Of a DNA stretch of 64,000 bases, positions 1-64,000 are shown one piece after another. Under the pieces are notes generated by a model. The model was not told the origin of the DNA. It was given only the letters and a program-made list of their open reading frames with translations, and did no database searches. The position numbers and the translations under genes are program-made. The first letter of the stretch is position 1; every line of letters starts with the position of its first letter. Origin of the DNA: Escherichia coli (GTDB lineage: Bacteria > Pseudomonadota > Gammaproteobacteria > Enterobacterales > Enterobacteriaceae); NCBI RefSeq assembly GCF_003018255.1, contig NZ_CP027440.1. The stretch is one strand, 5' to 3'.

Positions 1-312
1 CCTGAACAACTGGCACCTGCTGCGTCACCGGAGAACCCGATGGCGCAACATATAAAATCCCACAATTCTGAAGTCGATCCGGCCATTAAGCGGGGGCGGC
101 GTTCGCACGTATTTAAAACTGACTGGTACCAGCATCCCCCATGCACTGAAGAACAGGCCGAATGGCTGATCCAGTGTTACCGCAGGCGCGGATATGAGTT
201 TGAGAAAGCCCTCAGCCTCGATTATCGTCACTGGATAATCTCCGTCAGGCTCCCTTATTCCGAACGCCCACCGCGTCCGTCCCGCACATTCCAGCAGCGC
301 ATCTGGAGGTAA
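1..312 (+). CDS. hypothetical nin-region protein (either 5'-truncated by the window edge or starting at ATG 40)
   Basis: Frame 1 is open from base 1 to TAA 310-312 and abuts the next gene. No family recognised. Confidence 0.35.
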   Translation, partial: PEQLAPAASPENPMAQHIKSHNSEVDPAIKRGRRSHVFKTDWYQHPPCTEEQAEWLIQCYRRRGYEFEKALSLDYRHWIISVRLPYSERPPRPSRTFQQRIWR

Positions 313-313
313 C

Positions 314-1363
314 GTGCGGGTATTACTTCGACCTGTTCTGGTACCGGAACTCGGTCTGGTTATCGTTAAGCCAGGCCGTGAATCAATGTCAGCATTCCAT
401 AACGGCAGAATATTGGTGGAGGCGGAACCGAAAAACATGCGCGATCTGCCGTCCGGAGTCGTTCCTGCCGTTCGCCAGCCGCTGGCAGAGGATAAAACAT
501 TACTGCCATTTTTCAGCGATGAGCGGGTTATTCGTGCAGCAGGTGGTGCAGGTGCACTGTCTGACTGGTTATTACGTCACGTGAAATCCTGCCAGTGGCC
601 ACACGGCGATTATCATCACAGCGAAACAGCCATTCACCGTTATGGTACCGGCGCGATGGTGTTGTGCTGGCACTGTGACAACCAGCTGCGCGACCAGACA
701 TCAGAATCACTCGATCAACTTGCTCAGCAGAATCTGGTTGCCTGGATGATTGATGTCATCCGTCACGCAATAAGCGGTACGCAGGAGAGGGAGTTATCGC
801 TGGCCGAATTATCCTGGTGGGCGGCCTGCAATCAGGTGGTGGATGCACTACCTGAGGCAGTAGCGCGTCGTTCGCTGGGATTACCAGCGGAAAAAATCCG
901 CTCCGTATACCGTGAGAGTGACATCGTACCGGGAGAACAGACAGCCATCAGCATACTGAAGCAGCGCACAAAAAATATTGCGCTGCCACTTCACGTCCAC
1001 CAGCAACAAAATCCACCACAGAAAAAAACGGTTGTCAGTATCGCCGTTGATCCGGAGTCTCCTGAATCGTTCATGAGGCGGCCTAAACGTCGCCGTTGGG
1101 TTAATGAGAAATACACGCGCTGGGTAAAGACACAGCCGTGTGCGTGTTGTGGTAAGCCAGCTGACGATCCGCATCACCTGATTGGTCATGGTCAGGGGGG
1201 AGTGGGAACAAAGGCCCACGATATTTTCACGCTACCGTTGTGCCGGGAGCACCACAACGAACTTCATGCAGACCCGCTGAAGTTTGAGAAAAAGTACGGC
1301 TCTCAGATTGAGTTAATTTTTCGTTTTCTTGATCACGCCTTTGCGACTGGCGTGCTCGGGTAA
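314..1363 (+). CDS. DUF968 / YdfU-like prophage protein with a C-terminal Cys/His HNH-like motif
   Basis: 349 aa, GTG start. Near-colinear with my recollection of Qin prophage YdfU (MRVLLRPVLVPELGL...CACCG...DPHHLIGHG...CREHHNELH). Confidence 0.8.
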   Translation: MRVLLRPVLVPELGLVIVKPGRESMSAFHNGRILVEAEPKNMRDLPSGVVPAVRQPLAEDKTLLPFFSDERVIRAAGGAGALSDWLLRHVKSCQWPHGDYHHSETAIHRYGTGAMVLCWHCDNQLRDQTSESLDQLAQQNLVAWMIDVIRHAISGTQERELSLAELSWWAACNQVVDALPEAVARRSLGLPAEKIRSVYRESDIVPGEQTAISILKQRTKNIALPLHVHQQQNPPQKKTVVSIAVDPESPESFMRRPKRRRWVNEKYTRWVKTQPCACCGKPADDPHHLIGHGQGGVGTKAHDIFTLPLCREHHNELHADPLKFEKKYGSQIELIFRFLDHAFATGVLG

Positions 1364-1375
1364 AAGAGGTGACTG

Positions 1376-1738
1376 ATGCTCATAGATTTGGTTTTACCTT
1401 ACCCGCCGACGGTGAACACTTACTGGCGACGCCGTGGCAGCACATATTTTGTATCAAAAGCCGGGGAGCGTTATCGCCGGGCAGTGGCGCTTATTGTTCG
1501 CCAGCAGCGACTGAAATTAAGCCTGTCCGGACGGCTGGCAATAAAAATTATTGCAGAGCCACCGGATAAGCGCCGCCGTGACCTGGACAATATTCTGAAA
1601 GCACCGCTGGATGCGCTGACGCACGCGGGGTTGTTAATGGACGATGAGCAGTTTGATGAAATCAATATTGTACGTGGCAAGCCAGTATCTGGTGGACGGC
1701 TGGAGATAAGAATTACAGAGGTGGGTGTGCATGAATAA
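1376..1738 (+). CDS. rusA: RusA Holliday-junction resolvase
   Basis: 120 aa with RusA hallmarks (PPxxNxYxR..., DRRRRDLDNxxKAxxDALTxAG, GGRLEIxITE). It sits just before Q, as in lambdoid phages. Confidence 0.9.
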   Translation: MLIDLVLPYPPTVNTYWRRRGSTYFVSKAGERYRRAVALIVRQQRLKLSLSGRLAIKIIAEPPDKRRRDLDNILKAPLDALTHAGLLMDDEQFDEINIVRGKPVSGGRLEIRITEVGVHE

Positions 1739-2396
1739 CCAGTATTTACAGTTTGTTCGTGAGCAACTCATGATTGCCACTGCGGATCTTAGTGGGTCGA
1801 CAAAAGGCCAGCTGGAAGTCTGGCAGGAAAATGCCCTGTTCGATACAGGGCGTTACAGACGCAAAAAAATTCGTTACCGCGATGAGGTAACCGGAAAAAT
1901 GATCACGCGGGATAATCCCCCGATCCCGGGCAAACAATCACTGGCGAAAGGCTCATCAATTGCCCTGGTCAGTCCGGTTGAGTTTTCGACATCATCATGG
2001 CGACGCGCCGTTCTGTCTCTTGAAGAACATCATAAAGCCTGGCTGCTGTGGTGTTACAGCGGTAGCATTTGCTGGGAGCGTCAGATCGCGATAACGCAGT
2101 GGGCGTGGACTGAATTTAATGCTCAATCCGGTACCAGAAAAATTGCAGGAAAAACTCTGGTGCGCCTGAAGACGTTGATCTGGTTGGCGGCGCAGGCGGT
2201 AAAAGCTGAGTTTTTTGGTGGGGAAGGCTACGAATACCAGGAACTGGCGTTACTGGTGGGAGTAACAACCAAAAACTGGTCCAAGACATTTACTGGTCAC
2301 TGGGTTGCAATGAAACACATTTTTCATCGGCTGGATAGTGAAGCTTTATTGTTGGTGGAGGGAACACGTTCAAAACAAAAGGCGGCATTTTCATAG
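1731..2396 (+). CDS. late-gene antiterminator Q
   Basis: 221 aa from ATG 1731, SD GAGGTGGGTG upstream, 4-8 nt overlap with the rusA stop. Position is rusA-Q-pR'-tR'. The family call rests on synteny plus a remembered MNNQYLQFVREQL-type Q of EHEC prophages. Confidence 0.7.
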   Translation: MNNQYLQFVREQLMIATADLSGSTKGQLEVWQENALFDTGRYRRKKIRYRDEVTGKMITRDNPPIPGKQSLAKGSSIALVSPVEFSTSSWRRAVLSLEEHHKAWLLWCYSGSICWERQIAITQWAWTEFNAQSGTRKIAGKTLVRLKTLIWLAAQAVKAEFFGGEGYEYQELALLVGVTTKNWSKTFTGHWVAMKHIFHRLDSEALLLVEGTRSKQKAAFS

Positions 2397-2403
2397 CAAA
2401 GTA

Positions 2404-2432
2404 TTGCAAAAGTAGATAAAAAGGCATATATT
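2404..2432 (+). promoter_or_regulatory. pR'-like late promoter
   Basis: TTGCAA (2404-2409), 17-bp spacer, TATATT (2427-2432), 8 bp after the Q stop codon. Confidence 0.6.
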
Positions 2433-2484
2433 TCGTGTAAATCTGATATTTTGCCGTTATTATACGTGATGGCAAAGCCACTAA

Positions 2485-2508
2485 AACCCGTGACCGAGCG
2501 GGTTTTTT
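2485..2508 (+). terminator. tR'-like intrinsic terminator (would give a ~65-70 nt pR' short transcript)
   Basis: AACCCG-TGACCGAG-CGGGTT hairpin followed by T6. Confidence 0.7.
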
Positions 2509-2581
2509 ACCCCCCAAAAAATGGCATAGACATTAAACGTGATGACGATTGTGCCAATACTTTCTCCATCAATGACGCCCC

Positions 2582-2611
2582 TTGACTGCATGGAATCCAA
2601 TTTGTTATGTA
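2582..2611 (+). promoter_or_regulatory. candidate moron promoter for the membrane-protein gene
   Basis: TTGACT (2582-2587), 18-bp spacer, extended -10 TGtTATGTA (2603-2611). Confidence 0.35.
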
Positions 2612-2649
2612 ATGTGTGTTGATATTTTTGAGTTGTTAATGGTGTTACT

Positions 2650-3363
2650 ATGGATGACAGTGCTCTGCTCAGAAACTCTTCACTTTTTGTTGCTTATATG
2701 GGCTGTCTCGGATGGGGGAGCGCTTATTTCTATGGATGGGGTACTTCATTTTACTATGGCTTTCCATGGTGGGTTGTCGGGGCTGGTGTCGATGATGTAG
2801 CACGAAGTTTGTTTTATGCTGTGACAGTTATTGTTATATTCCTTATTGGATGGGGAGTTGGTATTGTTTTCTTTTTGGGCATAAAACAAAAGCGCAATAT
2901 ACAAAATTTGAGTTTTATCCGGCTTTTTCTCGCGATATTGCTGCTTTTTATTCCACCTGTTCTGGAGTTTTCTGTAATTCATCAGCATGTTGAGCCAGAT
3001 GTACTGATTTTCTGCGTTCTTGCTGCCTTTGCAATCACGCTTTTTGTCAGGTCTGGAAGAAGACTTGTTTCAGTCAAATGTTTTTCGGAAATGTCTGTTA
3101 TTCGCCATCACCGAATTGAGTTCATGATGGCTGGGTTTATGATTTATTTCTGGGCATTCTCTCTTATTGCCGGTTGGTACAAACCACAGTTTAAGAGGGA
3201 ATATCAGGCGGTCCACTATGAGAATGTATGGTATTACATTATTGCGCGCTATGATGATCGTCTGGTGTTATCGAAATCATACAGGAGTGGGGGTAAGAAA
3301 TTCGTTATATTTAATAGCGGAAATATTAATGATTTTGAAATTAATACTGTCAGAGTACGTTAA
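2650..3363 (+). CDS. multi-pass inner-membrane protein, unknown function (moron)
   Basis: 237 aa with about five hydrophobic Trp/Phe/Gly-rich segments followed by a ~60-aa soluble tail. AT-rich relative to neighbours. No family recognised. Confidence 0.6.
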   Translation: MDDSALLRNSSLFVAYMGCLGWGSAYFYGWGTSFYYGFPWWVVGAGVDDVARSLFYAVTVIVIFLIGWGVGIVFFLGIKQKRNIQNLSFIRLFLAILLLFIPPVLEFSVIHQHVEPDVLIFCVLAAFAITLFVRSGRRLVSVKCFSEMSVIRHHRIEFMMAGFMIYFWAFSLIAGWYKPQFKREYQAVHYENVWYYIIARYDDRLVLSKSYRSGGKKFVIFNSGNINDFEINTVRVR

Positions 3364-3536
3364 AATTTCCTGAGTAATAAAGATTTTACTGCCCGGCATT
3401 GAGCGGCTTTTTTATGCCAGAAAAATGGTGCAGTACATAAAATGTGCAGGTGGTTATTAATACCGGTCTTTCAGCTTGCTGGCTTTTTTGACAAGAGTTA
3501 TTGGTGTGTCACGTTAACCGGAAAAGGGAAAAAGAC

Positions 3537-3734
3537 ATGCTGAAACAGCAGGATATGACAGAAACCGCCAGAGCAGTTTTTAATGAATTAAGTGCCACCG
3601 AACCGGCGACAGTCGGGGAGATTGCACAGAATACGTACCTTTCACGCGAACGCTGCCAGCTAATACTGACCCAGCTTGTTATGGCGGGTCTGGCAGACTA
3701 TCAGTTCGGTTGTTACAGACGCCTTCAGTCCTGA
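3537..3734 (+). CDS. small winged-helix-like protein, unknown function
   Basis: 65 aa from ATG 3537 (the ORF-track start 3501 lacks an RBS). The segment ATVGEIAQNTYLSRERCQLILTQLVMAGL resembles an HTH. The stop codon lies inside the terminator hairpin. Confidence 0.5.
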   Translation: MLKQQDMTETARAVFNELSATEPATVGEIAQNTYLSRERCQLILTQLVMAGLADYQFGCYRRLQS

Positions 3735-3744
3735 AGGCTTTTTT
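3721..3744 (+). terminator. intrinsic terminator
   Basis: GCCTTCAG-TC-CTGAAGGC hairpin followed by T6. Confidence 0.7.
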
Positions 3745-3884
3745 ATTTGTGGTAAATGGGCGGCTGGTGGGGGTTAGGGGCACTCACCAGCCATCTGCTC
3801 ATGCGTCCGGATCACAAGCAAACCTCAGGCCCACTGCTTTGCGCAAAAGCAGAATGAGCCTATCAGAGACAGGCTTAATGATCC

Positions 3885-4943
3885 ATGTTTAATACTGTAA
3901 AAATATCCAGTTGTGAGTTAATCAACGCTGACTGCCTGGAATTTATCCGGTCGTTACCCGAAAATTCTGTTGACCTGATAGTCACGGACCCGCCGTACTT
4001 TAAAGTGAAGCCTGAGGGCTGGGATAACCAGTGGAAGGGCGACGATGACTACCTGAAGTGGCTGGACCTGTGTCTGGCGCAGTTCTGGCGGGTGCTGAAA
4101 CCTGCCGGAAGTCTTTACCTGTTCTGTGGCCATCGCCTGGCATCTGACATTGAAATCATGATGCGTGAACGCTTCAGTGTGCTGAACCATATTATCTGGG
4201 CAAAGCCGTCCGGACGCTGGAACGGGTGCAACAAGGAAAGCCTGCGGGCGTATTTCCCCGCCACAGAGCGCATTCTGTTCGCGGAACATTATCAGGGGCC
4301 GTATCGCCCGAAAGATGCCGGGTATGAGGCGAAGGGCAGGGCACTGAAACAGCATGTGATGGCCCCGCTGATTTCTTACTTTCGTGATGCGCGTGCTGCC
4401 CTGGGGATAACGGCAAAACAGATAGTGGATGCCACAGGAAAGAAAAACATGGTGTCGCACTGGTTCAGTGCCAGTCAGTGGCAGCTACCGAACGAAAGCG
4501 ATTATCTGAAATTACAGGCGCTGTTTGCCCGGGTGGCAGAAGAGAAGCATCAGCGGGGGGAACTGGAGAAGCCCCACCACCAGCTGCTGGAGACGTATAC
4601 TTCACTGAACCGGCAGTATGCGGAACTGCAGAGTGAATATAAGCATCTGCGGCGGTATTTTGGCGTGACGGCGCAGGTGCCGTACACGGATGTGTGGACG
4701 CATAAACCGGTGCAGTACTATCCCGGGAAACATCCGTGCGAAAAACCGGCAGAAATGCTGCAGCAGATAATCAGCGCGAGCAGTCGTCCGGGTGACCTGG
4801 TTGCAGATTTTTTCATGGGGTCGGGTTCGACAGTCAAAGCCGCGATGGCGCTGGGGCGTCGTGCAACTGGCGTTGAGCTGGAGACTGAACGTTTTGAGCA
4901 GACGGTCAGGGAAGTTCAGGATTTAGTCAGTCAGAACGGATGA
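3885..4943 (+). CDS. orphan DNA N6-adenine/N4-cytosine methyltransferase (beta-class, N6_N4_Mtase type)
   Basis: 352 aa. DPPY catalytic motif near the N-terminus (VTDPPYF) and the AdoMet motif FMGSGST near the C-terminus. No adjacent restriction gene. Confidence 0.9.
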   Translation: MFNTVKISSCELINADCLEFIRSLPENSVDLIVTDPPYFKVKPEGWDNQWKGDDDYLKWLDLCLAQFWRVLKPAGSLYLFCGHRLASDIEIMMRERFSVLNHIIWAKPSGRWNGCNKESLRAYFPATERILFAEHYQGPYRPKDAGYEAKGRALKQHVMAPLISYFRDARAALGITAKQIVDATGKKNMVSHWFSASQWQLPNESDYLKLQALFARVAEEKHQRGELEKPHHQLLETYTSLNRQYAELQSEYKHLRRYFGVTAQVPYTDVWTHKPVQYYPGKHPCEKPAEMLQQIISASSRPGDLVADFFMGSGSTVKAAMALGRRATGVELETERFEQTVREVQDLVSQNG

Positions 4944-4945
4944 TA

Positions 4946-4974
4946 TTGCAGGATTAGTTACGTACCGTTATTAT
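4946..4974 (+). promoter_or_regulatory. promoter of the phage tRNA genes
   Basis: TTGCAG, 17-bp spacer, TATTAT; ends 9 bp before the first tRNA. Confidence 0.6.
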
Positions 4975-4983
4975 CCTGCGACC

Positions 4984-5059
4984 GGCCCTTTAGCTCAGTG
5001 GTGAGAGCGAGCGACTCATAATCGCCAGGTCGCTGGTTCAAATCCAGCAAGGGCCACCA
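4984..5059 (+). tRNA. tRNA with CAU anticodon, ileX/ileZ-like (Ile2 lysidine type; Met cannot be excluded)
   Basis: Hand-folded cloverleaf: acceptor GGCCCTT/AAGGGCC, D arm GCTC..GAGC, anticodon loop CTCATAA, T arm GCTGG-TTCAAAT-CCAGC, encoded CCA. Closely resembles my recollection of E. coli ileX. Confidence 0.85.
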
Positions 5060-5068
5060 TATCACATA

Positions 5069-5145
5069 CCGCCATTAGCTCATCGGGATAGAGCGCCAGC
5101 CTTCGAAGCTGGCTGCGCGGGGTTCGAGTCCTCGATGGCGGTCCA
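5069..5145 (+). tRNA. tRNA-Arg (UCG anticodon)
   Basis: Hand-folded cloverleaf: acceptor CCGCCAT/ATGGCGG, D arm GCTC..GAGC, anticodon stem CCAGC/GCTGG with loop CTTCGAA, T loop GGTTCGAGTCC, encoded CCA. Confidence 0.8.
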
Positions 5146-5423
5146 TTATCTGCATTATGCGTTGTTGGTTCTGATGAGTGAATCATTGTCTTTTGAGCAA
5201 CAGGCTATCATATAAGATAGCCTCAGACTTCCTTGTTTATTCTCGCCGGATGCTTCGTAGATATTTGCAGGCATCTGTATGCAGGGGTATTATTGCGGCA
5301 TATATCATCCGGAAAAATAAAAACTACATGCTGATCCGGAGATGATAGTTACAAGTCCTCCCGGATCCCGCATATTTACTATATTTTATAGATAATTGTT
5401 CTTGTTAATATGGAGATGGATAA

Positions 5424-5852
5424 ATGTATTGCCGTGCTGTACCTGTTCTTGTTTTGATATTAGCCAGTCTGACAACTGGCTGCACAAAAGATGTATCGAC
5501 AAATAATCATGATGCTTCTCTGTATCACTCAGATAAATTAATAACGTCGCAAAAATTGAGCTCATCGGAACGTACCCCTGATGCCAGTGAAGAAATCCGG
5601 CAGTATGCCATTCAGGTCAGGAAAGCCATAGAAGAACAGTTAAAGGATGCGAGTAAGTATTCAGGAAAAGAGTGTTCACTGAGAATGTATATGGCCCCGA
5701 ATGGTCTTCTGCTACGGGTTAAAAGAGAAAGCGGTGATCCCGATTTATGTCGTGAAGCGATGAATGCAGTAAAGAATGCTGATATACCATCACCACCGTC
5801 TTCAGGAGTATATAAAGCATTTAGAAATGGCGTGCTGGATTTTAAACTCTGA
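5424..5852 (+). CDS. lipoprotein carrying a TolA C-terminal (domain III)-like domain
   Basis: 142 aa. Signal peptide plus lipobox LTTG|C. The C-terminal ~85 aa align with the remembered E. coli TolA C-terminus (YSGKECSLRMYMAPNGLLLRV..GDPDLCREAMNAV...PSPPSSGVYKAFRNGVLDFKL vs YAGKTCTLRIKLAPDGMLLDI..GDPALCQAALAAA...PKPPSQAVYEVFKNAPLDFKP). Confidence 0.8.
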   Translation: MYCRAVPVLVLILASLTTGCTKDVSTNNHDASLYHSDKLITSQKLSSSERTPDASEEIRQYAIQVRKAIEEQLKDASKYSGKECSLRMYMAPNGLLLRVKRESGDPDLCREAMNAVKNADIPSPPSSGVYKAFRNGVLDFKL

Positions 5853-5906
5853 CAGGGGGAGAAGATTTTCTCCTGTCCTGATGATTTTGGGGCGCTGGAA
5901 AGATAT

Positions 5907-6164
5907 TGTGCTGTGAAGTGTTAAATCCCTCACAATTCAGTAAGTTGACAGTTGCCTGTCAGACTGAGCATTTGTTAAAAAAATTTCGCATGGTGAATCC
6001 CCCTGTGCGGAGGGGCGACTGGTGAACGGTATGATCTCTTTGATGATCGTAAGCGAGAATACGCGGGTTTGGTGTCACCGGGCTGAACTCACCGGGAGGC
6101 ACCCGGCACCATGCTCATGGTGATACAGAAATGCGGCTTCAGCCCCTCTCCGGAGGGGCTTTCT
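5907..6164 (+). ncRNA. solitary copy (unit A) of the ~250-bp structured-RNA unit
   Basis: Same four conserved boxes as the 7885-8904 array. Closing stem 5988-5995 GCATGGTG / 6107-6114 CACCATGC. Terminator GCCCCTC-TCCG-GAGGGGC at 6141-6157. Confidence 0.5.
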
Positions 6165-6170
6165 TATGGA

Positions 6171-6239
6171 CAAAAAAAGCCCGCGCTGGGAGACGCGGGC
6201 GGCAAGGAATAAACAATAAAACGTGAAGTAATACTTCAA
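6171..6239 (-). ncRNA. candidate small RNA, copy 1 (promoter to intrinsic terminator)
   Basis: Minus strand: TTGCGC (6275-6270), 18-bp spacer, TATTAT (6251-6246), then ~69 nt ending in GCCCGCG-TCTCCCAG-CGCGGGC plus U7. Paralogue at 8911-8989. Confidence 0.5.
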
Positions 6240-6320
6240 CTGGCGAATAATACCCGACAGTAATCACTCTGCGCAATAGCGTGGCCTTTTTCGAATTGCG
6301 GGCTGTAGTCTCCCTTCTGC

Positions 6321-6484
6321 CGGGTGTCCTGGTTGCAGATTTCTTCATGGGGTAGGGTTCGGCAGTTAAAGCAGCGATGGTGCTGGGGCGTCGTGCAACT
6401 GGCGTTGAGCTGGATACCGGGCGTTTTGAACAGACTGCGCAGGAAATCAGGGATGTATTTAGCGGGAGCGGTTTGCAGAAGTAA
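6321..6484 (+). pseudogene. 3'-terminal remnant of a second DNA methyltransferase gene
   Basis: Nucleotide-level similarity to 4789-4943 (CCTGGTTGCAGATTT..TTCATGGGGT.GGGTTCG...GGGGCGTCGTGCAACTGGCGTTGAGCTGGA). Has an in-frame TAG (ATG GGG TAG) and lacks the 5' ~900 bp. Confidence 0.8.
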
Positions 6485-6547
6485 TCTCCCAAAATGCCAT
6501 TTTTGGAATATACTGGTATTAAGTCTTTTTGCTCAGGTTAATTCAAA

Positions 6548-7273
6548 ATGGATGTTGCCTGCTCTGTGGTCCTGATTCGCTATCCGATAGATATTTTTCT
6601 TGAAAAAGAAAAAGTTTCACTCGATGCCGGAAGTGTTATGCTTGTTGCCAGAAATATAAGAGGGCTTTTCTGTGCTTATGCCGACAGAGTGAAAATGGCA
6701 GATATAAGTAACAGCGTCGTCAATCAGTATCTGGAAAGGGAGTGTGAACTGACGGAGTATACACCGACAAAAATGCCTCTTTATTTGATGTCTGATATTT
6801 ACAATACGGAACTGGCGGAGGCTTTAATAACCCAGCATAGTGAATCCAGTGATACTTTGAAGGATTTCTCTGTTATAACCGCATTTTCATGTATCTCCTT
6901 ATTTGCAACAGACAGACGTCTGCCATTATTTTTGTCCGGTGCTGTAAATAATATCAGCTGTAAAGTAAGGGCTATAATTCAGACCGACATATCGGCAGGC
7001 TGGATGCTTGGTGTGATTGCATTACAATTGCATATGAGCGAAAGCTTGTTGAAGCGAAAACTTAAGGATGAAGGTTATAGCTTTAGTCGGTTGTTGCTGG
7101 AGGAGCGAATGCGTGTTGCTGTTAATCTTGTATGTTTCCAGCGAGAGTGTGGACAAGCGATAGCGGAAAAATGTGGTTACTCAAGTAAGTCCTACTTCAT
7201 TTCTGTATTTCACCAGTATTATGGTGCACCACCTGAGAGCTATGCATATTTGCAGAAAGCAGACGTTATCTGA
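6548..7273 (+). CDS. AraC/XylS-family transcriptional regulator (prophage Psr/PatE-like)
   Basis: 241 aa. The C-terminal double HTH is typical of AraC (LLKRKLKDEGYSFSRLLLEERMRVAVNLV...IAEKCGYSSKSYFISVFHQYYGAPP). AT-rich moron. Confidence 0.8.
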   Translation: MDVACSVVLIRYPIDIFLEKEKVSLDAGSVMLVARNIRGLFCAYADRVKMADISNSVVNQYLERECELTEYTPTKMPLYLMSDIYNTELAEALITQHSESSDTLKDFSVITAFSCISLFATDRRLPLFLSGAVNNISCKVRAIIQTDISAGWMLGVIALQLHMSESLLKRKLKDEGYSFSRLLLEERMRVAVNLVCFQRECGQAIAEKCGYSSKSYFISVFHQYYGAPPESYAYLQKADVI

Positions 7274-7362
7274 TGTTTTTTCATCAGGCATATATTGATT
7301 GACTGTATTAGATATAGTCTGAATGTGTTCAGCATAAAAAGTTATAATCATTTGGTGTTTGC

Positions 7363-7641
7363 GTGAATATTGATGAGAAAATCAGATGTAGCCAACTGTT
7401 ACAGCGTATTGAAGCCGTCAATGTGGAACGAACAAAGGTCTTCAGTCGTCTGACAGTTTTATTTTGTACCCCTGATCGACGTTCAGGTCAGGAGATGGTT
7501 CTTCTGGATGTAGATGCACTTCGGAACGTCTGTGAGGAGTTCACCGCGGCTAATTCGGAGTTACTGAGTCTTGTTCAGGAGTACAACAGAATTGCAGGTA
7601 GTAACGGTTTTGATGAAATCAAAATTATATCCCGTGGATAA
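7363..7641 (+). CDS. hypothetical protein
   Basis: 92 aa, GTG start. Followed by the CCTGTAT...ATACAGG hairpin plus T-run (7651-7680). No family recognised. Confidence 0.4.
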   Translation: MNIDEKIRCSQLLQRIEAVNVERTKVFSRLTVLFCTPDRRSGQEMVLLDVDALRNVCEEFTAANSELLSLVQEYNRIAGSNGFDEIKIISRG

Positions 7642-7884
7642 AACATATCCTGTATATTTATGTTGTTACATACAGGCGCTTTTAGTATCTGCCGCACGGC
7701 AGTTGTACTTCAGAATAAGATGCTTTTGTGACTGGTGGTGTTGTATCTGGGGTTAGCCAGTAGGCAGGTTCAGAGAGTCCGGTGGTAATTATGTGTATGC
7801 AGTGGTTGTTGCTGTACCGTGGGCAAGTTCTGGAACTGGCTTCGTCCATTGTAGATGATTGTTAGCTGGATATCAGTTACCTCA

Positions 7885-8904
7885 TGGAAATGTTAAATGA
7901 CTCACAATTCGGTTGATGGGCTATTGTCTGATCGATGGAAGTCTTGTAAAAACGAGCCAGCATAGTGAATCCCCCTGTGCGGAGGGGCGTCTGACATGGT
8001 CTCCATAGCGATGGTCACAATACGCAGATTCAGTAGTCAGGCTGAATCTACCGGGAGGCACCCGGCACTATGCTGCTTATGGTGTATACATAGCGATCGG
8101 CCCCTCTCCGGAGGGGCTTTTTTTGTGCGGGAAAAGGCTGTGTTGTTAAGTGTTAAATTCCTCACAGTTCGGATGGTTGATGCTTGCCTGTCTGAGGGGG
8201 AGTTGTTAAAAAAGTTCTGCATGGTGAATCCCCCTGTGCGGAGGGGCGACTGGTGTGATTTGCATCTTTTCTGTTGTAGGCAATGCAAACGCGGGTTCAG
8301 GGACGCCAGACTGGACTCACCGGGAGGCACCCGGCACCATGTTCATGATGATACAGATACGCAGTGTCAGCCCCTCTCCTGAGGGGCTTTTTTATGCAGG
8401 AAAAACGCTGTGTTGTGAAATGTTAAATTCCTCACAGTTCAGATGGTTGATGCTTGCCTGTCTGAGGGGGAGTTGTTAAAAAAGTTCTGCATGGTGAATC
8501 CCCCTGAGCGGAGGGGCATATCAGCGCAGGTGTTTCTACTCTATCCTTTCTGTGCGGGTTCAGGTGCTGATACTGAACTCACCGGGAGGCACCCGGCATC
8601 ATGCATATGGTTAACAGACACGTAGCGAAGCCCCTCTCCGGAGGGGCTTTTTTATGCAGGGAAAAGGCTGTGTTGTGAAATGTTAAATTCCTCACAATTC
8701 ATGAGGTTGATGATTGTCTGATTGATGAGGAGTTTGTTAAAAAAAACGGGCATGGTGAATCCCCCTGTGCGGAGGGGTGATATCGTATCATTTCCTGTGT
8801 GGCCGACTGATATCACGGACATTTGTTCACCGGGAGGCACCCGGCACCATGCAGTATACAGAGATTAGGCATACATCCAGGCTCCTCATCGCAGGAGCCT
8901 TTTT
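7885..8904 (+). repeat. tandem array of four ~240-270-bp structured-RNA units (B 7885-8124, C 8125-8393, D 8394-8653, E 8654-8904)
   Basis: Each unit has box 1 TGTTAAAT.CCTCACA(A/G)TTC, box 2 TTGTTAAAAAA..GCATGGTGAATCCCCCTGTGCGGAGGGGC, box 3 CACCGGGAGGCACCCGGCACCATG, and an intrinsic terminator with a T-run. The ORFs crossing the units differ in frame and length. Confidence 0.85.
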
Positions 8905-8910
8905 ACATGT

Positions 8911-8989
8911 AAAAAAAAACCGCTCCTGGGAAGAGCGGTTGGCAAGGAAGCAAGGAATAAATAACAAAACGTGAAGTAATTTATTCAGC
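8911..8989 (-). ncRNA. candidate small RNA, copy 2 (promoter to intrinsic terminator)
   Basis: Minus strand: TTGCGC (9025-9020), 18-bp spacer, TATTAT (9001-8996), then ~79 nt ending in AACCGCTC-TTCCCAG-GAGCGGTT plus U9. Shares the core TTACTTCACGTTTT.TT.TTTATTCCTTGC with copy 1. Confidence 0.55.
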
Positions 8990-9137
8990 ACCCTAATAAT
9001 ACCTTAGAGTAATCACCTTGCGCAACTGTAAGGGCGTATTTCTTTTTTGCGGGCTGTTTTTCTGTGTGACTTTTGTGTTTCCGGTGGTCAGCCCGTGCCT
9101 TCTCTGACTCAGAACATTATCCCGGCCGGGAGGATTC

Positions 9138-11102
9138 ATGGCATTTAAACACTACGATGTGGTCAGGGCGGCATCGCCGTCAGACCTTGCTGAACGACTG
9201 ACACAAAAACTGAAGGAGGGCTGGCAGCCATTTGGCAGTCCGGTGGCCATCACGCCTTATACCCTGATGCAGGCCATTGCGGCGGAAGGTGATGTCACCA
9301 CACCAGTGGCGGTGACCGGTAATGAGGGTAAGGTGGTGGCTGTCAGTGCCACCAGCGACCCGGAGTATTACTTTGTTGTGGTTCTGGCAGGGCAGTCAAA
9401 TGGCATGTCGTATGGTGAAGGTCTTCCGCTGCCGGAGACATATGACCGTCCGGACCCGCGCATTAAGCAGCTGGCGCGCCGCAGTACGGTGACACCGGGC
9501 GGTGTTGCCTGTAAATATAACGACATCATTCCGGCGGACCATTGTCTGCATGATGTGCAGGACATGAGCCGTCTTAACCATCCGAAAGCGGACCTGTCAA
9601 AGGGGCAGTACGGTACCGTGGGGCAGGGGCTGCATATCGCCAAAAAATTGCTGCCGTTTATACCGGCGAATGCGGGCATTCTGCTGGTTCCGTGCTGTCG
9701 TGGTGGTTCAGCGTTCACCACCGGAGCTGATGGCACATACAGTGACGCGAGTGGTGCCTCGGAGAATTCAACCCGCTGGGGTGTGGACAAGCCGCTGTAT
9801 AAGGACCTTATCGGTCGAACAAAAGCAGCACTGAAGAAGAACCCGAAAAATGTGCTGTTTGCCGTGGTGTGGATGCAGGGGGAATTTGATTTTGGCGGTA
9901 CGCCGGTAAATCACGCAGCACAGTTTGGTGCGCTGGTTGATAAATTCCGTGCAGACCTGGCGGATATGGCAGGCCAGTGCGTCAGTGGCTCTGCTGGCAG
10001 TGTTCCCTGGATATGCGGGGACACGACGTATTTCTGGAAGCAGAAGAACGAATCCACGTACCAGACGGTGTACGGCAGCTATAAAAACAAAACGGAAAAG
10101 AATATCCATTTCGTACCGTTCATGACGGATGAGAACGGGGTGAATGTGCCGACGAACAAACCGGAAGAAGACCCGGACATTCCGGGTATCGGGTATTACG
10201 GTTCGAAATGGCGTGACAGCTCAGCCACCTGGACGTCACAGGACAGGGCGAGCCATTTCAGCACCTGGGCACGCCGGGGGATTATTTCCGACCGTCTGGC
10301 AACGGCGATTCTGGTGCACGCCGGGAGAACCGCTGAATTCATTACCGGAAAACAGCCTGATATGGTGAAGCCCACCGTACCTTCCGGTGAAGGTCCGGAG
10401 AGAGAGGCGGAAGCCCCGGTCAGTAACCGAACCCTGATGAGTCTGCTGGCATCCGGCGAAGACCTGGCATCACAGGGCTGGCGCTATTATCACAAACCGG
10501 CGGGCGGAGACAGTGTTAACAAAAACATTGCTGAAGCGGTGGTCAGTGATGCGGGGGCTACGGGAGGTAAGGCCCTGCAACTGAACAAACCGGAAAACCA
10601 CATCTGGTTTCTGGAGCATGATGCAGCCGGACAGGGTGCGGAGTTACTGAAGAAGGGCGGACGTGTGAGCGTACGGTTTAAGTTGCCGGGTTCACTGGTG
10701 CCGAATCAGTTTGCCCTGGGCATTTACTGGCAGTTGTCGTCCCTGCCGGAGGGGGTGACGCTGTCAGGAGAAGGTAACGATATGCTGATGTCTTTCTTCC
10801 TGCAGACGGATACGACGAACCTGAACGCGATGCATCACAGGAAGCCGAATGCGAAGCTGGATACATTCGGGGTCTTTGATAACGGATGGCACACGCTGGC
10901 TTTTGAGTTTGCCGGAAACAACAGCATTCAGGTGACACCAGTACTGGATGAGAAACGGGGAGCGGCGTTCACACTGGTGAAGTCACCGGCATCGGGGGCG
11001 GCGGACAAACTGCAACTGACCGATATATCAAAATCGGCGACGTATACGCTGCTGATTGACAGCATTGCGGTGGAAGTGAACAGCACAGACACTGCGGCAT
11101 GA
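9138..11102 (+). CDS. NanS-p-type prophage sialate O-acetylesterase (DUF1737 + SASA esterase + C-terminal lectin-like domain)
   Basis: 654 aa. The N-terminus MAFKHYDVV...GWQPFGSP is DUF1737-like. The block VVLAGQSNGMSYG is a GDSL/SASA-type catalytic motif. It sits upstream of the lysis genes, as for nanS-p genes of EHEC lambdoid prophages. Confidence 0.8.
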   Translation: MAFKHYDVVRAASPSDLAERLTQKLKEGWQPFGSPVAITPYTLMQAIAAEGDVTTPVAVTGNEGKVVAVSATSDPEYYFVVVLAGQSNGMSYGEGLPLPETYDRPDPRIKQLARRSTVTPGGVACKYNDIIPADHCLHDVQDMSRLNHPKADLSKGQYGTVGQGLHIAKKLLPFIPANAGILLVPCCRGGSAFTTGADGTYSDASGASENSTRWGVDKPLYKDLIGRTKAALKKNPKNVLFAVVWMQGEFDFGGTPVNHAAQFGALVDKFRADLADMAGQCVSGSAGSVPWICGDTTYFWKQKNESTYQTVYGSYKNKTEKNIHFVPFMTDENGVNVPTNKPEEDPDIPGIGYYGSKWRDSSATWTSQDRASHFSTWARRGIISDRLATAILVHAGRTAEFITGKQPDMVKPTVPSGEGPEREAEAPVSNRTLMSLLASGEDLASQGWRYYHKPAGGDSVNKNIAEAVVSDAGATGGKALQLNKPENHIWFLEHDAAGQGAELLKKGGRVSVRFKLPGSLVPNQFALGIYWQLSSLPEGVTLSGEGNDMLMSFFLQTDTTNLNAMHHRKPNAKLDTFGVFDNGWHTLAFEFAGNNSIQVTPVLDEKRGAAFTLVKSPASGAADKLQLTDISKSATYTLLIDSIAVEVNSTDTAA

Positions 11103-11236
11103 TAAAAAAAGCCGCCAGTTACCGGAATGGACTGGCGGTGGTAATACCCATGGAGAAATATAAAGGAACGATACTTTCGTGCTCTGTTTTTTTAAATGAA
11201 AACAGTTCTTATTGTCAACAATAACGGTAAGAAATT

Positions 11237-11416
11237 ATGACTTTTATTCATCAGGTGATGCTGTACTTCTGTACGGCAGTCTGTGTGCTGTATCTCCTTT
11301 CGGGTGGATACCGGGCCATGCGTGACTTCTGGCGCAGACAGATTGACAAAAGGGCCGCTGAGAAAATCAGCGCCAGTCAGTCAGCCGGAAGCAAACCCGA
11401 AGAGCCGCTCATTTAG
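11237..11416 (+). CDS. small single-pass membrane protein (59 aa, below the ORF-track cutoff)
   Basis: Read by hand: MTFIHQVMLYFCTAVCVLYLLSGGYRAMRDFWRRQIDKRAAEKISASQSAGSKPEEPLI. N-terminal TM helix followed by a basic tail. Confidence 0.45.
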   Translation: MTFIHQVMLYFCTAVCVLYLLSGGYRAMRDFWRRQIDKRAAEKISASQSAGSKPEEPLI

Positions 11417-11456
11417 CGGCAACTTTCTTAATCACACCTTTCGACGAGAAAATCCC

Positions 11457-11702
11457 ATGTCAGAAATTACATCCCTGGTCACTGCTGAAGCAGTGAAGGA
11501 CGTCCTGCGCTCTGAAGAAGTCCTGAGCGCACTGAAACAGAAACTGCGCCATAAGCTGGAAGCGCGTCTTGATGCAGAAGTGGATGCCATTCTGGATGAA
11601 CTGCTGGGCGCACCGGCAGCTCCGGAGCCGGAAGGCATCGCGGGTGAGGGGAGTGCTTCAGATAGCGGTGACCCCACACCTGACAGCGACATGATGATGT
11701 AA
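11457..11702 (+). CDS. DUF826-like small acidic protein
   Basis: 81 aa from ATG 11457 (internal to ORF 11283..11702): [51 protein letters not shown]... Sits immediately upstream of the holin, as in Stx-type phages. Confidence 0.6.
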
Positions 11703-11779
11703 GCATGCGTCAGGGACCATCGGTGTGTGCCGGTGGTCTTTTTTATTGTTGTGAGCTTCCGGATTGCGGGAGACGGGGT

Positions 11780-11995
11780 ATGTACCAGATGGAAAAAATC
11801 ACAACAGGTGTGTCATACACCACGTCAGCGGTGGGAACGGGCTACTGGTTCCTGCAGTTGCTGGACAGGGTTTCCCCGTCTCAGTGGGCGGCAATAGGCG
11901 TGCTGGGGAGTCTGCTGTTTGGGCTGCTGACATATCTGACGAACCTGTATTTCAAAATTAAAGAAGACCGGCGTAAGGCGGCGCGGGGAGAGTAG
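11780..11995 (+). CDS. class II holin, phage-21 S21 pinholin type, with dual-start motif
   Basis: 71 aa: [71 protein letters not shown]. Very close to the remembered S21 sequence. Met1/Met4 form the dual start. Confidence 0.9.
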
Positions 11996-11998
11996 ACG

Positions 11999-12790
11999 AT
12001 GAATAAACAATACGAACTGGTTGTTAAAGGGATAAATATTTACCCGGATAAGATTACTGTTACTGTGGCGCTGGAAACGGGTGGGTATACGTCACTGTTG
12101 TTGCCAAATGTGGTGATTGATCTTGATCGTGTTGAAGGTGCCCCGCTGGAGTTTTACGAAGCTGAGGCGAAAAAGAAGGCGAAGCAGTTTTTCATGGATA
12201 TTGCTGCCGGGTTATGTGAAGGGAACGAACCGTTGCCGGAAAAGCGCCTCTGTTCAGAAGAGCGGTATACCATACAAATTAACAATGCATATAACACGAT
12301 ACAGTCAGAAAAAGATGATATCGAATCACGCATTGAAAAACTGGAGAACAGCGTCGTTGAACTGAATAAAAAACTGTCGGTGCAGATCCCTTCCGAAGGT
12401 GAAAAAAAACGCCGTGATGAGCAGTTCGCGGCGTTTTACGATTATTGCCGGAAAGTGATGAGCAGAAATCTCGCAGAGTGTTTCCGTATTCAAAAAAACA
12501 GAGAGCGCTCTGCAAATAGTGAGATTCTGGATAATTTTTTAAAGGGGACGCATCTCGCCAGTGATTGTTTCATTGCTCATTCTTTTGGTGGCTTTCATGA
12601 GGCCATCAAACATGATGTTGAGAGAAGTCCAGGTATCCTCTGTTCCATTCCCGTAAGCATCGAAATAGACACAAATACGATAACCGGTGAACTCGTTACC
12701 GCCGGAGTCGGTATATTCCGTCATGAGGGGAACGATGCCAAAGGTTCCTTTACAAAAATCGGGCCGTTCTTTCTGAAGGTAGAGCGATAG
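11999..12790 (+). CDS. hypothetical protein with central coiled coil (cassette gene A between holin and endolysin)
   Basis: 263 aa. SD GGGAGAG; ATG lies 3 nt after the holin stop. The last 84 codons are codon-aligned antisense to gene B, so the true 3' end and function are uncertain. Confidence 0.5.
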   Translation: MNKQYELVVKGINIYPDKITVTVALETGGYTSLLLPNVVIDLDRVEGAPLEFYEAEAKKKAKQFFMDIAAGLCEGNEPLPEKRLCSEERYTIQINNAYNTIQSEKDDIESRIEKLENSVVELNKKLSVQIPSEGEKKRRDEQFAAFYDYCRKVMSRNLAECFRIQKNRERSANSEILDNFLKGTHLASDCFIAHSFGGFHEAIKHDVERSPGILCSIPVSIEIDTNTITGELVTAGVGIFRHEGNDAKGSFTKIGPFFLKVER

Positions 12791-13171
12791 TTTGTTAAGT
12801 ACCCATCCGACAGCTCGCTCATTTTGGTTTATTTTCGTATCGCGAAACAAAAATTCGAAGCGGCCAGATGACGCATGGGTGCAACCAAATACCGGGGCGT
12901 ATTCATCAACCTTTGGTGTTCCTGAAAACATGCAGTCCGTGCTCTCGAATGCAGATGAATTGCTGTTGATCCACTTAACAAAAGAAAAAAAGGTCTGAAT
13001 CGCTTGTCTGTCTGAATATTCAACAAAATCCTCAAGGTGTGTCTCGATCAGTTCCGGGTGTTTACGAAAGTCATAATATTGACCGGGACGATATTTATGA
13101 GTGGTTGTTTTATCCCATGGTTGTGCTCTGCGTCCCTGTAAACGGAGGTCTGCCGCTGGATAGATAAGCAT
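12539..13171 (-). CDS. hypothetical protein (cassette gene B, convergent with gene A)
   Basis: 210 aa from ATG 13171, with SD AGGAG 7 nt upstream (the ORF-track start 13240 lacks an RBS). No family recognised. AT-rich. Confidence 0.6.
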   Translation of the reverse strand: MLIYPAADLRLQGRRAQPWDKTTTHKYRPGQYYDFRKHPELIETHLEDFVEYSDRQAIQTFFSFVKWINSNSSAFESTDCMFSGTPKVDEYAPVFGCTHASSGRFEFLFRDTKINQNERAVGWVLNKLSLYLQKERPDFCKGTFGIVPLMTEYTDSGGNEFTGYRICVYFDAYGNGTEDTWTSLNIMFDGLMKATKRMSNETITGEMRPL

Positions 13172-13301
13172 AAGTAATCTCCTGGTGGAATGTAATCCAC
13201 GATCATCCGGGGAAATTAAGAACCCGCCAGTGCCCACCACTGGTGGGGTGAAGGCTTAACATATCCAGGGATTCGGAACCGATAAATCCTGATAAATATC
13301 C

Positions 13302-13835
13302 ATGAACACCAAAATCAAATACGGCCTGTCGGCTGCCGTTCTGGCGCTGATTGCCGCAGGGGCGCCTGCGCCTGATATTCTCGACCAGTTTCTGGATGAA
13401 AAAGAAGGTAACCACACCACGGCATACCGTGATGGTGCGGGTATCTGGACCATTTGTCGTGGTGCCACCAGGGTGGATGGCAAACCTGTCGTCCCGGGCA
13501 TGAAGTTGTCGAAGAAAAAATGCGACCAGGTTAACGCCATTGAGCGTGATAAGGCGCTGGCATGGGTGGAGAAAAACATCAAAGTGCCACTGACTGAACC
13601 CCAGAAAGCGGGTATTGCGTCATTCTGTCCTTACAACATTGGCCCCGGTAAGTGTTTCAGCTCAACGTTTTACCGGAAACTGAACGCCGGAGACCGTAAA
13701 GGCGCATGTGCTGAAATTCGTCGCTGGATATATGACGGTGGTCAGGACTGCCGTATTCGTTCAAACAACTGTTACGGTCAGGTATCCCGTCGTGACCAGG
13801 AGAGCGCGCTGGCGTGCTGGGGAATCGACAGATAA
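13302..13835 (+). CDS. SAR endolysin (GH24 T4-lysozyme family, phage-21 R type)
   Basis: 177 aa. N-terminal signal-anchor-release segment GLSAAVLALIAAGAPA. Catalytic E-x8-D-x5-T in EGNHTTAYRDGAGIWT. Matches a pinholin partner. Confidence 0.9.
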   Translation: MNTKIKYGLSAAVLALIAAGAPAPDILDQFLDEKEGNHTTAYRDGAGIWTICRGATRVDGKPVVPGMKLSKKKCDQVNAIERDKALAWVEKNIKVPLTEPQKAGIASFCPYNIGPGKCFSSTFYRKLNAGDRKGACAEIRRWIYDGGQDCRIRSNNCYGQVSRRDQESALACWGIDR

Positions 13836-14108
13836 GCAGAATATTTTGCTGAAAAATGATGTTGGCCAACGCGGGTGGATAACACGAAATCCTGCGAACT
13901 GGCAAAACCTAAGTGAATAAAGTCAGGAACATTGTTTCACGCAGAGGCACCGTAATGGTGCCTTTGTCATTTCTGCGCTTCGCACAAGCGTAAATAAACC
14001 AAAGAACCTTTCAGGATGAGCCCTGGTGGATAACCGGCAGTGGTCTGGTTAACCCTCTTTGGGCTGGTTATTCCTGTGCGCAGGGTTCATTACTAAAAGG
14101 AATCAACC

Positions 14109-14804
14109 ATGAAAGAGATGATTTCTGTCGATCATGAAATATCCATGAGTAGTCTGGATTTTCTGAATAACATTATTAATCCAGCCCGGGCAGAAGCCGG
14201 AGAAGTCCCTCATGAACCGCGTAAGTTTCTTGCAAAAATTGAGGATGAACTTGAGCTTGATGGAACCGGAAAAAAATTCCGGTTAAACAATAACCAGACA
14301 AGAACGGCATACTATGATCTGGATTTTGACCAGATGATGCTCGTTGGCATGAGGGAGTCAAAGGCCGTTCGTCGTTCTGTGCTGGCAAGACTCAAAGCGA
14401 TGCATGGTATTCAGATCCCCCGGACTTTACCTGAGGCGTTGCGATTTGCGGCAAAACTGGCAGAACAGAAAGCAGTGCTGGAAAATCAACTGGCAATAGC
14501 AGCGCCGAAGGCTGAATTTGTTGATAACTATGTTGAAGCATCTGGTCTGATGGGATTCCGGGAAGTTGCTAAGTTACTCGGTATCAAAGAAACCGATTTC
14601 CGGCTGTTTTTGTTGGAGAACGGAATAATGTATCGCCTCGCTGGAAAAATGACGCCTTACTCGCATCACCTGGATGCGGGGCGGTTTAGCGTGAAAACGG
14701 GCGAGGCGGGCAATGGTCATGCTTTTACGCAGGTTAAATTCACCCCAAAAGGTGTTCAGTGGATTGCTGGTCTGCTTGCTGCATGGAGAGCTACCGCAGC
14801 ATGA
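14109..14804 (+). CDS. antirepressor-like protein (KilAC/Ant C-terminal domain) inserted between R and Rz
   Basis: 231 aa. The C-terminal half (AAPKAEFVDNYVEASGLMGFREVAKLLGIKETDFRLFLLENGIMYR) is KilAC-like. Stx-type phages carry an Ant-like gene at this position. Confidence 0.7.
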   Translation: MKEMISVDHEISMSSLDFLNNIINPARAEAGEVPHEPRKFLAKIEDELELDGTGKKFRLNNNQTRTAYYDLDFDQMMLVGMRESKAVRRSVLARLKAMHGIQIPRTLPEALRFAAKLAEQKAVLENQLAIAAPKAEFVDNYVEASGLMGFREVAKLLGIKETDFRLFLLENGIMYRLAGKMTPYSHHLDAGRFSVKTGEAGNGHAFTQVKFTPKGVQWIAGLLAAWRATAA

Positions 14805-14896
14805 AGATGATAAAAATGGACTGGAAATTTTTGCTGGTCTGGCTGATTCCGTTTTTATGGGTGGTTGCCCGGTTAATTACTGCTATTAAGGGGTAA
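14801..14896 (+). CDS. 31-aa hydrophobic micro-ORF
   Basis: Read by hand: [35 protein letters not shown] overlap with the ant stop. Confidence 0.3.
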
Positions 14897-14898
14897 AG

Positions 14899-15030
14899 AT
14901 GTCAGACAAACTCATAACGCTGGCGAAGGGCCTTTGTGTAATCGTCGGTATTTCATTTTCACTAATGCTGGTTGTTCTTTTTCTTTCCATAACCTGGATG
15001 GCGTTGACTTCGGCAGGGCTGGTGGGGTGA
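14899..15030 (+). CDS. 43-aa hydrophobic micro-ORF
   Basis: Read by hand: [43 protein letters not shown]. Its stop overlaps the Rz GTG start (GTGA). Confidence 0.3.
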
Positions 15031-15500
15031 GCATAAACCGAATGCTTTCCGCGTTTACCGTTATTCTGCTGGTGGTCTGTGGTGCGCTTAGTCTGGGGCT
15101 GAATCATTACCGCGATAACGCCATCACCTACAAAGCGCAGCGCGATAAAAAAGCCAGAGAGCTGGAGCTGGCAAACGCAACCATTACTGATATGCAGGTG
15201 CGCCAGCGCGATGTTGCTGCGCTCGATGCAAAATACTCGAGGGAATTAGCCGATGCGAGAGCTGAAAATGAAACTCTGCGCGCTGATGTTGCCGCTGGTC
15301 GTAAGCGCCTGCGGATCAACGCCACCTGCTCCGGTACCGTGCGTGAAGCCACCGGCACCTCCGGCGTGGGCAATGATGCCGCCGTCGAACTCTCTCCGGT
15401 TGCTGGACGAAACGTTCTCGGTATCAGAGACGGAATCATCAGCGACCAGGCTGCATTGAGAATGCTTCAGGAATATATTCGCACTCAGTGTATTAACTAG
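15027..15500 (+). CDS. Rz i-spanin
   Basis: GTG start chosen by alignment to remembered lambda Rz (…[42 protein letters not shown]). N-terminal TM helix. Confidence 0.85.
15253..15459 (+). CDS. Rz1 o-spanin lipoprotein, embedded in the +1 frame of Rz
   Basis: [20 protein letters not shown]... with lipobox VSA|C and the proline-rich [10 protein letters not shown], as in lambda Rz1. Confidence 0.85.
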
Positions 15501-15523
15501 TATTTTTGTTATCCGGAGAATGC

Positions 15524-15748
15524 ATGAAGAAATTACTGGTAACCGTAAAGCCTTTTCAGGGAACAATTCCGTTCCGTATTTTGCAGCGTGGTCGTGTTCT
15601 TGTTGAAGGTTCGTTCAGTGGTAAATGTACGCAATTACGCTCCCGGACCTTTCAGGTGAATGCCACGAATGAAGAGCTAACCGTTGAGTGTACGATGAAT
15701 GCCGCTAAATGCCGTATGGTATCGGCTGCATTACAGCCAGTGTGTTGA
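15524..15748 (+). CDS. hypothetical 74-aa protein
   Basis: ATG 15524 with SD GGAG 7 nt upstream. No family recognised. Confidence 0.4.
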   Translation: MKKLLVTVKPFQGTIPFRILQRGRVLVEGSFSGKCTQLRSRTFQVNATNEELTVECTMNAAKCRMVSAALQPVC

Positions 15749-16086
15749 GCGACCTTATTATCCATGCGCGGTATTGTCGCCGTATTCCCGTATTAACAGA
15801 GACCGCAGCCCGACAGGGAGACTCCTCTGCGCGAGTGTGCGGGGATAATCAAAAACGATACACACCGGGGTTTACCGCGTTAACGGAGCGCGGCGTTGTC
15901 CCCTCATGGTCGCTGGTCCGGTGCGATGGTGGAAGAAACCGGACGATGTGTTACCTCGCAAGACCTGTTATGTCATGTGTCTGATTTGTGATTTAAGTCG
16001 GATAATTGTCGTTGCCATTAAGCAGAGGATTGATGGCCGACAGGGTGGCATTGTTAGAATAAGACTTATTCTTATCTGTGCCGGGA

Positions 16087-16419
16087 ATGAAAATGAAAAG
16101 AAATCTTCCGTTAATTATTTTGTTGTCTTCTCTGGTTATGGGCTGTACGCAACATAAAACAGATATGCCCCGACAGTTGGTTAAGGCATTACCACAATAT
16201 CCGGCCTATGCAGCGGCAAATTATATAAAGGGACGGGTTGATGTGAAGTTTGATATTGGTGCTGATGGTACTGTCACCCGAATTGAGTTTATCCGTTCAG
16301 AGCCGCACCATCTGTTTGATGAGCAGGTTGTAAAGGCGATGGCAAAATGGCGATTTGAGAAGGACAGGCCGCGTAAAGGCGTGAAGAAAACGTTTATCTT
16401 TAGTCCTTCTGCACCCTGA
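16087..16419 (+). CDS. lipoprotein carrying a TonB C-terminal-like domain
   Basis: Signal peptide plus lipobox LVMG|C. LPQYPAYAAANYIKGRVDVKFDIGADGTVTRIEFIRSEPHHLFDEQVVKAMAKWRFE matches the remembered TonB C-terminal pattern [56 protein letters not shown]. Confidence 0.8.
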   Translation: MKMKRNLPLIILLSSLVMGCTQHKTDMPRQLVKALPQYPAYAAANYIKGRVDVKFDIGADGTVTRIEFIRSEPHHLFDEQVVKAMAKWRFEKDRPRKGVKKTFIFSPSAP

Positions 16420-16550
16420 TTATTTCATCAGAAATTAATTATCACTCTGTTGTTATTCTGTACATCCCGGCTGGGTAAGTCTTGTTCCGCCGGGTATGAA
16501 GATGAAATATTGTTGGAGGACAGTGGGTACCTGCTCCTGTAACCGAACGT

Positions 16551-16751
16551 TCATTTCTCGTTATTTGTCATGCTGGCCGGACGCAGATGCGTTGCATCTG
16601 TTGCCAGCCTTCTCCTGCAGGCTTCAATAACCCACGCTGAAAAGTTACCGGACCCTTTATGCTCAAGGGCGATGTTGATCTGTTCAATCATGTGATTGGG
16701 GAAACGGATATTGCGGGTTGTGGTTCTGCGGGTCCGGTTTTTCGATGACAT
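16551..16751 (-). CDS. YlcI/YnfO-family (DUF3950) small protein
   Basis: 66 aa from the internal ATG: MSSKNRTRRTTTRNIRFPNHMIEQINIALEHKGSGNFSAWVIEACRRRL. Near-identical N-terminal 50 aa to the remembered DLP12 YlcI. Confidence 0.8.
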   Translation of the reverse strand: MSSKNRTRRTTTRNIRFPNHMIEQINIALEHKGSGNFSAWVIEACRRRLATDATHLRPASMTNNEK

Positions 16752-16792
16752 ATTTATTTCCTTTACTGATTGCCATATGACGGGGATTTTAC

Positions 16793-17158
16793 ATGGCTCA
16801 GCTTCGTACACTCCAGAGCAGAATCAAAACACTGAATACCCGACGGGTGAATATTCTGAAGGGTGAACAGCGTCGTGTCAGTGGCAGTGCACGTGTTTCC
16901 CTCAAGCGTCATATCTGGCTCAGGGACGCCGGGCAGTGCTGTCTCTGTGGTCGTGTGGTTGACCTCTGTGACAGTGAACTCGATCACCGAATTGCACTTC
17001 AGTTCGGTGGTGGTAATGAGGAGACGAATCTCTGGACGCTCTGTACCGAATGCCATCGACAAAAGTCTGCTCGTGAAGCGGCGGGTGGTATGCCGGACCC
17101 GACGCTGCCGGAGGTGTCCGGAGGTAGTGACAGAGCGGACGACATCATCGGACTGTAA
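16793..17158 (+). CDS. HNH endonuclease (terminase-associated)
   Basis: CCLCG...LDHRIAL..GG.N...NLWTLCTECHRQK is an HNH motif. It lies directly upstream of terS/terL, as in HK97-like packaging modules. Confidence 0.85.
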   Translation: MAQLRTLQSRIKTLNTRRVNILKGEQRRVSGSARVSLKRHIWLRDAGQCCLCGRVVDLCDSELDHRIALQFGGGNEETNLWTLCTECHRQKSAREAAGGMPDPTLPEVSGGSDRADDIIGL

Positions 17159-17251
17159 CCCGACCCGGGGGGGTATCATCCGGCGTAAAAAACGATCGCT
17201 TTGGACACCGCGCCCCCTCTCACGCAGAGAAAAAATTCCCGTTTCAGGGCA

Positions 17252-17373
17252 GTTAACATGTTAACTGGCTGTCCGGGCATTTTTGCGGTTTTTATCTTTA
17301 TTATTCAGTTTGTTGCGTGGAAAAAATGTTAACAGGCTTTTTCAGCAAATGTTAACCAGGCAGCAGTTAACAT
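17252..17373. promoter_or_regulatory. cluster of five ATGTTAAC octamers (candidate terminase small-subunit / cosB-like binding sites)
   Basis: GTTAACAT 17252-17259, ATGTTAAC 17258-17265, 17326-17333 and 17349-17356, GTTAACAT 17366-17373. Located between the HNH gene and terS. Confidence 0.45.
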
Positions 17374-17446
17374 TTGCGGCATGAGACGCCGGGAAAAATG
17401 GCTGAACCATACCCGGCTGAGTGCGTTCTGGACCCGGGAGGAGGCT

Positions 17447-18010
17447 GTGCTGACAACGCAAAAACGAAAATTTGCGCTGGCGCTCATGTCCGGGAAAAAC
17501 AAAACAGCGTCAGCCATTGCCGCCGGTTATTCGGCGAAGACAGCCAGGGTTAAAGGCTCGCAGCTGGCAAAAGATCCGGAGGTGCTTGCGTTTATAGCCC
17601 GTAAACAGTGCGAGACGGTGGAGGTGGATGAGGTTCCTGTTTACCGGCAGAAAAAATCAGAGCAGGAGGATAAACCCCGTCGCCGTGAGGCGGCTGCAAT
17701 ACCACAGCCGGACGAAACAAATCCGGAGATGCCACCGCCCGTGGTGATATCTCCTGGTATTGAGTATATGGAGGACGGTCTTCCCGATCCGGTGAAAGCG
17801 ATGGGGCGTCTTCTGGTGGAGAACATTAATACCGACCCCAGGCTGGCGCTGGATGCGGCTTATAAGCTGGCGCAGTTCACGCACCACAAAAAAGGGGATG
17901 CCGGTAAAAAATCGGCAAAAGGTGACGCGGCGAAAAAAGCGGCTAACCGTTTTGCGGTGCCACCACCACCCCGACTGGTGGTGAATAATGATAATGAGGG
18001 CAACGGATGA
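17447..18010 (+). CDS. terminase small subunit (P27 / Terminase_2 type)
   Basis: GTG 17447 with SD GGAGGAGG upstream. LTTQKRKFALALMSGKNKTASAIAAGYSAKTARVKGSQLAKDPEV is typical of TerS N-termini. The ORF-track ATG 17381 is an alternative start. Confidence 0.75.
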   Translation: MLTTQKRKFALALMSGKNKTASAIAAGYSAKTARVKGSQLAKDPEVLAFIARKQCETVEVDEVPVYRQKKSEQEDKPRRREAAAIPQPDETNPEMPPPVVISPGIEYMEDGLPDPVKAMGRLLVENINTDPRLALDAAYKLAQFTHHKKGDAGKKSAKGDAAKKAANRFAVPPPPRLVVNNDNEGNG

Positions 18011-19668
18011 TACCTGTGTGGAGCACGGCCTGCCCGGACTGGGCAGAGCGCCTGAAAAAGGGGCTGTCGATTATTCCGGCCCCGATTTATTCGGATCAGG
18101 CTGCACATGCACTGGCGATTTTTAAACAACTGCGGATTGTGGATGCACCGGGCAGCCCGACGTTCGGGGAGTCCTGCGCACAGTGGGTGTTTGACCTGGT
18201 GGCGGCCCTGTTTGGCTCCTACGATGCGCAGACCGGTGTACGCCATATCAAGGAAGTTTTTATCCTTATCCCCAAGAAAAACAGCAAGTCCACGCTGGCT
18301 GCCGGGATCATGATGACGGCGCTGTTACTGAACTGGCGGCAGGCGGCGGGCTACACCATTCTGGCCCCGACCGTGGAGGTGGCGGCTAACGCCTTTAATC
18401 CTGCGCGGGATATGGTACGACGGGACGATGATCTGGATGACCTCTGCCAGGTGCAGACACATATCCGGACCATCACCCACAGGGTGACGGACACCACCCT
18501 TAAGGTGGTGGCTGCCGACCCGAATACGGTATCCGGTATCAAGTCCGTGGGGACGCTGATTGATGAACTGTGGTTATTTGGCAAGCAGTACAAAGCGGAG
18601 GACATGTTACGTGAAGCCATAGGCGGCCTTGCCTCCCGCCCGGAAGGGTTTGTGGTGTATACGACCACCCAGTCGAATGAGCCGCCAGCCGGGGTGTTCA
18701 GACAGAAACTGCAGTACGCCCGGGATGTCCGTGACGGCAAAATTCATGATCCGCACTTTCTGCCGGTGATATTTGAGCATCCGCCGGAGATGGTGGAGCG
18801 CGGTGAGCACCTGCTGATGGAAAACCTCGCCATGGTCAATCCGAATCTCGGTTATTCGGTGGATGAGGCTTTTCTGTACCGGGAGTACCGTAAAGCCCGG
18901 GAGGCTGGTGAGGAAGCATTTCGTGGCTTCATGTCAAAACATGCCAATGTGGAAATTGGTCTTGCCCTGCGTTCTGACCGCTGGACGGGTGCGGATTTCT
19001 GGGAGCAGCAGGGCAGGCGCGTCAGCCTGGACGATATCCTGCAGCGCGCTGATGTGGTGACGGTGGGGATTGACGGCGGGGGCCTGGATGATCTGCTGGG
19101 AATGTACGTGATTGGCCGTGACAGGGAAACCCGCGAATGGCTGGGCTGGGGCCATGCCTGGGCGCATGAAACCGCGGTGGTCAGACGGAAGAGTGAGGCA
19201 TCCCGGTTTCAGGATTTTGTGGCCTGTGGAGATATGACGATTGTCCGTCGGGTCGGGGATGACACGGCGGAAGTGGCGGAGTATGTGCGTCGTATTCATG
19301 AGGCTGAGTTACTGGAGCATATCGGTATTGACCCGTCAGGTGTGGGGCAGATTCTGGATTCACTGGCGGAAGCCGGGATCCCCGACGGAATTGTTGTGGG
19401 GATAAGCCAGGGCTGGAAGCTGGGCGGGGCCATAAAAACCACCGAGCGCAAACTGGCTGAGGGAGTGCTGGTGCATGGTGGTCAGCCACTGATGGCCTGG
19501 TGCGTTGGCAATGCCCGGGTGGAGCCGAAAGGTAACGCCATCCTTATTACCAAACAGGCCAGCGGACGGGGGAAAATTGACCCGCTGATGGCGCTCTTCA
19601 ATGCGGTATCCCTGATGTCCCTGAATCCGGAGCCGAAAAAGAAAGAATATGCGGTTTTTTTCATATAA
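18007..19668 (+). CDS. terminase large subunit (Terminase_1 / HK97 type)
   Basis: 553 aa. 4-nt overlap with terS. Walker-A-like PKKNSKST. Typical size and position. Confidence 0.85.
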   Translation: MIPVWSTACPDWAERLKKGLSIIPAPIYSDQAAHALAIFKQLRIVDAPGSPTFGESCAQWVFDLVAALFGSYDAQTGVRHIKEVFILIPKKNSKSTLAAGIMMTALLLNWRQAAGYTILAPTVEVAANAFNPARDMVRRDDDLDDLCQVQTHIRTITHRVTDTTLKVVAADPNTVSGIKSVGTLIDELWLFGKQYKAEDMLREAIGGLASRPEGFVVYTTTQSNEPPAGVFRQKLQYARDVRDGKIHDPHFLPVIFEHPPEMVERGEHLLMENLAMVNPNLGYSVDEAFLYREYRKAREAGEEAFRGFMSKHANVEIGLALRSDRWTGADFWEQQGRRVSLDDILQRADVVTVGIDGGGLDDLLGMYVIGRDRETREWLGWGHAWAHETAVVRRKSEASRFQDFVACGDMTIVRRVGDDTAEVAEYVRRIHEAELLEHIGIDPSGVGQILDSLAEAGIPDGIVVGISQGWKLGGAIKTTERKLAEGVLVHGGQPLMAWCVGNARVEPKGNAILITKQASGRGKIDPLMALFNAVSLMSLNPEPKKKEYAVFFI

Positions 19669-19731
19669 CCCTGTTCACCCTGTAACCATCATGGACCGCT
19701 GCGGCGGTTTTTTTATTTTCAGGAGGCTGAT

Positions 19732-21669
19732 GTGACTCTTAAACGGGCCTGCTCCCTGCTGACGGTGAAATCCTTCAGTGAGGATGAGAGGGTGATCACC
19801 GGGATTGCGTCAACGCCTTCTCCGGATCGGGATGGTGACATCCTGGAGCCGGAGGGCGCGGAGTTTGGCAGTGCGATCCCGTTTCTCTGGCAGCATGACC
19901 ATTCCCGCCCGGTGGGGCAGTGTACGGTGCGCCGGGTCAGCGAAGGGCTGGAAATCACGGCAACACTGGCGAAGCCCGTGCCGGATATGCCATCGCAACT
20001 GGCTGCCAGGCTGGATGAGGCCTGGGCGGCCATTAAGACCGGGCTGGTCAGGGGGCTGTCCGTGGGCTTCCGTCCTCATGAATACACCTTTCTGGACGGA
20101 GGCGGACTGCATTTTCTGCGCTGGGAGCTGATGGAGGTGTCTGCCGTCACCGTGCCCGCGAATGCGGAATGCACCATCCGGACCATTAAATCTTACGACC
20201 GCCAGTTTTCTGCCGCGTCCGGCAACCGGAAACCGGTGGTGAAAATCGCATCTTCTGCCGGCGCTGCGGCACAGTCAACAACCGTTTTTCATAAGGAAAA
20301 GACCATAATGAATATTGGCGAACAGATTAAAAGTTTTGAAAACAAGCGTGCAGCACTGGCAGCCTCCCTTGAGGAGGTCATGACCAAAGCCGCAGAGGAA
20401 GGGCGCACGCTGGATGTGGAGGAGGAAGAGCATTACGACAACACCGCAGCGGAAATACGTCAGGTGGATGCGCACCTGAAGCGCCTGCGTGAACTGGAAG
20501 CCGGTAAGGCCGCCACGGCGCAGCCGGTGAAACAGGCCGGTAACGGGAATGTGGCCGCGGTGGCTTCTGCGCCTGTGATCCGTGTGGAGCAGAAACTGGA
20601 TAAGGGGATTGGTTTCGCACGTTTTGCCAAATCGCTGGCTGCGGCTAAAGGTGTCCGCTCTGAAGCCCTGGAAGTGGCCCGTCGTCAGTATCCGGATGAC
20701 AGTCGTCTGCATCATGTCCTGAAATCGGCAGTGGGCGCGGGGACCACCACGGATCCGCAGTGGGCAGGCAGCCTGTCTGAATATCAGGAATACGCACAGG
20801 ACTTTATTGATTACCTGCGTCCTCAGACCATTATCGGGCGATTTGGTCAGGGCGGGATCCCTGCACTTCGTCAGGTGCCGTTCAATATCCGTGTGCACGC
20901 CCAGGTGTCGGGCGGTGCTGCCGGCTGGGTGGGGGAGGGTAAGGCAAAACCCCTGACGAAGTTTGATTTTGAATCCATCACCTTCAGTCATGCGAAGGTG
21001 TCGGCCATTGCGGTACTGACGGAAGAATTGATCCGTTTTTCCAGTCCGGCTGCTGATGCACTGGTCCGTAATGCGCTGGCGGAAGCGGTGGTGGCGCGTC
21101 TGGATACAGACTTTGTGGACCCGAAAAAAGCGGCGGTGGCAGATGTCTCCCCGGCGTCCATCACCCATGATGTGAAGGGCACGGCCTCAAGCGGTAACCC
21201 GGATGCGGATGCAGAGGCGGCGTTTGGACAGTTTGTTGCAGCAAACCTGCAGCCCACCGGTGCGGTCTGGCTGATGTCCAGCACCAATGCTCTGGCGCTG
21301 TCCATGCGTAAAAATGCGCTGGGTCAGAAAGAATACCCGGACATGACCCTGCTGGGTGGCTCCTTCCAGGGGCTGCCGGTGATTGTCTCCCAGTACGTGG
21401 GTGACCAGCTGGTGCTGGTGAATGCCCCGGATATTTATCTGGCGGATGACGGCGGCGTGGCAGTGGATATGTCCCGCGAGGCATCACTGGAAATGCAGTC
21501 TGAGCCGACCGGCGACAGTACCACGCCGTCGCCGGTGGAGCTGGTTTCCATGTTCCAGACAGGCAGCGTGGCCATCCGTGCGGAGCGCTGGATCAACTGG
21601 CGTCGTCGCCGTACCGCGGCGGTGGCGGTGATCACCGGAGTGAACTATGGCAGTGCGTCCGGCGGCTGA
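19732..21669 (+). CDS. fused prohead protease (S78/U35) - scaffold-like delta domain - HK97-fold major capsid protein
   Basis: 645 aa. The N-terminal ~170 aa are protease-like (ITGIASTPSPDRDGDILEPEGAEF). A coiled-coil segment follows (MNIGEQIKSFENKRAALAASLEEV...), then the capsid domain. Confidence 0.75.
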   Translation: MTLKRACSLLTVKSFSEDERVITGIASTPSPDRDGDILEPEGAEFGSAIPFLWQHDHSRPVGQCTVRRVSEGLEITATLAKPVPDMPSQLAARLDEAWAAIKTGLVRGLSVGFRPHEYTFLDGGGLHFLRWELMEVSAVTVPANAECTIRTIKSYDRQFSAASGNRKPVVKIASSAGAAAQSTTVFHKEKTIMNIGEQIKSFENKRAALAASLEEVMTKAAEEGRTLDVEEEEHYDNTAAEIRQVDAHLKRLRELEAGKAATAQPVKQAGNGNVAAVASAPVIRVEQKLDKGIGFARFAKSLAAAKGVRSEALEVARRQYPDDSRLHHVLKSAVGAGTTTDPQWAGSLSEYQEYAQDFIDYLRPQTIIGRFGQGGIPALRQVPFNIRVHAQVSGGAAGWVGEGKAKPLTKFDFESITFSHAKVSAIAVLTEELIRFSSPAADALVRNALAEAVVARLDTDFVDPKKAAVADVSPASITHDVKGTASSGNPDADAEAAFGQFVAANLQPTGAVWLMSSTNALALSMRKNALGQKEYPDMTLLGGSFQGLPVIVSQYVGDQLVLVNAPDIYLADDGGVAVDMSREASLEMQSEPTGDSTTPSPVELVSMFQTGSVAIRAERWINWRRRRTAAVAVITGVNYGSASGG

Positions 21670-21713
21670 GTCTGATAAGGAGGACGGGAGGCGTGCGCCT
21701 CCCGTAACAGGTT

Positions 21714-21935
21714 ATGGCAAAGATCCGATATCTGCAGGGCACGCATGATGCCCGGGCCGGGGATATCCGTGATGTGGCACAGCCGTGTGCGGAGGTGCTG
21801 GTTCGCCTGGGAAAGGCGGAGTACATCACGGTGCGACGTCCGGCAGGTCAGAAAAAGAAACGTGATGCGGAGCATGGCGAATGTGGAACCTTTTACGGCG
21901 AACCCGAAAAAACCAGAAATCAGGACGTGACGTAA
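21714..21935 (+). CDS. hypothetical small head-module protein
   Basis: 73 aa; overlaps the portal start by 55 nt. No family recognised. Confidence 0.3.
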   Translation: MAKIRYLQGTHDARAGDIRDVAQPCAEVLVRLGKAEYITVRRPAGQKKKRDAEHGECGTFYGEPEKTRNQDVT

Positions 21936-24466
21936 GAGAGGAGGGCTGGACCAGCCTGTTTCAGGCGGTGGCTGAGCCCTTTTCCGGCGCCTGGCAGCAG
22001 GGCGTGAAAGCCGATCCTGAAGCCGTCCTCTCCTTTCATGCGGTGTTTGCATGTATTTCGCTGATATCCCAGGATATCGCCAAAATGCGGCTGCGTCTTA
22101 TGCAGACGGATGCGCATGGGATACGCAGGGAAACGCGCCGGGGGGATATTGCCCGCCTCTGTCGTCGCCCCAATGCGCAGCAGAACCGCATTCAGTTTTT
22201 TGAACTGTGGCTGAACGCCAAACTGCGTCACGGCAATACGGTGGTGCTGAAAATCCGTAATGCCCGGGGGCAGATCAAAGAACTGCGTATTCTGGACTGG
22301 AACCGGGTTGAACCTCTGGTGGCGGATGACGGCGAGGTGTTCTACCGCATCACGCCGGACCGGAACTGCGGGATCACTGAGGCGGTGACGGTGCCTGCCC
22401 GGGAAGTGATCCATGATCGGTTTAACTGTTTTTTTCATCCGCTTATAGGGTTGCCGCCGGTGTATGCCGCCGGGCTGGCGGCCACGCAGGGGCATCATAT
22501 TCAGGAAAATTCGACGTCTTTTTTCAGAAATGGCGGCAGGCCGTCCGGGGTGATTGAGATCCCCGGCAGTATTACGGAAGAAAATGCGAAAAAACTGAAG
22601 AGCAACTGGGACAGCGGGTATACAGGCGAAAATGCGGGGAAAACGGCCATTCTGAGCAACGGGGCAAAATACAACCCCACGACGTTTTCACCGGTGGATG
22701 CGCAGACGGTGGAACAACTGAAGATGACCGCTGAAATTGTCTGTTCGGTGTTCCGTGTTCCGGCCTACAAGATTGGCGTGGGACAACCGCCTTCCAGTGA
22801 CAATGTGGAGGCGCTGGAGCAGCAGTATTATTCCCAGTGCCTGCAGACGCTGATTGAGTCCATTGAACTGTTACTGGATGAGGCGCTGGAAACGGGGGAA
22901 AACGAGAGTACGGAATTTGATGTCACCACGCTGCTGAGAATGGACAGTGAGCGGCGCATGAAAACGCTGGGGGATGCGGTGAAAAATACGCTTCTCACGC
23001 CCAATGAGGCCCGTAAACGGGAGAACCTGCCGCCCCTGGCCGGCGGAGATGCACTGTATCTTCAGCAGCAGAACTACAGTCTGGAGGCGCTGTCCCGTCG
23101 TGATGCCCGTGAGGATCCGTTCGCGTCGACCGGGAAAACGGCCTTAGCGCAACCGCCTGACGGCGCATCTGACGGTAATAAGGCAATCACTGAAACAGAG
23201 CATGATGCGGTGAAGGCGATGTTCAGGGGGGATACTGCGAAAATGACGGAACGGGAACTGTCCATTATCCGTGCGCTGGGTGAAGAATTTTCCGCAGTGC
23301 TGGCGGATTTACAGCGCACATTTGAGGGGAAAATAGCCGCGCAGGCACAAACGTTTGAAGAAAAACTGGCGTCCCTGTCTGTGGTATTACAGAAGTGCGT
23401 GACGGGCGATGATGTGCGTCCGATGCTTGAGCAGATGGTGAAGGAGGCGGTAAGCCATATCCCTGTTCCGCGTGATGGTCGTGATTACGATCCGGAAGTA
23501 CTGCAGAAGGCGGTGAATGATGCGGTCGCAAATATTCCGCAGCCGGCGGACGGTAAAAGTCTCACCCCGGATGATGTGCGTCCGATGCTTGAACAGATGG
23601 TGACAGAGGCAGTGAGCCATATTCCTGTTCCGCGTGATGGTCGTGACTACGATCCGGATGTTCTGCAGAAGGCGGTGAATGATGCGGTCGCAAATATTCC
23701 GCAGCCGGCGGACGGTAAAAGTCTCACCCCGGATGATGTGCGTCCGATGCTTGAACAGATGGTGAAGGAGGCGGTAAGCCATATCCCTGTTCCGCGTGAT
23801 GGTCGTGACTACGATCCGGATGTTCTGCAGAAGGCGGTGAATGATGCGGTCGCAAATATTCCGCAGCCGGCAGACGGTAAAAGTATCACCCCGGATGATG
23901 TGCGTCCGATGCTTGAACAGATGGTGAAGGAGGCGGTAAGCCATATTCCTGTTCCGCGTGATGGTCGTGACTATGATCCCGATGTTCTGCAGAAGGCTGT
24001 TCTGGATGCGGTGAGTGCCCTGCCGGCTCCGCAGGATGGGCGTGATGCCACTGCACTGGAAATACTCCCTGCCATTGACGATCAAAAATCCTTTCCCCGG
24101 GGCACGTATGCCACACACCAGGGCGGACTCTGGCGGGCGTATGAAAAAACGCACGGGATGCGGGGATGGGAATGCCTGGTTGACGGGGTGGCGGATATTG
24201 ACGTCAGCATTACGGGGGAACGGTCGTTCTCTGTGGTGATCCGGCAGAGCAGTGGTCAGTGTACGGAAAAAACATTTTCCCTGCCGGTGATGCTCTACCG
24301 CGGTGTGTTCAGAGCCGGTGAAACCTACCACCCCGGCGATACGGTAACGTGGGGCGGCTCGTTGTGGCACTGCAACAGTATGACCGGTGATAAACCCGGA
24401 GAAGCTCATTCATCAGGCTGGACCCTGGCTGCAAAACGTGGGCGGGATGCAGGAGGTGGAAAGTGA
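21881..24466 (+). CDS. portal protein (HK97 family) with a ~440-aa C-terminal extension (coiled coil, 54-aa repeats, beta-rich terminal domain)
   Basis: 861 aa. The N-terminal ~420 aa are portal-like (size, position, FHPLIGLPPVYAAGLAA..., ENAGKTAILSNGAKY). The remainder is atypical for portals. Confidence 0.7.
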   Translation: MWNLLRRTRKNQKSGRDVREEGWTSLFQAVAEPFSGAWQQGVKADPEAVLSFHAVFACISLISQDIAKMRLRLMQTDAHGIRRETRRGDIARLCRRPNAQQNRIQFFELWLNAKLRHGNTVVLKIRNARGQIKELRILDWNRVEPLVADDGEVFYRITPDRNCGITEAVTVPAREVIHDRFNCFFHPLIGLPPVYAAGLAATQGHHIQENSTSFFRNGGRPSGVIEIPGSITEENAKKLKSNWDSGYTGENAGKTAILSNGAKYNPTTFSPVDAQTVEQLKMTAEIVCSVFRVPAYKIGVGQPPSSDNVEALEQQYYSQCLQTLIESIELLLDEALETGENESTEFDVTTLLRMDSERRMKTLGDAVKNTLLTPNEARKRENLPPLAGGDALYLQQQNYSLEALSRRDAREDPFASTGKTALAQPPDGASDGNKAITETEHDAVKAMFRGDTAKMTERELSIIRALGEEFSAVLADLQRTFEGKIAAQAQTFEEKLASLSVVLQKCVTGDDVRPMLEQMVKEAVSHIPVPRDGRDYDPEVLQKAVNDAVANIPQPADGKSLTPDDVRPMLEQMVTEAVSHIPVPRDGRDYDPDVLQKAVNDAVANIPQPADGKSLTPDDVRPMLEQMVKEAVSHIPVPRDGRDYDPDVLQKAVNDAVANIPQPADGKSITPDDVRPMLEQMVKEAVSHIPVPRDGRDYDPDVLQKAVLDAVSALPAPQDGRDATALEILPAIDDQKSFPRGTYATHQGGLWRAYEKTHGMRGWECLVDGVADIDVSITGERSFSVVIRQSSGQCTEKTFSLPVMLYRGVFRAGETYHPGDTVTWGGSLWHCNSMTGDKPGEAHSSGWTLAAKRGRDAGGGK
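23408..23995 (+). repeat. in-frame 162-bp tandem repeats inside the portal gene (3 full copies plus ~100 bp of a fourth)
   Basis: Units start at 23408, 23570, 23732 and 23894, each beginning GATGATGTGCGTCCGATGCTTGA. Each encodes DDVRPMLEQMVKEAVSHIPVPRDGRDYDP(E/D)VLQKAVNDAVANIPQPADGKS(L/I)TP. Confidence 0.95.
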
Positions 24467-24789
24467 CGGCATTACTGACACTGGAAGAGATCAAGGCACA
24501 TCTGCGTGTTGACCATGACGAGGACGATGAGATGCTGATGGACAAGGTTCGTCAGGCTACCGCCGTGCTGCTGGCCTACATTCAGGGCAGCCGGGATAAG
24601 GTGATTCGTGAGGACGGTGAACTGATCCCGGGTGAGGCATTAATCCGGATGAAGGGGGCTGCCATGCGACTGACCGGGATGCTGTACCGGAATCCGGATC
24701 TTGCAGAGCGGGAAGAACTGATTCAGGGGGAGCTGCCGTTTTCTGTGTCCGTGCTGATTTACGATTTGCGTTGTCCGACGGTGTTATGA
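24463..24789 (+). CDS. head-tail connector (gp6-like DNA-packaging/adaptor protein)
   Basis: 108 aa. GTGA overlap with the portal stop; SD AGGAGGTGG. LTLEEIKAHLRVDHDEDDEMLMDKVRQA is typical of Phage_connect_1. Confidence 0.7.
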   Translation: MTALLTLEEIKAHLRVDHDEDDEMLMDKVRQATAVLLAYIQGSRDKVIREDGELIPGEALIRMKGAAMRLTGMLYRNPDLAEREELIQGELPFSVSVLIYDLRCPTVL

Positions 24790-24799
24790 GGAGGGGGGA

Positions 24800-25150
24800 A
24801 TGGCAATATCTGCAGGTCGTCTGACACAGATGATAAGTGTTCTGAACCCGGTGTTAACCCGTAATGCTGCCGGAGAAATGACGGAAGAATGGGTGTCATG
24901 CGGGAAAATTCATGCGGATATCCGTGGCAGGAGCAGCCGGGAGCGGATGCAGTCCGGTGCGGAAATGGCGCAGGCGGAAATCCGCATCTGGGTGCGCGGT
25001 CAGTCTGGTCGTGAAATCACGGCGGCGTCACGACTTCATGTGCTGAGTGGTCCCTGGCGTGACCATGTCCTGAATGTCGTCGGCGTCCCGGTGCCGGATA
25101 CGACCGGCGGGCGTCTGGAAATTCTCTGTCGGCTGGGAGGGGAAAAATGA
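24800..25150 (+). CDS. head closure / head-tail adaptor protein
   Basis: 116 aa; position and size fit the HK97-type connector set. Confidence 0.6.
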   Translation: MAISAGRLTQMISVLNPVLTRNAAGEMTEEWVSCGKIHADIRGRSSRERMQSGAEMAQAEIRIWVRGQSGREITAASRLHVLSGPWRDHVLNVVGVPVPDTTGGRLEILCRLGGEK

Positions 25151-25593
25151 TCGAAACCCTGCTGGATTTTTCGGGGCTGGAGGACATCAGCCGCGATTTG
25201 CAGCTTCTGAGTGGTGCGGAAAACAACCGGGTGCTGCGTGAGGCAACCCGGGAGGGGGCGAATGTACTGAAGGAGGAAGTTGTGTCACGGGCACCGGTGC
25301 GCAGGGGAAAACTGCGCCGTAATGTGGTGGTCCTTTCCCGGCGTTCCCGCGACGGAGGGATGGAATCCGGCGTACATATCCGCGGTGTCAATCCGGACAC
25401 CGGCAACAGCGATAACACCATGAAGGCGGATAACCCCCGCAATGCGTTTTACTGGCGGTTTGTGGAAATGGGAACCGTGAATATGCCACCGCACCCGTTT
25501 GTGCGCCCGGCGTTTGATGTGCGCAGTGAACAGGCAGCGCAGGAGGCGATTGCGCGGATGAACCGGGCCATTGATGAGGTACTGAGACGATGA
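25147..25593 (+). CDS. HK97 gp10-family tail-to-head joining protein
   Basis: 148 aa. 4-nt overlaps on both sides. C-terminal PPHPFVRPAFD motif. Confidence 0.65.
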   Translation: MIETLLDFSGLEDISRDLQLLSGAENNRVLREATREGANVLKEEVVSRAPVRRGKLRRNVVVLSRRSRDGGMESGVHIRGVNPDTGNSDNTMKADNPRNAFYWRFVEMGTVNMPPHPFVRPAFDVRSEQAAQEAIARMNRAIDEVLRR

Positions 25594-25934
25594 CGGAGGC
25601 GGATTTGTATCCTCATCTGGCGCATCTTGCCGGCGGGCAGGTGTACCCGTATGTGGTCCCCCTGCTGGATGGCAGGCCGTCGGTGGCGCTTCCGTGGGTG
25701 GTTTTCAGCCTGATTTCATCGGTGTCTGCGGACGTGATGGGCGGGCAGGCGGAGTCCTCAGTGTCGGTGCAGATAGACGTTTATGCCGGGACTGTGACGC
25801 AGGCGCGTCAGATACGTCAGGACGCCCGTGAAGCCATAATGCTGCTGGCCCCGGGAGCCGTCAGTGAAATGCAGGACTATATTCCGGAAAACCGCTGTTA
25901 CCGTGCAACCCTGGAGTTTCAGGTCACGGTGTGA
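25590..25934 (+). CDS. tail completion protein (DUF3168-like)
   Basis: 114 aa; position immediately before the major tail protein. Confidence 0.55.
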   Translation: MTEADLYPHLAHLAGGQVYPYVVPLLDGRPSVALPWVVFSLISSVSADVMGGQAESSVSVQIDVYAGTVTQARQIRQDAREAIMLLAPGAVSEMQDYIPENRCYRATLEFQVTV

Positions 25935-26000
25935 CTTTTTCTTTTTTCCCACAAAACCCATACCCCGCCGCGTGCGGGTTTTTTATTATCAGGAGGCAGA

Positions 26001-26717
26001 ATGTCTGCTTTGTATGAACGCTCACAGCTGACGCAGGTGATGATTTCATCTGCCCCGGCGACTGCTGAAATTATGGATAAGGCGGAATATCTGCGCCTGG
26101 ACTGCACCATCAAGGAAGTCCAGTTCACCGCCGGTCAGAAACAGGATATTGATGTGACCACGCTCTGCTCCACAGAGCAGGAGAACATCAACGGTCTGGG
26201 GGCGTCGTCCGAGATTTCCATGTCGGGTAATTTTTATCTGAATCAGGCCCAGAACGCCCTGCGTGATGCTTATGACAATGACGCGTTGTATGCGTTTAAG
26301 GTGCAGTTTCCGTCCGGTAAGGGCTTTAAATTCCTGGCGGAAGTGCGTCAGCACACCTGGTCATCCGGTACCAACGGCGTGGTGGCTGCAACGTTCTCAC
26401 TGCGTCTGAAAGGCAAACCGGTGTCCTTTGTGGTACCGCTGGCGTTTGTGAAAAATCTGGATAAGACACTTACCGTGAATACCGGTGCGCTGCTGACAAT
26501 GTCAGTCAGTGCCAACGGGGGAATGCCGCCGTATAAATACGCCTGGAAGAAGGATGGTCAGCCGGTTGACGGGCAGACGACAGACACCTTCAGTAAGCCC
26601 GGTGCGCAGTCCGCTGATGCGGGGAAATATACCTGCGTGGTGACCGATTCGGCAGAGAAAGCACAGAGTGTGACGTCTGTTGAATGCACCGTGACAGTGA
26701 GCGCAGCCGCCGGATAA
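26001..26717 (+). CDS. major tail protein with C-terminal Ig-like domain
   Basis: 238 aa. The C-terminal PPYKYAWKKDGQPVDGQTTDTFSKPGAQSADAGKYTCVVTDS is an I-set Ig signature. Confidence 0.75.
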   Translation: MSALYERSQLTQVMISSAPATAEIMDKAEYLRLDCTIKEVQFTAGQKQDIDVTTLCSTEQENINGLGASSEISMSGNFYLNQAQNALRDAYDNDALYAFKVQFPSGKGFKFLAEVRQHTWSSGTNGVVAATFSLRLKGKPVSFVVPLAFVKNLDKTLTVNTGALLTMSVSANGGMPPYKYAWKKDGQPVDGQTTDTFSKPGAQSADAGKYTCVVTDSAEKAQSVTSVECTVTVSAAAG

Positions 26718-26731
26718 GGGGATGGGGCATC

Positions 26732-27106
26732 ATGAAAAAGGATCTGAAAACGCTGGCGCTGGCCAGACTGTCAGGGTTTCGTCATAAAACGGTGAAGGTG
26801 CCGGAATGGGGTAATGTCAGCGTGGTGCTGCGGGAGCCTTCGGCAGAGGCCTGGTATCTGTGGCAGGACGTGCTCAATGGTGATGGAGAGGATGACGATA
26901 CCCTGTCGGTGGTGGCGAAAACCCGCCGTAACCTGGAAGCGGATGTGACGCTGTTCTGCGATGTCCTGTGTGATACGGACCTGCAGCGGGTGTTCACTCC
27001 GGACGACCGTGAGCAGGTGCTGGCCGTCTATGGTCCGGTACATGCCCGGTTGCTGCGTCAGGCACTGGAACTGATCGCTGATGCAGGGTCGGCCAGAAAA
27101 AAGTAG
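26732..27106 (+). CDS. tail assembly chaperone (G-like)
   Basis: 124 aa from ATG 26732; ends at TAG directly after the slippery A AAA AAG. Confidence 0.7.
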   Translation: MKKDLKTLALARLSGFRHKTVKVPEWGNVSVVLREPSAEAWYLWQDVLNGDGEDDDTLSVVAKTRRNLEADVTLFCDVLCDTDLQRVFTPDDREQVLAVYGPVHARLLRQALELIADAGSARKK

Positions 27107-27411
27107 CCCGCCCGGAAATTCGCTTTCTGATGCGACTTGCGCTCCGTCTGGGGCGCACCTTATCCGAACTGCGCCACAGCCTGAGTGCGAGCGAGGCGAT
27201 GATGTGGATGGAGTTCGACAGGATATCCCCGCTGGGTGATGAGCGCGGGGATATCCGTAATGCACAGATCGTGAAAGCGGTTTTCGGGGCACAGGGGATG
27301 AATGTTGCACTGAAGGACGCCATGCTCTGCTGGGGCGAGGATGAGGATAAACCGGAGGTGGATCCGTTTGCGGCGCTGGAAGACGCGCTGAGCTTTGCAG
27401 CACAGTCATGA
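26732..27411 (+). CDS. tail assembly chaperone G-T-like fusion made by programmed -1 frameshift
   Basis: The -1 frame is open from 27103 through the ORF 27130..27411, with no intervening stop. Placement before the tape-measure gene is conserved. Confidence 0.65.
27097..27103 (+). promoter_or_regulatory. -1 ribosomal frameshift slippery heptamer A AAA AAG
   Basis: Zero-frame codons are AGA AAA AAG TAG. The heptamer fits the X XXY YYZ rule. Confidence 0.65.
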
Positions 27412-27459
27412 ATGATGAGAACCGCTGAGGCGGTTTTTTTTACGCCCGGAGAAAGGTGA

Positions 27460-30400
27460 ATGGCGACGTTACGTGAACTGATTATCAAAATTTCGGCAAA
27501 TTCACAGTCATTCCAGTCGGAGATCCAGCGGGCGTCCCGTATGGGCAGTGAATATTACCGGACCCTGCAGAATGGCGGACGTCAGGCTGCTGCGGCAGCC
27601 AGGGAGCAGCGCCGGGCTCTGGCTGAGCTGAACAGCCAGTTGACGGAAATCCGCGCTTCGGCTGTCGGAATGACCGGTGCGTTTGCCGGTGCCTTTGCCA
27701 CCGGACACCTGATTTCGCTGGCGGATGAATGGAGCTCCGTGAATGCCCGTCTGAAACAGGCGTCGCAGTCATCGGATGAATTTTCGTCATCACAGAAAGT
27801 GCTGATGGATATCAGCCAGCGGACAGGCACCGCATTTTCGGATAATGCGGCCCTGTTTGCTCGTTCTGCCGCCTCAATGCGTGAATATGGTTACAGTGCT
27901 GATGATGTGCTGAAGGTGACGGAGGCCATTTCGACAGGGCTGAAAATTTCCGGTGCCAGTGCGGCAGAGGCGGGTTCGGTGATCACCCAGTTCAGCCAGG
28001 CGCTGGCACAGGGGGTATTGCGCGGCGAGGAATTTAATTCGGTCAATGAAAGTGGGGACCGGATCATTCGCGCACTGGCTGCAGGCATGGGTGTGGCCCG
28101 TAAGGATCTGAAGGCGATGGCGGACGATGGTCAACTGACGGCGGATAAAGTCGTTCCCGCGTTAATCAGCCAGCTGGGGATATTGCGTGATGAATATGCA
28201 GCCATGCCGGAAACGGTGTCTGACGGGATCACGAAGGTGGAAAACGCCTTTATGGCCTGGGTGGGCGGCGCGAATGAGGCCAGCGGAGCGACGAAAACGC
28301 TCTCCGGCGCGCTGAACGGTGTGGCCGGAAATATTGATACCGTGGCAACAGCTGCGGGTGTGCTGGTTGCTGTCGGGGTGGCCCGGTACTTTGGTAATCT
28401 GGCTTCCGGAGCGATGTCTGCCACGGCAGGACTTGTGACCGCTGCACGTAATGAAGTGGCACTGGCTGAGGCCCAGTTAAGGGGAACGCAGATTGCTACG
28501 GCGCGGGCAAGGGCAGCCGTGTACCGGGCTCAGCAGGCTGTGGCGGCAGCCCGCGGGACTGAGATGCAGATTGCGGCAGAGGCCCGTCTGGCGGTCACAC
28601 AGGAACGCCTGAACAGAAATATTGCTGCCAGAACCGCCGCCCAGAATGCGCTGAACAGTACAACGGCAGTGGGTTCTCGTCTGATGAGCGGTGCGCTGGG
28701 ACTGGTTGGAGGCGTACCCGGACTGGTGATGCTGGGAGCTGCCGCATGGTACACGCTGTACCAGAGTCAGGAACAGGCCAGGGAGTCTGCGCGCCAGTAT
28801 GCACTGACGATTGATGAAATCGCGCATAAAACGCCATCAATGTCTCTGCCTGAAGCTTCAGATAATGAAGGGCGAACACGGGAGGCGCTGACAGAGCAGA
28901 ACCGGCTGATTGATGAGCAGGCCAGCCGGGTGAAATCCCTGCAGGAAAAAATCGCCGGGTATCAGTATGTGCTGGCTAATCCGGGCTGGACGACCGGTAA
29001 CGGCTTCATGATAAACCATCTGACATCGGTGAAAACTGTAACGGAAGAGCTTGCTCAGGCAACAGAGCAGTTTGCTGTTGAGCAGTCCCGCCTGGCACAG
29101 ATGCAGGAAAAAGCGCAGTCCATTCAGGATGTGCTTGCCGGACTGGAAGAGCGCCGTGTTGTGTTAATTCGTCAGCAGGCAGCAGAGCAGAATAAAGCGT
29201 ATCAGTCACTGCTGGTCATGAACGGTCAGCATACGGAATTCAACCGCCTGCTGGGGCTGGGTAATGAACTGCTGCAACAGCGTCAGGGACTGGCGAGTGT
29301 ACCGCTGCGACTGTCACAGGCCACTCTGGATGATAAACAGCAGAGCGCCCTGAATAACACAGAGCGTCAACTGGCCCTCTCCCGGCTGAAAGGGGAAGAA
29401 AAAGAGCGTGCCCGGCTGGGGTATGCGGCGGATGACCTTGGTCTGGTGGGGGATATGTATCAGGAGGCGAGGCAGCGTTACATCCGTAATTCGATGGAAG
29501 CCTGGCGCAATAATGAGGCGAATAAACCCAAATCCCGGGGCGAAAAATCTGAGACGGAAAAAGCGGAAGACAGTTTTTCCCGTCTGCTGAAGCAGCAGAA
29601 GGAACAACTGGCACTGGCCGGGAAGAATACAGAACTGGCAAAACTGAAATACCAGACCTCGCAGGGCGAGCTGAAAACCCTGACGGAGATTCAGAAGCAG
29701 GAGCTGCTGCGCAATGCTGCCCTGATTGACCAGAAGAAAATCCGGGAGCAGTTACGGGCCCGGGAGGAGACCCTGAAAAATGATAATGCAGACGCAAGGG
29801 CATCAAATGACGCAGAGCTGCTGGGGTACGGGCAGGGTGAGCGGATCCGTGAACGGATGAGGGAGCTGCAGCAGATTCGTGACAGCTACCGCCAGAAAGA
29901 TGCGGACCTTCAGTCTCAGTATCAGGCAGGGGATATCAGTGAGGATTTTTACAGGCAGGCGCTGGCGCAGAATGCGCAGTATCTGAGTGAACGACTGAAA
30001 GAGCAGGAAGCTTTTTATGCCAGGTCGGATGAACAACGTGCGGACTGGCAGAAAGGACTGCAGGAGGGGGGCAGCAACTGGGTGGACAGCGCATCAGATT
30101 ACGCTTCACAGGCAGCACAGCTTGCGACAGACGGTATCTCAGGGATGGTAAATAACATCACGGAGATGCTGAACGGAAATAAAGTGGAATGGCGCAGCTG
30201 GGCAGCATCAATCCTGCAGGAAATATCAAAAGTTCTTATGAATGCGGCCATTGTCAACGGCATTAAGATGGCGGCAAACAGTATGTCCGGTGCAGGAGGA
30301 TTTTTCGGCAGTATAGGCAACTGGCTGGGTGGCGCGGTGGCAAATGCAAAAGGCGGCGTTTATACCTCGGCAAACCTGAGTGCATACAGTAACAGTATTG

Positions 30401-30702
30401 TGGACACGCCCACGTACTTTGCCTTTGCAAAAGGGGCAGGGCTGATGGGGGAGGCCGGACCTGAAGCCATAATGCCCCTGACCCGGGCAGCGGATGGTTC
30501 ACTCGGCGTGCGTGCGGTGGGCCGCATGAACGGCAGTGCGGGTCTGGTGTATTCTCCGGTGTACCACATCGCCATTCAGAATGACGGCGCTAACGGGCAG
30601 ATAGGGCCGGAAGCGGCGGGCACCCTTGTGCAACTGATTGACCAGCGGGTACAGGCGGTGATGTTATCCATGCGTCGTGACGGAGGAATGCTGAGTGGAT
30701 GA
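27460..30702 (+). CDS. tape measure protein (H-like)
   Basis: 1080 aa. Ala/Gln-rich helical protein downstream of the G/GT pair. Confidence 0.9.
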   Translation: MATLRELIIKISANSQSFQSEIQRASRMGSEYYRTLQNGGRQAAAAAREQRRALAELNSQLTEIRASAVGMTGAFAGAFATGHLISLADEWSSVNARLKQASQSSDEFSSSQKVLMDISQRTGTAFSDNAALFARSAASMREYGYSADDVLKVTEAISTGLKISGASAAEAGSVITQFSQALAQGVLRGEEFNSVNESGDRIIRALAAGMGVARKDLKAMADDGQLTADKVVPALISQLGILRDEYAAMPETVSDGITKVENAFMAWVGGANEASGATKTLSGALNGVAGNIDTVATAAGVLVAVGVARYFGNLASGAMSATAGLVTAARNEVALAEAQLRGTQIATARARAAVYRAQQAVAAARGTEMQIAAEARLAVTQERLNRNIAARTAAQNALNSTTAVGSRLMSGALGLVGGVPGLVMLGAAAWYTLYQSQEQARESARQYALTIDEIAHKTPSMSLPEASDNEGRTREALTEQNRLIDEQASRVKSLQEKIAGYQYVLANPGWTTGNGFMINHLTSVKTVTEELAQATEQFAVEQSRLAQMQEKAQSIQDVLAGLEERRVVLIRQQAAEQNKAYQSLLVMNGQHTEFNRLLGLGNELLQQRQGLASVPLRLSQATLDDKQQSALNNTERQLALSRLKGEEKERARLGYAADDLGLVGDMYQEARQRYIRNSMEAWRNNEANKPKSRGEKSETEKAEDSFSRLLKQQKEQLALAGKNTELAKLKYQTSQGELKTLTEIQKQELLRNAALIDQKKIREQLRAREETLKNDNADARASNDAELLGYGQGERIRERMRELQQIRDSYRQKDADLQSQYQAGDISEDFYRQALAQNAQYLSERLKEQEAFYARSDEQRADWQKGLQEGGSNWVDSASDYASQAAQLATDGISGMVNNITEMLNGNKVEWRSWAASILQEISKVLMNAAIVNGIKMAANSMSGAGGFFGSIGNWLGGAVANAKGGVYTSANLSAYSNSIVDTPTYFAFAKGAGLMGEAGPEAIMPLTRAADGSLGVRAVGRMNGSAGLVYSPVYHIAIQNDGANGQIGPEAAGTLVQLIDQRVQAVMLSMRRDGGMLSG

Positions 30703-31036
30703 GATTAAGACCCTTCACTGGTGTCCCCGGGAAGGGATGCAGGTGACGGAGAAACCGTCGGTGATGACGGTGAAGTTTGGCGACGGTTATCAGCAGCGTC
30801 GTCCGGCAGGACTGAATGCGCAACTGAAGACCTTTCAGGTGGTTTTTCGGGTGACAACGGATGCTGAGCGGGAGGCACTGTCCGCGTTTCTGTCATGGCA
30901 TGGTGGTTACCGGGCTTTTTTGTGGAAGCCCCCGAAACATAACCGGACGGTCAGGGTGGTGTGCCGGGAGTGGAGTATTACGGATAACGCCCGGTACAGT
31001 GATTTCAGTTGCACGATAGAGCAGGTAGTTAGATGA
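30695..31036 (+). CDS. minor tail protein M
   Basis: 113 aa, GTG start overlapping the H stop. VKFGDGYQQRRPAGLNAQLKTFQV and FLSWHGGYRAFLWKPP match remembered lambda gpM. Confidence 0.9.
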   Translation: MDEIKTLHWCPREGMQVTEKPSVMTVKFGDGYQQRRPAGLNAQLKTFQVVFRVTTDAEREALSAFLSWHGGYRAFLWKPPKHNRTVRVVCREWSITDNARYSDFSCTIEQVVR

Positions 31037-31116
31037 GAATTATCCTATAAATCATTCTTTAGTGTTTAGTTGTTAATTATTTTTAATCTGTCTTGTCAGA
31101 AAGTGCGAAATCGATC

Positions 31117-31146
31117 TTGCATTTACATTTTGTTACGTAATATAAA
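31117..31146 (+). promoter_or_regulatory. candidate promoter of the porin moron
   Basis: TTGCAT, 18-bp spacer, TATAAA, in a very AT-rich 200-bp leader. Confidence 0.4.
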
Positions 31147-31234
31147 TTGAACTAAGAATTTGTATTAAAATATTTTAATTTTTGTTCATGACATCTGAAT
31201 GCATGAATAGTTCAGTTTAAATAAGGATTAAATC

Positions 31235-32398
31235 ATGAAAAAAATGACAGTGGCACTTTCTGCTGTAGCAGTTGCAGTGATGTTTGCTGCGGGGGCGCAG
31301 GCAGCAGAAGTTTATAATAAAGATGGTAATAAACTGGATCTTTACGGGCGTGCAACCGCTCTGCATTACTTCTCGGATGATAAAGGTAATGACGGAGATC
31401 AGACTTATGCTCGTCTCGGCTTTAAAGGCGAAACGCAGATTAATGATCAACTGACCGGATTTGGTCAGTGGGAATACCAGTTCTCTGGTAACAAAACGGA
31501 ATCTGAAGGTTCCGCGGGAAATAAAACCCGTCTGGCATTTGCAGGTCTGAGATTTGCTGATGTTGGTAGCATTGATTACGGACGTAACTACGGTATTGCT
31601 TACGATGTCGGATCATATACTGACGTACTGCCAGAGTTTGGTGGTGATGGCTGGACTCAGACCGATAACTTTATGACTGCCCGAACTTCCGGAGTTCTGA
31701 CTTACCGTAATACAGATTTCTTTGGGCTGGTTGATGGTCTGAATTTTGCGGCGCAGTATCAGGGCAAAAATGAGCGCGATGACCTCCAGAAGGCCAATGG
31801 TGATGGGTATGGTTTCTCAGCCAGCTATGAGTTTGATGGTTTTGGTTTTGTGGCTGCGTATACCAAGTCAGATCGTACCAATAAGCAGGTTCAGGGACTG
31901 AATGGTAGCAAAACTATTGAAATCAAAGATCCTTTAACTGGGGATGTGACTGAAAAAGAAGTGGTCGTTGATTCCGGCAGCGTTGCAAAAGGTAAACATG
32001 CTGAATTCTGGGGAACTGGTCTTAAATATGATGCCAATAACCTGTATCTGGCAGCAGTGTATTCAGAAACCCAGAATATGACGACCTTTGGTGATCAAGG
32101 TGTTGCGGATAAAGCTCAGAATATCGAAGCCGTTGTTCAGTATCAGTTTGATTTTGGTCTGCGTCCGTCTCTGGCCTACCTTCAGTCCCGAGGACAGGAT
32201 GTTATGGTTGGTGGTGTGAACCATGGCGATCAGGATCTGGTTAAATATATTGATGTCGGTGCGACTTATTACTTTAACAAGAATATGTCCACCCATGTTG
32301 ATTATAAAATTAACCTGATTGAGGAAAGTGAATTTACCCGGAAAGCCGGTGTTGCGACAGATAATATCGTTGCTGTGGGTATGACTTATCAGTTCTGA
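31235..32398 (+). CDS. general-diffusion porin of the OmpC/OmpF/PhoE/NmpC family
   Basis: 387 aa. Signal peptide ...AQA|[15 protein letters not shown], then [21 protein letters not shown], and the C-terminal ...VAVGMTYQF typical of enterobacterial porins. Confidence 0.9.
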
Positions 32399-32572
32399 TT
32401 ATTGCTGATAAGTATAATAAATACGGGCCGTCAGCCCTTACTGGCGGCCTGTATCAATGAAAACACAGTTTTCATTGGTCACTGCGATCAGCAATTGCCA
32501 TCTGGCATGTGTTGATTTAACTTTCTGTTATTACCTTTATTGGTTTTATTTTAAATTGGACTTTTATTGTTC

Positions 32573-32596
32573 GGGGCGCGGTTGCGCCCCTTTTTT
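32573..32596 (+). terminator. strong intrinsic terminator 12 bp upstream of tail gene L
   Basis: GGGGCGC-GGTT-GCGCCCC hairpin followed by T6. Confidence 0.8.
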
Positions 32597-32608
32597 ATGG
32601 GCGGATAT

Positions 32609-33307
32609 ATGCAGGATATTCACGAAGAAAGCCTGAACGAGTCGGTTAAGTCAGAGCAGTCACCGCGGGTGGTGCTCTGGGAAATCGACCTGACGGTGCA
32701 GGGCGGTGAGCGGTATTTTTTCTGCAATGAGCTGAATGAAAAAGGGGAGCCGGTGACCTGGCAGGGGCGTGAATATCAGGCGTACCCGATTGAGGGGAGT
32801 GGCTTTGAGATGAACGGAAAGGGCAGCAGTGCCCGCCCGTCGCTGACAGTGTCCAATCTTTTCGGCCTTGTCACCGGGATGGCGGAGGATTTGCAGAGCC
32901 TGGTGGGGGCCACGGTGGTCCGTCGCCGGGTGTATGCGCGTTTTCTGGATGCGGTGAACTTTGTGGCAGGCAATCCTGAGGCAGACCCGGAGCAGGAGCT
33001 GACGGACCGCTGGGTGGTGGAGCAGATGTCAGCGCTGACGGCCATGACGGCCTCGTTTGTGCTGGCGACACCGACGGAGACGGACGGTGCGCTGTTTCCC
33101 GGTCGCATCATGCTGGCGAACACCTGTATGTGGGATTACCGGGGCGATGAATGCGGGTATAACGGTCCGGCAGTGGCGGATGAGTTCGACAACCCCACCA
33201 CGGATATCCGGAAGGACAGATGCAGTAAATGCATGCGCGGGTGTGAGATGCGCGGCATGGTGGCTAATTTCGGCGGTTTCCTTTCCATTAATAAACTTTC
33301 GCAGTAA
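32609..33307 (+). CDS. minor tail protein L
   Basis: 232 aa from ATG 32609 (MQDIHEESLNE...). Near-colinear with remembered lambda gpL, including the terminal FGGFLSINKLSQ. Confidence 0.92.
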   Translation: MQDIHEESLNESVKSEQSPRVVLWEIDLTVQGGERYFFCNELNEKGEPVTWQGREYQAYPIEGSGFEMNGKGSSARPSLTVSNLFGLVTGMAEDLQSLVGATVVRRRVYARFLDAVNFVAGNPEADPEQELTDRWVVEQMSALTAMTASFVLATPTETDGALFPGRIMLANTCMWDYRGDECGYNGPAVADEFDNPTTDIRKDRCSKCMRGCEMRGMVANFGGFLSINKLSQ

Positions 33308-33317
33308 ATCCCGTTTT

Positions 33318-34061
33318 ATGACACAGACTGAATCAGCGATTCTGGCGCATGCCCGGCGGTGTGCGCCAGCGGAGTCGTGCGGCTTCGTGATAAGCACCCC
33401 GGAGGGGGAGCGGTACCAGCCCTGCGTGAATATCTCCGCAGAGCCGGAGGCGTATTTTCGTATTGCACCGGAAGACTGGCTGCAGGCACAGATGCAGGGG
33501 GAGATTGTGGCGCTGGTCCACAGTCATCCCGGTGGTCTGCCCTGGCTGAGCGAGGCGGACCGGCGGCTGCAGATAAAGAGTGCCCTGCCCTGGTGGCTGG
33601 TCTGTCGGGGTGAAATTCACCGGTTCCGCTGTGTGCCGCACCTGACCGGACGGCGCTTTGAACACGGTGTGACGGACTGTTACACCCTGTTCCGGGATGC
33701 ATACCATCTGGCGGGGATAACGCTGCCGGATTTTCATCGCGAGGATGACTGGTGGCGCAACGGCCAGAACCTGTACCTGGACAATATGGAGGCCACTGGC
33801 TTTTGCCGGGTGTCCCTGTCCTCTGCACAGGCAGGCGATATCCTGCTGTGCTGCTTTGGCGCATCGGTGCCGAATCATGCCGCCATTTACTGTGGCAACG
33901 GTGAGCTGCTTCACCATATACCTGAACAACTGAGTAAACGGGAGAGGTATTCTGAAAAATGGCAACGACGAACGCATTCTGTCTGGCGTCACCGCCACTG
34001 GTCCGCATCTGCCTTCACGGGGATTTACAACGATTTGGTCGCCGCATCAGTCTGTATGTGA
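33318..34061 (+). CDS. tail tip assembly protein K (MPN/JAB + NlpC/P60)
   Basis: 247 aa from ATG 33318 (MTQTESAILAHARRCAPAESCGFV...). Matches remembered lambda gpK. Confidence 0.92.
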   Translation: MTQTESAILAHARRCAPAESCGFVISTPEGERYQPCVNISAEPEAYFRIAPEDWLQAQMQGEIVALVHSHPGGLPWLSEADRRLQIKSALPWWLVCRGEIHRFRCVPHLTGRRFEHGVTDCYTLFRDAYHLAGITLPDFHREDDWWRNGQNLYLDNMEATGFCRVSLSSAQAGDILLCCFGASVPNHAAIYCGNGELLHHIPEQLSKRERYSEKWQRRTHSVWRHRHWSASAFTGIYNDLVAASVCM

Positions 34062-34603
34062 ACACGGCAGCGGAGGCCATCCGTGCCCTGTCGCAGCAGG
34101 TGCCGGGATTCCGCTGTCAGATGAACGAAGGCTGGTACCAGATACGTATTGCCGGTGAGGATACCGCGCCGGACCAGATATCGCCCCGACTGCATGAGCC
34201 ACTGAACCCGGGGGATGTCATTCATCTGGTTCCCCGGGCAGAAGGTGCCAAAAGTGGCGGAGTGTTTCAGGCCGTGCTTGGCGTTGCGCTGGTTGCGGCA
34301 GCTATCTGGATGCCGGGTATCGGTATTGCAGCCAGCAACATCATGTTTTCCATGGGCTCTGCAATGGCACTGGGTGGTGTGGCCCAGATGCTGGCCCCGA
34401 AGGCAAAGACGCCGGAGTACAAAAGCACGGATAACGGCAGACAGAACACGTATTTTTCGTCACTGGACAACATGATTGCTCAGGGGAATCCGGTGCCGGT
34501 GCCTTACGGTGAAATGCTGGTTGGTTCACGACGGATATCCCAGGACATCAGCACCCGTGATGAGGGCGGTGACGGGAAAGTGGTGGTTATCGGGCGGGGA
34601 TGA
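33959..34603 (+). CDS. tail tip assembly protein I
   Basis: 214 aa. ICLHGDLQRFGRRISL...GAKSGGVFQ...DNGRQNTYFSSLDNMIAQGNPVPVPYGEM matches remembered lambda gpI. Overlaps K, as in lambda. Confidence 0.9.
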   Translation: MATTNAFCLASPPLVRICLHGDLQRFGRRISLYVNTAAEAIRALSQQVPGFRCQMNEGWYQIRIAGEDTAPDQISPRLHEPLNPGDVIHLVPRAEGAKSGGVFQAVLGVALVAAAIWMPGIGIAASNIMFSMGSAMALGGVAQMLAPKAKTPEYKSTDNGRQNTYFSSLDNMIAQGNPVPVPYGEMLVGSRRISQDISTRDEGGDGKVVVIGRG

Positions 34604-35440
34604 AAAAAAATCCCGCAGTGTTCGGCGCCTGCGGGAAGAGATACGAAGATTAACTTTAAGGAATTTTTCATTATTCTGGCAGATGAACTGTAACGCAGCG
34701 TGATTATGAGCACTACAGTCAGTGTGCGGAAATGTGAATAAACTCAGAATTTTTATTCACCGGAAGAGGATTGCCGGATATCGGTGGCAGAGGACAGAAG
34801 GCATCATGCCGGGTTCAGGGGATAAAAAAATCCCGCAGAACTCCGTGCTGCGGGAAGAGAACGATGTTGACTAACCTGTTGGCGTTTTATTTTTATTGAC
34901 CCGCAGAAACTGTAACCTGCCGGAATGCACTCTGCCACGGAGAATGACGGAAAATGTGAAGAAAATCAGAGTTTTTATTTATCCCGTGCATTCGTCTCTG
35001 GCGACAGAGTGGCGTCAGTAATGTCCGTGATACTGAGGGGGGAATTAAAAAATCTCCCGTAATACACCTGGATATTGACGGGAGAAACGAATAGTCACCT
35101 TAAGGAGTAGTTTTGATTATTGCCTGTAATCAGCGGGCGAATTGTAACGTATGGTGATTATGAGTGCCACAGGTAATTTGCAGAAATGTGAATAAATTCA
35201 GAATTTTTATTCACAGGAAGGGGCTGCGGGATATTGGTGGCAGAGGACAGAAAATATCAGGCCGGGTTTAAGGGATAAAAAAATCCCGCAGAGTTAGCGG
35301 AGCTGCGGGAAATAAACGATGAAGATTAACGTTATGGAGTTATTTTTCAGGCATCAAAAAAGTAACGCAGCGTCATTATTGCGGCTACAGGCAATTTGCA
35401 GAAATGTGAAGAATTTCAGAAATTTTATTCCGTCATGACA
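34604..35440 (-). repeat. four tandem ~190-230-bp non-coding repeat units between I and J, each ending in a minus-strand intrinsic terminator
   Basis: Units at ~34604-34823, 34824-35045, 35046-35273 and 35274-35440. Terminator hairpins at 34611-34636, 34831-34856, 35053-35085 and 35284-35310, each with 6-8 A on the plus strand just upstream (a U-run on the minus strand). The shared core on the minus strand is TTCACATTT..GCA....CATAAT..CG.TGCGTTAC. Confidence 0.8.
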
Positions 35441-35470
35441 CAGGCACCCTCCGGGGTGCCTGTTGTTTTT
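35441..35470 (+). terminator. plus-strand intrinsic terminator 44 bp upstream of J
   Basis: CAGGCACCC-TCCG-GGGTGCCTG hairpin followed by TTGTTTTT. Confidence 0.7.
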
Positions 35471-35513
35471 GGGCATAAACAGATTCAGACATCAGACAGG
35501 AGAGGGGGACAGA

Positions 35514-38500
35514 GTGGGTAAAGGGGGCGGCAAGGGGCACACACCGCGTGAGGCGAAGGACAATCTCAAATCCACGCAGATGATGAGCGTGATTGATGCC
35601 ATCGGTGAGGGACCGGTGGAAGGCCCGGTGAAGGGACTGCAGAGTATTCTGGTGAACAAAACCCCGCTGACGGACACGGACGGTAATCCCGTGATACACG
35701 GTGTGACCGCCGTCTGGCGTGCCGGGGAGCAGGAGCAGACACCGCCGGAAGGCTTTGAGTCCTCCGGGGCGGAAACCGCACTGGGTGTGGAGGTGACGAA
35801 GGCAAAGCCGGTGACGCGCACCATCACGTCAGCGAACATTGACCGTCTGCGGGTCACCTTCGGGGTGCAGTCACTGGTGGAGACCAGCTCAAAGGGTGAC
35901 CGTAATCCCTCTTCTGTCCGGCTGCTGATTCAGCTTGAGCGTAACGGTAACTGGGGGACGGAGAAGGATGTCACCATTAACGGCAAGACCACCTCGCAGT
36001 ACCTGACGTCGGTGATTCTGAATAATCTCCCTGAGCGCCCCTTTAACATCCGGATGGTCAGGGTGACGGCGGACAGTACCACGGACCAGCTGCAGAACAG
36101 AACGCTGTGGTCGTCATACACCGAAATCATCGATGTGAAACAGTGCTACCCGAACACGGCCATTGTGGGGCTGCAGGTGGATGCGGAGCAGTTCGGTGGC
36201 CAGCAGATGGTGGTGAACTACCATATCCGCGGCCGCATCATTCAGGTGCCGTCAAACTATGACCCGGAAAAACGCACCTACAGCGGTATCTGGGACGGGA
36301 GTCTGAAACCGGCATACAGCAATAACCCGGCCTGGTGCCTGTGGGACATGCTGACCCACCCGCGCTACGGCATGGGAAAACGCCTGGGGGCGGCGGATGT
36401 GGACAAGTGGGCACTGTATGCCATCGGGCAGTACTGTGACCAGACGGTCCCGGATGGTTTCGGGGGCACAGAGCCGCGGATGACTTTCAATGCGTACCTG
36501 TCACAGCAGCGTAAGGTCTGGGATGTCCTGGGGGATTTCTGCTCGGCGATGCGCTGTATGCCGGTATGGAACGGCCAGACGCTGACGTTCGTTCAGGACC
36601 GTCCGTCGGATGTGGTGTGGCCGTACACCAACAGCGATGTGGTGGTGGATGATAACGGCGTGGGGTTCCGCTACAGCTTCAGTGCCCTGAAGGACCGGCA
36701 CACGGCGGTGGAGGTGAATTACACCGACCCGCAGAACGGCTGGCAGACTTCCACGGAACTGGTGGAAGACCCGGACGCCATCCTGCGCTACGGGCGCAAC
36801 CTGCTGAAGATGGACGCGTTCGGCTGTACCAGCCGCGGTCAGGCTCACCGTGCCGGACTGTGGGTGATAAAGACCGAACTGCTGGAAACGCAGACGGTGG
36901 ATTTCACGCTCGGGTCTCAGGGGCTGCGGCACACGCCCGGTGACATCATTGAAATCTGTGATAACGACTATGCCGGGACCCTGACCGGCGGACGCATCCT
37001 GTCCATTGATGCCGCCAGCCGCACACTGACGCTGGACCGTGAGGTGACACTGCCTGAGACAGGTACATCGACGGTGAACCTGATTAACGGCAGCGGTAAG
37101 CCGGTGCGCGTGGACATCACTGCACACCCCGCCCCTGACCGGATACAGGTCAGCGTCCTGCCTGATGGCGTGGCGACATACGGTGTGTGGGGACTCTCCC
37201 TGCCGTCACTGCGTCGTCGCCTGTTCCGCTGTGTTTCCATCCGGGAAAACACGGACGGCACCTTTGCCATCACGGCGGTGCAGCACGTACCGGAAAAAGA
37301 AGCCATTGTGGATAACGGGGCCCGCTTTGAGCCTATGTCCGGTTCACTGAACAGCGTCATCCCGCCGGCGGTGCAGCACCTCACGCTGGAGGTGAGCGCC
37401 TCAGACGGCCAGTATCTGGCGCTGGCGAAATGGGACACGCCGCGGGTGGTGAAGGGCGTGCGCTTCAGTCTGCGCCTGACCAGCGGAAACGGTGAAAACA
37501 GCCGCCTGGTGACCAGCGCCATCACGGCGGACACGGAGTACCGTTTCAGTGGCCTGCCGCTCGGGGAATACACCCTGACGGTCAGGGCGATAAACAGCTA
37601 CGGCCAGCAGGGCGAACCTGCCACCACCACATTCCGGATTAATGCACCGGCGGCACCGGCCAGCATTGAACTGACGCCGGGGTATTTTCAGATAACGGTG
37701 GTCCCGCATCCTGCGGTGTATGACCCGACGGTACAGTCTGAATTCTGGTTCTCAGAAAAACGCATCACGGACACGGCACAGGTGGAAACCTCTGCCCGTT
37801 ATCTGGGGACAGGCAGTCAGTGGAGTGTCTCCGGCCCGCACATTAAGCCCGGGAAGGATTTCTGGTTTTATGTGCGCAGCGTCAACCTGGTGGGGAAATC
37901 TGCGTTTGTGGAGGCCAGCGGGCAGGCCAGCAATGATGGTGAAGGGTATCTGGAAATTTTCCGTGGGCTGATAGATGAGGCGCAGCTGGGGAAGGCACTG
38001 AAAGAGCGTATTGATGCGTCAGCCCTGCGTACTGATGTCACGCAACTGGAAGAAGATATCCGCCAGCGACTGGAGACGGATGTTGCGGAAGTGACCCGAA
38101 AAATCGGGGAGGCGGAAAACAGCCTCACGCAGCTGGTTGCGAAAAAGAATGAGGACCAGACGCTGGCCATCGCGCAGGTGAGTCAGCAGGTGGACCGGGT
38201 GAGCAGTGAAATCACACAGACAGTCAGCCAGAGCACGGAGGAAAACGCCAGGCAGATAGCGCAGGTCCGCCAGTACGTGGATGACAAAGGGAGTGAAATC
38301 ACCTCGACCACGGATAAAAAGCTGGAAGACCAGAGCGCGACCATACAGCAGATACAGCAGGTCCAGTCAGACACGAATGATGAGCTGGCTGCGCTGTACA
38401 TGCTGAAGGTGCAGAAAACGAAAAACGGCATTCCGTATGTTGCCGGTATTGGTGCGGGGATTGAGGATGCTGATGGCCAGACGCTGAGCAATATTCTGCT

Positions 38501-39200
38501 GCAGGCGGACCGTATCGCAATGATTACCCCGGAGAACGGCAACACCACGCCGCTGTTTGTGGCACAGGGGAATCAGCTGTTCATGAACGACGTGTTCCTG
38601 AAGCGACTGTTTGCGGTGAGTATCACGTCATCCGGCAATCCCCCGACGTTTTCCCTGACGCCGGACGGCAGGCTGACGGCCCGCAATGCGGATATCAGCG
38701 GACATATCAGTGCGAACTCGGGCACGCTCAATAATGTCGTGATAGCGGAGAACTGTACGATAAATGGCACGCTGAAAGCGGAGAACATTATTGGTGATCT
38801 GGTGAAATGTGCAGGGGTGGCTTTTCCGGTGGATGGTAGTTACCTTGCGAACGGTACACGGACGCTGACGGTGTATGACGATCACAGCTTTGACCGGCAG
38901 ATTATAATCCCGCCGATAATCTATGTCGGGTCAAAACAGGAATCCCGCACCAGTAATGACATCTGGACAGAGTGCTTCCTGCATGTTGATCAGAACGGAC
39001 GCCGGATTTATTCAGGCAGGTCAGTGGCAGAGCCGGGAATTTTCAGCGGGATCATCGATATGCCAGCTGGCGGTGGTCATATCACCCTGAGTTTTACCGT
39101 GAGCTCACGGCGTCAGAATAACAGTTGGGGCAGTTCACGAATCAGTAACCTTCAGGCGATAGTGGTGAAGAAAAACAGCGCGGGGATCAGCATCCGCTGA
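35514..39200 (+). CDS. tail tip / host-specificity protein J
   Basis: 1228 aa from GTG 35514 ([22 protein letters not shown]..., SD GGAGAGGGGGA). Colinear with remembered lambda gpJ for ~1000 aa. The C-terminal receptor-binding part is divergent. Confidence 0.92.
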
Positions 39201-39299
39201 ACATCGCGCCCCGGGATTGCCGGAAGGAGACAAAAACCGTACAGTATGCGCGGGTGCCTTTGGCTGATGGCCGGAGGGAACACCTGAAGGCCGGATGTG

Positions 39300-39358
39300 A
39301 AAAGGCCCCGGACAAAACATTCATGTTTAACCCGAGGCCTGACCATTCATCCTAAGCA
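39300..39358 (-). ncRNA. Sok-like antisense RNA candidate
   Basis: Minus strand: TTGCTC (39393-39388), 17-bp spacer, TAACCT (39370-39365), then a ~59-nt RNA ending in the GGCCTCGG...CCGGGGCC hairpin (39339-39304) plus U4. Antisense to the hok leader. Confidence 0.35.
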
Positions 39359-39398
39359 AGTGAAAGGTTAGCGCCTCTCCGTAAAAGGAGCAAGCGTT

Positions 39399-39539
39399 AT
39401 GTCGCAAAAACCGTTAAAAACCACCGTGATTTGTATCACGGTAGTGCTCATTATCTGGATCACCCACACTTCACTGTGCGAGTTCCGGTTCCGGATAGCG
39501 GGCGCGGAGATTGCGGCGTTCTTACAGTGTAAGCGGTAA
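39399..39539 (+). CDS. Hok/Gef-family type I toxin (46 aa, below the ORF-track cutoff)
   Basis: Read by hand: MSQKPLKTTVICITVVLIIWITHTSLCEFRFRIAGAEIAAFLQCKR. TM helix plus the family motif SLCE(I/F)R(Y/F)R..G..E(V/I)AAF. SD GGAG 8 nt upstream. Confidence 0.8.
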   Translation: MSQKPLKTTVICITVVLIIWITHTSLCEFRFRIAGAEIAAFLQCKR

Positions 39540-39635
39540 GAAACCGTGGCGGGGGAGTGTACCTTCCCCGCCGACCGGTTGCTGAGGGTGATCAGCCGGA
39601 TGGCACCTTTTTAACATCAATAAATCACAAATTTT

Positions 39636-39670
39636 ACCGCAGGCCGGGAAACCGGTCCTGCGGTTTTTTT
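39636..39670 (+). terminator. intrinsic terminator (hok mRNA 3' end) 14 bp upstream of the tail-fibre gene
   Basis: ACCGCAGGCCGG-GAAA-CCGGTCCTGCGGT hairpin followed by T7. Confidence 0.75.
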
Positions 39671-39683
39671 ATGGAGGAAATCC

Positions 39684-40952
39684 ATGGCAGTCAGAATATC
39701 GGGTGTGCTGAAGGACGGGGCCGGTAAGCCGGTACCGGGATGCACGATAGAGCTGAAAGCGCGACGCACAACGGAGACGGTGATTGTCACCACGGTGGCG
39801 TATGGTCAGCCGGGGGAAACCGGCAGTTACAGTATGGATGTTGAGCCGGGTCTGTACCGGGTGACGCTGAACACGGAAGGGTACGCGCCGTCATATGTGG
39901 GTGACATTCTGGTGAAGGCGGACTCTGCACCGGGAACGCTGAATAAATTTCTGATGGACCTGGAGGACGCACAGTATTACCCGAAAGCCCTTGCAGAGCT
40001 GGAAGCGGTGGCCGCGGAAATCCTGAAACGTGCGGAAGCGTCAGCGGCGAGTGCAGAGGAAGCGAAGAAACGGGCAGAGAATGCGCGGGGACCGAAGGGG
40101 GATAAGGGAGACACCGGGCCACAGGGTATTCCCGGGCCAAAAGGCGATACCGGCGAGCGTGGGCCAAAGGGTGAGCGTGGTGAGGCAGGCCCACAGGGGG
40201 TACAGGGGCCACGGGGTGAAACCGGACCCGTGGGACCGCAAGGAGAGGCGGGTATTCAGGGGCCTGCTGGTCCTGCGGGCCCGCGAGGTGAAACCGGAGC
40301 CAGAGGCGAAAAAGGAGAGCCGGGAGATCCCGGAGGACCTCCGGGACCAAAAGGTGACACTGGCCCCAGAGGGGAGCCGGGGCCTCAGGGCCCGGCAGGT
40401 CCGAGGGGACCTGCCGGAGAGAGAGGGCCGCAAGGATTGCAGGGTGTGGCAGGGGAGAGAGGCGATACAGGTCCGGCTGGCCCACAGGGTATACCTGGAC
40501 CTCCGGGGCCAACAGGTAGCGTCGGTCCTAAGGGGGAAAAAGGCGAGCCTGGTGATCGAGGTCCACAGGGTGCTACCGGCCCCAGAGGACCACAAGGGGA
40601 AAAAGGGGATAAAGGTGACCCCGGCCCGGCAGGCCCTGCCGGTGAGCGGGGGCCGAAAGGTGATACCGGGCCGACGGGCCCCGCAGGGAAGGATGGCGCA
40701 GATTCACAGGCGAACAGAGTGCGTATCAGCGAGAAAACAGAAGTCACCTCCAGCACAGTCGTTTTCCCCTCTTTTTATGGCGGTGCGCAGGGGGAAAATG
40801 CAGCCCCTGAGGGCGCTGTGATTCTGAATATCAGGACGGCTCCGGTATCACTGACGAACGGCAATTTAGGGGCAGCCTGTGTCACCGCTGTCACTTACGG
40901 CTTCCTTCAGGTTCATGATGGCAGCCAGTGGGTTACGGTGGAACATGAATAA
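39684..40952 (+). CDS. side tail fibre with lambda Stf-like N-terminus and a ~200-aa collagen-like Gly-X-Y region
   Basis: 422 aa. The N-terminus [26 protein letters not shown] is of the prophage tail-fibre N-terminal type. About 67 G-X-Y triplets (nt ~40089-40697) with one single-residue interruption. Confidence 0.85.
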
Positions 40953-41020
40953 CATGATTTTTCCGGGTGCGGAAAGCTTAAACGGGTACCCCGTCCTGAA
41001 TATTCGTATGAGGAGAAGAA

Positions 41021-41692
41021 ATGAATCTTAAAAATCTGCAACGTTATACTCCTGAGAAGTCGGATGTTCCGGGGGCAATGTACCTGAAGGCAGAGGATGG
41101 CCGTGACTGGTATGAAAGCCAGTCGTCATTTAAGGCGGATACGCTGAAGCTGGTTTATGACAGCGAAGGCATAATCACGAGTATCAGTAAGGATGTGTCG
41201 ATGCTGTGGCCAGTGGGACAGAGTGTGGTGGAGGTTGAGGATACAGAAGAAAACCGCAAAGCTGATATCTCCGGGCGCTGGAAGTTTGACGGGGAAAAAG
41301 TCGTTGATACTCTGACCGCGGAGAAAGCGCGCGGGATGAAGGGCGATGAAATAAACGCGTGGCGTAATGCGATGGAGGCGGCGAACTACACGTTTGAGCA
41401 CAATGGCCGGAAATGGGACTACGGAAAGTCAACGCAGACGCGTCTTGAGCCATCGGTGGCGGCAGCGAAAGCGGGGAAACTGCCGGAGGCGTTTTTCTGG
41501 ACGGATGCGGAAAACAATGATGTACAGGTGACAGCAGAAGAGCTTATTGCGCTGAGTGAAGCGGCAGAGCAGGCGATGTTCAGCAAAGGGATGGAAATCC
41601 ACATTCGCCAGCGCACCATGAAGAAGGACCTGGAATCGCTGAGCAGTGCGGATGAGATCCTGGTATACAGGGTTGGCTGGGCACAGGAATAA
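41021..41692 (+). CDS. tail fibre assembly / DUF4376-like protein
   Basis: 223 aa immediately downstream of the fibre gene. The call rests on position and loose resemblance only. Confidence 0.5.
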   Translation: MNLKNLQRYTPEKSDVPGAMYLKAEDGRDWYESQSSFKADTLKLVYDSEGIITSISKDVSMLWPVGQSVVEVEDTEENRKADISGRWKFDGEKVVDTLTAEKARGMKGDEINAWRNAMEAANYTFEHNGRKWDYGKSTQTRLEPSVAAAKAGKLPEAFFWTDAENNDVQVTAEELIALSEAAEQAMFSKGMEIHIRQRTMKKDLESLSSADEILVYRVGWAQE

Positions 41693-41739
41693 CAGACAAA
41701 AAGATGGGGGACCATCACCTCCCCCATGAACTGCGTTGA

Positions 41740-42003
41740 TTATGTCATTATTGTGAAGATATACACTATGCCGGGTAAATAGTGCCACGGAAAAGTTAAT
41801 TCCGGAAGTGACGGAACTCTCATTTTTCGTGCATCCTGTTGATATGGATGATTTTTCAGATTTTCGGAAGTCCGTATTTTTTCCCAGACATTTTGAAGCG
41901 TTTGCTTAATGAACGTATGTGCAGGCTCTTTATCTACGGCTCTTAAAATTGAGAGTCTATCATTGCTGGAGCCTGTGACAATTACGTCCAGGAAGAACTG
42001 CAT
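41740..42003 (-). CDS. hypothetical 87-aa protein (possibly a gene remnant)
   Basis: AT-rich, weak RBS. Lies downstream of, and could be co-transcribed with, the ORF6N gene. Confidence 0.25.
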   Translation of the reverse strand: MQFFLDVIVTGSSNDRLSILRAVDKEPAHTFIKQTLQNVWEKIRTSENLKNHPYQQDARKMRVPSLPELTFPWHYLPGIVYIFTIMT

Positions 42004-42099
42004 AACCTGGATGATTTACGCTCAATCAGAGAGAGGGCGATTAGCGGCAATCACGCTTGATAAAATTAACCCCAGTGATCATCCGGGGTTTTGCAATCA

Positions 42100-42660
42100 T
42101 TAAAACCGCATCAACCGTTCTACCAGTTGTTCTTTACGGGCAACGATCCAGCCGTGTTGCTCCAGATAAAATTTAAACCGCTCCAGAGTGCATACCATCG
42201 CATCGGCGGGGACTTTTTCTGTGAACTCTACCTGACCGTGTTTATCAAAGTGGATCAGTAATGCGCATCCATCATTTGGGGTGGGGGAGTTTTGTGTTGC
42301 TGGTGGTTGTTTATGGCTGAAATAACAGTCTTCCAGTTTTTCGAACACTTCCCACGCCTGATCGGTTTCGAGCATTTTTGCATGGCGGGCAGCGCCACGT
42401 TCTGTCCAGAGGATAAGGGAGCGGGCATTTTTACCAACTAACCCGATTGTTTCGGGTCTGTTCTTAAACTCGCGTAATTCGTTTTTTTCAATTTTAAAGT
42501 AATGCTTTCCTACCACGAATCGCGTCGTGTTGTTCAGAAAGTTATCAGAAATGTTTTTGATTTTTGTTCCGTATAACTGCGCCAGAAGTTCAGTTGTAAT
42601 AACGGGGATCTGGTTGTGGGTGATTGCAGGAAGAGTGTCGACAGAAATTTGAGTGGTCAT
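42100..42660 (-). CDS. ORF6N / KilA-N(Bro-N)-superfamily antirepressor-like protein
   Basis: 186 aa from ATG 42660 (SD GGAG 8 nt upstream). NQIPVITTELLAQLYGTKIKNISDNFLNNTTRFVVGKHYFKIEKNELREFKN is typical of the ORF6N DNA-binding domain. Confidence 0.7.
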   Translation of the reverse strand: MTTQISVDTLPAITHNQIPVITTELLAQLYGTKIKNISDNFLNNTTRFVVGKHYFKIEKNELREFKNRPETIGLVGKNARSLILWTERGAARHAKMLETDQAWEVFEKLEDCYFSHKQPPATQNSPTPNDGCALLIHFDKHGQVEFTEKVPADAMVCTLERFKFYLEQHGWIVARKEQLVERLMRF

Positions 42661-42714
42661 AACGATAACTCCGTACATTTGAAAATTATCGCCACCTTCA
42701 GGTTCCAATCATCA

Positions 42715-42791
42715 TGGTGGCGAACTGTGCGGGGTTGGAACTACCGGGTACGGAAACCGGCGAGCCTTTCGGCTCCCCCACACAGCCCGCC
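42715..42791 (-). ncRNA. C4-type antisense RNA (P1/P7 immI-like), 77 nt
   Basis: 16-bp closing stem GGCGGGCUGUGUGGGG/CCCCGCACAGUUCGCC followed by ACCA. Inner hairpins are GAGCC-GAAA-GGCUC and CCGG-UUUCCGUAC-CCGG. Single-stranded AGUUCCAA and the loop are complementary to sites flanking the element on both sides. Confidence 0.65.
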
Positions 42792-42824
42792 ATAAATCGC
42801 GAATGTGACTGTGCAAACGATATG

Positions 42825-42901
42825 AAAAAAGACGCGGGCGCGTCTCATATCGCTCCGTAAACATCCGGGGTTCCAATCCCGACGCCAGATTTTGCTGACG
42901 C
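42825..42901 (-). ncRNA. short terminated leader RNA carrying the a1/b1 decoy sites
   Basis: From the predicted TSS (~42901) to the terminator GACGC-GCCC-GCGUC plus U6 (42846-42825). Contains GAUUGGAACC (42878-42869) and UUACGGAG (42860-42853). Confidence 0.5.
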
Positions 42902-42907
42902 GTTGGA

Positions 42908-42937
42908 AATATAGCCCCGGAGGATAAAAACTGTCAA
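42908..42937 (-). promoter_or_regulatory. strong sigma70 promoter of the immI-like operon
   Basis: Minus strand: TTGACA (42937-42932), 18-bp spacer, TATATT (42913-42908). Confidence 0.65.
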
Positions 42938-43130
42938 CGGGTAAAAAAATTTCCGTTATCAGGAATGTATAAAATTAAAGCAATCGAGCAAAAAAACTCT
43001 CTGCAAAACTAAAAAAGATCTCAATAAAATCAGGCAGTTAAAAACACGGAAAAACGGTATAAAAAAGCATCTCAAAATCCTGTTTTTTCTTTCAGATACA
43101 ATATGTTATTGCATTTTTTAAAACCTGCCA

Positions 43131-43247
43131 GTCTGGTACATGGATATTGATACCACTGCCAATTATAAACTGGGCGGTGCACAGCAACACGATAGCGTAC
43201 GCCTCGATCCGTGGGTGTTTATGTTCTCAGCAGGATATCGTTTTTAA
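43131..43247 (+). pseudogene. ompW: 3' fragment of ompW (last 38 codons), separated from the rest of the gene by the prophage
   Basis: Translates to VWYMDIDTTANYKLGGAQQHDSVRLDPWVFMFSAGYRF*, the remembered K-12 OmpW C-terminus. The upstream in-frame sequence hits TAA at 43119-43121. Confidence 0.85.
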
Positions 43248-43261
43248 TTCCGCACAAAAAT

Positions 43262-43281
43262 GACCCCGTAATTACGGGGTC
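43262..43281. terminator. bidirectional terminator between ompW and yciE
   Basis: Perfect palindrome GACCCCGTAATTACGGGGTC. Confidence 0.7.
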
Positions 43282-43305
43282 AATAAGGACATGGTATAAA
43301 GGGTA

Positions 43306-43812
43306 TTATTTCTTCGCTTCTACGCCATCAGTTTCAGAGCGAATTAAGAATTTCTCAGTTGTTTGCGGAATATGCTGAATTAGCCAGTCGGCCATGTGCT
43401 TTTCATCATTTAAAATCGCTTCGATAATCGGAATTGAGGCTGTATCACCGGCATTTTTTGCTGCTGCTAAGAGTGAGGTATAACAGGCGATTTCAAATTG
43501 CTCGAAGACATATCCGCTAATAGAGCCTTTGACTATTTCATCAGAAGGGAATATACCACCGATTGACTGCCCAAGTGCAGCCATTTTACTCATGGAATCT
43601 TTAATGACTGAACGTGAAATGTCATTACGATCAAGAATAGTTTCCAGTTGAACAATCTGGTTTTTGGTTTCACTAAGATGTTGTTCAATACGAGCGCGTA
43701 GTTCAGGATAATTATCTATACGACTGGCCATGGATTCAAGCATTGATTCGGCTTGCTTTTCCATTGCGTGGGCGTCACGTAACCAGTCATGATAATGTTC
43801 AATACGATTCAT
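43306..43812 (-). CDS. yciE: YciE (ferritin-like, DUF892)
   Basis: 168 aa; matches remembered K-12 YciE and the ompW-yciE-yciF-yciG-trpA synteny. Confidence 0.9.
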   Translation of the reverse strand: MNRIEHYHDWLRDAHAMEKQAESMLESMASRIDNYPELRARIEQHLSETKNQIVQLETILDRNDISRSVIKDSMSKMAALGQSIGGIFPSDEIVKGSISGYVFEQFEIACYTSLLAAAKNAGDTASIPIIEAILNDEKHMADWLIQHIPQTTEKFLIRSETDGVEAKK

Positions 43813-43857
43813 GAAAATGTCCTCTTTATAAAATGACTAAAAGTTAAAGTTCATATT

Positions 43858-44358
43858 TCAGGCTTTATTTTCGGCTTTCTTATTTACGTTATTAAGGGCC
43901 AGATCAGTCAATTTGATGTCGGTGGCCTTTTCTTCTTCCAGGGGCTCTTTCAGAAGCTTCGCTGCTTTACGATAACCTAATTGTTCAGCCAGCGTCGCTA
44001 ATGTCCCGTAACTGGCAATCTCATAATGCTCGACTTTCTGTGCTGCGGCAATCAGTGCGGCATCACGCACTTCGTTTTTCTCGGTACTTTCGATGACCTC
44101 ATTAGCTTCTTCAATAAGACCTTCCATTGCCACACATTTCATGCGCTTAATTTTCAGATTCGATTCTGATTCCACAACTTGATCAATACGTTCAATCTGT
44201 CCATATGTTTCCTCGAGGTGCGCATGAAAAGCCTGACTTAATTTTTCGTTTGATGTTGCTCTTGCGAGTTTTGCCAGTGCCCGGGTTAATTGTTTTTCTG
44301 CGCTGTAGGTATCTGAAAGCAGGTGAATAAATACATCTTCAATGGTCTTCATATTCAT
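43858..44358 (-). CDS. yciF: YciF (ferritin-like, DUF892)
   Basis: 166 aa from the internal ATG (MNMKTIEDVFIHLLSDTYSAEKQL...), as in K-12. Confidence 0.9.
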   Translation of the reverse strand: MNMKTIEDVFIHLLSDTYSAEKQLTRALAKLARATSNEKLSQAFHAHLEETYGQIERIDQVVESESNLKIKRMKCVAMEGLIEEANEVIESTEKNEVRDAALIAAAQKVEHYEIASYGTLATLAEQLGYRKAAKLLKEPLEEEKATDIKLTDLALNNVNKKAENKA

Positions 44359-44443
44359 ATTTTTCTCCAGTGAAATCACTGCGAGCCATACGGCCCGCAG
44401 ATGCAATTATCTTTATCAGCTGATATTAATAATTAACGGTGAA

Positions 44444-44623
44444 TCAGGATTTGCCTGATTTATTACCACCGCTTTGTTGACCGCCTTTTTTACCCGCTTC
44501 AGATGCGCGTTGCGGATCATTTTTAAAATTACCGCCGCTATGCTGACCGCCTTTACGGCCAGCGTCGGATGCCTTTTCACGGTCTTCGGCGAAATTTCCT
44601 GAACCACCACGATGTTCGGCCAT
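44444..44623 (-). CDS. yciG: YciG (KGG-repeat stress protein)
   Basis: 59 aa from the internal ATG (MAEHRGGSGNFAEDREKASDAGRKGGQHSGGN...), as in K-12. Confidence 0.9.
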   Translation of the reverse strand: MAEHRGGSGNFAEDREKASDAGRKGGQHSGGNFKNDPQRASEAGKKGGQQSGGNKSGKS

Positions 44624-45003
44624 GTTATTTCTCCCGTTGCGTTGCATTGTTTCATTAATATGAGTGTTGTGTGTCGACACTCATTAAAATTAGTCGCTAA
44701 TGAAAATTAGTCAAATTAAGCGCAACGAGAAAAAAGAGGGAAAATATATTATGAGGAACATTCTGGATATATTAACAATTGCCTGAGGAATAAGTGACTT
44801 AGAGAAAATTATTGATTTTACTGGTGTTATGTTGCGGGATTAATTTGTTTGATTATATTACTGTTGGGCGGAAAAAAGACGTAAGTTGACGTTCGACAGG
44901 GGCAAGCGAAACGGTAAAAAGATAAATAATAAATGAATTTAGGATTTTTCCAGCTTCGTTAAAGAAAGTTAAAATGCCGCCAGCGGAACTGGCGGCTGTG
45001 GGA

Positions 45004-45810
45004 TTAACTGCGCGTCGCCGCTTTCATCGGTTGTACAAAAGCTTTCAGTGCCGCCAGCATTTTCTCTGGCTCATTAATATGTTGCTCGATGATTTTAACA
45101 ATGGCTGAACCTGAAATCGCGCCTGCAGCTCCTGCATCAATCGCTGCTTTGACCTGATCCGGGGCGGAAATACCAAATCCCTGCAATGGAGGTGCAGCGT
45201 TGTACTCTTTCAGCTTCGCAACCAGATGATCGAGGGGTAACGCGGCGCGGTTTTCTGCGCCGGTCACGCCCGCACGTGACAATAAATAGGTGTATCCACG
45301 ACCGTAGGAGGCTATCTGGCGCAGCAAATCATCGTCGGCATTCGGCGGGCAAATAAAGATAGGTGCGACATTATGACGCAACGCGGCCTGGCGGAAGGGA
45401 GCGGACTCTTCCACTGGCACATCGGCAACCAGCACCGAATCGACGCCGACTTTCTCGCACTGGGCATAAAACTCATCAATGCCTTTGTTAAACACCAGGT
45501 TGGCATACATCAAAAGGCCGATGGGAATGGTCGGGTGCTTCTGGCGAATCAGTGCCAGCATCTCAAAGCACTGTGCCGGGGTCACACCTGCCGCAAAGGC
45601 ACGCAGTGTGGCGTTTTGAATCGTCGGGCCATCCGCCAGTGGGTCGGAGAAGGGGATACCTAACTCCAGCGCGTCAGCACCGGCTTCAATTAGCGTGTCG
45701 ATAATTTTCAGCGACTGCTCAATGCCCGGATCACCGAGCGTGACGAAAGGAACGAATGCGCCTTCTTTGCGCTCCTTCAACTGGGCAAACAGAGATTCGT
45801 AGCGTTCCAT
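45004..45810 (-). CDS. trpA: tryptophan synthase alpha chain
   Basis: 268 aa, [28 protein letters not shown]... Confidence 0.98.
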
Positions 45811-47003
45811 CAGATTTCCCCTCGTGCTTTCAAAATATCGTGAACGGTGAAGATGTCTTTATCGCCGCGACCGGAAAGGTTAACCACCAGTAGCTGCTCT
45901 TTTTCCGGGTTTTCGCGCATCATTTTCAGCGCATGGGCCAGGGCGTGGGAGGACTCCAGCGCCGGGATAATCCCTTCGTGCAGGCAGAGCGTTTTGAAGG
46001 CTTCCAGTGCTTCATCATCGGTAATTGACACGTAATCAGCGCGTCCAGTGCTGTTAAGATACGCGTGTTGTGGGCCGACAGACGGGAAATCCAGTCCGGC
46101 GGAGATGGAGTAAGATTCTTCAATCTGTCCGTCTTCGGTTTGCATCATCGGCGCTTTCATACCGAAATAGATGCCCACGCGACCGTGTTTTAACGGTGCG
46201 CCGTGCTCGCCAGTTTCGATACCGTGACCGCCTGGTTCGACACCAATCAGGCCGACGTTGGTTTCATTGATGAAATCAGCAAACATGCCGATGGCATTCG
46301 AACCGCCGCCAACACAGGCGATAACCGCATCCGGCAGGCGACCTTCTCTTTCCAGAATCTGCGCTTTCGTTTCTTCGCCAATCATTCGCTGAAACTCACG
46401 CACAATGGTCGGGTAAGGATGCGGGCCAGCCGCGGTGCCCAGCATATAGTGCGCGGTTTCATAACTGCCGGACCAGTCGCGTAGCGCCTCATTACAGGCA
46501 TCTTTCAGCGTCGCGGAACCGCTATGCACCGGGATCACTTCCGCACCCATTAAGCGCATACGAAAAACGTTAGGCGACTGGCGCTCGACGTCTTTGGCAC
46601 CCATATAAATGCGACATTTCAGGCCGAGCAGGGCGCTGGCAAGGGCCGACGCCACGCCATGCTGACCGGCTCCGGTTTCGGCGATGATTTCCGTTTTTCC
46701 CATCCGCTTCGCCAGCAACGCCTGGCCGAGCACCTGGTTGGTTTTATGCGCGCCGCCGTGCAGCAAATCTTCGCGCTTCAGATACAGCGTGGTGTTCGTG
46801 CCAGCCGTAATGTTCTGGCATTTGGTCAGTGCGGTTGGACGCCCGGCATAGTTTTTCAGCAGGTCGTTGAACTGGGCCTGAAATTCAGGATCTTTTTGCG
46901 CGCTGACAAAAGCTTCTTCCAGCTGGCGCAGAGCAGGCATCAGGATTTGTGGCACGTACATGCCGCCAAACTCACCAAAATACGGGTTAAGTAATGTTGT
47001 CAT
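45810..47003 (-). CDS. trpB: tryptophan synthase beta chain
   Basis: 397 aa, [25 protein letters not shown]...; 1-nt overlap with trpA. Confidence 0.98.
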
Positions 47004-47014
47004 TGTTCCTTTCC

Positions 47015-48376
47015 TTAATATGCGCGCAGCGTCTGGAAAACCGAGGCCAAAAGACGTGCGTCTTTGATGCCCGGTTGCGACTCTACAGCAGAATTAAAAT
47101 CAAGTCCGGCGCAGCCGGTTTGTGCCGCTTCCACGCAGTTATCTGCGCCTAAGCCCCCCGCCAGCAGAACGTTGCCAAGCGATTGACCGTTTAACAGTGA
47201 CCAGTCGAAACGTTGCCCGCTTCCACCCTGGCCGTTGTCGAAAACATATTTATCAACGTGCTGAAGCTCGCGGGCGGGCAGGGTTTCACCGACGCTTAAT
47301 GCTTTCCAGATGGCAACGTTTTCAGGCAGCGCACCACGCAGCGTATCGATATACAGCTGATCTTCATTACCATGCAGTTGCACTGCTGCCAGCGATAACA
47401 CCTTAGCTTTGTCCACCACATCGGCAATATCGTGATTGCGGAACACGCCAACATACTGCAACGGTGCCGCAGCCATCACTTCCTGCGCCTGTTCAACGTT
47501 GACGCAACGCGGTGATGTCGCAACAAAAATCAACCCACCGTAAATCGCGCCCGCGTCATAAGCTGCTTTAGCATCTTGCCCACGCGTCAGGCCACATACT
47601 TTATTCTCACCCAGCAACACCCGGCGCACGGCGGCGTTCAAATCGTCATGGGCCATCAACGCCGAACCAATCAGAAAACCGTTAGCGAAGTGGCTTAACT
47701 CGCGCACCTGAGCGTAAGTATTGATGCCGGATTCGCTGATTACCGTCACGTTGTGCCCCAGTTTCGGCGCAAGCTCGCGGGTACGGTTGAGATCAATCGA
47801 CAAATCACGCAGATCGCGGTTGTTGATGCCAACGACCTTTGCCCCCAATGCAATGGCACGCTCCAGTTCCTCTTCATTACTGACTTCGGTCAGCACACCC
47901 ATCTCCAGACTGTGGGCGACGGCAGCAAGCTGGCGATATTGTTCGTCATCCAGTACTGAAAGCATTAATAAGCAGGCATCGGCCTGGTAATAGCGCGCCA
48001 GATAGATCTGGTAAGGATCGATAATGAAGTCTTTACATAAAATCGGCTGCGGGGCGATTTGGCTGACGATGGGGAGGAAATCAAAGCTCCCCTGAAAATA
48101 TTTCTCATCAGTCAGCACCGAAATTGCCGAAGCGTAATGTTTATAAATGGCGGCAATGCGTGCCGGATCGAAATCATCACGGATCACGCCTTTTGACGGC
48201 GACGCTTTTTTACACTCCAGAATAAACGCCGTGCGTGCGCCCTGAAGTGCATCATAAAAATGTCGCGTGCTCGGCTGAACCTCATTCTGAAAACTGGCCA
48301 GCGGTTGCTGCTGTTTGCGGGTTTCTACCCAAATCGCCTTGTCTGCGACGATTTTCGCTAAAACGGTTTGCATCAT
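47015..48376 (-). CDS. trpC: bifunctional indole-3-glycerol-phosphate synthase / PRA isomerase
   Basis: 453 aa, [18 protein letters not shown]... Confidence 0.98.
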
Positions 48377-49972
48377 TTACCCTCGTGCCGCCAGTGCGGT
48401 GACTCTGTCGTAAGCGGAACCACTGCGCAGTACCTCAAGAACGGTTTGCGCATTGGCTTGCAGATCTTCATGGCCATGCAGGCGCATTAACATGGCGACA
48501 TTCGCCGCGACGGCTGCTTCGTGAGCGGCGTCGCCTTTACCTTGTAACAAGCGTGTTAAAATGTCACGGTTTTCTTCCGGTGTTCCGCCTGCCAGTTGCT
48601 CCTGGTGGTAGGGTGTCAGGCCAAAATCTTCAGCGGTCAATTGATAGCTCTTAATTTCACCGTCATGCAGTTCGGCAACGATTGTCGGCGCGTGTAATGA
48701 AACTTCATCCATCCCGCCACTGTGCACTACCGCAGCGCGTTGATACCCCAGCACGCGCAAGGTTTCGGCAATCGGTAGCACCAGTTCCGGACTATAAACA
48801 CCAATTAACGCCAGCGGCGGATGCGCCGGGTTAATCAATGGCCCCAGCACATTGAACAGGGTGCGGGTTTTCAGTTGCTGGCGAACCGGCATCGCGTGGC
48901 GGAATCCGGTGTGATATTTCGGCGCAAAGAGGAAACAGACGCCTAACTCATCCAGCGCCTGGCGCGATTTATCGGCGTTCATATCAAGATTAATACCGAA
49001 TGCCGCCAGCAGATCCGACGAACCGGATTTACTGGAGACGCTACGGTTGCCGTGTTTCGCCACTTTCAGCCCACAGGCCGCGGCGACAAACGCACTGGCG
49101 GTAGAAATATTGATACTGTTACTGCCGTCACCACCGGTACCGACGATATCGGCAAACAGATAATCAGGGCGCGGGAACGGCGCAGCATTTTCCAGAAGGG
49201 CAGTTGCTGCCCCGGCGATTTCGTTCGGGTGCTCGCCACGAATTTTCATGCTTACCAGAGCCGCCGCGAGCTGTTCTGGCTTCAGCTCGCCACGCACCAC
49301 CGCTGAAAACAGCTGGTGGCTTTCTTGCTGGCTAAGCGTCTGCGCCTGATACAGTTTTTCCAGAATCGGTTGCAGCGTGTTAGTCGGTTCCAGTTTCTGC
49401 TGCGCCCAGGCCAATGTTTGTTCCAGCAGGCGAGCGCCCTGGGTAGTAAGAATGGATTCCGGATGGAACTGGAATCCACAAACGCGATCTGCATCGTGAC
49501 GCACCGCCATCACCATGCCATTAAAATGGGCGTTGATGGTTAAACCGGCCGGAATGTTACTGCCAACCAGCGAGTGATAACGCGCCACTGGCAGCGGGTT
49601 TGTTAATCCGGCAAACATCGCCTGACCGTCATGTTCAATGCTGGAGGCTTTACCGTGAAGAATTTCGCCCGCCTGACCGACATAGCCCCCGTAAGCTTCG
49701 ACAATTGCCTGATGTCCGAGGCAAATGCCAATAATTGGCAGCTTGCCACGCAAGCGGGTGAGGAGTTCCGGCATACAACCGGCTTCGCTCGGCACACCGG
49801 GGCCAGGAGAAAGCATCAGCACCGGATTGCTCATCGTCGCCAGGCGTTCAATTAAGGTCTGCGCCGGAACATGGTTGCGGTAAATCACCACGTTATGACC
49901 ATTGCTGCGCAACTGATCTGCCAGGTTGTACGTAAAAGAGTCGATATTATCGAGCAGCAGAATGTCAGCCAT
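48377..49972 (-). CDS. trpD: anthranilate synthase component II / anthranilate phosphoribosyltransferase
   Basis: 531 aa, [22 protein letters not shown]... Confidence 0.98.
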
Positions 49973-51534
49973 CAGAACGTCTCCTGTGCATGATGCGCGG
50001 TGGCAATAGCGCGCAGTACAGCGCGGGCTTTATTACGGGTTTCGTCGGCTTCCGACTGCGGAACAGAATCAAGGACTACGCCAGCACCGGCTTGCACGGT
50101 GGCGATACCGTTTTCCACCAGCGCCGAGCGGATCACAATGCAGGTGTCGAGATCGCCATGCGCGGTAAAATAACCTACCGCGCCGCCGTAGCTGCCGCGT
50201 CGACGACCTTCTGCTTCGGCAATTAACTGCATAGCGCGCACTTTCGGCGCACCGCTTAATGTCCCCATATTCATACAGGCGCGGTAAGCGTGCAGGGCGT
50301 CGAGATCGTGGCGCAGCTCACCGACCACGCGGGAGACGAGGTGCATCACATAAGAATAACGGTCAACTTTGGTGAGATCGGCGACGTAGCGACTACCGGG
50401 AGTGCAAATACGCGCCAGGTCATTACGGGCGAGATCCACTAGCATCAGATGTTCAGAAAGCTCTTTATGATCGGTACGCATTTCCAGTTCGATGCGGCTG
50501 TCGAGGTCTCTGTCCAGTGAACCATCGGCACGACGACCGCGTGGACGTGTTCCGGCAATCGGGTAGATCTCAATCTGGCGGCTGGTGGCGTCATACTTGA
50601 GCGAACTTTCCGGCGACGCGCCAAACAGGGTGAAATCATTATCCTGCATAAAAAACATGTACGGGCTGGGATTACTCTTTTTCAGCACGTAATAGGCCGC
50701 CAGCGGTGACGGGCAGGGCAGAGAGAAACGGCGAGATGGCACCACCTGGAAAATTTCTCCGGCGCGAATCGCTTTTTGCAGCGAACGCACTACGCCACCG
50801 AACTCTTCATCACTCTGGTTACATTCACAACGCATATGCGGCACGGAAACCACCGGCAGCGGCGGCGCGGCTTCGGTCAGTTGCTGACGTAGTTCGTTCA
50901 GGCGAGCAGTGAGACGTTGTTTTTCTTCTTCATTCGGAGCAAACAGGCTGGCCTGAATACGGGTGCTTTTTTTCTGATGGTCAATCACCATCAGCGTTTC
51001 AGCGAGATAAAAACAGAAATCAGGACAGTTATTTTCCGCTGCCAGTTGTGGTAAATCTTCAAATCCCGCCACAAGGTCATAAGAGAACAGACCGCCGAAG
51101 AACATTGCTTCTCGTTCTTCATTCGGTACATTCAACAGACTCTGCAATAAGCGGAAAGCGTCAAAAACCGAAAGGGAGCATAAGCGAGCGTCTTCATCCA
51201 GCAGTGGACTGACAGGGGGGAAGCGCAGCACACGGCAGTTTGGTGATTGTTCATTTTCCACACCCGCAGGCAGGGCGTTATCCAGTAGTGCCAGCAGGGC
51301 TTCGCCATTGCCGGAAAGTGCCTGGATTGTGACAGTGTCACCTAAAGCTGTAATGCGCAGCGCACTGTCTACCAGCAGCAGGCTTTTTAAATCATCTTTG
51401 CTGTCGATATCTGCGGATTCCAGTAGCAGCGTTGCTGGACGATCCTCACACAACTGGTGAAAAAGCGCGGTGGGATTGTCGCGATAAGCGCCTTCGCAGG
51501 TTAGCAGTTCGAGAGTCGGTTTTTGTGTTTGCAT
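49972..51534 (-). CDS. trpE: anthranilate synthase component I
   Basis: 520 aa, [29 protein letters not shown]... Confidence 0.98.
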
Positions 51535-51555
51535 TGTTATTCTCTAATTTTGTTC

Positions 51556-51583
51556 AAAAAAAAGCCCGCTCATTAGGCGGGCT
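51556..51583 (-). terminator. trp attenuator (3:4 terminator hairpin)
   Basis: Minus strand: AGCCCGCCTAATGAGCGGGCT followed by U8. Confidence 0.95.
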
Positions 51584-51625
51584 GGGTATCTGATTGCTTT
51601 ACGCATGGTGAATACACTGCCCGTT

Positions 51626-51670
51626 TCAGGAAGTGCGCCACCAACCTTTCAGTACGAAAATTGCTTTCAT
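51626..51670 (-). CDS. trpL: trp operon leader peptide
   Basis: Minus strand ATGAAAGCAATTTTCGTACTGAAAGGTTGGTGGCGCACTTCCTGA = [14 protein letters not shown], with the tandem Trp codons. Confidence 0.97.
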
Positions 51671-51694
51671 TGTCGATACCCTTTTTACGTGAAC

Positions 51695-51735
51695 TTGCGT
51701 ACTAGTTAACTAGTTCGATGATTAATTGTCAACAG
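51695..51735 (-). promoter_or_regulatory. trp promoter and TrpR operator
   Basis: Minus strand TTGACAATTAATCATCGAACTAGTTAACTAGTACGCAAG: -35 TTGACA at 51732-51727 and the palindromic operator around GTACTAGTTAACTAGTTC. Confidence 0.95.
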
Positions 51736-51807
51736 CTCATTTCAGAATATTTGCCAGAACCGTTATGATGTCGGCGCAAAAAACATTATCCAGAACGGGA
51801 GTGCGCC

Positions 51808-52689
51808 TTGAGCGACACGAATTACGCAGTGATTTACGACCTGCACAGCCATACCACAGCTTCCGATGGCTGCCTGACGCCAGAAGCATTGGTGCACCGT
51901 GCAGTCGAGATGCGCGTCGGCACCCTGGCGATCACCGACCATGACACCACAGCTGCAATCGCGCCAGCAAGAGAGGAAATTTCACGTTCGGGACTGGCGC
52001 TGAATCTTATACCCGGCGTGGAAATTTCCACGGTCTGGGAAAATCATGAAATTCATATTGTCGGGCTGAATATTGATATTACTCATCCGCTAATGTGTGA
52101 GTTCCTCGCGCAGCAGACAGAACGGCGCAATCAGCGGGCGCAGGTGATTGCCGAAAGACTTGAAAAAGCGCAAATACCTGGGGCGCTGGAAGGCGCACAA
52201 CGACTGGCGCAGGGCGGCGCAGTGACGCGCGGTCATTTTGCGCGTTTCCTTGTTGAGTGCGGCAAAGCCAGTTCAATGGCGGATGTCTTTAAAAAGTATC
52301 TGGCGCGCGGGAAAACCGGATACGTTCCGCCACAGTGGTGTACAATAGAACAAGCTATTGATGTCATTCATCATTCTGGCGGTAAGGCGGTGCTAGCTCA
52401 TCCTGGGCGGTACAATCTTAGTGCTAAATGGCTGAAAAGATTGGTTGCGCATTTTGCCGAACACCACGGCGACGCGATGGAAGTCGCGCAGTGCCAGCAA
52501 TCGCCCAATGAACGCACCCAGCTGGCGACACTTGCGCGTCAGCATCATTTATGGGCATCACAAGGATCTGATTTTCATCAGCCATGCCCGTGGATCGAAC
52601 TGGGTCGTAAACTCTGGCTGCCCGCAGGCGTTGAAGGCGTCTGGCAGCTATGGGAACAGCCGCAGAACACCACAGAGAGGGAATTATGA
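51808..52689 (+). CDS. yciV: PHP-domain 5'-3' exoribonuclease YciV (TrpH / RNase AM)
   Basis: 293 aa, TTG start, MSDTNYAVIYDLHSHTTASDG... Confidence 0.95.
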   Translation: MSDTNYAVIYDLHSHTTASDGCLTPEALVHRAVEMRVGTLAITDHDTTAAIAPAREEISRSGLALNLIPGVEISTVWENHEIHIVGLNIDITHPLMCEFLAQQTERRNQRAQVIAERLEKAQIPGALEGAQRLAQGGAVTRGHFARFLVECGKASSMADVFKKYLARGKTGYVPPQWCTIEQAIDVIHHSGGKAVLAHPGRYNLSAKWLKRLVAHFAEHHGDAMEVAQCQQSPNERTQLATLARQHHLWASQGSDFHQPCPWIELGRKLWLPAGVEGVWQLWEQPQNTTEREL

Positions 52690-53306
52690 GCCAGTTTTTT
52701 TATATTCATCCTGATAATCCGCAGCAACGTCTGATCAACCAAGCGGTGGAGATCGTGCGTAAAGGCGGGGTGATTGTTTATCCAACCGATTCCGGCTATG
52801 CGCTCGGCTGTAAAATTGAAGATAAAAACGCCATGGAGCGTATTTGTCGAATTCGCCAGCTGCCGGACGGTCACAACTTTACCCTGATGTGTCGCGATCT
52901 TTCTGAGCTCTCGACCTATTCATTCGTGGATAACGTTGCGTTTCGTTTGATGAAAAACAACACGCCGGGCAACTACACCTTCATCCTGAAAGGGACGAAG
53001 GAGGTGCCACGCCGTCTGTTGCAGGAAAAACGCAAAACCATCGGTATGCGTGTGCCTTCTAACCCGATTGCGCAGGCGTTGCTTGAAGCACTGGGCGAAC
53101 CGATGCTTTCCACTTCGCTAATGCTGCCAGGCAGCGAATTTACCGAATCCGATCCGGAAGAAATTAAAGACCGTCTGGAAAAACAGGTGGACTTGATTAT
53201 TCACGGCGGCTATCTCGGGCAGAAACCAACAACGGTTATTGATCTTACTGATGATACGCCGGTCGTGGTGCGTGAAGGCGTAGGTGATGTGAAGCCTTTC
53301 TTATAA
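52686..53306 (+). CDS. yciO: YciO (Sua5/YrdC/YciO family)
   Basis: 206 aa from the internal ATG (MSQFFYIHPDNPQQRLINQAVEIVRKGG...), as in K-12. Confidence 0.95.
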   Translation: MSQFFYIHPDNPQQRLINQAVEIVRKGGVIVYPTDSGYALGCKIEDKNAMERICRIRQLPDGHNFTLMCRDLSELSTYSFVDNVAFRLMKNNTPGNYTFILKGTKEVPRRLLQEKRKTIGMRVPSNPIAQALLEALGEPMLSTSLMLPGSEFTESDPEEIKDRLEKQVDLIIHGGYLGQKPTTVIDLTDDTPVVVREGVGDVKPFL

Positions 53307-53333
53307 CAAATTGCGTTCCACGGATGGAAGACT

Positions 53334-55229
53334 ATGGCAGGGATATATCGCTGCATTTTGCTGTTGATAGTTGGGCTTTTTTTCTCTTCGTTGAGTTATC
53401 CGAAAAACACGGAGATCCCTTTTTATGAAGAAGGGATCTCGCTCTTTGATGTTGAAGCCACTCTGCAACTGGATGGGGTGCTCGACATCAAAGAAAATAT
53501 TCATTTTCAGGCGCGAAATCAGCAGATTAAGCATGGATTTTATCGTGATTTACCACGACTCTGGATGCAGCCTGATGGGGACGCTGCACTGCTGAACTAT
53601 CATATTGTTGGCGTCACCCGTGATGGTGTTCCTGAACCCTGGCATCTTGACTGGCATATCGGTTTAATGAGTATCGTCGTGGGCGATAAACAACGTTTCT
53701 TGCCTCAAGGTGACTATCATTATCAAATTCATTATCAGGTTAAAAATGCTTTCCTGCGTGAGGGAGATTCTGATCTGTTAATCTGGAACGTGACCGGTAA
53801 CAAGTGGCCGTTTGAAATCTATAAGACCCGATTTTCTCTCCAGTTGCCTGATATTGCGGGTAATCCATTTAGCGAAATTGATCTCTTTACTGGAGAAGAG
53901 GGCGACACATATCGAAATGGCCGCATCCTTGAGGACGGAAGAATTGAATCCCGCGATCCGTTTTATCGTGAAGACTTCACGGTCCTCTATCGCTGGCCTC
54001 ACGCTTTACTTGGTAATGCCCCGGCACCACAAACGACGAATATTTTCAGCCATCTTCTTTTACCCTCCACGTCATCGTTGTTAATTTGGTTTCCGTGTCT
54101 ATTCCTGGTTTGTGGATGGTTATATCTCTGGAAGCGCAGGCCGCAATTTACGCCGGTAGATGTGATTGAAACCGATGTCATTCCGCCAGATTACACGCCC
54201 GGCATGTTACGTCTCGATGCGAAGCTGGTTTACGACGATAAAGGTTTTTGTGCCGATATCGTAAATCTGATTGTGAAAGGAAAAGTTCATCTGGAAGATC
54301 AGTATGACAAGAACCAGCAAATCCTGATTCGTGTTAATGAAGGCGCGACCAGAAATAATGCGGTATTACTGCCCGCAGAGCAGTTATTACTGGAAGCGTT
54401 ATTTCGTAAAGGCGATAAGGTCGTTCTTACGGGGAGACGCAACAGAGTCTTACGCAGTGCATTTTTACGGATGCAGAAATTTTATCTGCCGCGTAAAAAG
54501 TCTTCGTTTTACCGACCTGATACGTTTTTGCAATGGGGCGGAATGGCAATATTGGCGGTCATTCTCTACGGTAACCTGAGTCCCGTAGGCTGGGCAGGAA
54601 TGAGTCTGGTGGGCGATATGTTTATTATGATCTGCTGGCTTCTTCCTTTTTTATTTTGTTCCCTTGAGCTTTTGTTTGCCCGCGATGATGACAAGCCTTG
54701 CGTTAATCGTGTAATCATCACTTTGTTTTTACCACTGATTTGTTCAGGTGTGGCCTTCTATTCTCTCTATATCAATGTCGGAGATGTATTCTTTTACTGG
54801 TATATGCCAGCGGGTTATTTTAGCGCTGTTTTCCTGACCGGTTATCTCACTGGCATAGGGTATATTTTTCTGCCAAAGTTTACCCAAACTGGGCAGCAAC
54901 GTTATGCCCACGGTGAAGCTATCGTTAACTATCTTGCGCGTAAAGAGGCGGCAACACACAGTGGGCGGCGGCGGAAAGGGGAAACACGGAAACTGGATTA
55001 CGCGTTGTTAGGTTGGGCGGTCTCGGCAAACCTTGGCAGAGAATGGGCAGCACGTATCACCCCATCACTCACAGCGGCTGTTAGCGACCCGGAAATTGCC
55101 CGTAGTGGCGTTTTATTCTCATTGCAGACGCACCTGAGTTGCGGGGCCTATACCAGTTTGTTGGGGCGGAGCTATTCCGGTGGTGGTGCTGGTGGCGGTG
55201 CAGGTGGCGGAGGCGGCGGTGGCTGGTAA
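53334..55229 (+). CDS. yciQ: YciQ (DUF2207 membrane protein)
   Basis: 631 aa with a Gly-rich C-terminus; synteny with yciO/rluB. Confidence 0.9.
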   Translation: MAGIYRCILLLIVGLFFSSLSYPKNTEIPFYEEGISLFDVEATLQLDGVLDIKENIHFQARNQQIKHGFYRDLPRLWMQPDGDAALLNYHIVGVTRDGVPEPWHLDWHIGLMSIVVGDKQRFLPQGDYHYQIHYQVKNAFLREGDSDLLIWNVTGNKWPFEIYKTRFSLQLPDIAGNPFSEIDLFTGEEGDTYRNGRILEDGRIESRDPFYREDFTVLYRWPHALLGNAPAPQTTNIFSHLLLPSTSSLLIWFPCLFLVCGWLYLWKRRPQFTPVDVIETDVIPPDYTPGMLRLDAKLVYDDKGFCADIVNLIVKGKVHLEDQYDKNQQILIRVNEGATRNNAVLLPAEQLLLEALFRKGDKVVLTGRRNRVLRSAFLRMQKFYLPRKKSSFYRPDTFLQWGGMAILAVILYGNLSPVGWAGMSLVGDMFIMICWLLPFLFCSLELLFARDDDKPCVNRVIITLFLPLICSGVAFYSLYINVGDVFFYWYMPAGYFSAVFLTGYLTGIGYIFLPKFTQTGQQRYAHGEAIVNYLARKEAATHSGRRRKGETRKLDYALLGWAVSANLGREWAARITPSLTAAVSDPEIARSGVLFSLQTHLSCGAYTSLLGRSYSGGGAGGGAGGGGGGGW

Positions 55230-55439
55230 TCAAGCTGATGTTAATCGAAACAAGCTTTAACCATAAAGATAGTGTAGTATGTTGCGCCTCAAAGCCAGGC
55301 CGATAAACGTCGAGTCGTTTACTTAAGGCCTGAAGAGTTCAAACAGACTTTACTATCAGTGAGTCAGATGTAGGTTCTGACTCACTGTTGCACAAAAGCA
55401 TATCAGACGCCTGGGAAGGCGACACCAAAAGGAAGCTCT

Positions 55440-56315
55440 ATGAGCGAAAAGCTACAGAAAGTGCTGGCGCGTGCCGGCCACGGTTCTCGCCGTGAAATCG
55501 AATCTATTATTGAAGCCGGTCGTGTGAGTGTTGATGGCAAAATTGCTAAACTCGGCGATCGTGTTGAAATTACCCCTGGATTGAAAATCCGTATCGATGG
55601 TCACCTGATTTCGGTACGTGAGTCCGCTGAACAAATTTGTCGCGTTCTGGCCTATTACAAACCGGAAGGTGAGTTGTGTACCCGTAACGATCCGGAAGGG
55701 CGTCCAACGGTGTTTGACCGTCTGCCAAAGCTGCGTGGCGCACGCTGGATTGCCGTAGGTCGTCTGGACGTTAACACCTGTGGTCTGCTGCTGTTCACCA
55801 CCGACGGTGAACTGGCAAACCGTTTAATGCATCCAAGCCGTGAAGTTGAACGTGAATATGCCGTGCGTGTATTTGGTCAGGTTGACGACGCGAAACTGCG
55901 TGATTTGAGTCGTGGCGTGCAGCTGGAAGATGGTCCGGCAGCCTTTAAAACCATCAAGTTCAGCGGCGGCGAAGGGATCAACCAGTGGTACAACGTAACT
56001 CTGACCGAAGGCCGTAACCGTGAAGTTCGTCGTCTTTGGGAAGCGGTTGGTGTGCAGGTAAGCCGCCTGATCCGTGTTCGTTACGGTGATATCCCACTGC
56101 CGAAAGGTCTGCCACGCGGTGGCTGGACGGAGCTGGATCTCGCCCAGACTAACTATCTGCGCGAACTGGTGGAGCTACCGCCAGAAACCAGCTCTAAAGT
56201 CGCTGTAGAAAAAGACCGTCGTCGTATGAAGGCGAATCAGATTCGTCGAGCGGTTAAGCGTCACAGTCAGGTGAGCGGCGGTCGTCGTTCTGGCGGACGT
56301 AATAATAACGGTTAA
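55440..56315 (+). CDS. rluB: 23S rRNA pseudouridine-2605 synthase
   Basis: 291 aa, [33 protein letters not shown]... Confidence 0.97.
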
Positions 56316-56337
56316 TTTAAGATAAGTATAAAATAAA

Positions 56338-56356
56338 GGCCCTGCGGGGCCTTTTC
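56338..56356 (+). terminator. rluB terminator
   Basis: GGCCC-TGCG-GGGCC hairpin followed by TTTT. Confidence 0.7.
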
Positions 56357-56484
56357 TTCATTTGAAGCATGATAAATAGTCGCAGTATTTTAATTTAATT
56401 TCATACTTGCTTATGAATAATACCCGGAAATAGCCACATTACTATTTAATTATCTGAGATAAACTCAACGTCAAGAGGTGGGTT

Positions 56485-57486
56485 ATGATTAGATATAGTG
56501 GAATATTTCTATCGCTGTTAATGCTTTCAGGTTGTGCAACCGAAGCATTGAAAAACGAACAAGCTGAAACTGTTATTACTGCGGGTAACAAAGCAGTAGC
56601 GGCGAATGCAAGTTTCTTTAAACAATACTATGCTTCTCGTGAAAACTTCCTTGTTAATTTCTACGCGACTAATCCGGATTGTGCCCTGCGACCTGATTAT
56701 ACCATTGATATAGGCGGTGATGGGAATGGCGGAAAATTATGCCAGCGTTCAGGGCCAAATACAAAACAAGTACAATTAGTCCCTTTCGAGAAAGAAAAAT
56801 TACTGGCTTCAATGGAAGTCATTAATAGCATGAGCGCTTATGTGGAACTTCTGACAAAGGATATGGCAACTACGGAAAGTCAGCAAGTGGCATTACTTAA
56901 ACAGGCTCTGGATCACGCAAACAACGCACAAACACTACTTGGTGTTTCACATAGCAAAGATTTAGCTCAATCTGCAGCAGCGGTTAAAGATTTGGTAAAT
57001 TATTTCAATGAGTTATATATAATTAAAGTCAATTCTGGAAAAATAGGCAAAACGGTAGATGAAAACTGGGTAAGACTTATAAAAAACATGACTGTTTTGC
57101 GTAATGATATTTATACAAAAGGCGATAAGATTGAAAATTATACCTTTGCGAATGTACATAATAATATGATTTATTATAATGCGGTATCTAAAAACTCTAA
57201 GAATACAGAGTTTAACACTCTGAAAAACAGGAAGGAGTTTCTAAGTTCAGTAATCAATGTGAATGAAACCAGACTACAGGCATCGGCACCTGCCATGCCT
57301 GCGATTGAGGCTTTGAATGCCTTTATAGATAAGGGTGATTATCTGAAAAGCTTATACGTTAATAAAACACGCACGGCAGCTGAACAAAAAAGATTAAATG
57401 AAATATTACGCGCACAGGTCATTAGTGGGTTAAAGGCGTCTGAGGGGCTGGCAAAATTACTTATTGCCAGCGGAATAATGTTATAG
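56485..57486 (+). CDS. hypothetical lipoprotein (islet gene 1)
   Basis: 333 aa. Lipobox LLMLSG|C. Asn/Lys-rich and strongly AT-rich. No family recognised. As far as I recall, absent from K-12 between rluB and btuR. Confidence 0.65.
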   Translation: MIRYSGIFLSLLMLSGCATEALKNEQAETVITAGNKAVAANASFFKQYYASRENFLVNFYATNPDCALRPDYTIDIGGDGNGGKLCQRSGPNTKQVQLVPFEKEKLLASMEVINSMSAYVELLTKDMATTESQQVALLKQALDHANNAQTLLGVSHSKDLAQSAAAVKDLVNYFNELYIIKVNSGKIGKTVDENWVRLIKNMTVLRNDIYTKGDKIENYTFANVHNNMIYYNAVSKNSKNTEFNTLKNRKEFLSSVINVNETRLQASAPAMPAIEALNAFIDKGDYLKSLYVNKTRTAAEQKRLNEILRAQVISGLKASEGLAKLLIASGIML

Positions 57487-57496
57487 GAGGCTTTTT

Positions 57497-57805
57497 ATGA
57501 ACGATGTGCAAAACCGTAGAATACTGGCATTACTTGATATGCTGTATAATACTTTGGGTAATAAAACCACATGTAATGTTTGTCATAAATATTTTATCCT
57601 TATCCTCACGGTGATGAACAATCTGACGATTAACTACGGTACTGAAACTTCGCCAGAGTTAAGCGGAATCAGTTATGAAGATGCCAATGCGTTAATTACT
57701 GAACTGATATTATTTATTGAAGATGTTGACGCTGAGAATCATGAAGCATATCAGGGACATTTGAATGAGATTACACGTATTCTGAATTTCGCTATTGCCG
57801 CTTGA
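57497..57805 (+). CDS. hypothetical 102-aa protein (islet gene 2)
   Basis: SD AGGAGG; starts 10 nt after gene 1. No family recognised. Confidence 0.55.
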   Translation: MNDVQNRRILALLDMLYNTLGNKTTCNVCHKYFILILTVMNNLTINYGTETSPELSGISYEDANALITELILFIEDVDAENHEAYQGHLNEITRILNFAIAA

Positions 57806-57819
57806 ATATAATCATGATT

Positions 57820-57853
57820 AAAGCACCTCAAGAGGCTTCTTTTGAGGTGCTTT
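57820..57853. terminator. bidirectional terminator between the islet and btuR
   Basis: AAGCACCTCAA-gaggcttctt-TTGAGGTGCTT hairpin, flanked by A/T runs. Confidence 0.7.
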
Positions 57854-57856
57854 CAC

Positions 57857-58447
57857 TTAGTAGTCAATCCCTATCTGCGCTTTTACACCGGCATCAAACG
57901 CATGTTTCACGGGGCGTAATTCACTCACCGTATCCGCCAGTTCAAGAATATCCCGATGACAGCCTCGACCCGTGATAATCACCGTCTGTTGATGTGGACG
58001 TTCATTTAACGCCTGCACCACTTCTTCCAGTGGCAAATAGTCATACGCCACCATATACGTCAGTTCATCGAGCAAAACCATATCCAGTGAAGGATCGGCC
58101 AGCATTCGTTTGGCATGTTGCCAGACTTCACGGCAGGCCGCGGTATCAGATTCGCGATTTTGTGTATCCCAGGTAAAGCCCGTTGCCATCACCTGAAACT
58201 CAACGCCATGTGGCTCCAGTAGATTGCGCTCGCCATTAGGCCAGGTGCCTTTAATAAACTGCACGATACCCACTTTTTTGCCATGGCCTACTGCACGAGT
58301 TGCCGTACCAAATGCCGCGGTGGTTTTGCCTTTTCCATTGCCGGTAAAGACGATGATAATACCGCGCTCATCCTGGGCCTGGGCCACACGAGCATCGACT
58401 TTTTCTTTCACTCGCTGCTGACGCTGTTGGTAGCGTTCATCACTCAT
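57857..58447 (-). CDS. btuR: cob(I)yrinic acid a,c-diamide adenosyltransferase
   Basis: 196 aa, MSDERYQQRQQRVKEKVDARVAQAQDERGIIIVFTGNGKGKTTAAFG... Confidence 0.95.
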   Translation of the reverse strand: MSDERYQQRQQRVKEKVDARVAQAQDERGIIIVFTGNGKGKTTAAFGTATRAVGHGKKVGIVQFIKGTWPNGERNLLEPHGVEFQVMATGFTWDTQNRESDTAACREVWQHAKRMLADPSLDMVLLDELTYMVAYDYLPLEEVVQALNERPHQQTVIITGRGCHRDILELADTVSELRPVKHAFDAGVKAQIGIDY

Positions 58448-59202
58448 TGGGAAATTCCTGGTTTACGGCCCGGTTGGGCGTCAAAGGTCATGCCGGTTTT
58501 ACGGCGGCTGTCATCGCCCATCAGCCAGAGGTAGAGCGGCATGATATCAGCGGGTGTTTTAAGTTTCTGTGGATCTTCGGTCGGGAAGGCGCTGGCACGC
58601 ATTGCGGTGCGCGTACCGCCTGGGTTAATGCAGTTGACGCGCAGGCGCTGCTGATATTCATCGGCCAGTACCTGCATCATCCCTTCGGTGGCAAATTTCG
58701 ACGCTGCATATGCGCCCCAGTTGGCTCGTCCCTGACGTCCAACGCTTGATGAAGTAAAGACCAGTGAACCGGCGTCCGATTTGAGTAATAAAGGAAGCAG
58801 TGCCTGGGTGAGCATAAAGGTGGCATTAACGTTGACCTGCATGACGTCCTGCCAGACCTGCGGATTTTGTTCGCTCATAGGGCAAACATCGCCGAGCAAT
58901 CCGGCATTATGCAAAACACCATCCAGACGCGGATAATTAACGGCAATGCGCTGTGCCAGTTGTTGGCAATCTTCGGACGTGCAGGTCAGCAAATCGAGAA
59001 TAAACCACTGTGGCTGACGTCCAGTTTCTTCGTTTATGTGGCTGGCTACCTGACGTAATTTTTCTTCATTACGGCCCAACAGAATCACTGTCGCACCATA
59101 GCGTGCATACGTCATCGCGGCTTCACGGCCAATACCATCGCTGGCTCCCGTCACCAGGATAATGCGATCATTGAGTAAATCTTGTTTTGGCTGGTAATGC
59201 AT
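58444..59202 (-). CDS. yciK: short-chain dehydrogenase/reductase YciK
   Basis: 252 aa. SDR motifs TGASDGIG and YAASK. 4-nt overlap with btuR. Confidence 0.95.
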   Translation of the reverse strand: MHYQPKQDLLNDRIILVTGASDGIGREAAMTYARYGATVILLGRNEEKLRQVASHINEETGRQPQWFILDLLTCTSEDCQQLAQRIAVNYPRLDGVLHNAGLLGDVCPMSEQNPQVWQDVMQVNVNATFMLTQALLPLLLKSDAGSLVFTSSSVGRQGRANWGAYAASKFATEGMMQVLADEYQQRLRVNCINPGGTRTAMRASAFPTEDPQKLKTPADIMPLYLWLMGDDSRRKTGMTFDAQPGRKPGISQ

Positions 59203-59421
59203 GGCTACTCCTCAACGACGTTGTCTGTCGCGCTGCCAGTGTACTTTATGACTTTGGGGCTTTATGCCTGAAACAGAAGGGCATTTCAATCAGCCTGGGG
59301 CGATAACACCGCAAAATGGATACTTTGTCATACTTTCGCTGCAATAACATCTCTGCGAGACGGCTTAACATGCCTGTTGTAAACTGTGAGCCAAAGCGTT
59401 GTTTAACCAAGGTGGGGACTC

Positions 59422-60471
59422 GTGGAATTGTTGTCTGAATATGGTTTGTTTTTGGCGAAAATCGTTACCGTTGTGCTAGCGATTGCGGCGATTGCCGCCA
59501 TTATTGTCAATGTTGCTCAACGTAATAAACGCCAGCGTGGCGAGTTACGGGTCAACAATCTCAGCGAACAGTATAAGGAGATGAAAGAAGAACTGGCCGC
59601 GGCGCTGATGGACACTCATCAGCAAAAACAGTGGCATAAAGCGCAGAAGAAAAAGCACAAGCAAGAAGCGAAAGCAGCAAAAGCGAAAGCCAAACTGGGC
59701 GAGGTGGCAACTGACAGTAAACCCCGCGTCTGGGTGCTGGATTTTAAAGGCAGCATGGACGCCCATGAAGTGAACTCGCTACGTGAAGAGATAACGGCGG
59801 TACTCGCAGCATTCAAACCGCAGGATCAGGTTGTGCTACGTCTGGAAAGCCCTGGTGGCATGGTGCATGGTTACGGGTTGGCGGCTTCGCAGTTGCAGCG
59901 TCTGCGTGATAAAAACATTCCTTTAACTGTTACGGTAGACAAAGTCGCTGCCAGCGGCGGTTACATGATGGCCTGTGTGGCGGACAAAATTGTTTCCGCA
60001 CCGTTTGCTATTGTGGGTTCCATTGGCGTGGTGGCGCAAATGCCCAACTTTAACCGCTTCCTGAAAAGCAAAGATATTGATATCGAACTGCACACCGCTG
60101 GGCAGTATAAGCGCACGCTGACCTTGCTGGGTGAAAACACCGAAGAAGGGCGGGAGAAATTCCGCGAAGAGCTGAACGAAACGCATCAGTTATTTAAAGA
60201 TTTTGTGAAGCGTATGCGTCCGTCTCTGAATATTGATCAGGTGGCAACGGGTGAACACTGGTACGGACAACAGGCGGTAGAGAAAGGCTTGGTTGATGAA
60301 ATCAACACCAGTGATGAAGTTATTCTTAGCCTGATGGAAGGCCGTGAAGTGGTCAATGTACGCTATATGCAGCGTAAACGACTCATTGACCGATTCACCG
60401 GCAGCGCGGCAGAGAGCGCCGATCGATTGTTGTTACGCTGGTGGCAGCGGGGGCAAAAGCCATTGATGTAA
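59422..60471 (+). CDS. sohB: S49-family periplasmic protease SohB
   Basis: 349 aa, GTG start, (M)ELLSEYGLFLAKIVTVVLAIAA... Confidence 0.95.
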   Translation: MELLSEYGLFLAKIVTVVLAIAAIAAIIVNVAQRNKRQRGELRVNNLSEQYKEMKEELAAALMDTHQQKQWHKAQKKKHKQEAKAAKAKAKLGEVATDSKPRVWVLDFKGSMDAHEVNSLREEITAVLAAFKPQDQVVLRLESPGGMVHGYGLAASQLQRLRDKNIPLTVTVDKVAASGGYMMACVADKIVSAPFAIVGSIGVVAQMPNFNRFLKSKDIDIELHTAGQYKRTLTLLGENTEEGREKFREELNETHQLFKDFVKRMRPSLNIDQVATGEHWYGQQAVEKGLVDEINTSDEVILSLMEGREVVNVRYMQRKRLIDRFTGSAAESADRLLLRWWQRGQKPLM

Positions 60472-60506
60472 AAGACAAACGCGAGGGTAAGACCTCGCGT
60501 TTTGCT

Positions 60507-60758
60507 TTAATCAACCAGGTGATATTTTTCTGAAAGCACATGGGCCAGGTGTTTGAACATATTAAACACCGCGGTGCTTTTGGCTGTTGGCAATCCTTGT
60601 TCATCTAAAAAGTAGTCGCCGGTAAATACCAGCACGCCATTACGCTGCGTGACGCCGGTGGCTTCAATCCCTGCGAGCGTATCCTCATGCTCACGAATGA
60701 TTTTGTTGGCCTCTTTCAACAGCGTCTCGCGGTCGATGGGTTGTGTCTCTTTGTTCAT
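60507..60758 (-). CDS. yciN: YciN (DUF2498)
   Basis: 83 aa, [32 protein letters not shown]... Confidence 0.95.
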
Positions 60759-61137
60759 TATTTACTCCTTAAACAAGGACATTAGTCTACGCCAGGCATG
60801 GCTTGCAGACAAATATACCACGCTGGTGGCAAGAGCGCCTTACTGGCAACTTTGGATTTTGCATGCTAATAAAGTTGCGTATCGGATTTTATCAGGTACA
60901 GTGTGACGCTTTCGTCAATCTGGCAATAGATTTGCTTGACATTCGACCAAAATTCCGTCGTGCTATAGCGCCTGTAGGCCAAGACCTGTTAACTCAGTCA
61001 CCTGAATTTTCGTGAACAGAGTCACGACAAGGGGTTGATATCCGCAGAGAGCGAGTCCATATCGGTAACTCGTTGCCAGTGGAAGGTTTATCAACGTGCG
61101 ACGCATTCCTGGAAGAATCAAATTAGGTAAGGTGAAT

Positions 61138-63735
61138 ATGGGTAAAGCTCTTGTCATCGTTGAGTCCCCGGCAAAAGCCAAAACGATCAACAAGTATCTG
61201 GGTAGTGACTACGTGGTGAAATCCAGCGTCGGTCACATCCGCGATTTGCCGACCAGTGGCTCAGCTGCCAAAAAGAGTGCCGACTCTACCTCCACCAAGA
61301 CGGCTAAAAAGCCTAAAAAGGATGAACGTGGCGCTCTCGTCAACCGTATGGGGGTTGACCCGTGGCACAATTGGGAGGCGCACTATGAAGTGTTGCCTGG
61401 TAAAGAGAAGGTCGTCTCTGAACTGAAACAACTGGCTGAAAAAGCCGACCACATCTATCTCGCAACCGACCTTGACCGCGAAGGGGAAGCCATTGCATGG
61501 CACCTGCGGGAAGTGATTGGTGGTGATGATGCGCGCTATAGCCGAGTGGTGTTTAACGAAATTACTAAAAACGCGATCCGCCAGGCATTTAACAAACCGG
61601 GTGAGCTGAATATTGATCGTGTTAATGCCCAGCAGGCGCGTCGCTTTATGGACCGCGTGGTGGGGTATATGGTTTCGCCGCTTCTATGGAAAAAGATCGC
61701 TCGTGGTCTGTCTGCCGGTCGTGTGCAGTCGGTGGCGGTCCGCCTGGTGGTCGAGCGTGAGCGTGAAATTAAAGCGTTCGTACCGGAAGAGTTCTGGGAA
61801 GTCGATGCCAGCACGACCACGCCATCTGGTGAAGCGTTGGCGTTGCAGGTGACTCATCAGAACGACAAACCGTTCCGTCCGGTCAACAAAGAACAAACTC
61901 AGGCTGCGGTAAGTCTGCTGGAAAAAGCGCGCTACAGCGTGCTGGAACGTGAAGACAAACCGACAACCAGTAAACCTGGCGCTCCTTTTATTACCTCTAC
62001 GCTGCAACAAGCTGCCAGCACCCGTCTTGGTTTTGGCGTGAAAAAAACCATGATGATGGCGCAGCGTTTGTATGAAGCAGGCTATATCACTTACATGCGT
62101 ACCGACTCCACCAACCTGAGTCAGGACGCGGTAAATATGGTTCGCGGTTATATCAGCGATAATTTTGGTAAGAAATATCTGCCGGAAAGTCCGAATCAGT
62201 ACGCCAGCAAAGAAAACTCACAGGAAGCGCACGAAGCGATTCGTCCTTCTGACGTCAATGTGATGGCGGAATCGTTGAAGGATATGGAAGCAGATGCGCA
62301 GAAACTGTACCAGTTAATCTGGCGTCAGTTCGTAGCCTGCCAGATGACCCCAGCGAAATATGACTCCACGACGCTGACCGTTGGTGCGGGCGATTTCCGC
62401 CTGAAAGCACGCGGTCGTATTTTGCGCTTTGATGGCTGGACGAAAGTGATGCCTGCACTGCGTAAAGGCGATGAAGATCGTATCTTACCGGCAGTCGATA
62501 AAGGCGATGCTCTGACGCTCGTTGAACTGACACCAGCTCAGCACTTTACTAAGCCGCCAGCCCGTTTCAGTGAAGCATCGCTGGTTAAAGAACTGGAAAA
62601 ACGTGGTATCGGTCGTCCGTCTACCTATGCGTCGATCATTTCGACCATTCAGGATCGTGGCTATGTGCGAGTAGAAAATCGTCGTTTCTATGCGGAAAAA
62701 ATGGGCGAAATCGTCACCGATCGCCTTGAAGAAAATTTCCGTGAGTTAATGAACTACGACTTCACCGCGCAGATGGAAAACAGCCTCGACCAGGTGGCAA
62801 ATCACGAAGCAGAGTGGAAAACTGTACTGGATCACTTCTTCTCGGATTTCACCCAGCAGTTAGATAAAGCTGAAAAAGATCCGGAAGAGGGTGGTATGCG
62901 CCCGAACCAGATGGTTCTGACCAGCATTGACTGCCCGACTTGTGGTCGCAAAATGGGGATTCGCACAGCGAGCACCGGGGTATTCCTTGGCTGTTCTGGC
63001 TATGCGCTGCCGCCGAAAGAGCGTTGCAAAACCACCATTAACCTGGTGCCGGAAAACGAAGTGCTGAACGTGCTGGAAGGCGAAGACGCTGAAACCAATG
63101 CGCTGCGCGCAAAACGTCGTTGCCCGAAATGCGGCACGGCGATGGACAGCTATCTCATCGATCCGAAACGTAAGTTGCATGTCTGTGGTAATAACCCAAC
63201 CTGCGACGGTTACGAGATCGAAGAGGGCGAATTCCGCATTAAAGGTTATGACGGCCCGATCGTTGAGTGTGAAAAATGTGGCTCTGAAATGCACCTGAAA
63301 ATGGGGCGTTTCGGTAAATACATGGCCTGCACTAACGAAGAGTGTAAAAACACACGTAAGATTTTACGTAACGGCGAAGTGGCACCACCGAAGGAAGATC
63401 CGGTGCCATTACCGGAGCTGCCGTGCGAAAAATCAGATGCCTATTTCGTGCTGCGTGACGGTGCTGCCGGTGTGTTCCTGGCGGCCAATACCTTCCCGAA
63501 ATCGCGTGAAACACGTGCGCCATTGGTGGAAGAACTTTATCGCTTCCGCGACCGTCTGCCGGAAAAACTGCGTTATCTGGCCGATGCGCCACAGCAGGAT
63601 CCGGAAGGTAATAAGACCATGGTTCGCTTTAGCCGTAAAACCAAACAGCAATATGTCTCTTCGGAAAAAGACGGAAAGGCGACTGGCTGGTCAGCATTTT
63701 ATGTTGATGGCAAATGGGTTGAAGGGAAAAAATAA
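61138..63735 (+). CDS. topA: DNA topoisomerase I
   Basis: 865 aa from the internal ATG ([22 protein letters not shown]...). C-terminal zinc-ribbon repeats. Confidence 0.98.
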
Positions 63736-63944
63736 CCTTTAATTCTGTCAGGTTTTTATAAACAAAGGGTCGCGAAAGCGGCCCTTTTTTATTGCATATT
63801 ATTTTTTCTTCACACCTATACACTAAGGCTATAAATGATATAGTGGTTATAGTTAGCACCTTTTTTATTATTAAATCGTATTAGTCACCCGCCAGGTGTG
63901 ACGAAAAAACGATGTTCTGATGGCGTCTAAGTGGATGGTTTAAC

Positions 63945-64000
63945 ATGAAATTACAACAACTTCGCTATATTGTTGAGGTGGTCAATCATAACCTGAATGT
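63945..64000 (+). CDS. cysB: LysR-family regulator CysB (5' end only)
   Basis: MKLQQLRYIVEVVNHNLNV...; runs off the window. Confidence 0.9.
   Translation, partial: MKLQQLRYIVEVVNHNLN

What the first reader, a model, noticed from the sequence alone, without database searches (positions are those of the whole stretch)
56316..57856. AT-rich two-gene islet (lipoprotein plus 102-aa protein) inserted between rluB and btuR
As far as I recall, in K-12 the rluB terminator is followed almost directly by the convergent btuR. Here ~1.5 kb of markedly AT-rich DNA encodes a 333-aa lipoprotein (LSG|C; Asn/Lys/Ala-rich, predicted mostly helical) and a tightly coupled 102-aa protein (10-nt spacing, AGGAGG RBS). 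A perfect bidirectional terminator closes the insert. No mobility gene or flanking repeats are visible, and neither protein matches a family I know. A compact operon with foreign composition in a core intergenic site is a typical signature of a small accessory system (defence, or toxin/immunity pair). I cannot support any specific function.
Basis: partly seen in the sequence, partly recalled or inferred. Interest (0 to 1): 0.5.

Follow-up and report, generated by a model that had tools for sequence, protein, structure and literature searches.

The report
Uncharacterised lipoprotein gene pair, variably present
Between two housekeeping genes sits a real, AT-rich two-gene unit (an outer-membrane lipoprotein plus a small helical protein) that only about a quarter of E. 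coli strains carry, in three ancient versions. It belongs to an undescribed family that elsewhere rides in a prophage and next to anti-phage genes, so it is a reasonable but unproven candidate for a phage- or competitor-related envelope system.

Summary
Window 56316-57856 is the lowest-GC 1.5 kb of the window (36.7% vs 51.7%). It encodes a 333-aa lipoprotein (LSG|C) and a translationally coupled 102-aa protein between rluB and btuR/cobO; K-12 and CFT073 have 39 bp there.

It is not a recent insertion. Of 5426 complete E. coli genomes, 4183 have the empty junction and 1237 the pair, as three allele classes (424 / 776 incl. ST131 / 34), with no alternative cargo. The same pair, at the same junction, occurs in E. 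whittamii, E. albertii and one Citrobacter. Alleles differ by saturated dS (>=1), more than the flanking genes differ between genera. Both genes are under purifying selection (omega 0.1-0.25).

No Pfam, NCBIfam, PADLOC, PHROG or PDB match exists. A profile search found about 30 distant full-length lipoproteins sharing three invariant Cys. In 10 of 11 distinct contexts with readable downstream sequence, a homologous ~100-aa ORF follows. One pair lies in the S|V moron site of a P2-like prophage, one beside Hachiman, one near SoFic/VapBC, and one near a colicin-DNase/immunity pair and TacAT.

Best reading (about 0.35): an envelope-acting phage-exclusion or conflict module held as an old balanced polymorphism. 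Function is untested.

The parts
56335..56354 (.). Hairpin AAAGGCCCTGCGGGGCCTTT directly after the rluB stop. It is terminator-like on both strands and marks the left edge of the islet.
   Evidence: 8 pairs, 5 GC, T-run on both strands. Conserved in Escherichia and Citrobacter.
56355..56484 (+). AT-rich 5' non-coding region (GC 0.325 for 56316-56484) with blocks conserved between Escherichia and Citrobacter (TAGTCGCAG; AATTT(A/C)ATTTCATACTTGCT(T/C)ATGAA; AGGTGGG RBS). Presumed promoter/operator.
   Evidence: Alignment of left junctions. The strict sigma-70 scan found no site here. No Rfam family reaches threshold.
56485..57486 (+). Gene for a 333-aa lipoprotein precursor. It has a signal peptide and lipobox LSG|C (Cys17 codon 56533-56535) with Ala at +2. 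The mature part is all-helical, with invariant Cys66 and Cys86.
   Evidence: omega is about 0.24 between alleles.
56485..56700 (+). Codons 1-72. The protein sequence is identical in all E. coli alleles, with 0 nonsynonymous against 2-10 synonymous differences. A recombination breakpoint follows.
56701..57384 (+). Codons 73-300, the allele-specific variable body. dN is 0.2-0.5 and dS is saturated between allele classes A, B and C. It includes the Cys66-Cys86 loop region and an indel after it.
57485..57490 (+). AGGAGG ribosome-binding site overlapping the lipoprotein stop codon, 6 nt before the ATG of the second gene.
   Evidence: Equivalent tight spacing occurs in homologous loci.
57497..57805 (+). 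Gene for a 102-aa protein without signal peptide or TM segment. The model is a confident four-helix bundle. A CxxCH motif (Cys26, Cys29, His30) is conserved in the enterobacterial members.
   Evidence: pLDDT 92.2. omega is 0.1-0.15. It is homologous to the partners of distant lipoproteins.
57820..57853 (.). Near-perfect hairpin (15-nt arms, one G-U) flanked by an A-run and a T-run. It is a shared bidirectional terminator for the pair and for convergent btuR/cobO, and marks the right edge of the islet.
   Evidence: I3. Conserved in Escherichia alleles.

Best explanation
SHOWN. This is a self-contained, translationally coupled two-gene operon. Gene 1 encodes a Sec/SPase-II lipoprotein precursor (lipobox LSG|C). 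By the +2 rule (Ala, no Asp) it should go to the outer membrane. Its mature part is an elongated all-helical protein with two invariant cysteines (Cys66, Cys86), which fits a periplasmic disulfide loop. Gene 2 encodes a ~100-aa four-helix-bundle protein with no export signal. The pair is one unit of an undescribed family scattered through Proteobacteria. In Escherichia and one Citrobacter it occupies one fixed site, rluB|btuR, as an old presence/absence and multi-allele polymorphism under purifying selection.

INFERRED. It is a conflict module, most likely an envelope-level phage-exclusion or defence system. The conserved N-terminal helix and disulfide loop of the lipoprotein would dock on a conserved envelope component. 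The allele-specific helical body would determine which invader is blocked, either at adsorption or at genome entry. The small cytoplasmic partner would act at the inner face of the membrane as regulator, sensor or neutraliser. In one homologue the partner position holds a 269-aa protein with apparent transmembrane helices; its homology to the small partners is unproven. Negative frequency-dependent selection by phages would explain the ancient alleles and the null allele.
For: Real coding pair. omega is 0.24 (lipoprotein) and 0.1-0.15 (small gene), and codons 1-72 show 0 nonsynonymous against 2-10 synonymous changes.

Module conservation. Distant lipoproteins (17-26% identity; invariant Cys17, Cys66, Cys86, Tyr119) are followed within 1-25 nt by a 96-107-aa ORF in 10 of 11 distinct contexts with readable downstream sequence. 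These partners form one homology network (window vs prophage partner E 5e-7).

Mobile or conflict contexts.
- Between gpS and gpV of a P2-like prophage in Buttiauxella (GC 0.36 in a 0.55-0.57 prophage). This is one of the three known P2 moron sites (PMC6823313).
- Adjacent to Hachiman HamA/HamB and an integrase in Klebsiella variicola.
- 3.8 kb from SoFic, with VapBC and a Y1 transposase, in Methylomonas.
- Beside a colicin-DNase/immunity pair, TacAT and transposases.

Population pattern.
- 77% empty, 7.8% allele A, 14.3% allele B, 0.6% allele C.
- Both states occur within phylogroup B2.
- Allele dS >= 1 exceeds rluB dS between E. coli and Citrobacter (0.83).
- Allele A co-diverges with its flanks in E. 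whittamii, and allele B in E. albertii.
Against: There is no phenotype data of any kind. No homology to any PADLOC, Pfam, PHROG or PDB entry was found.

The family is absent from 50,697 phage genomes, from IMG/VR and from true plasmids. The phage link therefore rests on one prophage lineage.

Only about six informative neighbourhoods were read, and one of them (Pantoea) looks housekeeping, so the association is anecdotal.

No window of the gene shows dN/dS > 1.

Allele C combines its own lipoprotein body with an A-type C-terminus and small gene. The variable body therefore need not co-vary with the partner.

A cytoplasmic partner for an outer-membrane lipoprotein has no obvious mechanistic logic. 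The lipoprotein model is poor (pLDDT 45.7).
Confidence: 0.35

Rival explanations
1. Host-interaction or surface factor. The lipoprotein is surface-exposed or envelope-modifying, comparable to the prophage or plasmid lipoproteins Bor/Iss or TraT that give serum resistance or surface exclusion. Its ancient allele classes would reflect antigenic or niche diversification. The small protein would be a cytoplasmic chaperone or regulator.
For: Outer-membrane sorting signal and an allele-variable body behind an invariant N-terminus. Allele B is carried by the pandemic ExPEC lineage ST131 and related human isolates. Prophage morons often encode such lipoproteins (established knowledge; P2 moron site).
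Against: Other ExPEC such as CFT073 lack it. Carriers come from gulls, horses, pigs, wastewater and other sources. Homologues occur in environmental Methylomonas, Pantoea and GC-rich soil-type bacteria. There is no evidence of surface exposure, and no dN/dS > 1.
Confidence: 0.2
2. Interbacterial-competition function. Either the periplasmic lipoprotein is an (orphan) immunity protein against envelope-targeting toxins such as T6SS or bacteriocin effectors, or the pair is a toxin/immunity couple.
For: Periplasmic or lipoprotein immunity proteins are common for envelope-acting effectors (established knowledge). One homologue lies beside a colicin-DNase/immunity pair. Another lies directly downstream of a phosphoesterase-family (PF04185) gene and an unknown 413-aa gene. 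The allelic diversity and tight two-gene coupling also fit.
Against: No effector, secretion-system or known toxin/antitoxin domain lies next to the E. coli copy. The two products are predicted to be in different compartments, which does not suit a cognate toxin-immunity pair. Allele C is a mosaic that breaks strict co-variation.
Confidence: 0.15
3. Ordinary envelope-physiology genes of the Escherichia/Citrobacter ancestor that are dispensable and are being lost. On this reading the accessory contexts elsewhere are incidental.
For: The chromosomal site and a homologous upstream non-coding block are shared across genera. Allele divergence tracks the flanks between species. There are no mobility genes or repeats. 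The Pantoea homologue sits among transporter genes.
Against: The pair is absent from nearly all species representatives, with 3 hits among 185,579 species. GC remains at 36.7% despite the age of the locus. Homologues occur in a prophage moron site and in defence or TA islands. Three deeply diverged alleles plus a null are maintained within one species.
Confidence: 0.15
4. Non-functional relic or spurious ORFs in AT-rich spacer DNA.
For: Every source annotates both genes as hypothetical. Some copies are disrupted by IS1 or truncated.
Against: omega is 0.1-0.25. ORFs are intact in the large majority of carriers. The lipobox, cysteines and gene order are conserved down to 17-26% identity. The small protein gives a confident fold at pLDDT 92.
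Confidence: 0.03

Closest known systems
Moron cargo at the S|V (orf30) site of P2-like phages
   Same: A homologous lipoprotein + ~96-aa pair lies exactly between the tail-completion gene S and baseplate gene V of a P2-like prophage. It is a low-GC insert with its own signals. This site is one of three recognised moron regions (PMC6823313).
   Different: The window copy is not in a prophage; it lies between core genes with no phage genes nearby. P2 orf30 itself is an unrelated 261-bp ORF. The anti-phage hotspot validated in P2-like phages by Rousset et al. (PMC9122126) is a different one, next to cos.
Phage or plasmid outer-membrane lipoproteins that exclude invaders or protect the cell (T5 Llp, phi80/N15 Cor, F TraT, lambda Bor/Iss)
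   Same: A lipoprotein with an outer-membrane sorting signal, carried by mobile elements and acting (as proposed here) at the envelope.
   Different: No sequence match. Those are single small genes (roughly 60-250 aa, from memory), whereas this is a 333-aa helical protein with an obligatory small cytoplasmic partner. The resemblance is by analogy only.
Two-gene anti-phage systems found in defence islands (e.g. Hachiman, SoFic neighbours)
   Same: A compact operon with patchy distribution and AT-rich composition. Family members are adjacent to Hachiman and close to SoFic.
   Different: None of the 5027 PADLOC models matches either protein. No enzymatic, NTPase or nuclease domain is present. No known defence system (to my knowledge) pairs an outer-membrane lipoprotein with a ~100-aa helical protein.
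Four-helix-bundle executioner domains (MLKL 4HB, plant CC/CC-R, HeLo-like)
Balanced multi-allele loci at fixed core-genome sites in E. coli (e.g. fliC, O-antigen, hsd immigration-control region)
   Same: Conserved flanks and gene ends, deeply diverged central alleles shared across species, mosaic recombinants, and a null state.
   Different: The gene content and presumed function are unrelated. This is a comparison of population pattern only, recalled from general knowledge.

Membership tests
Bacterial lipoprotein (SPase II / Lgt substrate) | N-terminal signal peptide ending in a lipobox [LVI][ASTVI][GAS]C | tested here: met
   MIRYSGIFLSLLMLSG|C: basic n-region, hydrophobic core, L-S-G-C. The Cys is invariant in all 19 aligned family members.
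Bacterial lipoprotein (SPase II / Lgt substrate) | Outer-membrane sorting (no Asp at +2 in Enterobacteria) | tested here: met
   +2 is Ala in the window protein, and no family member has Asp at +2. The localisation itself is inferred from the Lol rule.
Bacterial lipoprotein (SPase II / Lgt substrate) | Actual lipidation and membrane localisation | not testable with these tools
   Needs globomycin or palmitate labelling and fractionation.
Known anti-phage defence systems (PADLOC-DB v2.0.0) | HMM match of at least one component to a defence-system model | tested here: not met
   0 families for both window proteins at E <= 1. Only scattered single-member chance hits appear for 19 family members.
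Known anti-phage defence systems (PADLOC-DB v2.0.0) | Recurrent location in defence islands or prophage hotspots | tested here: inconclusive
   Of about 6 long contexts: Hachiman adjacent, SoFic 3.8 kb away, P2 moron site, TA/bacteriocin island, one housekeeping-like, and the core rluB|btuR site. This is too few for statistics.
Known anti-phage defence systems (PADLOC-DB v2.0.0) | Protection against phage infection | not testable with these tools
   Requires plaque, adsorption and injection assays.
Prophage moron | Insert between conserved phage genes, with own composition and signals, dispensable for the phage | tested here: not met
   Met for the Buttiauxella homologue (between gpS and gpV, GC 0.36 vs 0.55-0.57). 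Not met for the window copy, which is flanked by rluB and btuR with no phage genes.
Mobile genomic island / insertion | Integrase or transposase, flanking direct repeats, tRNA or att site | tested here: not met
   None found in or beside the islet. The empty site carries an unrelated 39-bp spacer rather than a scar.
Mobile genomic island / insertion | Presence/absence polymorphism with atypical composition | tested here: met
   1237 filled vs 4183 empty of 5426 genomes. GC 0.367 vs 0.517.
Type II toxin-antitoxin pair | Recognisable toxin and antitoxin domains, with both products cytoplasmic | tested here: not met
   No Pfam or NCBIfam domain. Gene 1 is an exported lipoprotein.
Phage exclusion lipoproteins (Llp, Cor) and other phage lipoprotein families | Sequence similarity to the family | tested here: not met
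   Pfam and PHROGs gave nothing beyond weak signal-peptide-only matches (phrog_890 'lipoprotein', E 0.13, residues 8-31; NF040598, E 0.24, residues 3-37).
MLKL-4HB / CC / HeLo-like membrane-disrupting bundles | Specific structural similarity above generic helical bundles | tested here: inconclusive

The most novel reading that the evidence does not exclude
The pair founds a previously undescribed class of envelope-acting anti-phage (or anti-competitor) system. In this class an outer-membrane helical lipoprotein carries an allele-specific recognition body. A small cytoplasmic four-helix-bundle partner, possibly membrane-active like MLKL/CC bundles, completes the system. The class spreads as prophage moron and defence-island cargo. 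In Escherichia it has been held for longer than the species have existed as a balanced A/B/C/null polymorphism at a core-genome site, including in pandemic ST131.
Probability: 0.25. Interest if true: 0.75.

Novelty: new variant of a known kind. Interest (0 to 1): 0.5.

Why it matters
If the pair is a defence or exclusion system, it adds a new architecture (outer-membrane lipoprotein plus small helical partner) to the bacterial immune repertoire. It would also bear on phage therapy, because ST131 and about a quarter of E. coli carry it.

Whatever the function, the locus is a clean natural experiment. One fixed core site holds three alleles older than the species plus a null allele, and K-12 is a ready-made empty background. 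Allele-swap tests of frequency-dependent selection are therefore straightforward.

It also defines a family of about 50 clusters with no Pfam entry and gives it a conserved partner and invariant residues.

Tried and rejected
- Family databases. Pfam, NCBIfam, PADLOC and PHROGs on both proteins and on 19 family members gave nothing meaningful.
- PDB sequence profiles gave nothing below E 0.06.
- Phage and plasmid carriage. There are no hits in INPHARED or IMG/VR. The 'plasmid' hits are mislabelled chromosome fragments.
- Wider locus retrieval. The metagenome scan with P0052 found nothing. Alignments A4 and A5 were too divergent for locus retrieval.
- Alternative cargo at the rluB|btuR site was rejected: empty plus filled account for 5420 of 5426 genomes.
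- Positive selection. No region shows dN/dS > 1 with Nei-Gojobori counts, but between-class dS is saturated, so the test is weak.
- Rfam found nothing in the conserved 5' region.
- Literature searches by accession, gene neighbours or concept found nothing about this pair.
- A spanin or lysis role was considered and rejected. The prophage copy lies outside the lysis cassette, and the C-terminal hydrophobic tail is too short and not conserved across the family.
Full report
1. WHAT IS IN THE SEQUENCE

The finding is accurate.
- rluB ends at 56315 and a hairpin follows at 56335-56354.
- A 333-aa ORF (56485-57486) begins MIRYSGIFLSLLMLSG|C.
- A 102-aa ORF (57497-57805) starts 10 nt after the first gene's stop, with AGGAGG overlapping that stop.
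- A 15-nt-arm hairpin (57820-57853, one mismatch) precedes the convergent btuR/cobO gene at 57857-58447.
- The segment has 36.7% GC against 51.7% for the window. It is the lowest-GC 1541-nt stretch in all 64 kb. GC3 is 0.32-0.34 against 0.48-0.49 in the flanking genes.
- There are no direct repeats, integrase or transposase.
- K-12 MG1655 and CFT073 have only an unrelated 39-bp spacer with its own hairpin at this position.

2. DISTRIBUTION IN E. COLI

Counts are over 5426 complete genomes.

| State at rluB|btuR | Genomes |
|---|---|
| Empty K-12-type junction | 4183 |
| Any match to the islet | 1237 |
| Allele A (window type) | 424 |
| Allele B (includes ST131) | 776 |
| Allele C | 34 |

- The site is therefore binary: empty, or this same pair. 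It is not a hotspot with alternative cargo.
- All alleles share the 5' region and the first 72 codons. The protein is identical there and the DNA is about 96-98% identical. They then diverge abruptly to about 64-67% protein identity over the whole protein (roughly 55% beyond codon 72).
- Allele C has its own central body but an A-type C-terminus and small gene, so it is a mosaic.
- Within phylogroup B2, ST131 carries allele B while CFT073 is empty.
- A few copies carry IS1 insertions.

3. AGE AND SELECTION

- Between allele classes, dS is 0.9-1.3 or saturated and dN is 0.21-0.25, giving omega of about 0.24 for the lipoprotein and 0.1-0.15 for the small gene.
- For comparison, rluB dS is 0.04-0.09 within E. 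coli, 0.64-0.73 to E. albertii and 0.80-0.86 to Citrobacter.
- The alleles are thus at least as old as the genus.
- Each allele class co-diverges with its flanks across species.
  - Allele A in E. whittamii has lipoprotein dS 0.21 against rluB 0.23.
  - Allele B in E. albertii has lipoprotein dS 0.93 and small-gene dS 0.45 against rluB 0.64 and btuR 0.86.
- Citrobacter sp. ANG330 carries a 50%-identical pair at the same junction with a recognisably homologous upstream non-coding block.
- Codons 1-72 show no nonsynonymous change against 2-10 synonymous changes within class A.
- No window reached dN/dS > 1.
- btuR shows unusually high synonymous divergence among E. coli strains (0.16-0.32). This fits linked old polymorphism or imported segments.
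- Only three of 185,579 species representatives carry a close relative, so the pair is phyletically rare despite its age.

4. THE PROTEINS

Neither protein matches Pfam, NCBIfam, PADLOC, PHROGs or any PDB sequence.

The word-indexed search found only Escherichia/Citrobacter relatives. A full HMM scan of 1.8 billion representatives with the A1 profile found 56 hits. About 30 of these are full-length 324-357-aa proteins at 17-26% identity. All of those aligned have a lipobox. The invariant residues are Cys17, Cys66, Cys86 and Tyr119. Sources name them only 'hypothetical'. They come from Buttiauxella, Raoultella, Klebsiella, Rahnella, Pantoea, Methylomonas and GC-rich uncultured bacteria.

AlphaFold gave a low-confidence, all-helical model for the lipoprotein (pLDDT 45.7). 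It has nine to ten helices and a beta-hairpin in and just after the Cys66-Cys86 loop. The 102-aa protein gave a confident four-helix bundle (pLDDT 92.2). Fold searches returned only generic helical bundles.

From the lipobox, Ala at +2 and the paired invariant cysteines, I infer an outer-membrane-anchored, disulfide-bonded periplasmic (or surface) protein. The partner has no signal peptide or TM segment, so I infer that it is cytoplasmic.

5. THE PAIR IS A CONSERVED MODULE

In 10 of 11 distinct contexts with readable downstream sequence, the lipoprotein gene is followed within 1-25 nt by a 96-107-aa ORF. In one further locus (L020) the contig ends at the lipoprotein gene.

These partners are very divergent but form one connected homology network. 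Examples are window vs the Buttiauxella partner at E 5e-7 (2e-5 in the all-vs-all run), L013-L026 at 3e-6 and L008-L012 at 4e-8. Most keep a cysteine at the end of helix 1.

In the remaining GC-rich locus the partner position holds a 269-aa protein. Its C-terminal half looks, by eye, like several transmembrane helices. Its similarity to the small partners is not significant (E 0.05-0.09).

6. CONTEXTS ELSEWHERE

- **Buttiauxella agrestis.** The pair (GC 0.36) lies between tail-completion gene S and baseplate gene V of a P2-like prophage (GC 0.55-0.57). The structural genes are 74% identical to Peduovirus phages. PMC6823313 lists this S|V (orf30) position as one of three moron regions of P2-like phages.
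- **Klebsiella variicola.** The pair lies next to Hachiman (HamA E 1e-135, HamB E 9e-279) and an integrase, in an island beside proBA.
- **Methylomonas.** The pair is 3.8 kb from SoFic (E 1.5e-116), with VapBC, a Y1 transposase and a MazG_C protein nearby. It is directly downstream of a phosphoesterase-family gene and an unknown 413-aa gene.
- **A metagenomic enterobacterial contig.** The pair lies beside a colicin-DNase/immunity pair, SRAP, TacAT and transposases.
- **Pantoea.** The neighbours are mainly transporters plus an H-NS paralogue.
- **Absences.** The family is absent from sequenced phage isolates, IMG/VR and genuine plasmids.

7. INTERPRETATION

Shown: a functional, ancient, polymorphic two-gene module of an undescribed family, consisting of an exported lipoprotein and a small helical partner.

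Inferred: a role in genetic conflict. The arguments for this are as follows.
- Phyletic rarity and patchy distribution.
- Persistently low GC.
- Carriage as a prophage moron and beside recognised defence, TA and bacteriocin genes.
- Long-lived multiple alleles plus a null allele at one site.

I commit to an envelope-level phage-exclusion or defence mechanism at about 0.35. In this model the invariant N-terminal helix and disulfide loop dock on a conserved envelope component. The variable helical body sets specificity. The small partner acts at the cytoplasmic side.

The weaknesses are as follows.
- There are no phenotype data and no homology to any known system.
- The phage link rests on one prophage lineage.
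- Only about six neighbourhoods were read.
- No positive selection was detected.
- There is no clear logic linking a cytoplasmic partner to an outer-membrane protein.

Rivals and their probabilities:
- A host-interaction or surface lipoprotein: 0.2.
- An interbacterial immunity or toxin-immunity function: 0.15.
- A dispensable ancestral envelope gene pair being lost: 0.15.
- A relic: 0.03.

8. COMPARISON WITH KNOWN SYSTEMS AND NOVELTY

By analogy the pair resembles mobile-element lipoproteins that act at the envelope (Llp, Cor, TraT, Bor) and compact defence-island operons. It fails every sequence-based membership test run here. It also differs in architecture, being a large helical lipoprotein with an obligatory ~100-aa partner.

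I found no paper on it.

I rate it a new variant of a known kind, namely a small accessory conflict-type module. Interest is moderate (0.5). It is a well-defined, easily testable candidate present in ST131 and about 23% of E. coli, but its function is unproven.

Noticed in passing
window 41700-43300: A second AT-rich stretch (GC about 0.40) between an ompW-like ORF (41021-41692 +) and yciE (43306-43812 -). It carries a 202-aa ORF (42100-42708, -) with a Pfam ORF6N domain (E 1.8e-20). In CFT073 ompW and yciE are only about 59 nt apart, so this looks like another small accessory islet in the same window.
   Followed up: partly
window 57857-58447 (btuR/cobO): Synonymous divergence of btuR among E. 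coli strains is high (dS 0.16-0.32), while rluB on the other side of the islet shows 0.04-0.09. This could be linked old polymorphism or imported segments next to the polymorphic pair.
   Followed up: no
window 56355-56484; L022 left junction: Non-coding blocks upstream of the lipoprotein gene are conserved between Escherichia and Citrobacter (TAGTCGCAG; AATTT(A/C)ATTTCATACTTGCT(T/C)ATGAA), although dS in the flanking rluB is 0.8 and is saturated in the lipoprotein gene. This is a likely promoter/operator. The strict sigma-70 scan and Rfam found nothing.
   Followed up: partly
window 57572-57586 (codons 26-30 of the 102-aa gene): The enterobacterial small proteins carry an invariant CxxCH motif plus His88. 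More distant partners keep only a single Cys at the end of helix 1. A metal, redox or heme-like site is possible but was not tested.
   Followed up: no
L017:2171-2980: In one GC-rich homologous locus the partner position holds a 269-aa protein. Its C-terminal half looks, by eye, like several transmembrane helices. Similarity of its N-terminus to the ~100-aa partners is not significant (E 0.05-0.09), and Pfam finds nothing.
   Followed up: partly
L014:5108-7960: In Methylomonas the pair lies immediately downstream (40 nt) of an unknown 413-aa gene. That gene is itself preceded by a phosphoesterase-family (PF04185) gene. This may be a larger operon in that lineage. PADLOC matched neither protein, and Pfam found nothing in the 413-aa protein.
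   Followed up: partly
L023:2898-3632; hits H30, H70: The E. albertii type strain has the lipoprotein gene truncated at 244 codons. A few E. coli genomes have IS1 inserted in the pair. Loss of function is therefore tolerated.
   Followed up: no
PLSDB records NZ_CP134663.1, CP054253.1, CP054249.1: The 'plasmid' records that matched the lipoprotein look like chromosome or chromosome fragments. NZ_CP134663.1 is 4.9 Mb. The 33-kb CP054249.1 carries the trp operon. The 252-kb CP054253.1 was not inspected. They are not evidence of plasmid carriage.
   Followed up: partly
window 53334-55229 (yciQ): The 631-aa DUF2207 gene yciQ upstream of rluB is also below-average in GC (0.43-0.47). It ends in a Gly-rich tail (GGGAGGGAGGGGGGGW). 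Citrobacter sp. ANG330 lacks yciQ between yciO and rluB.
   Followed up: no
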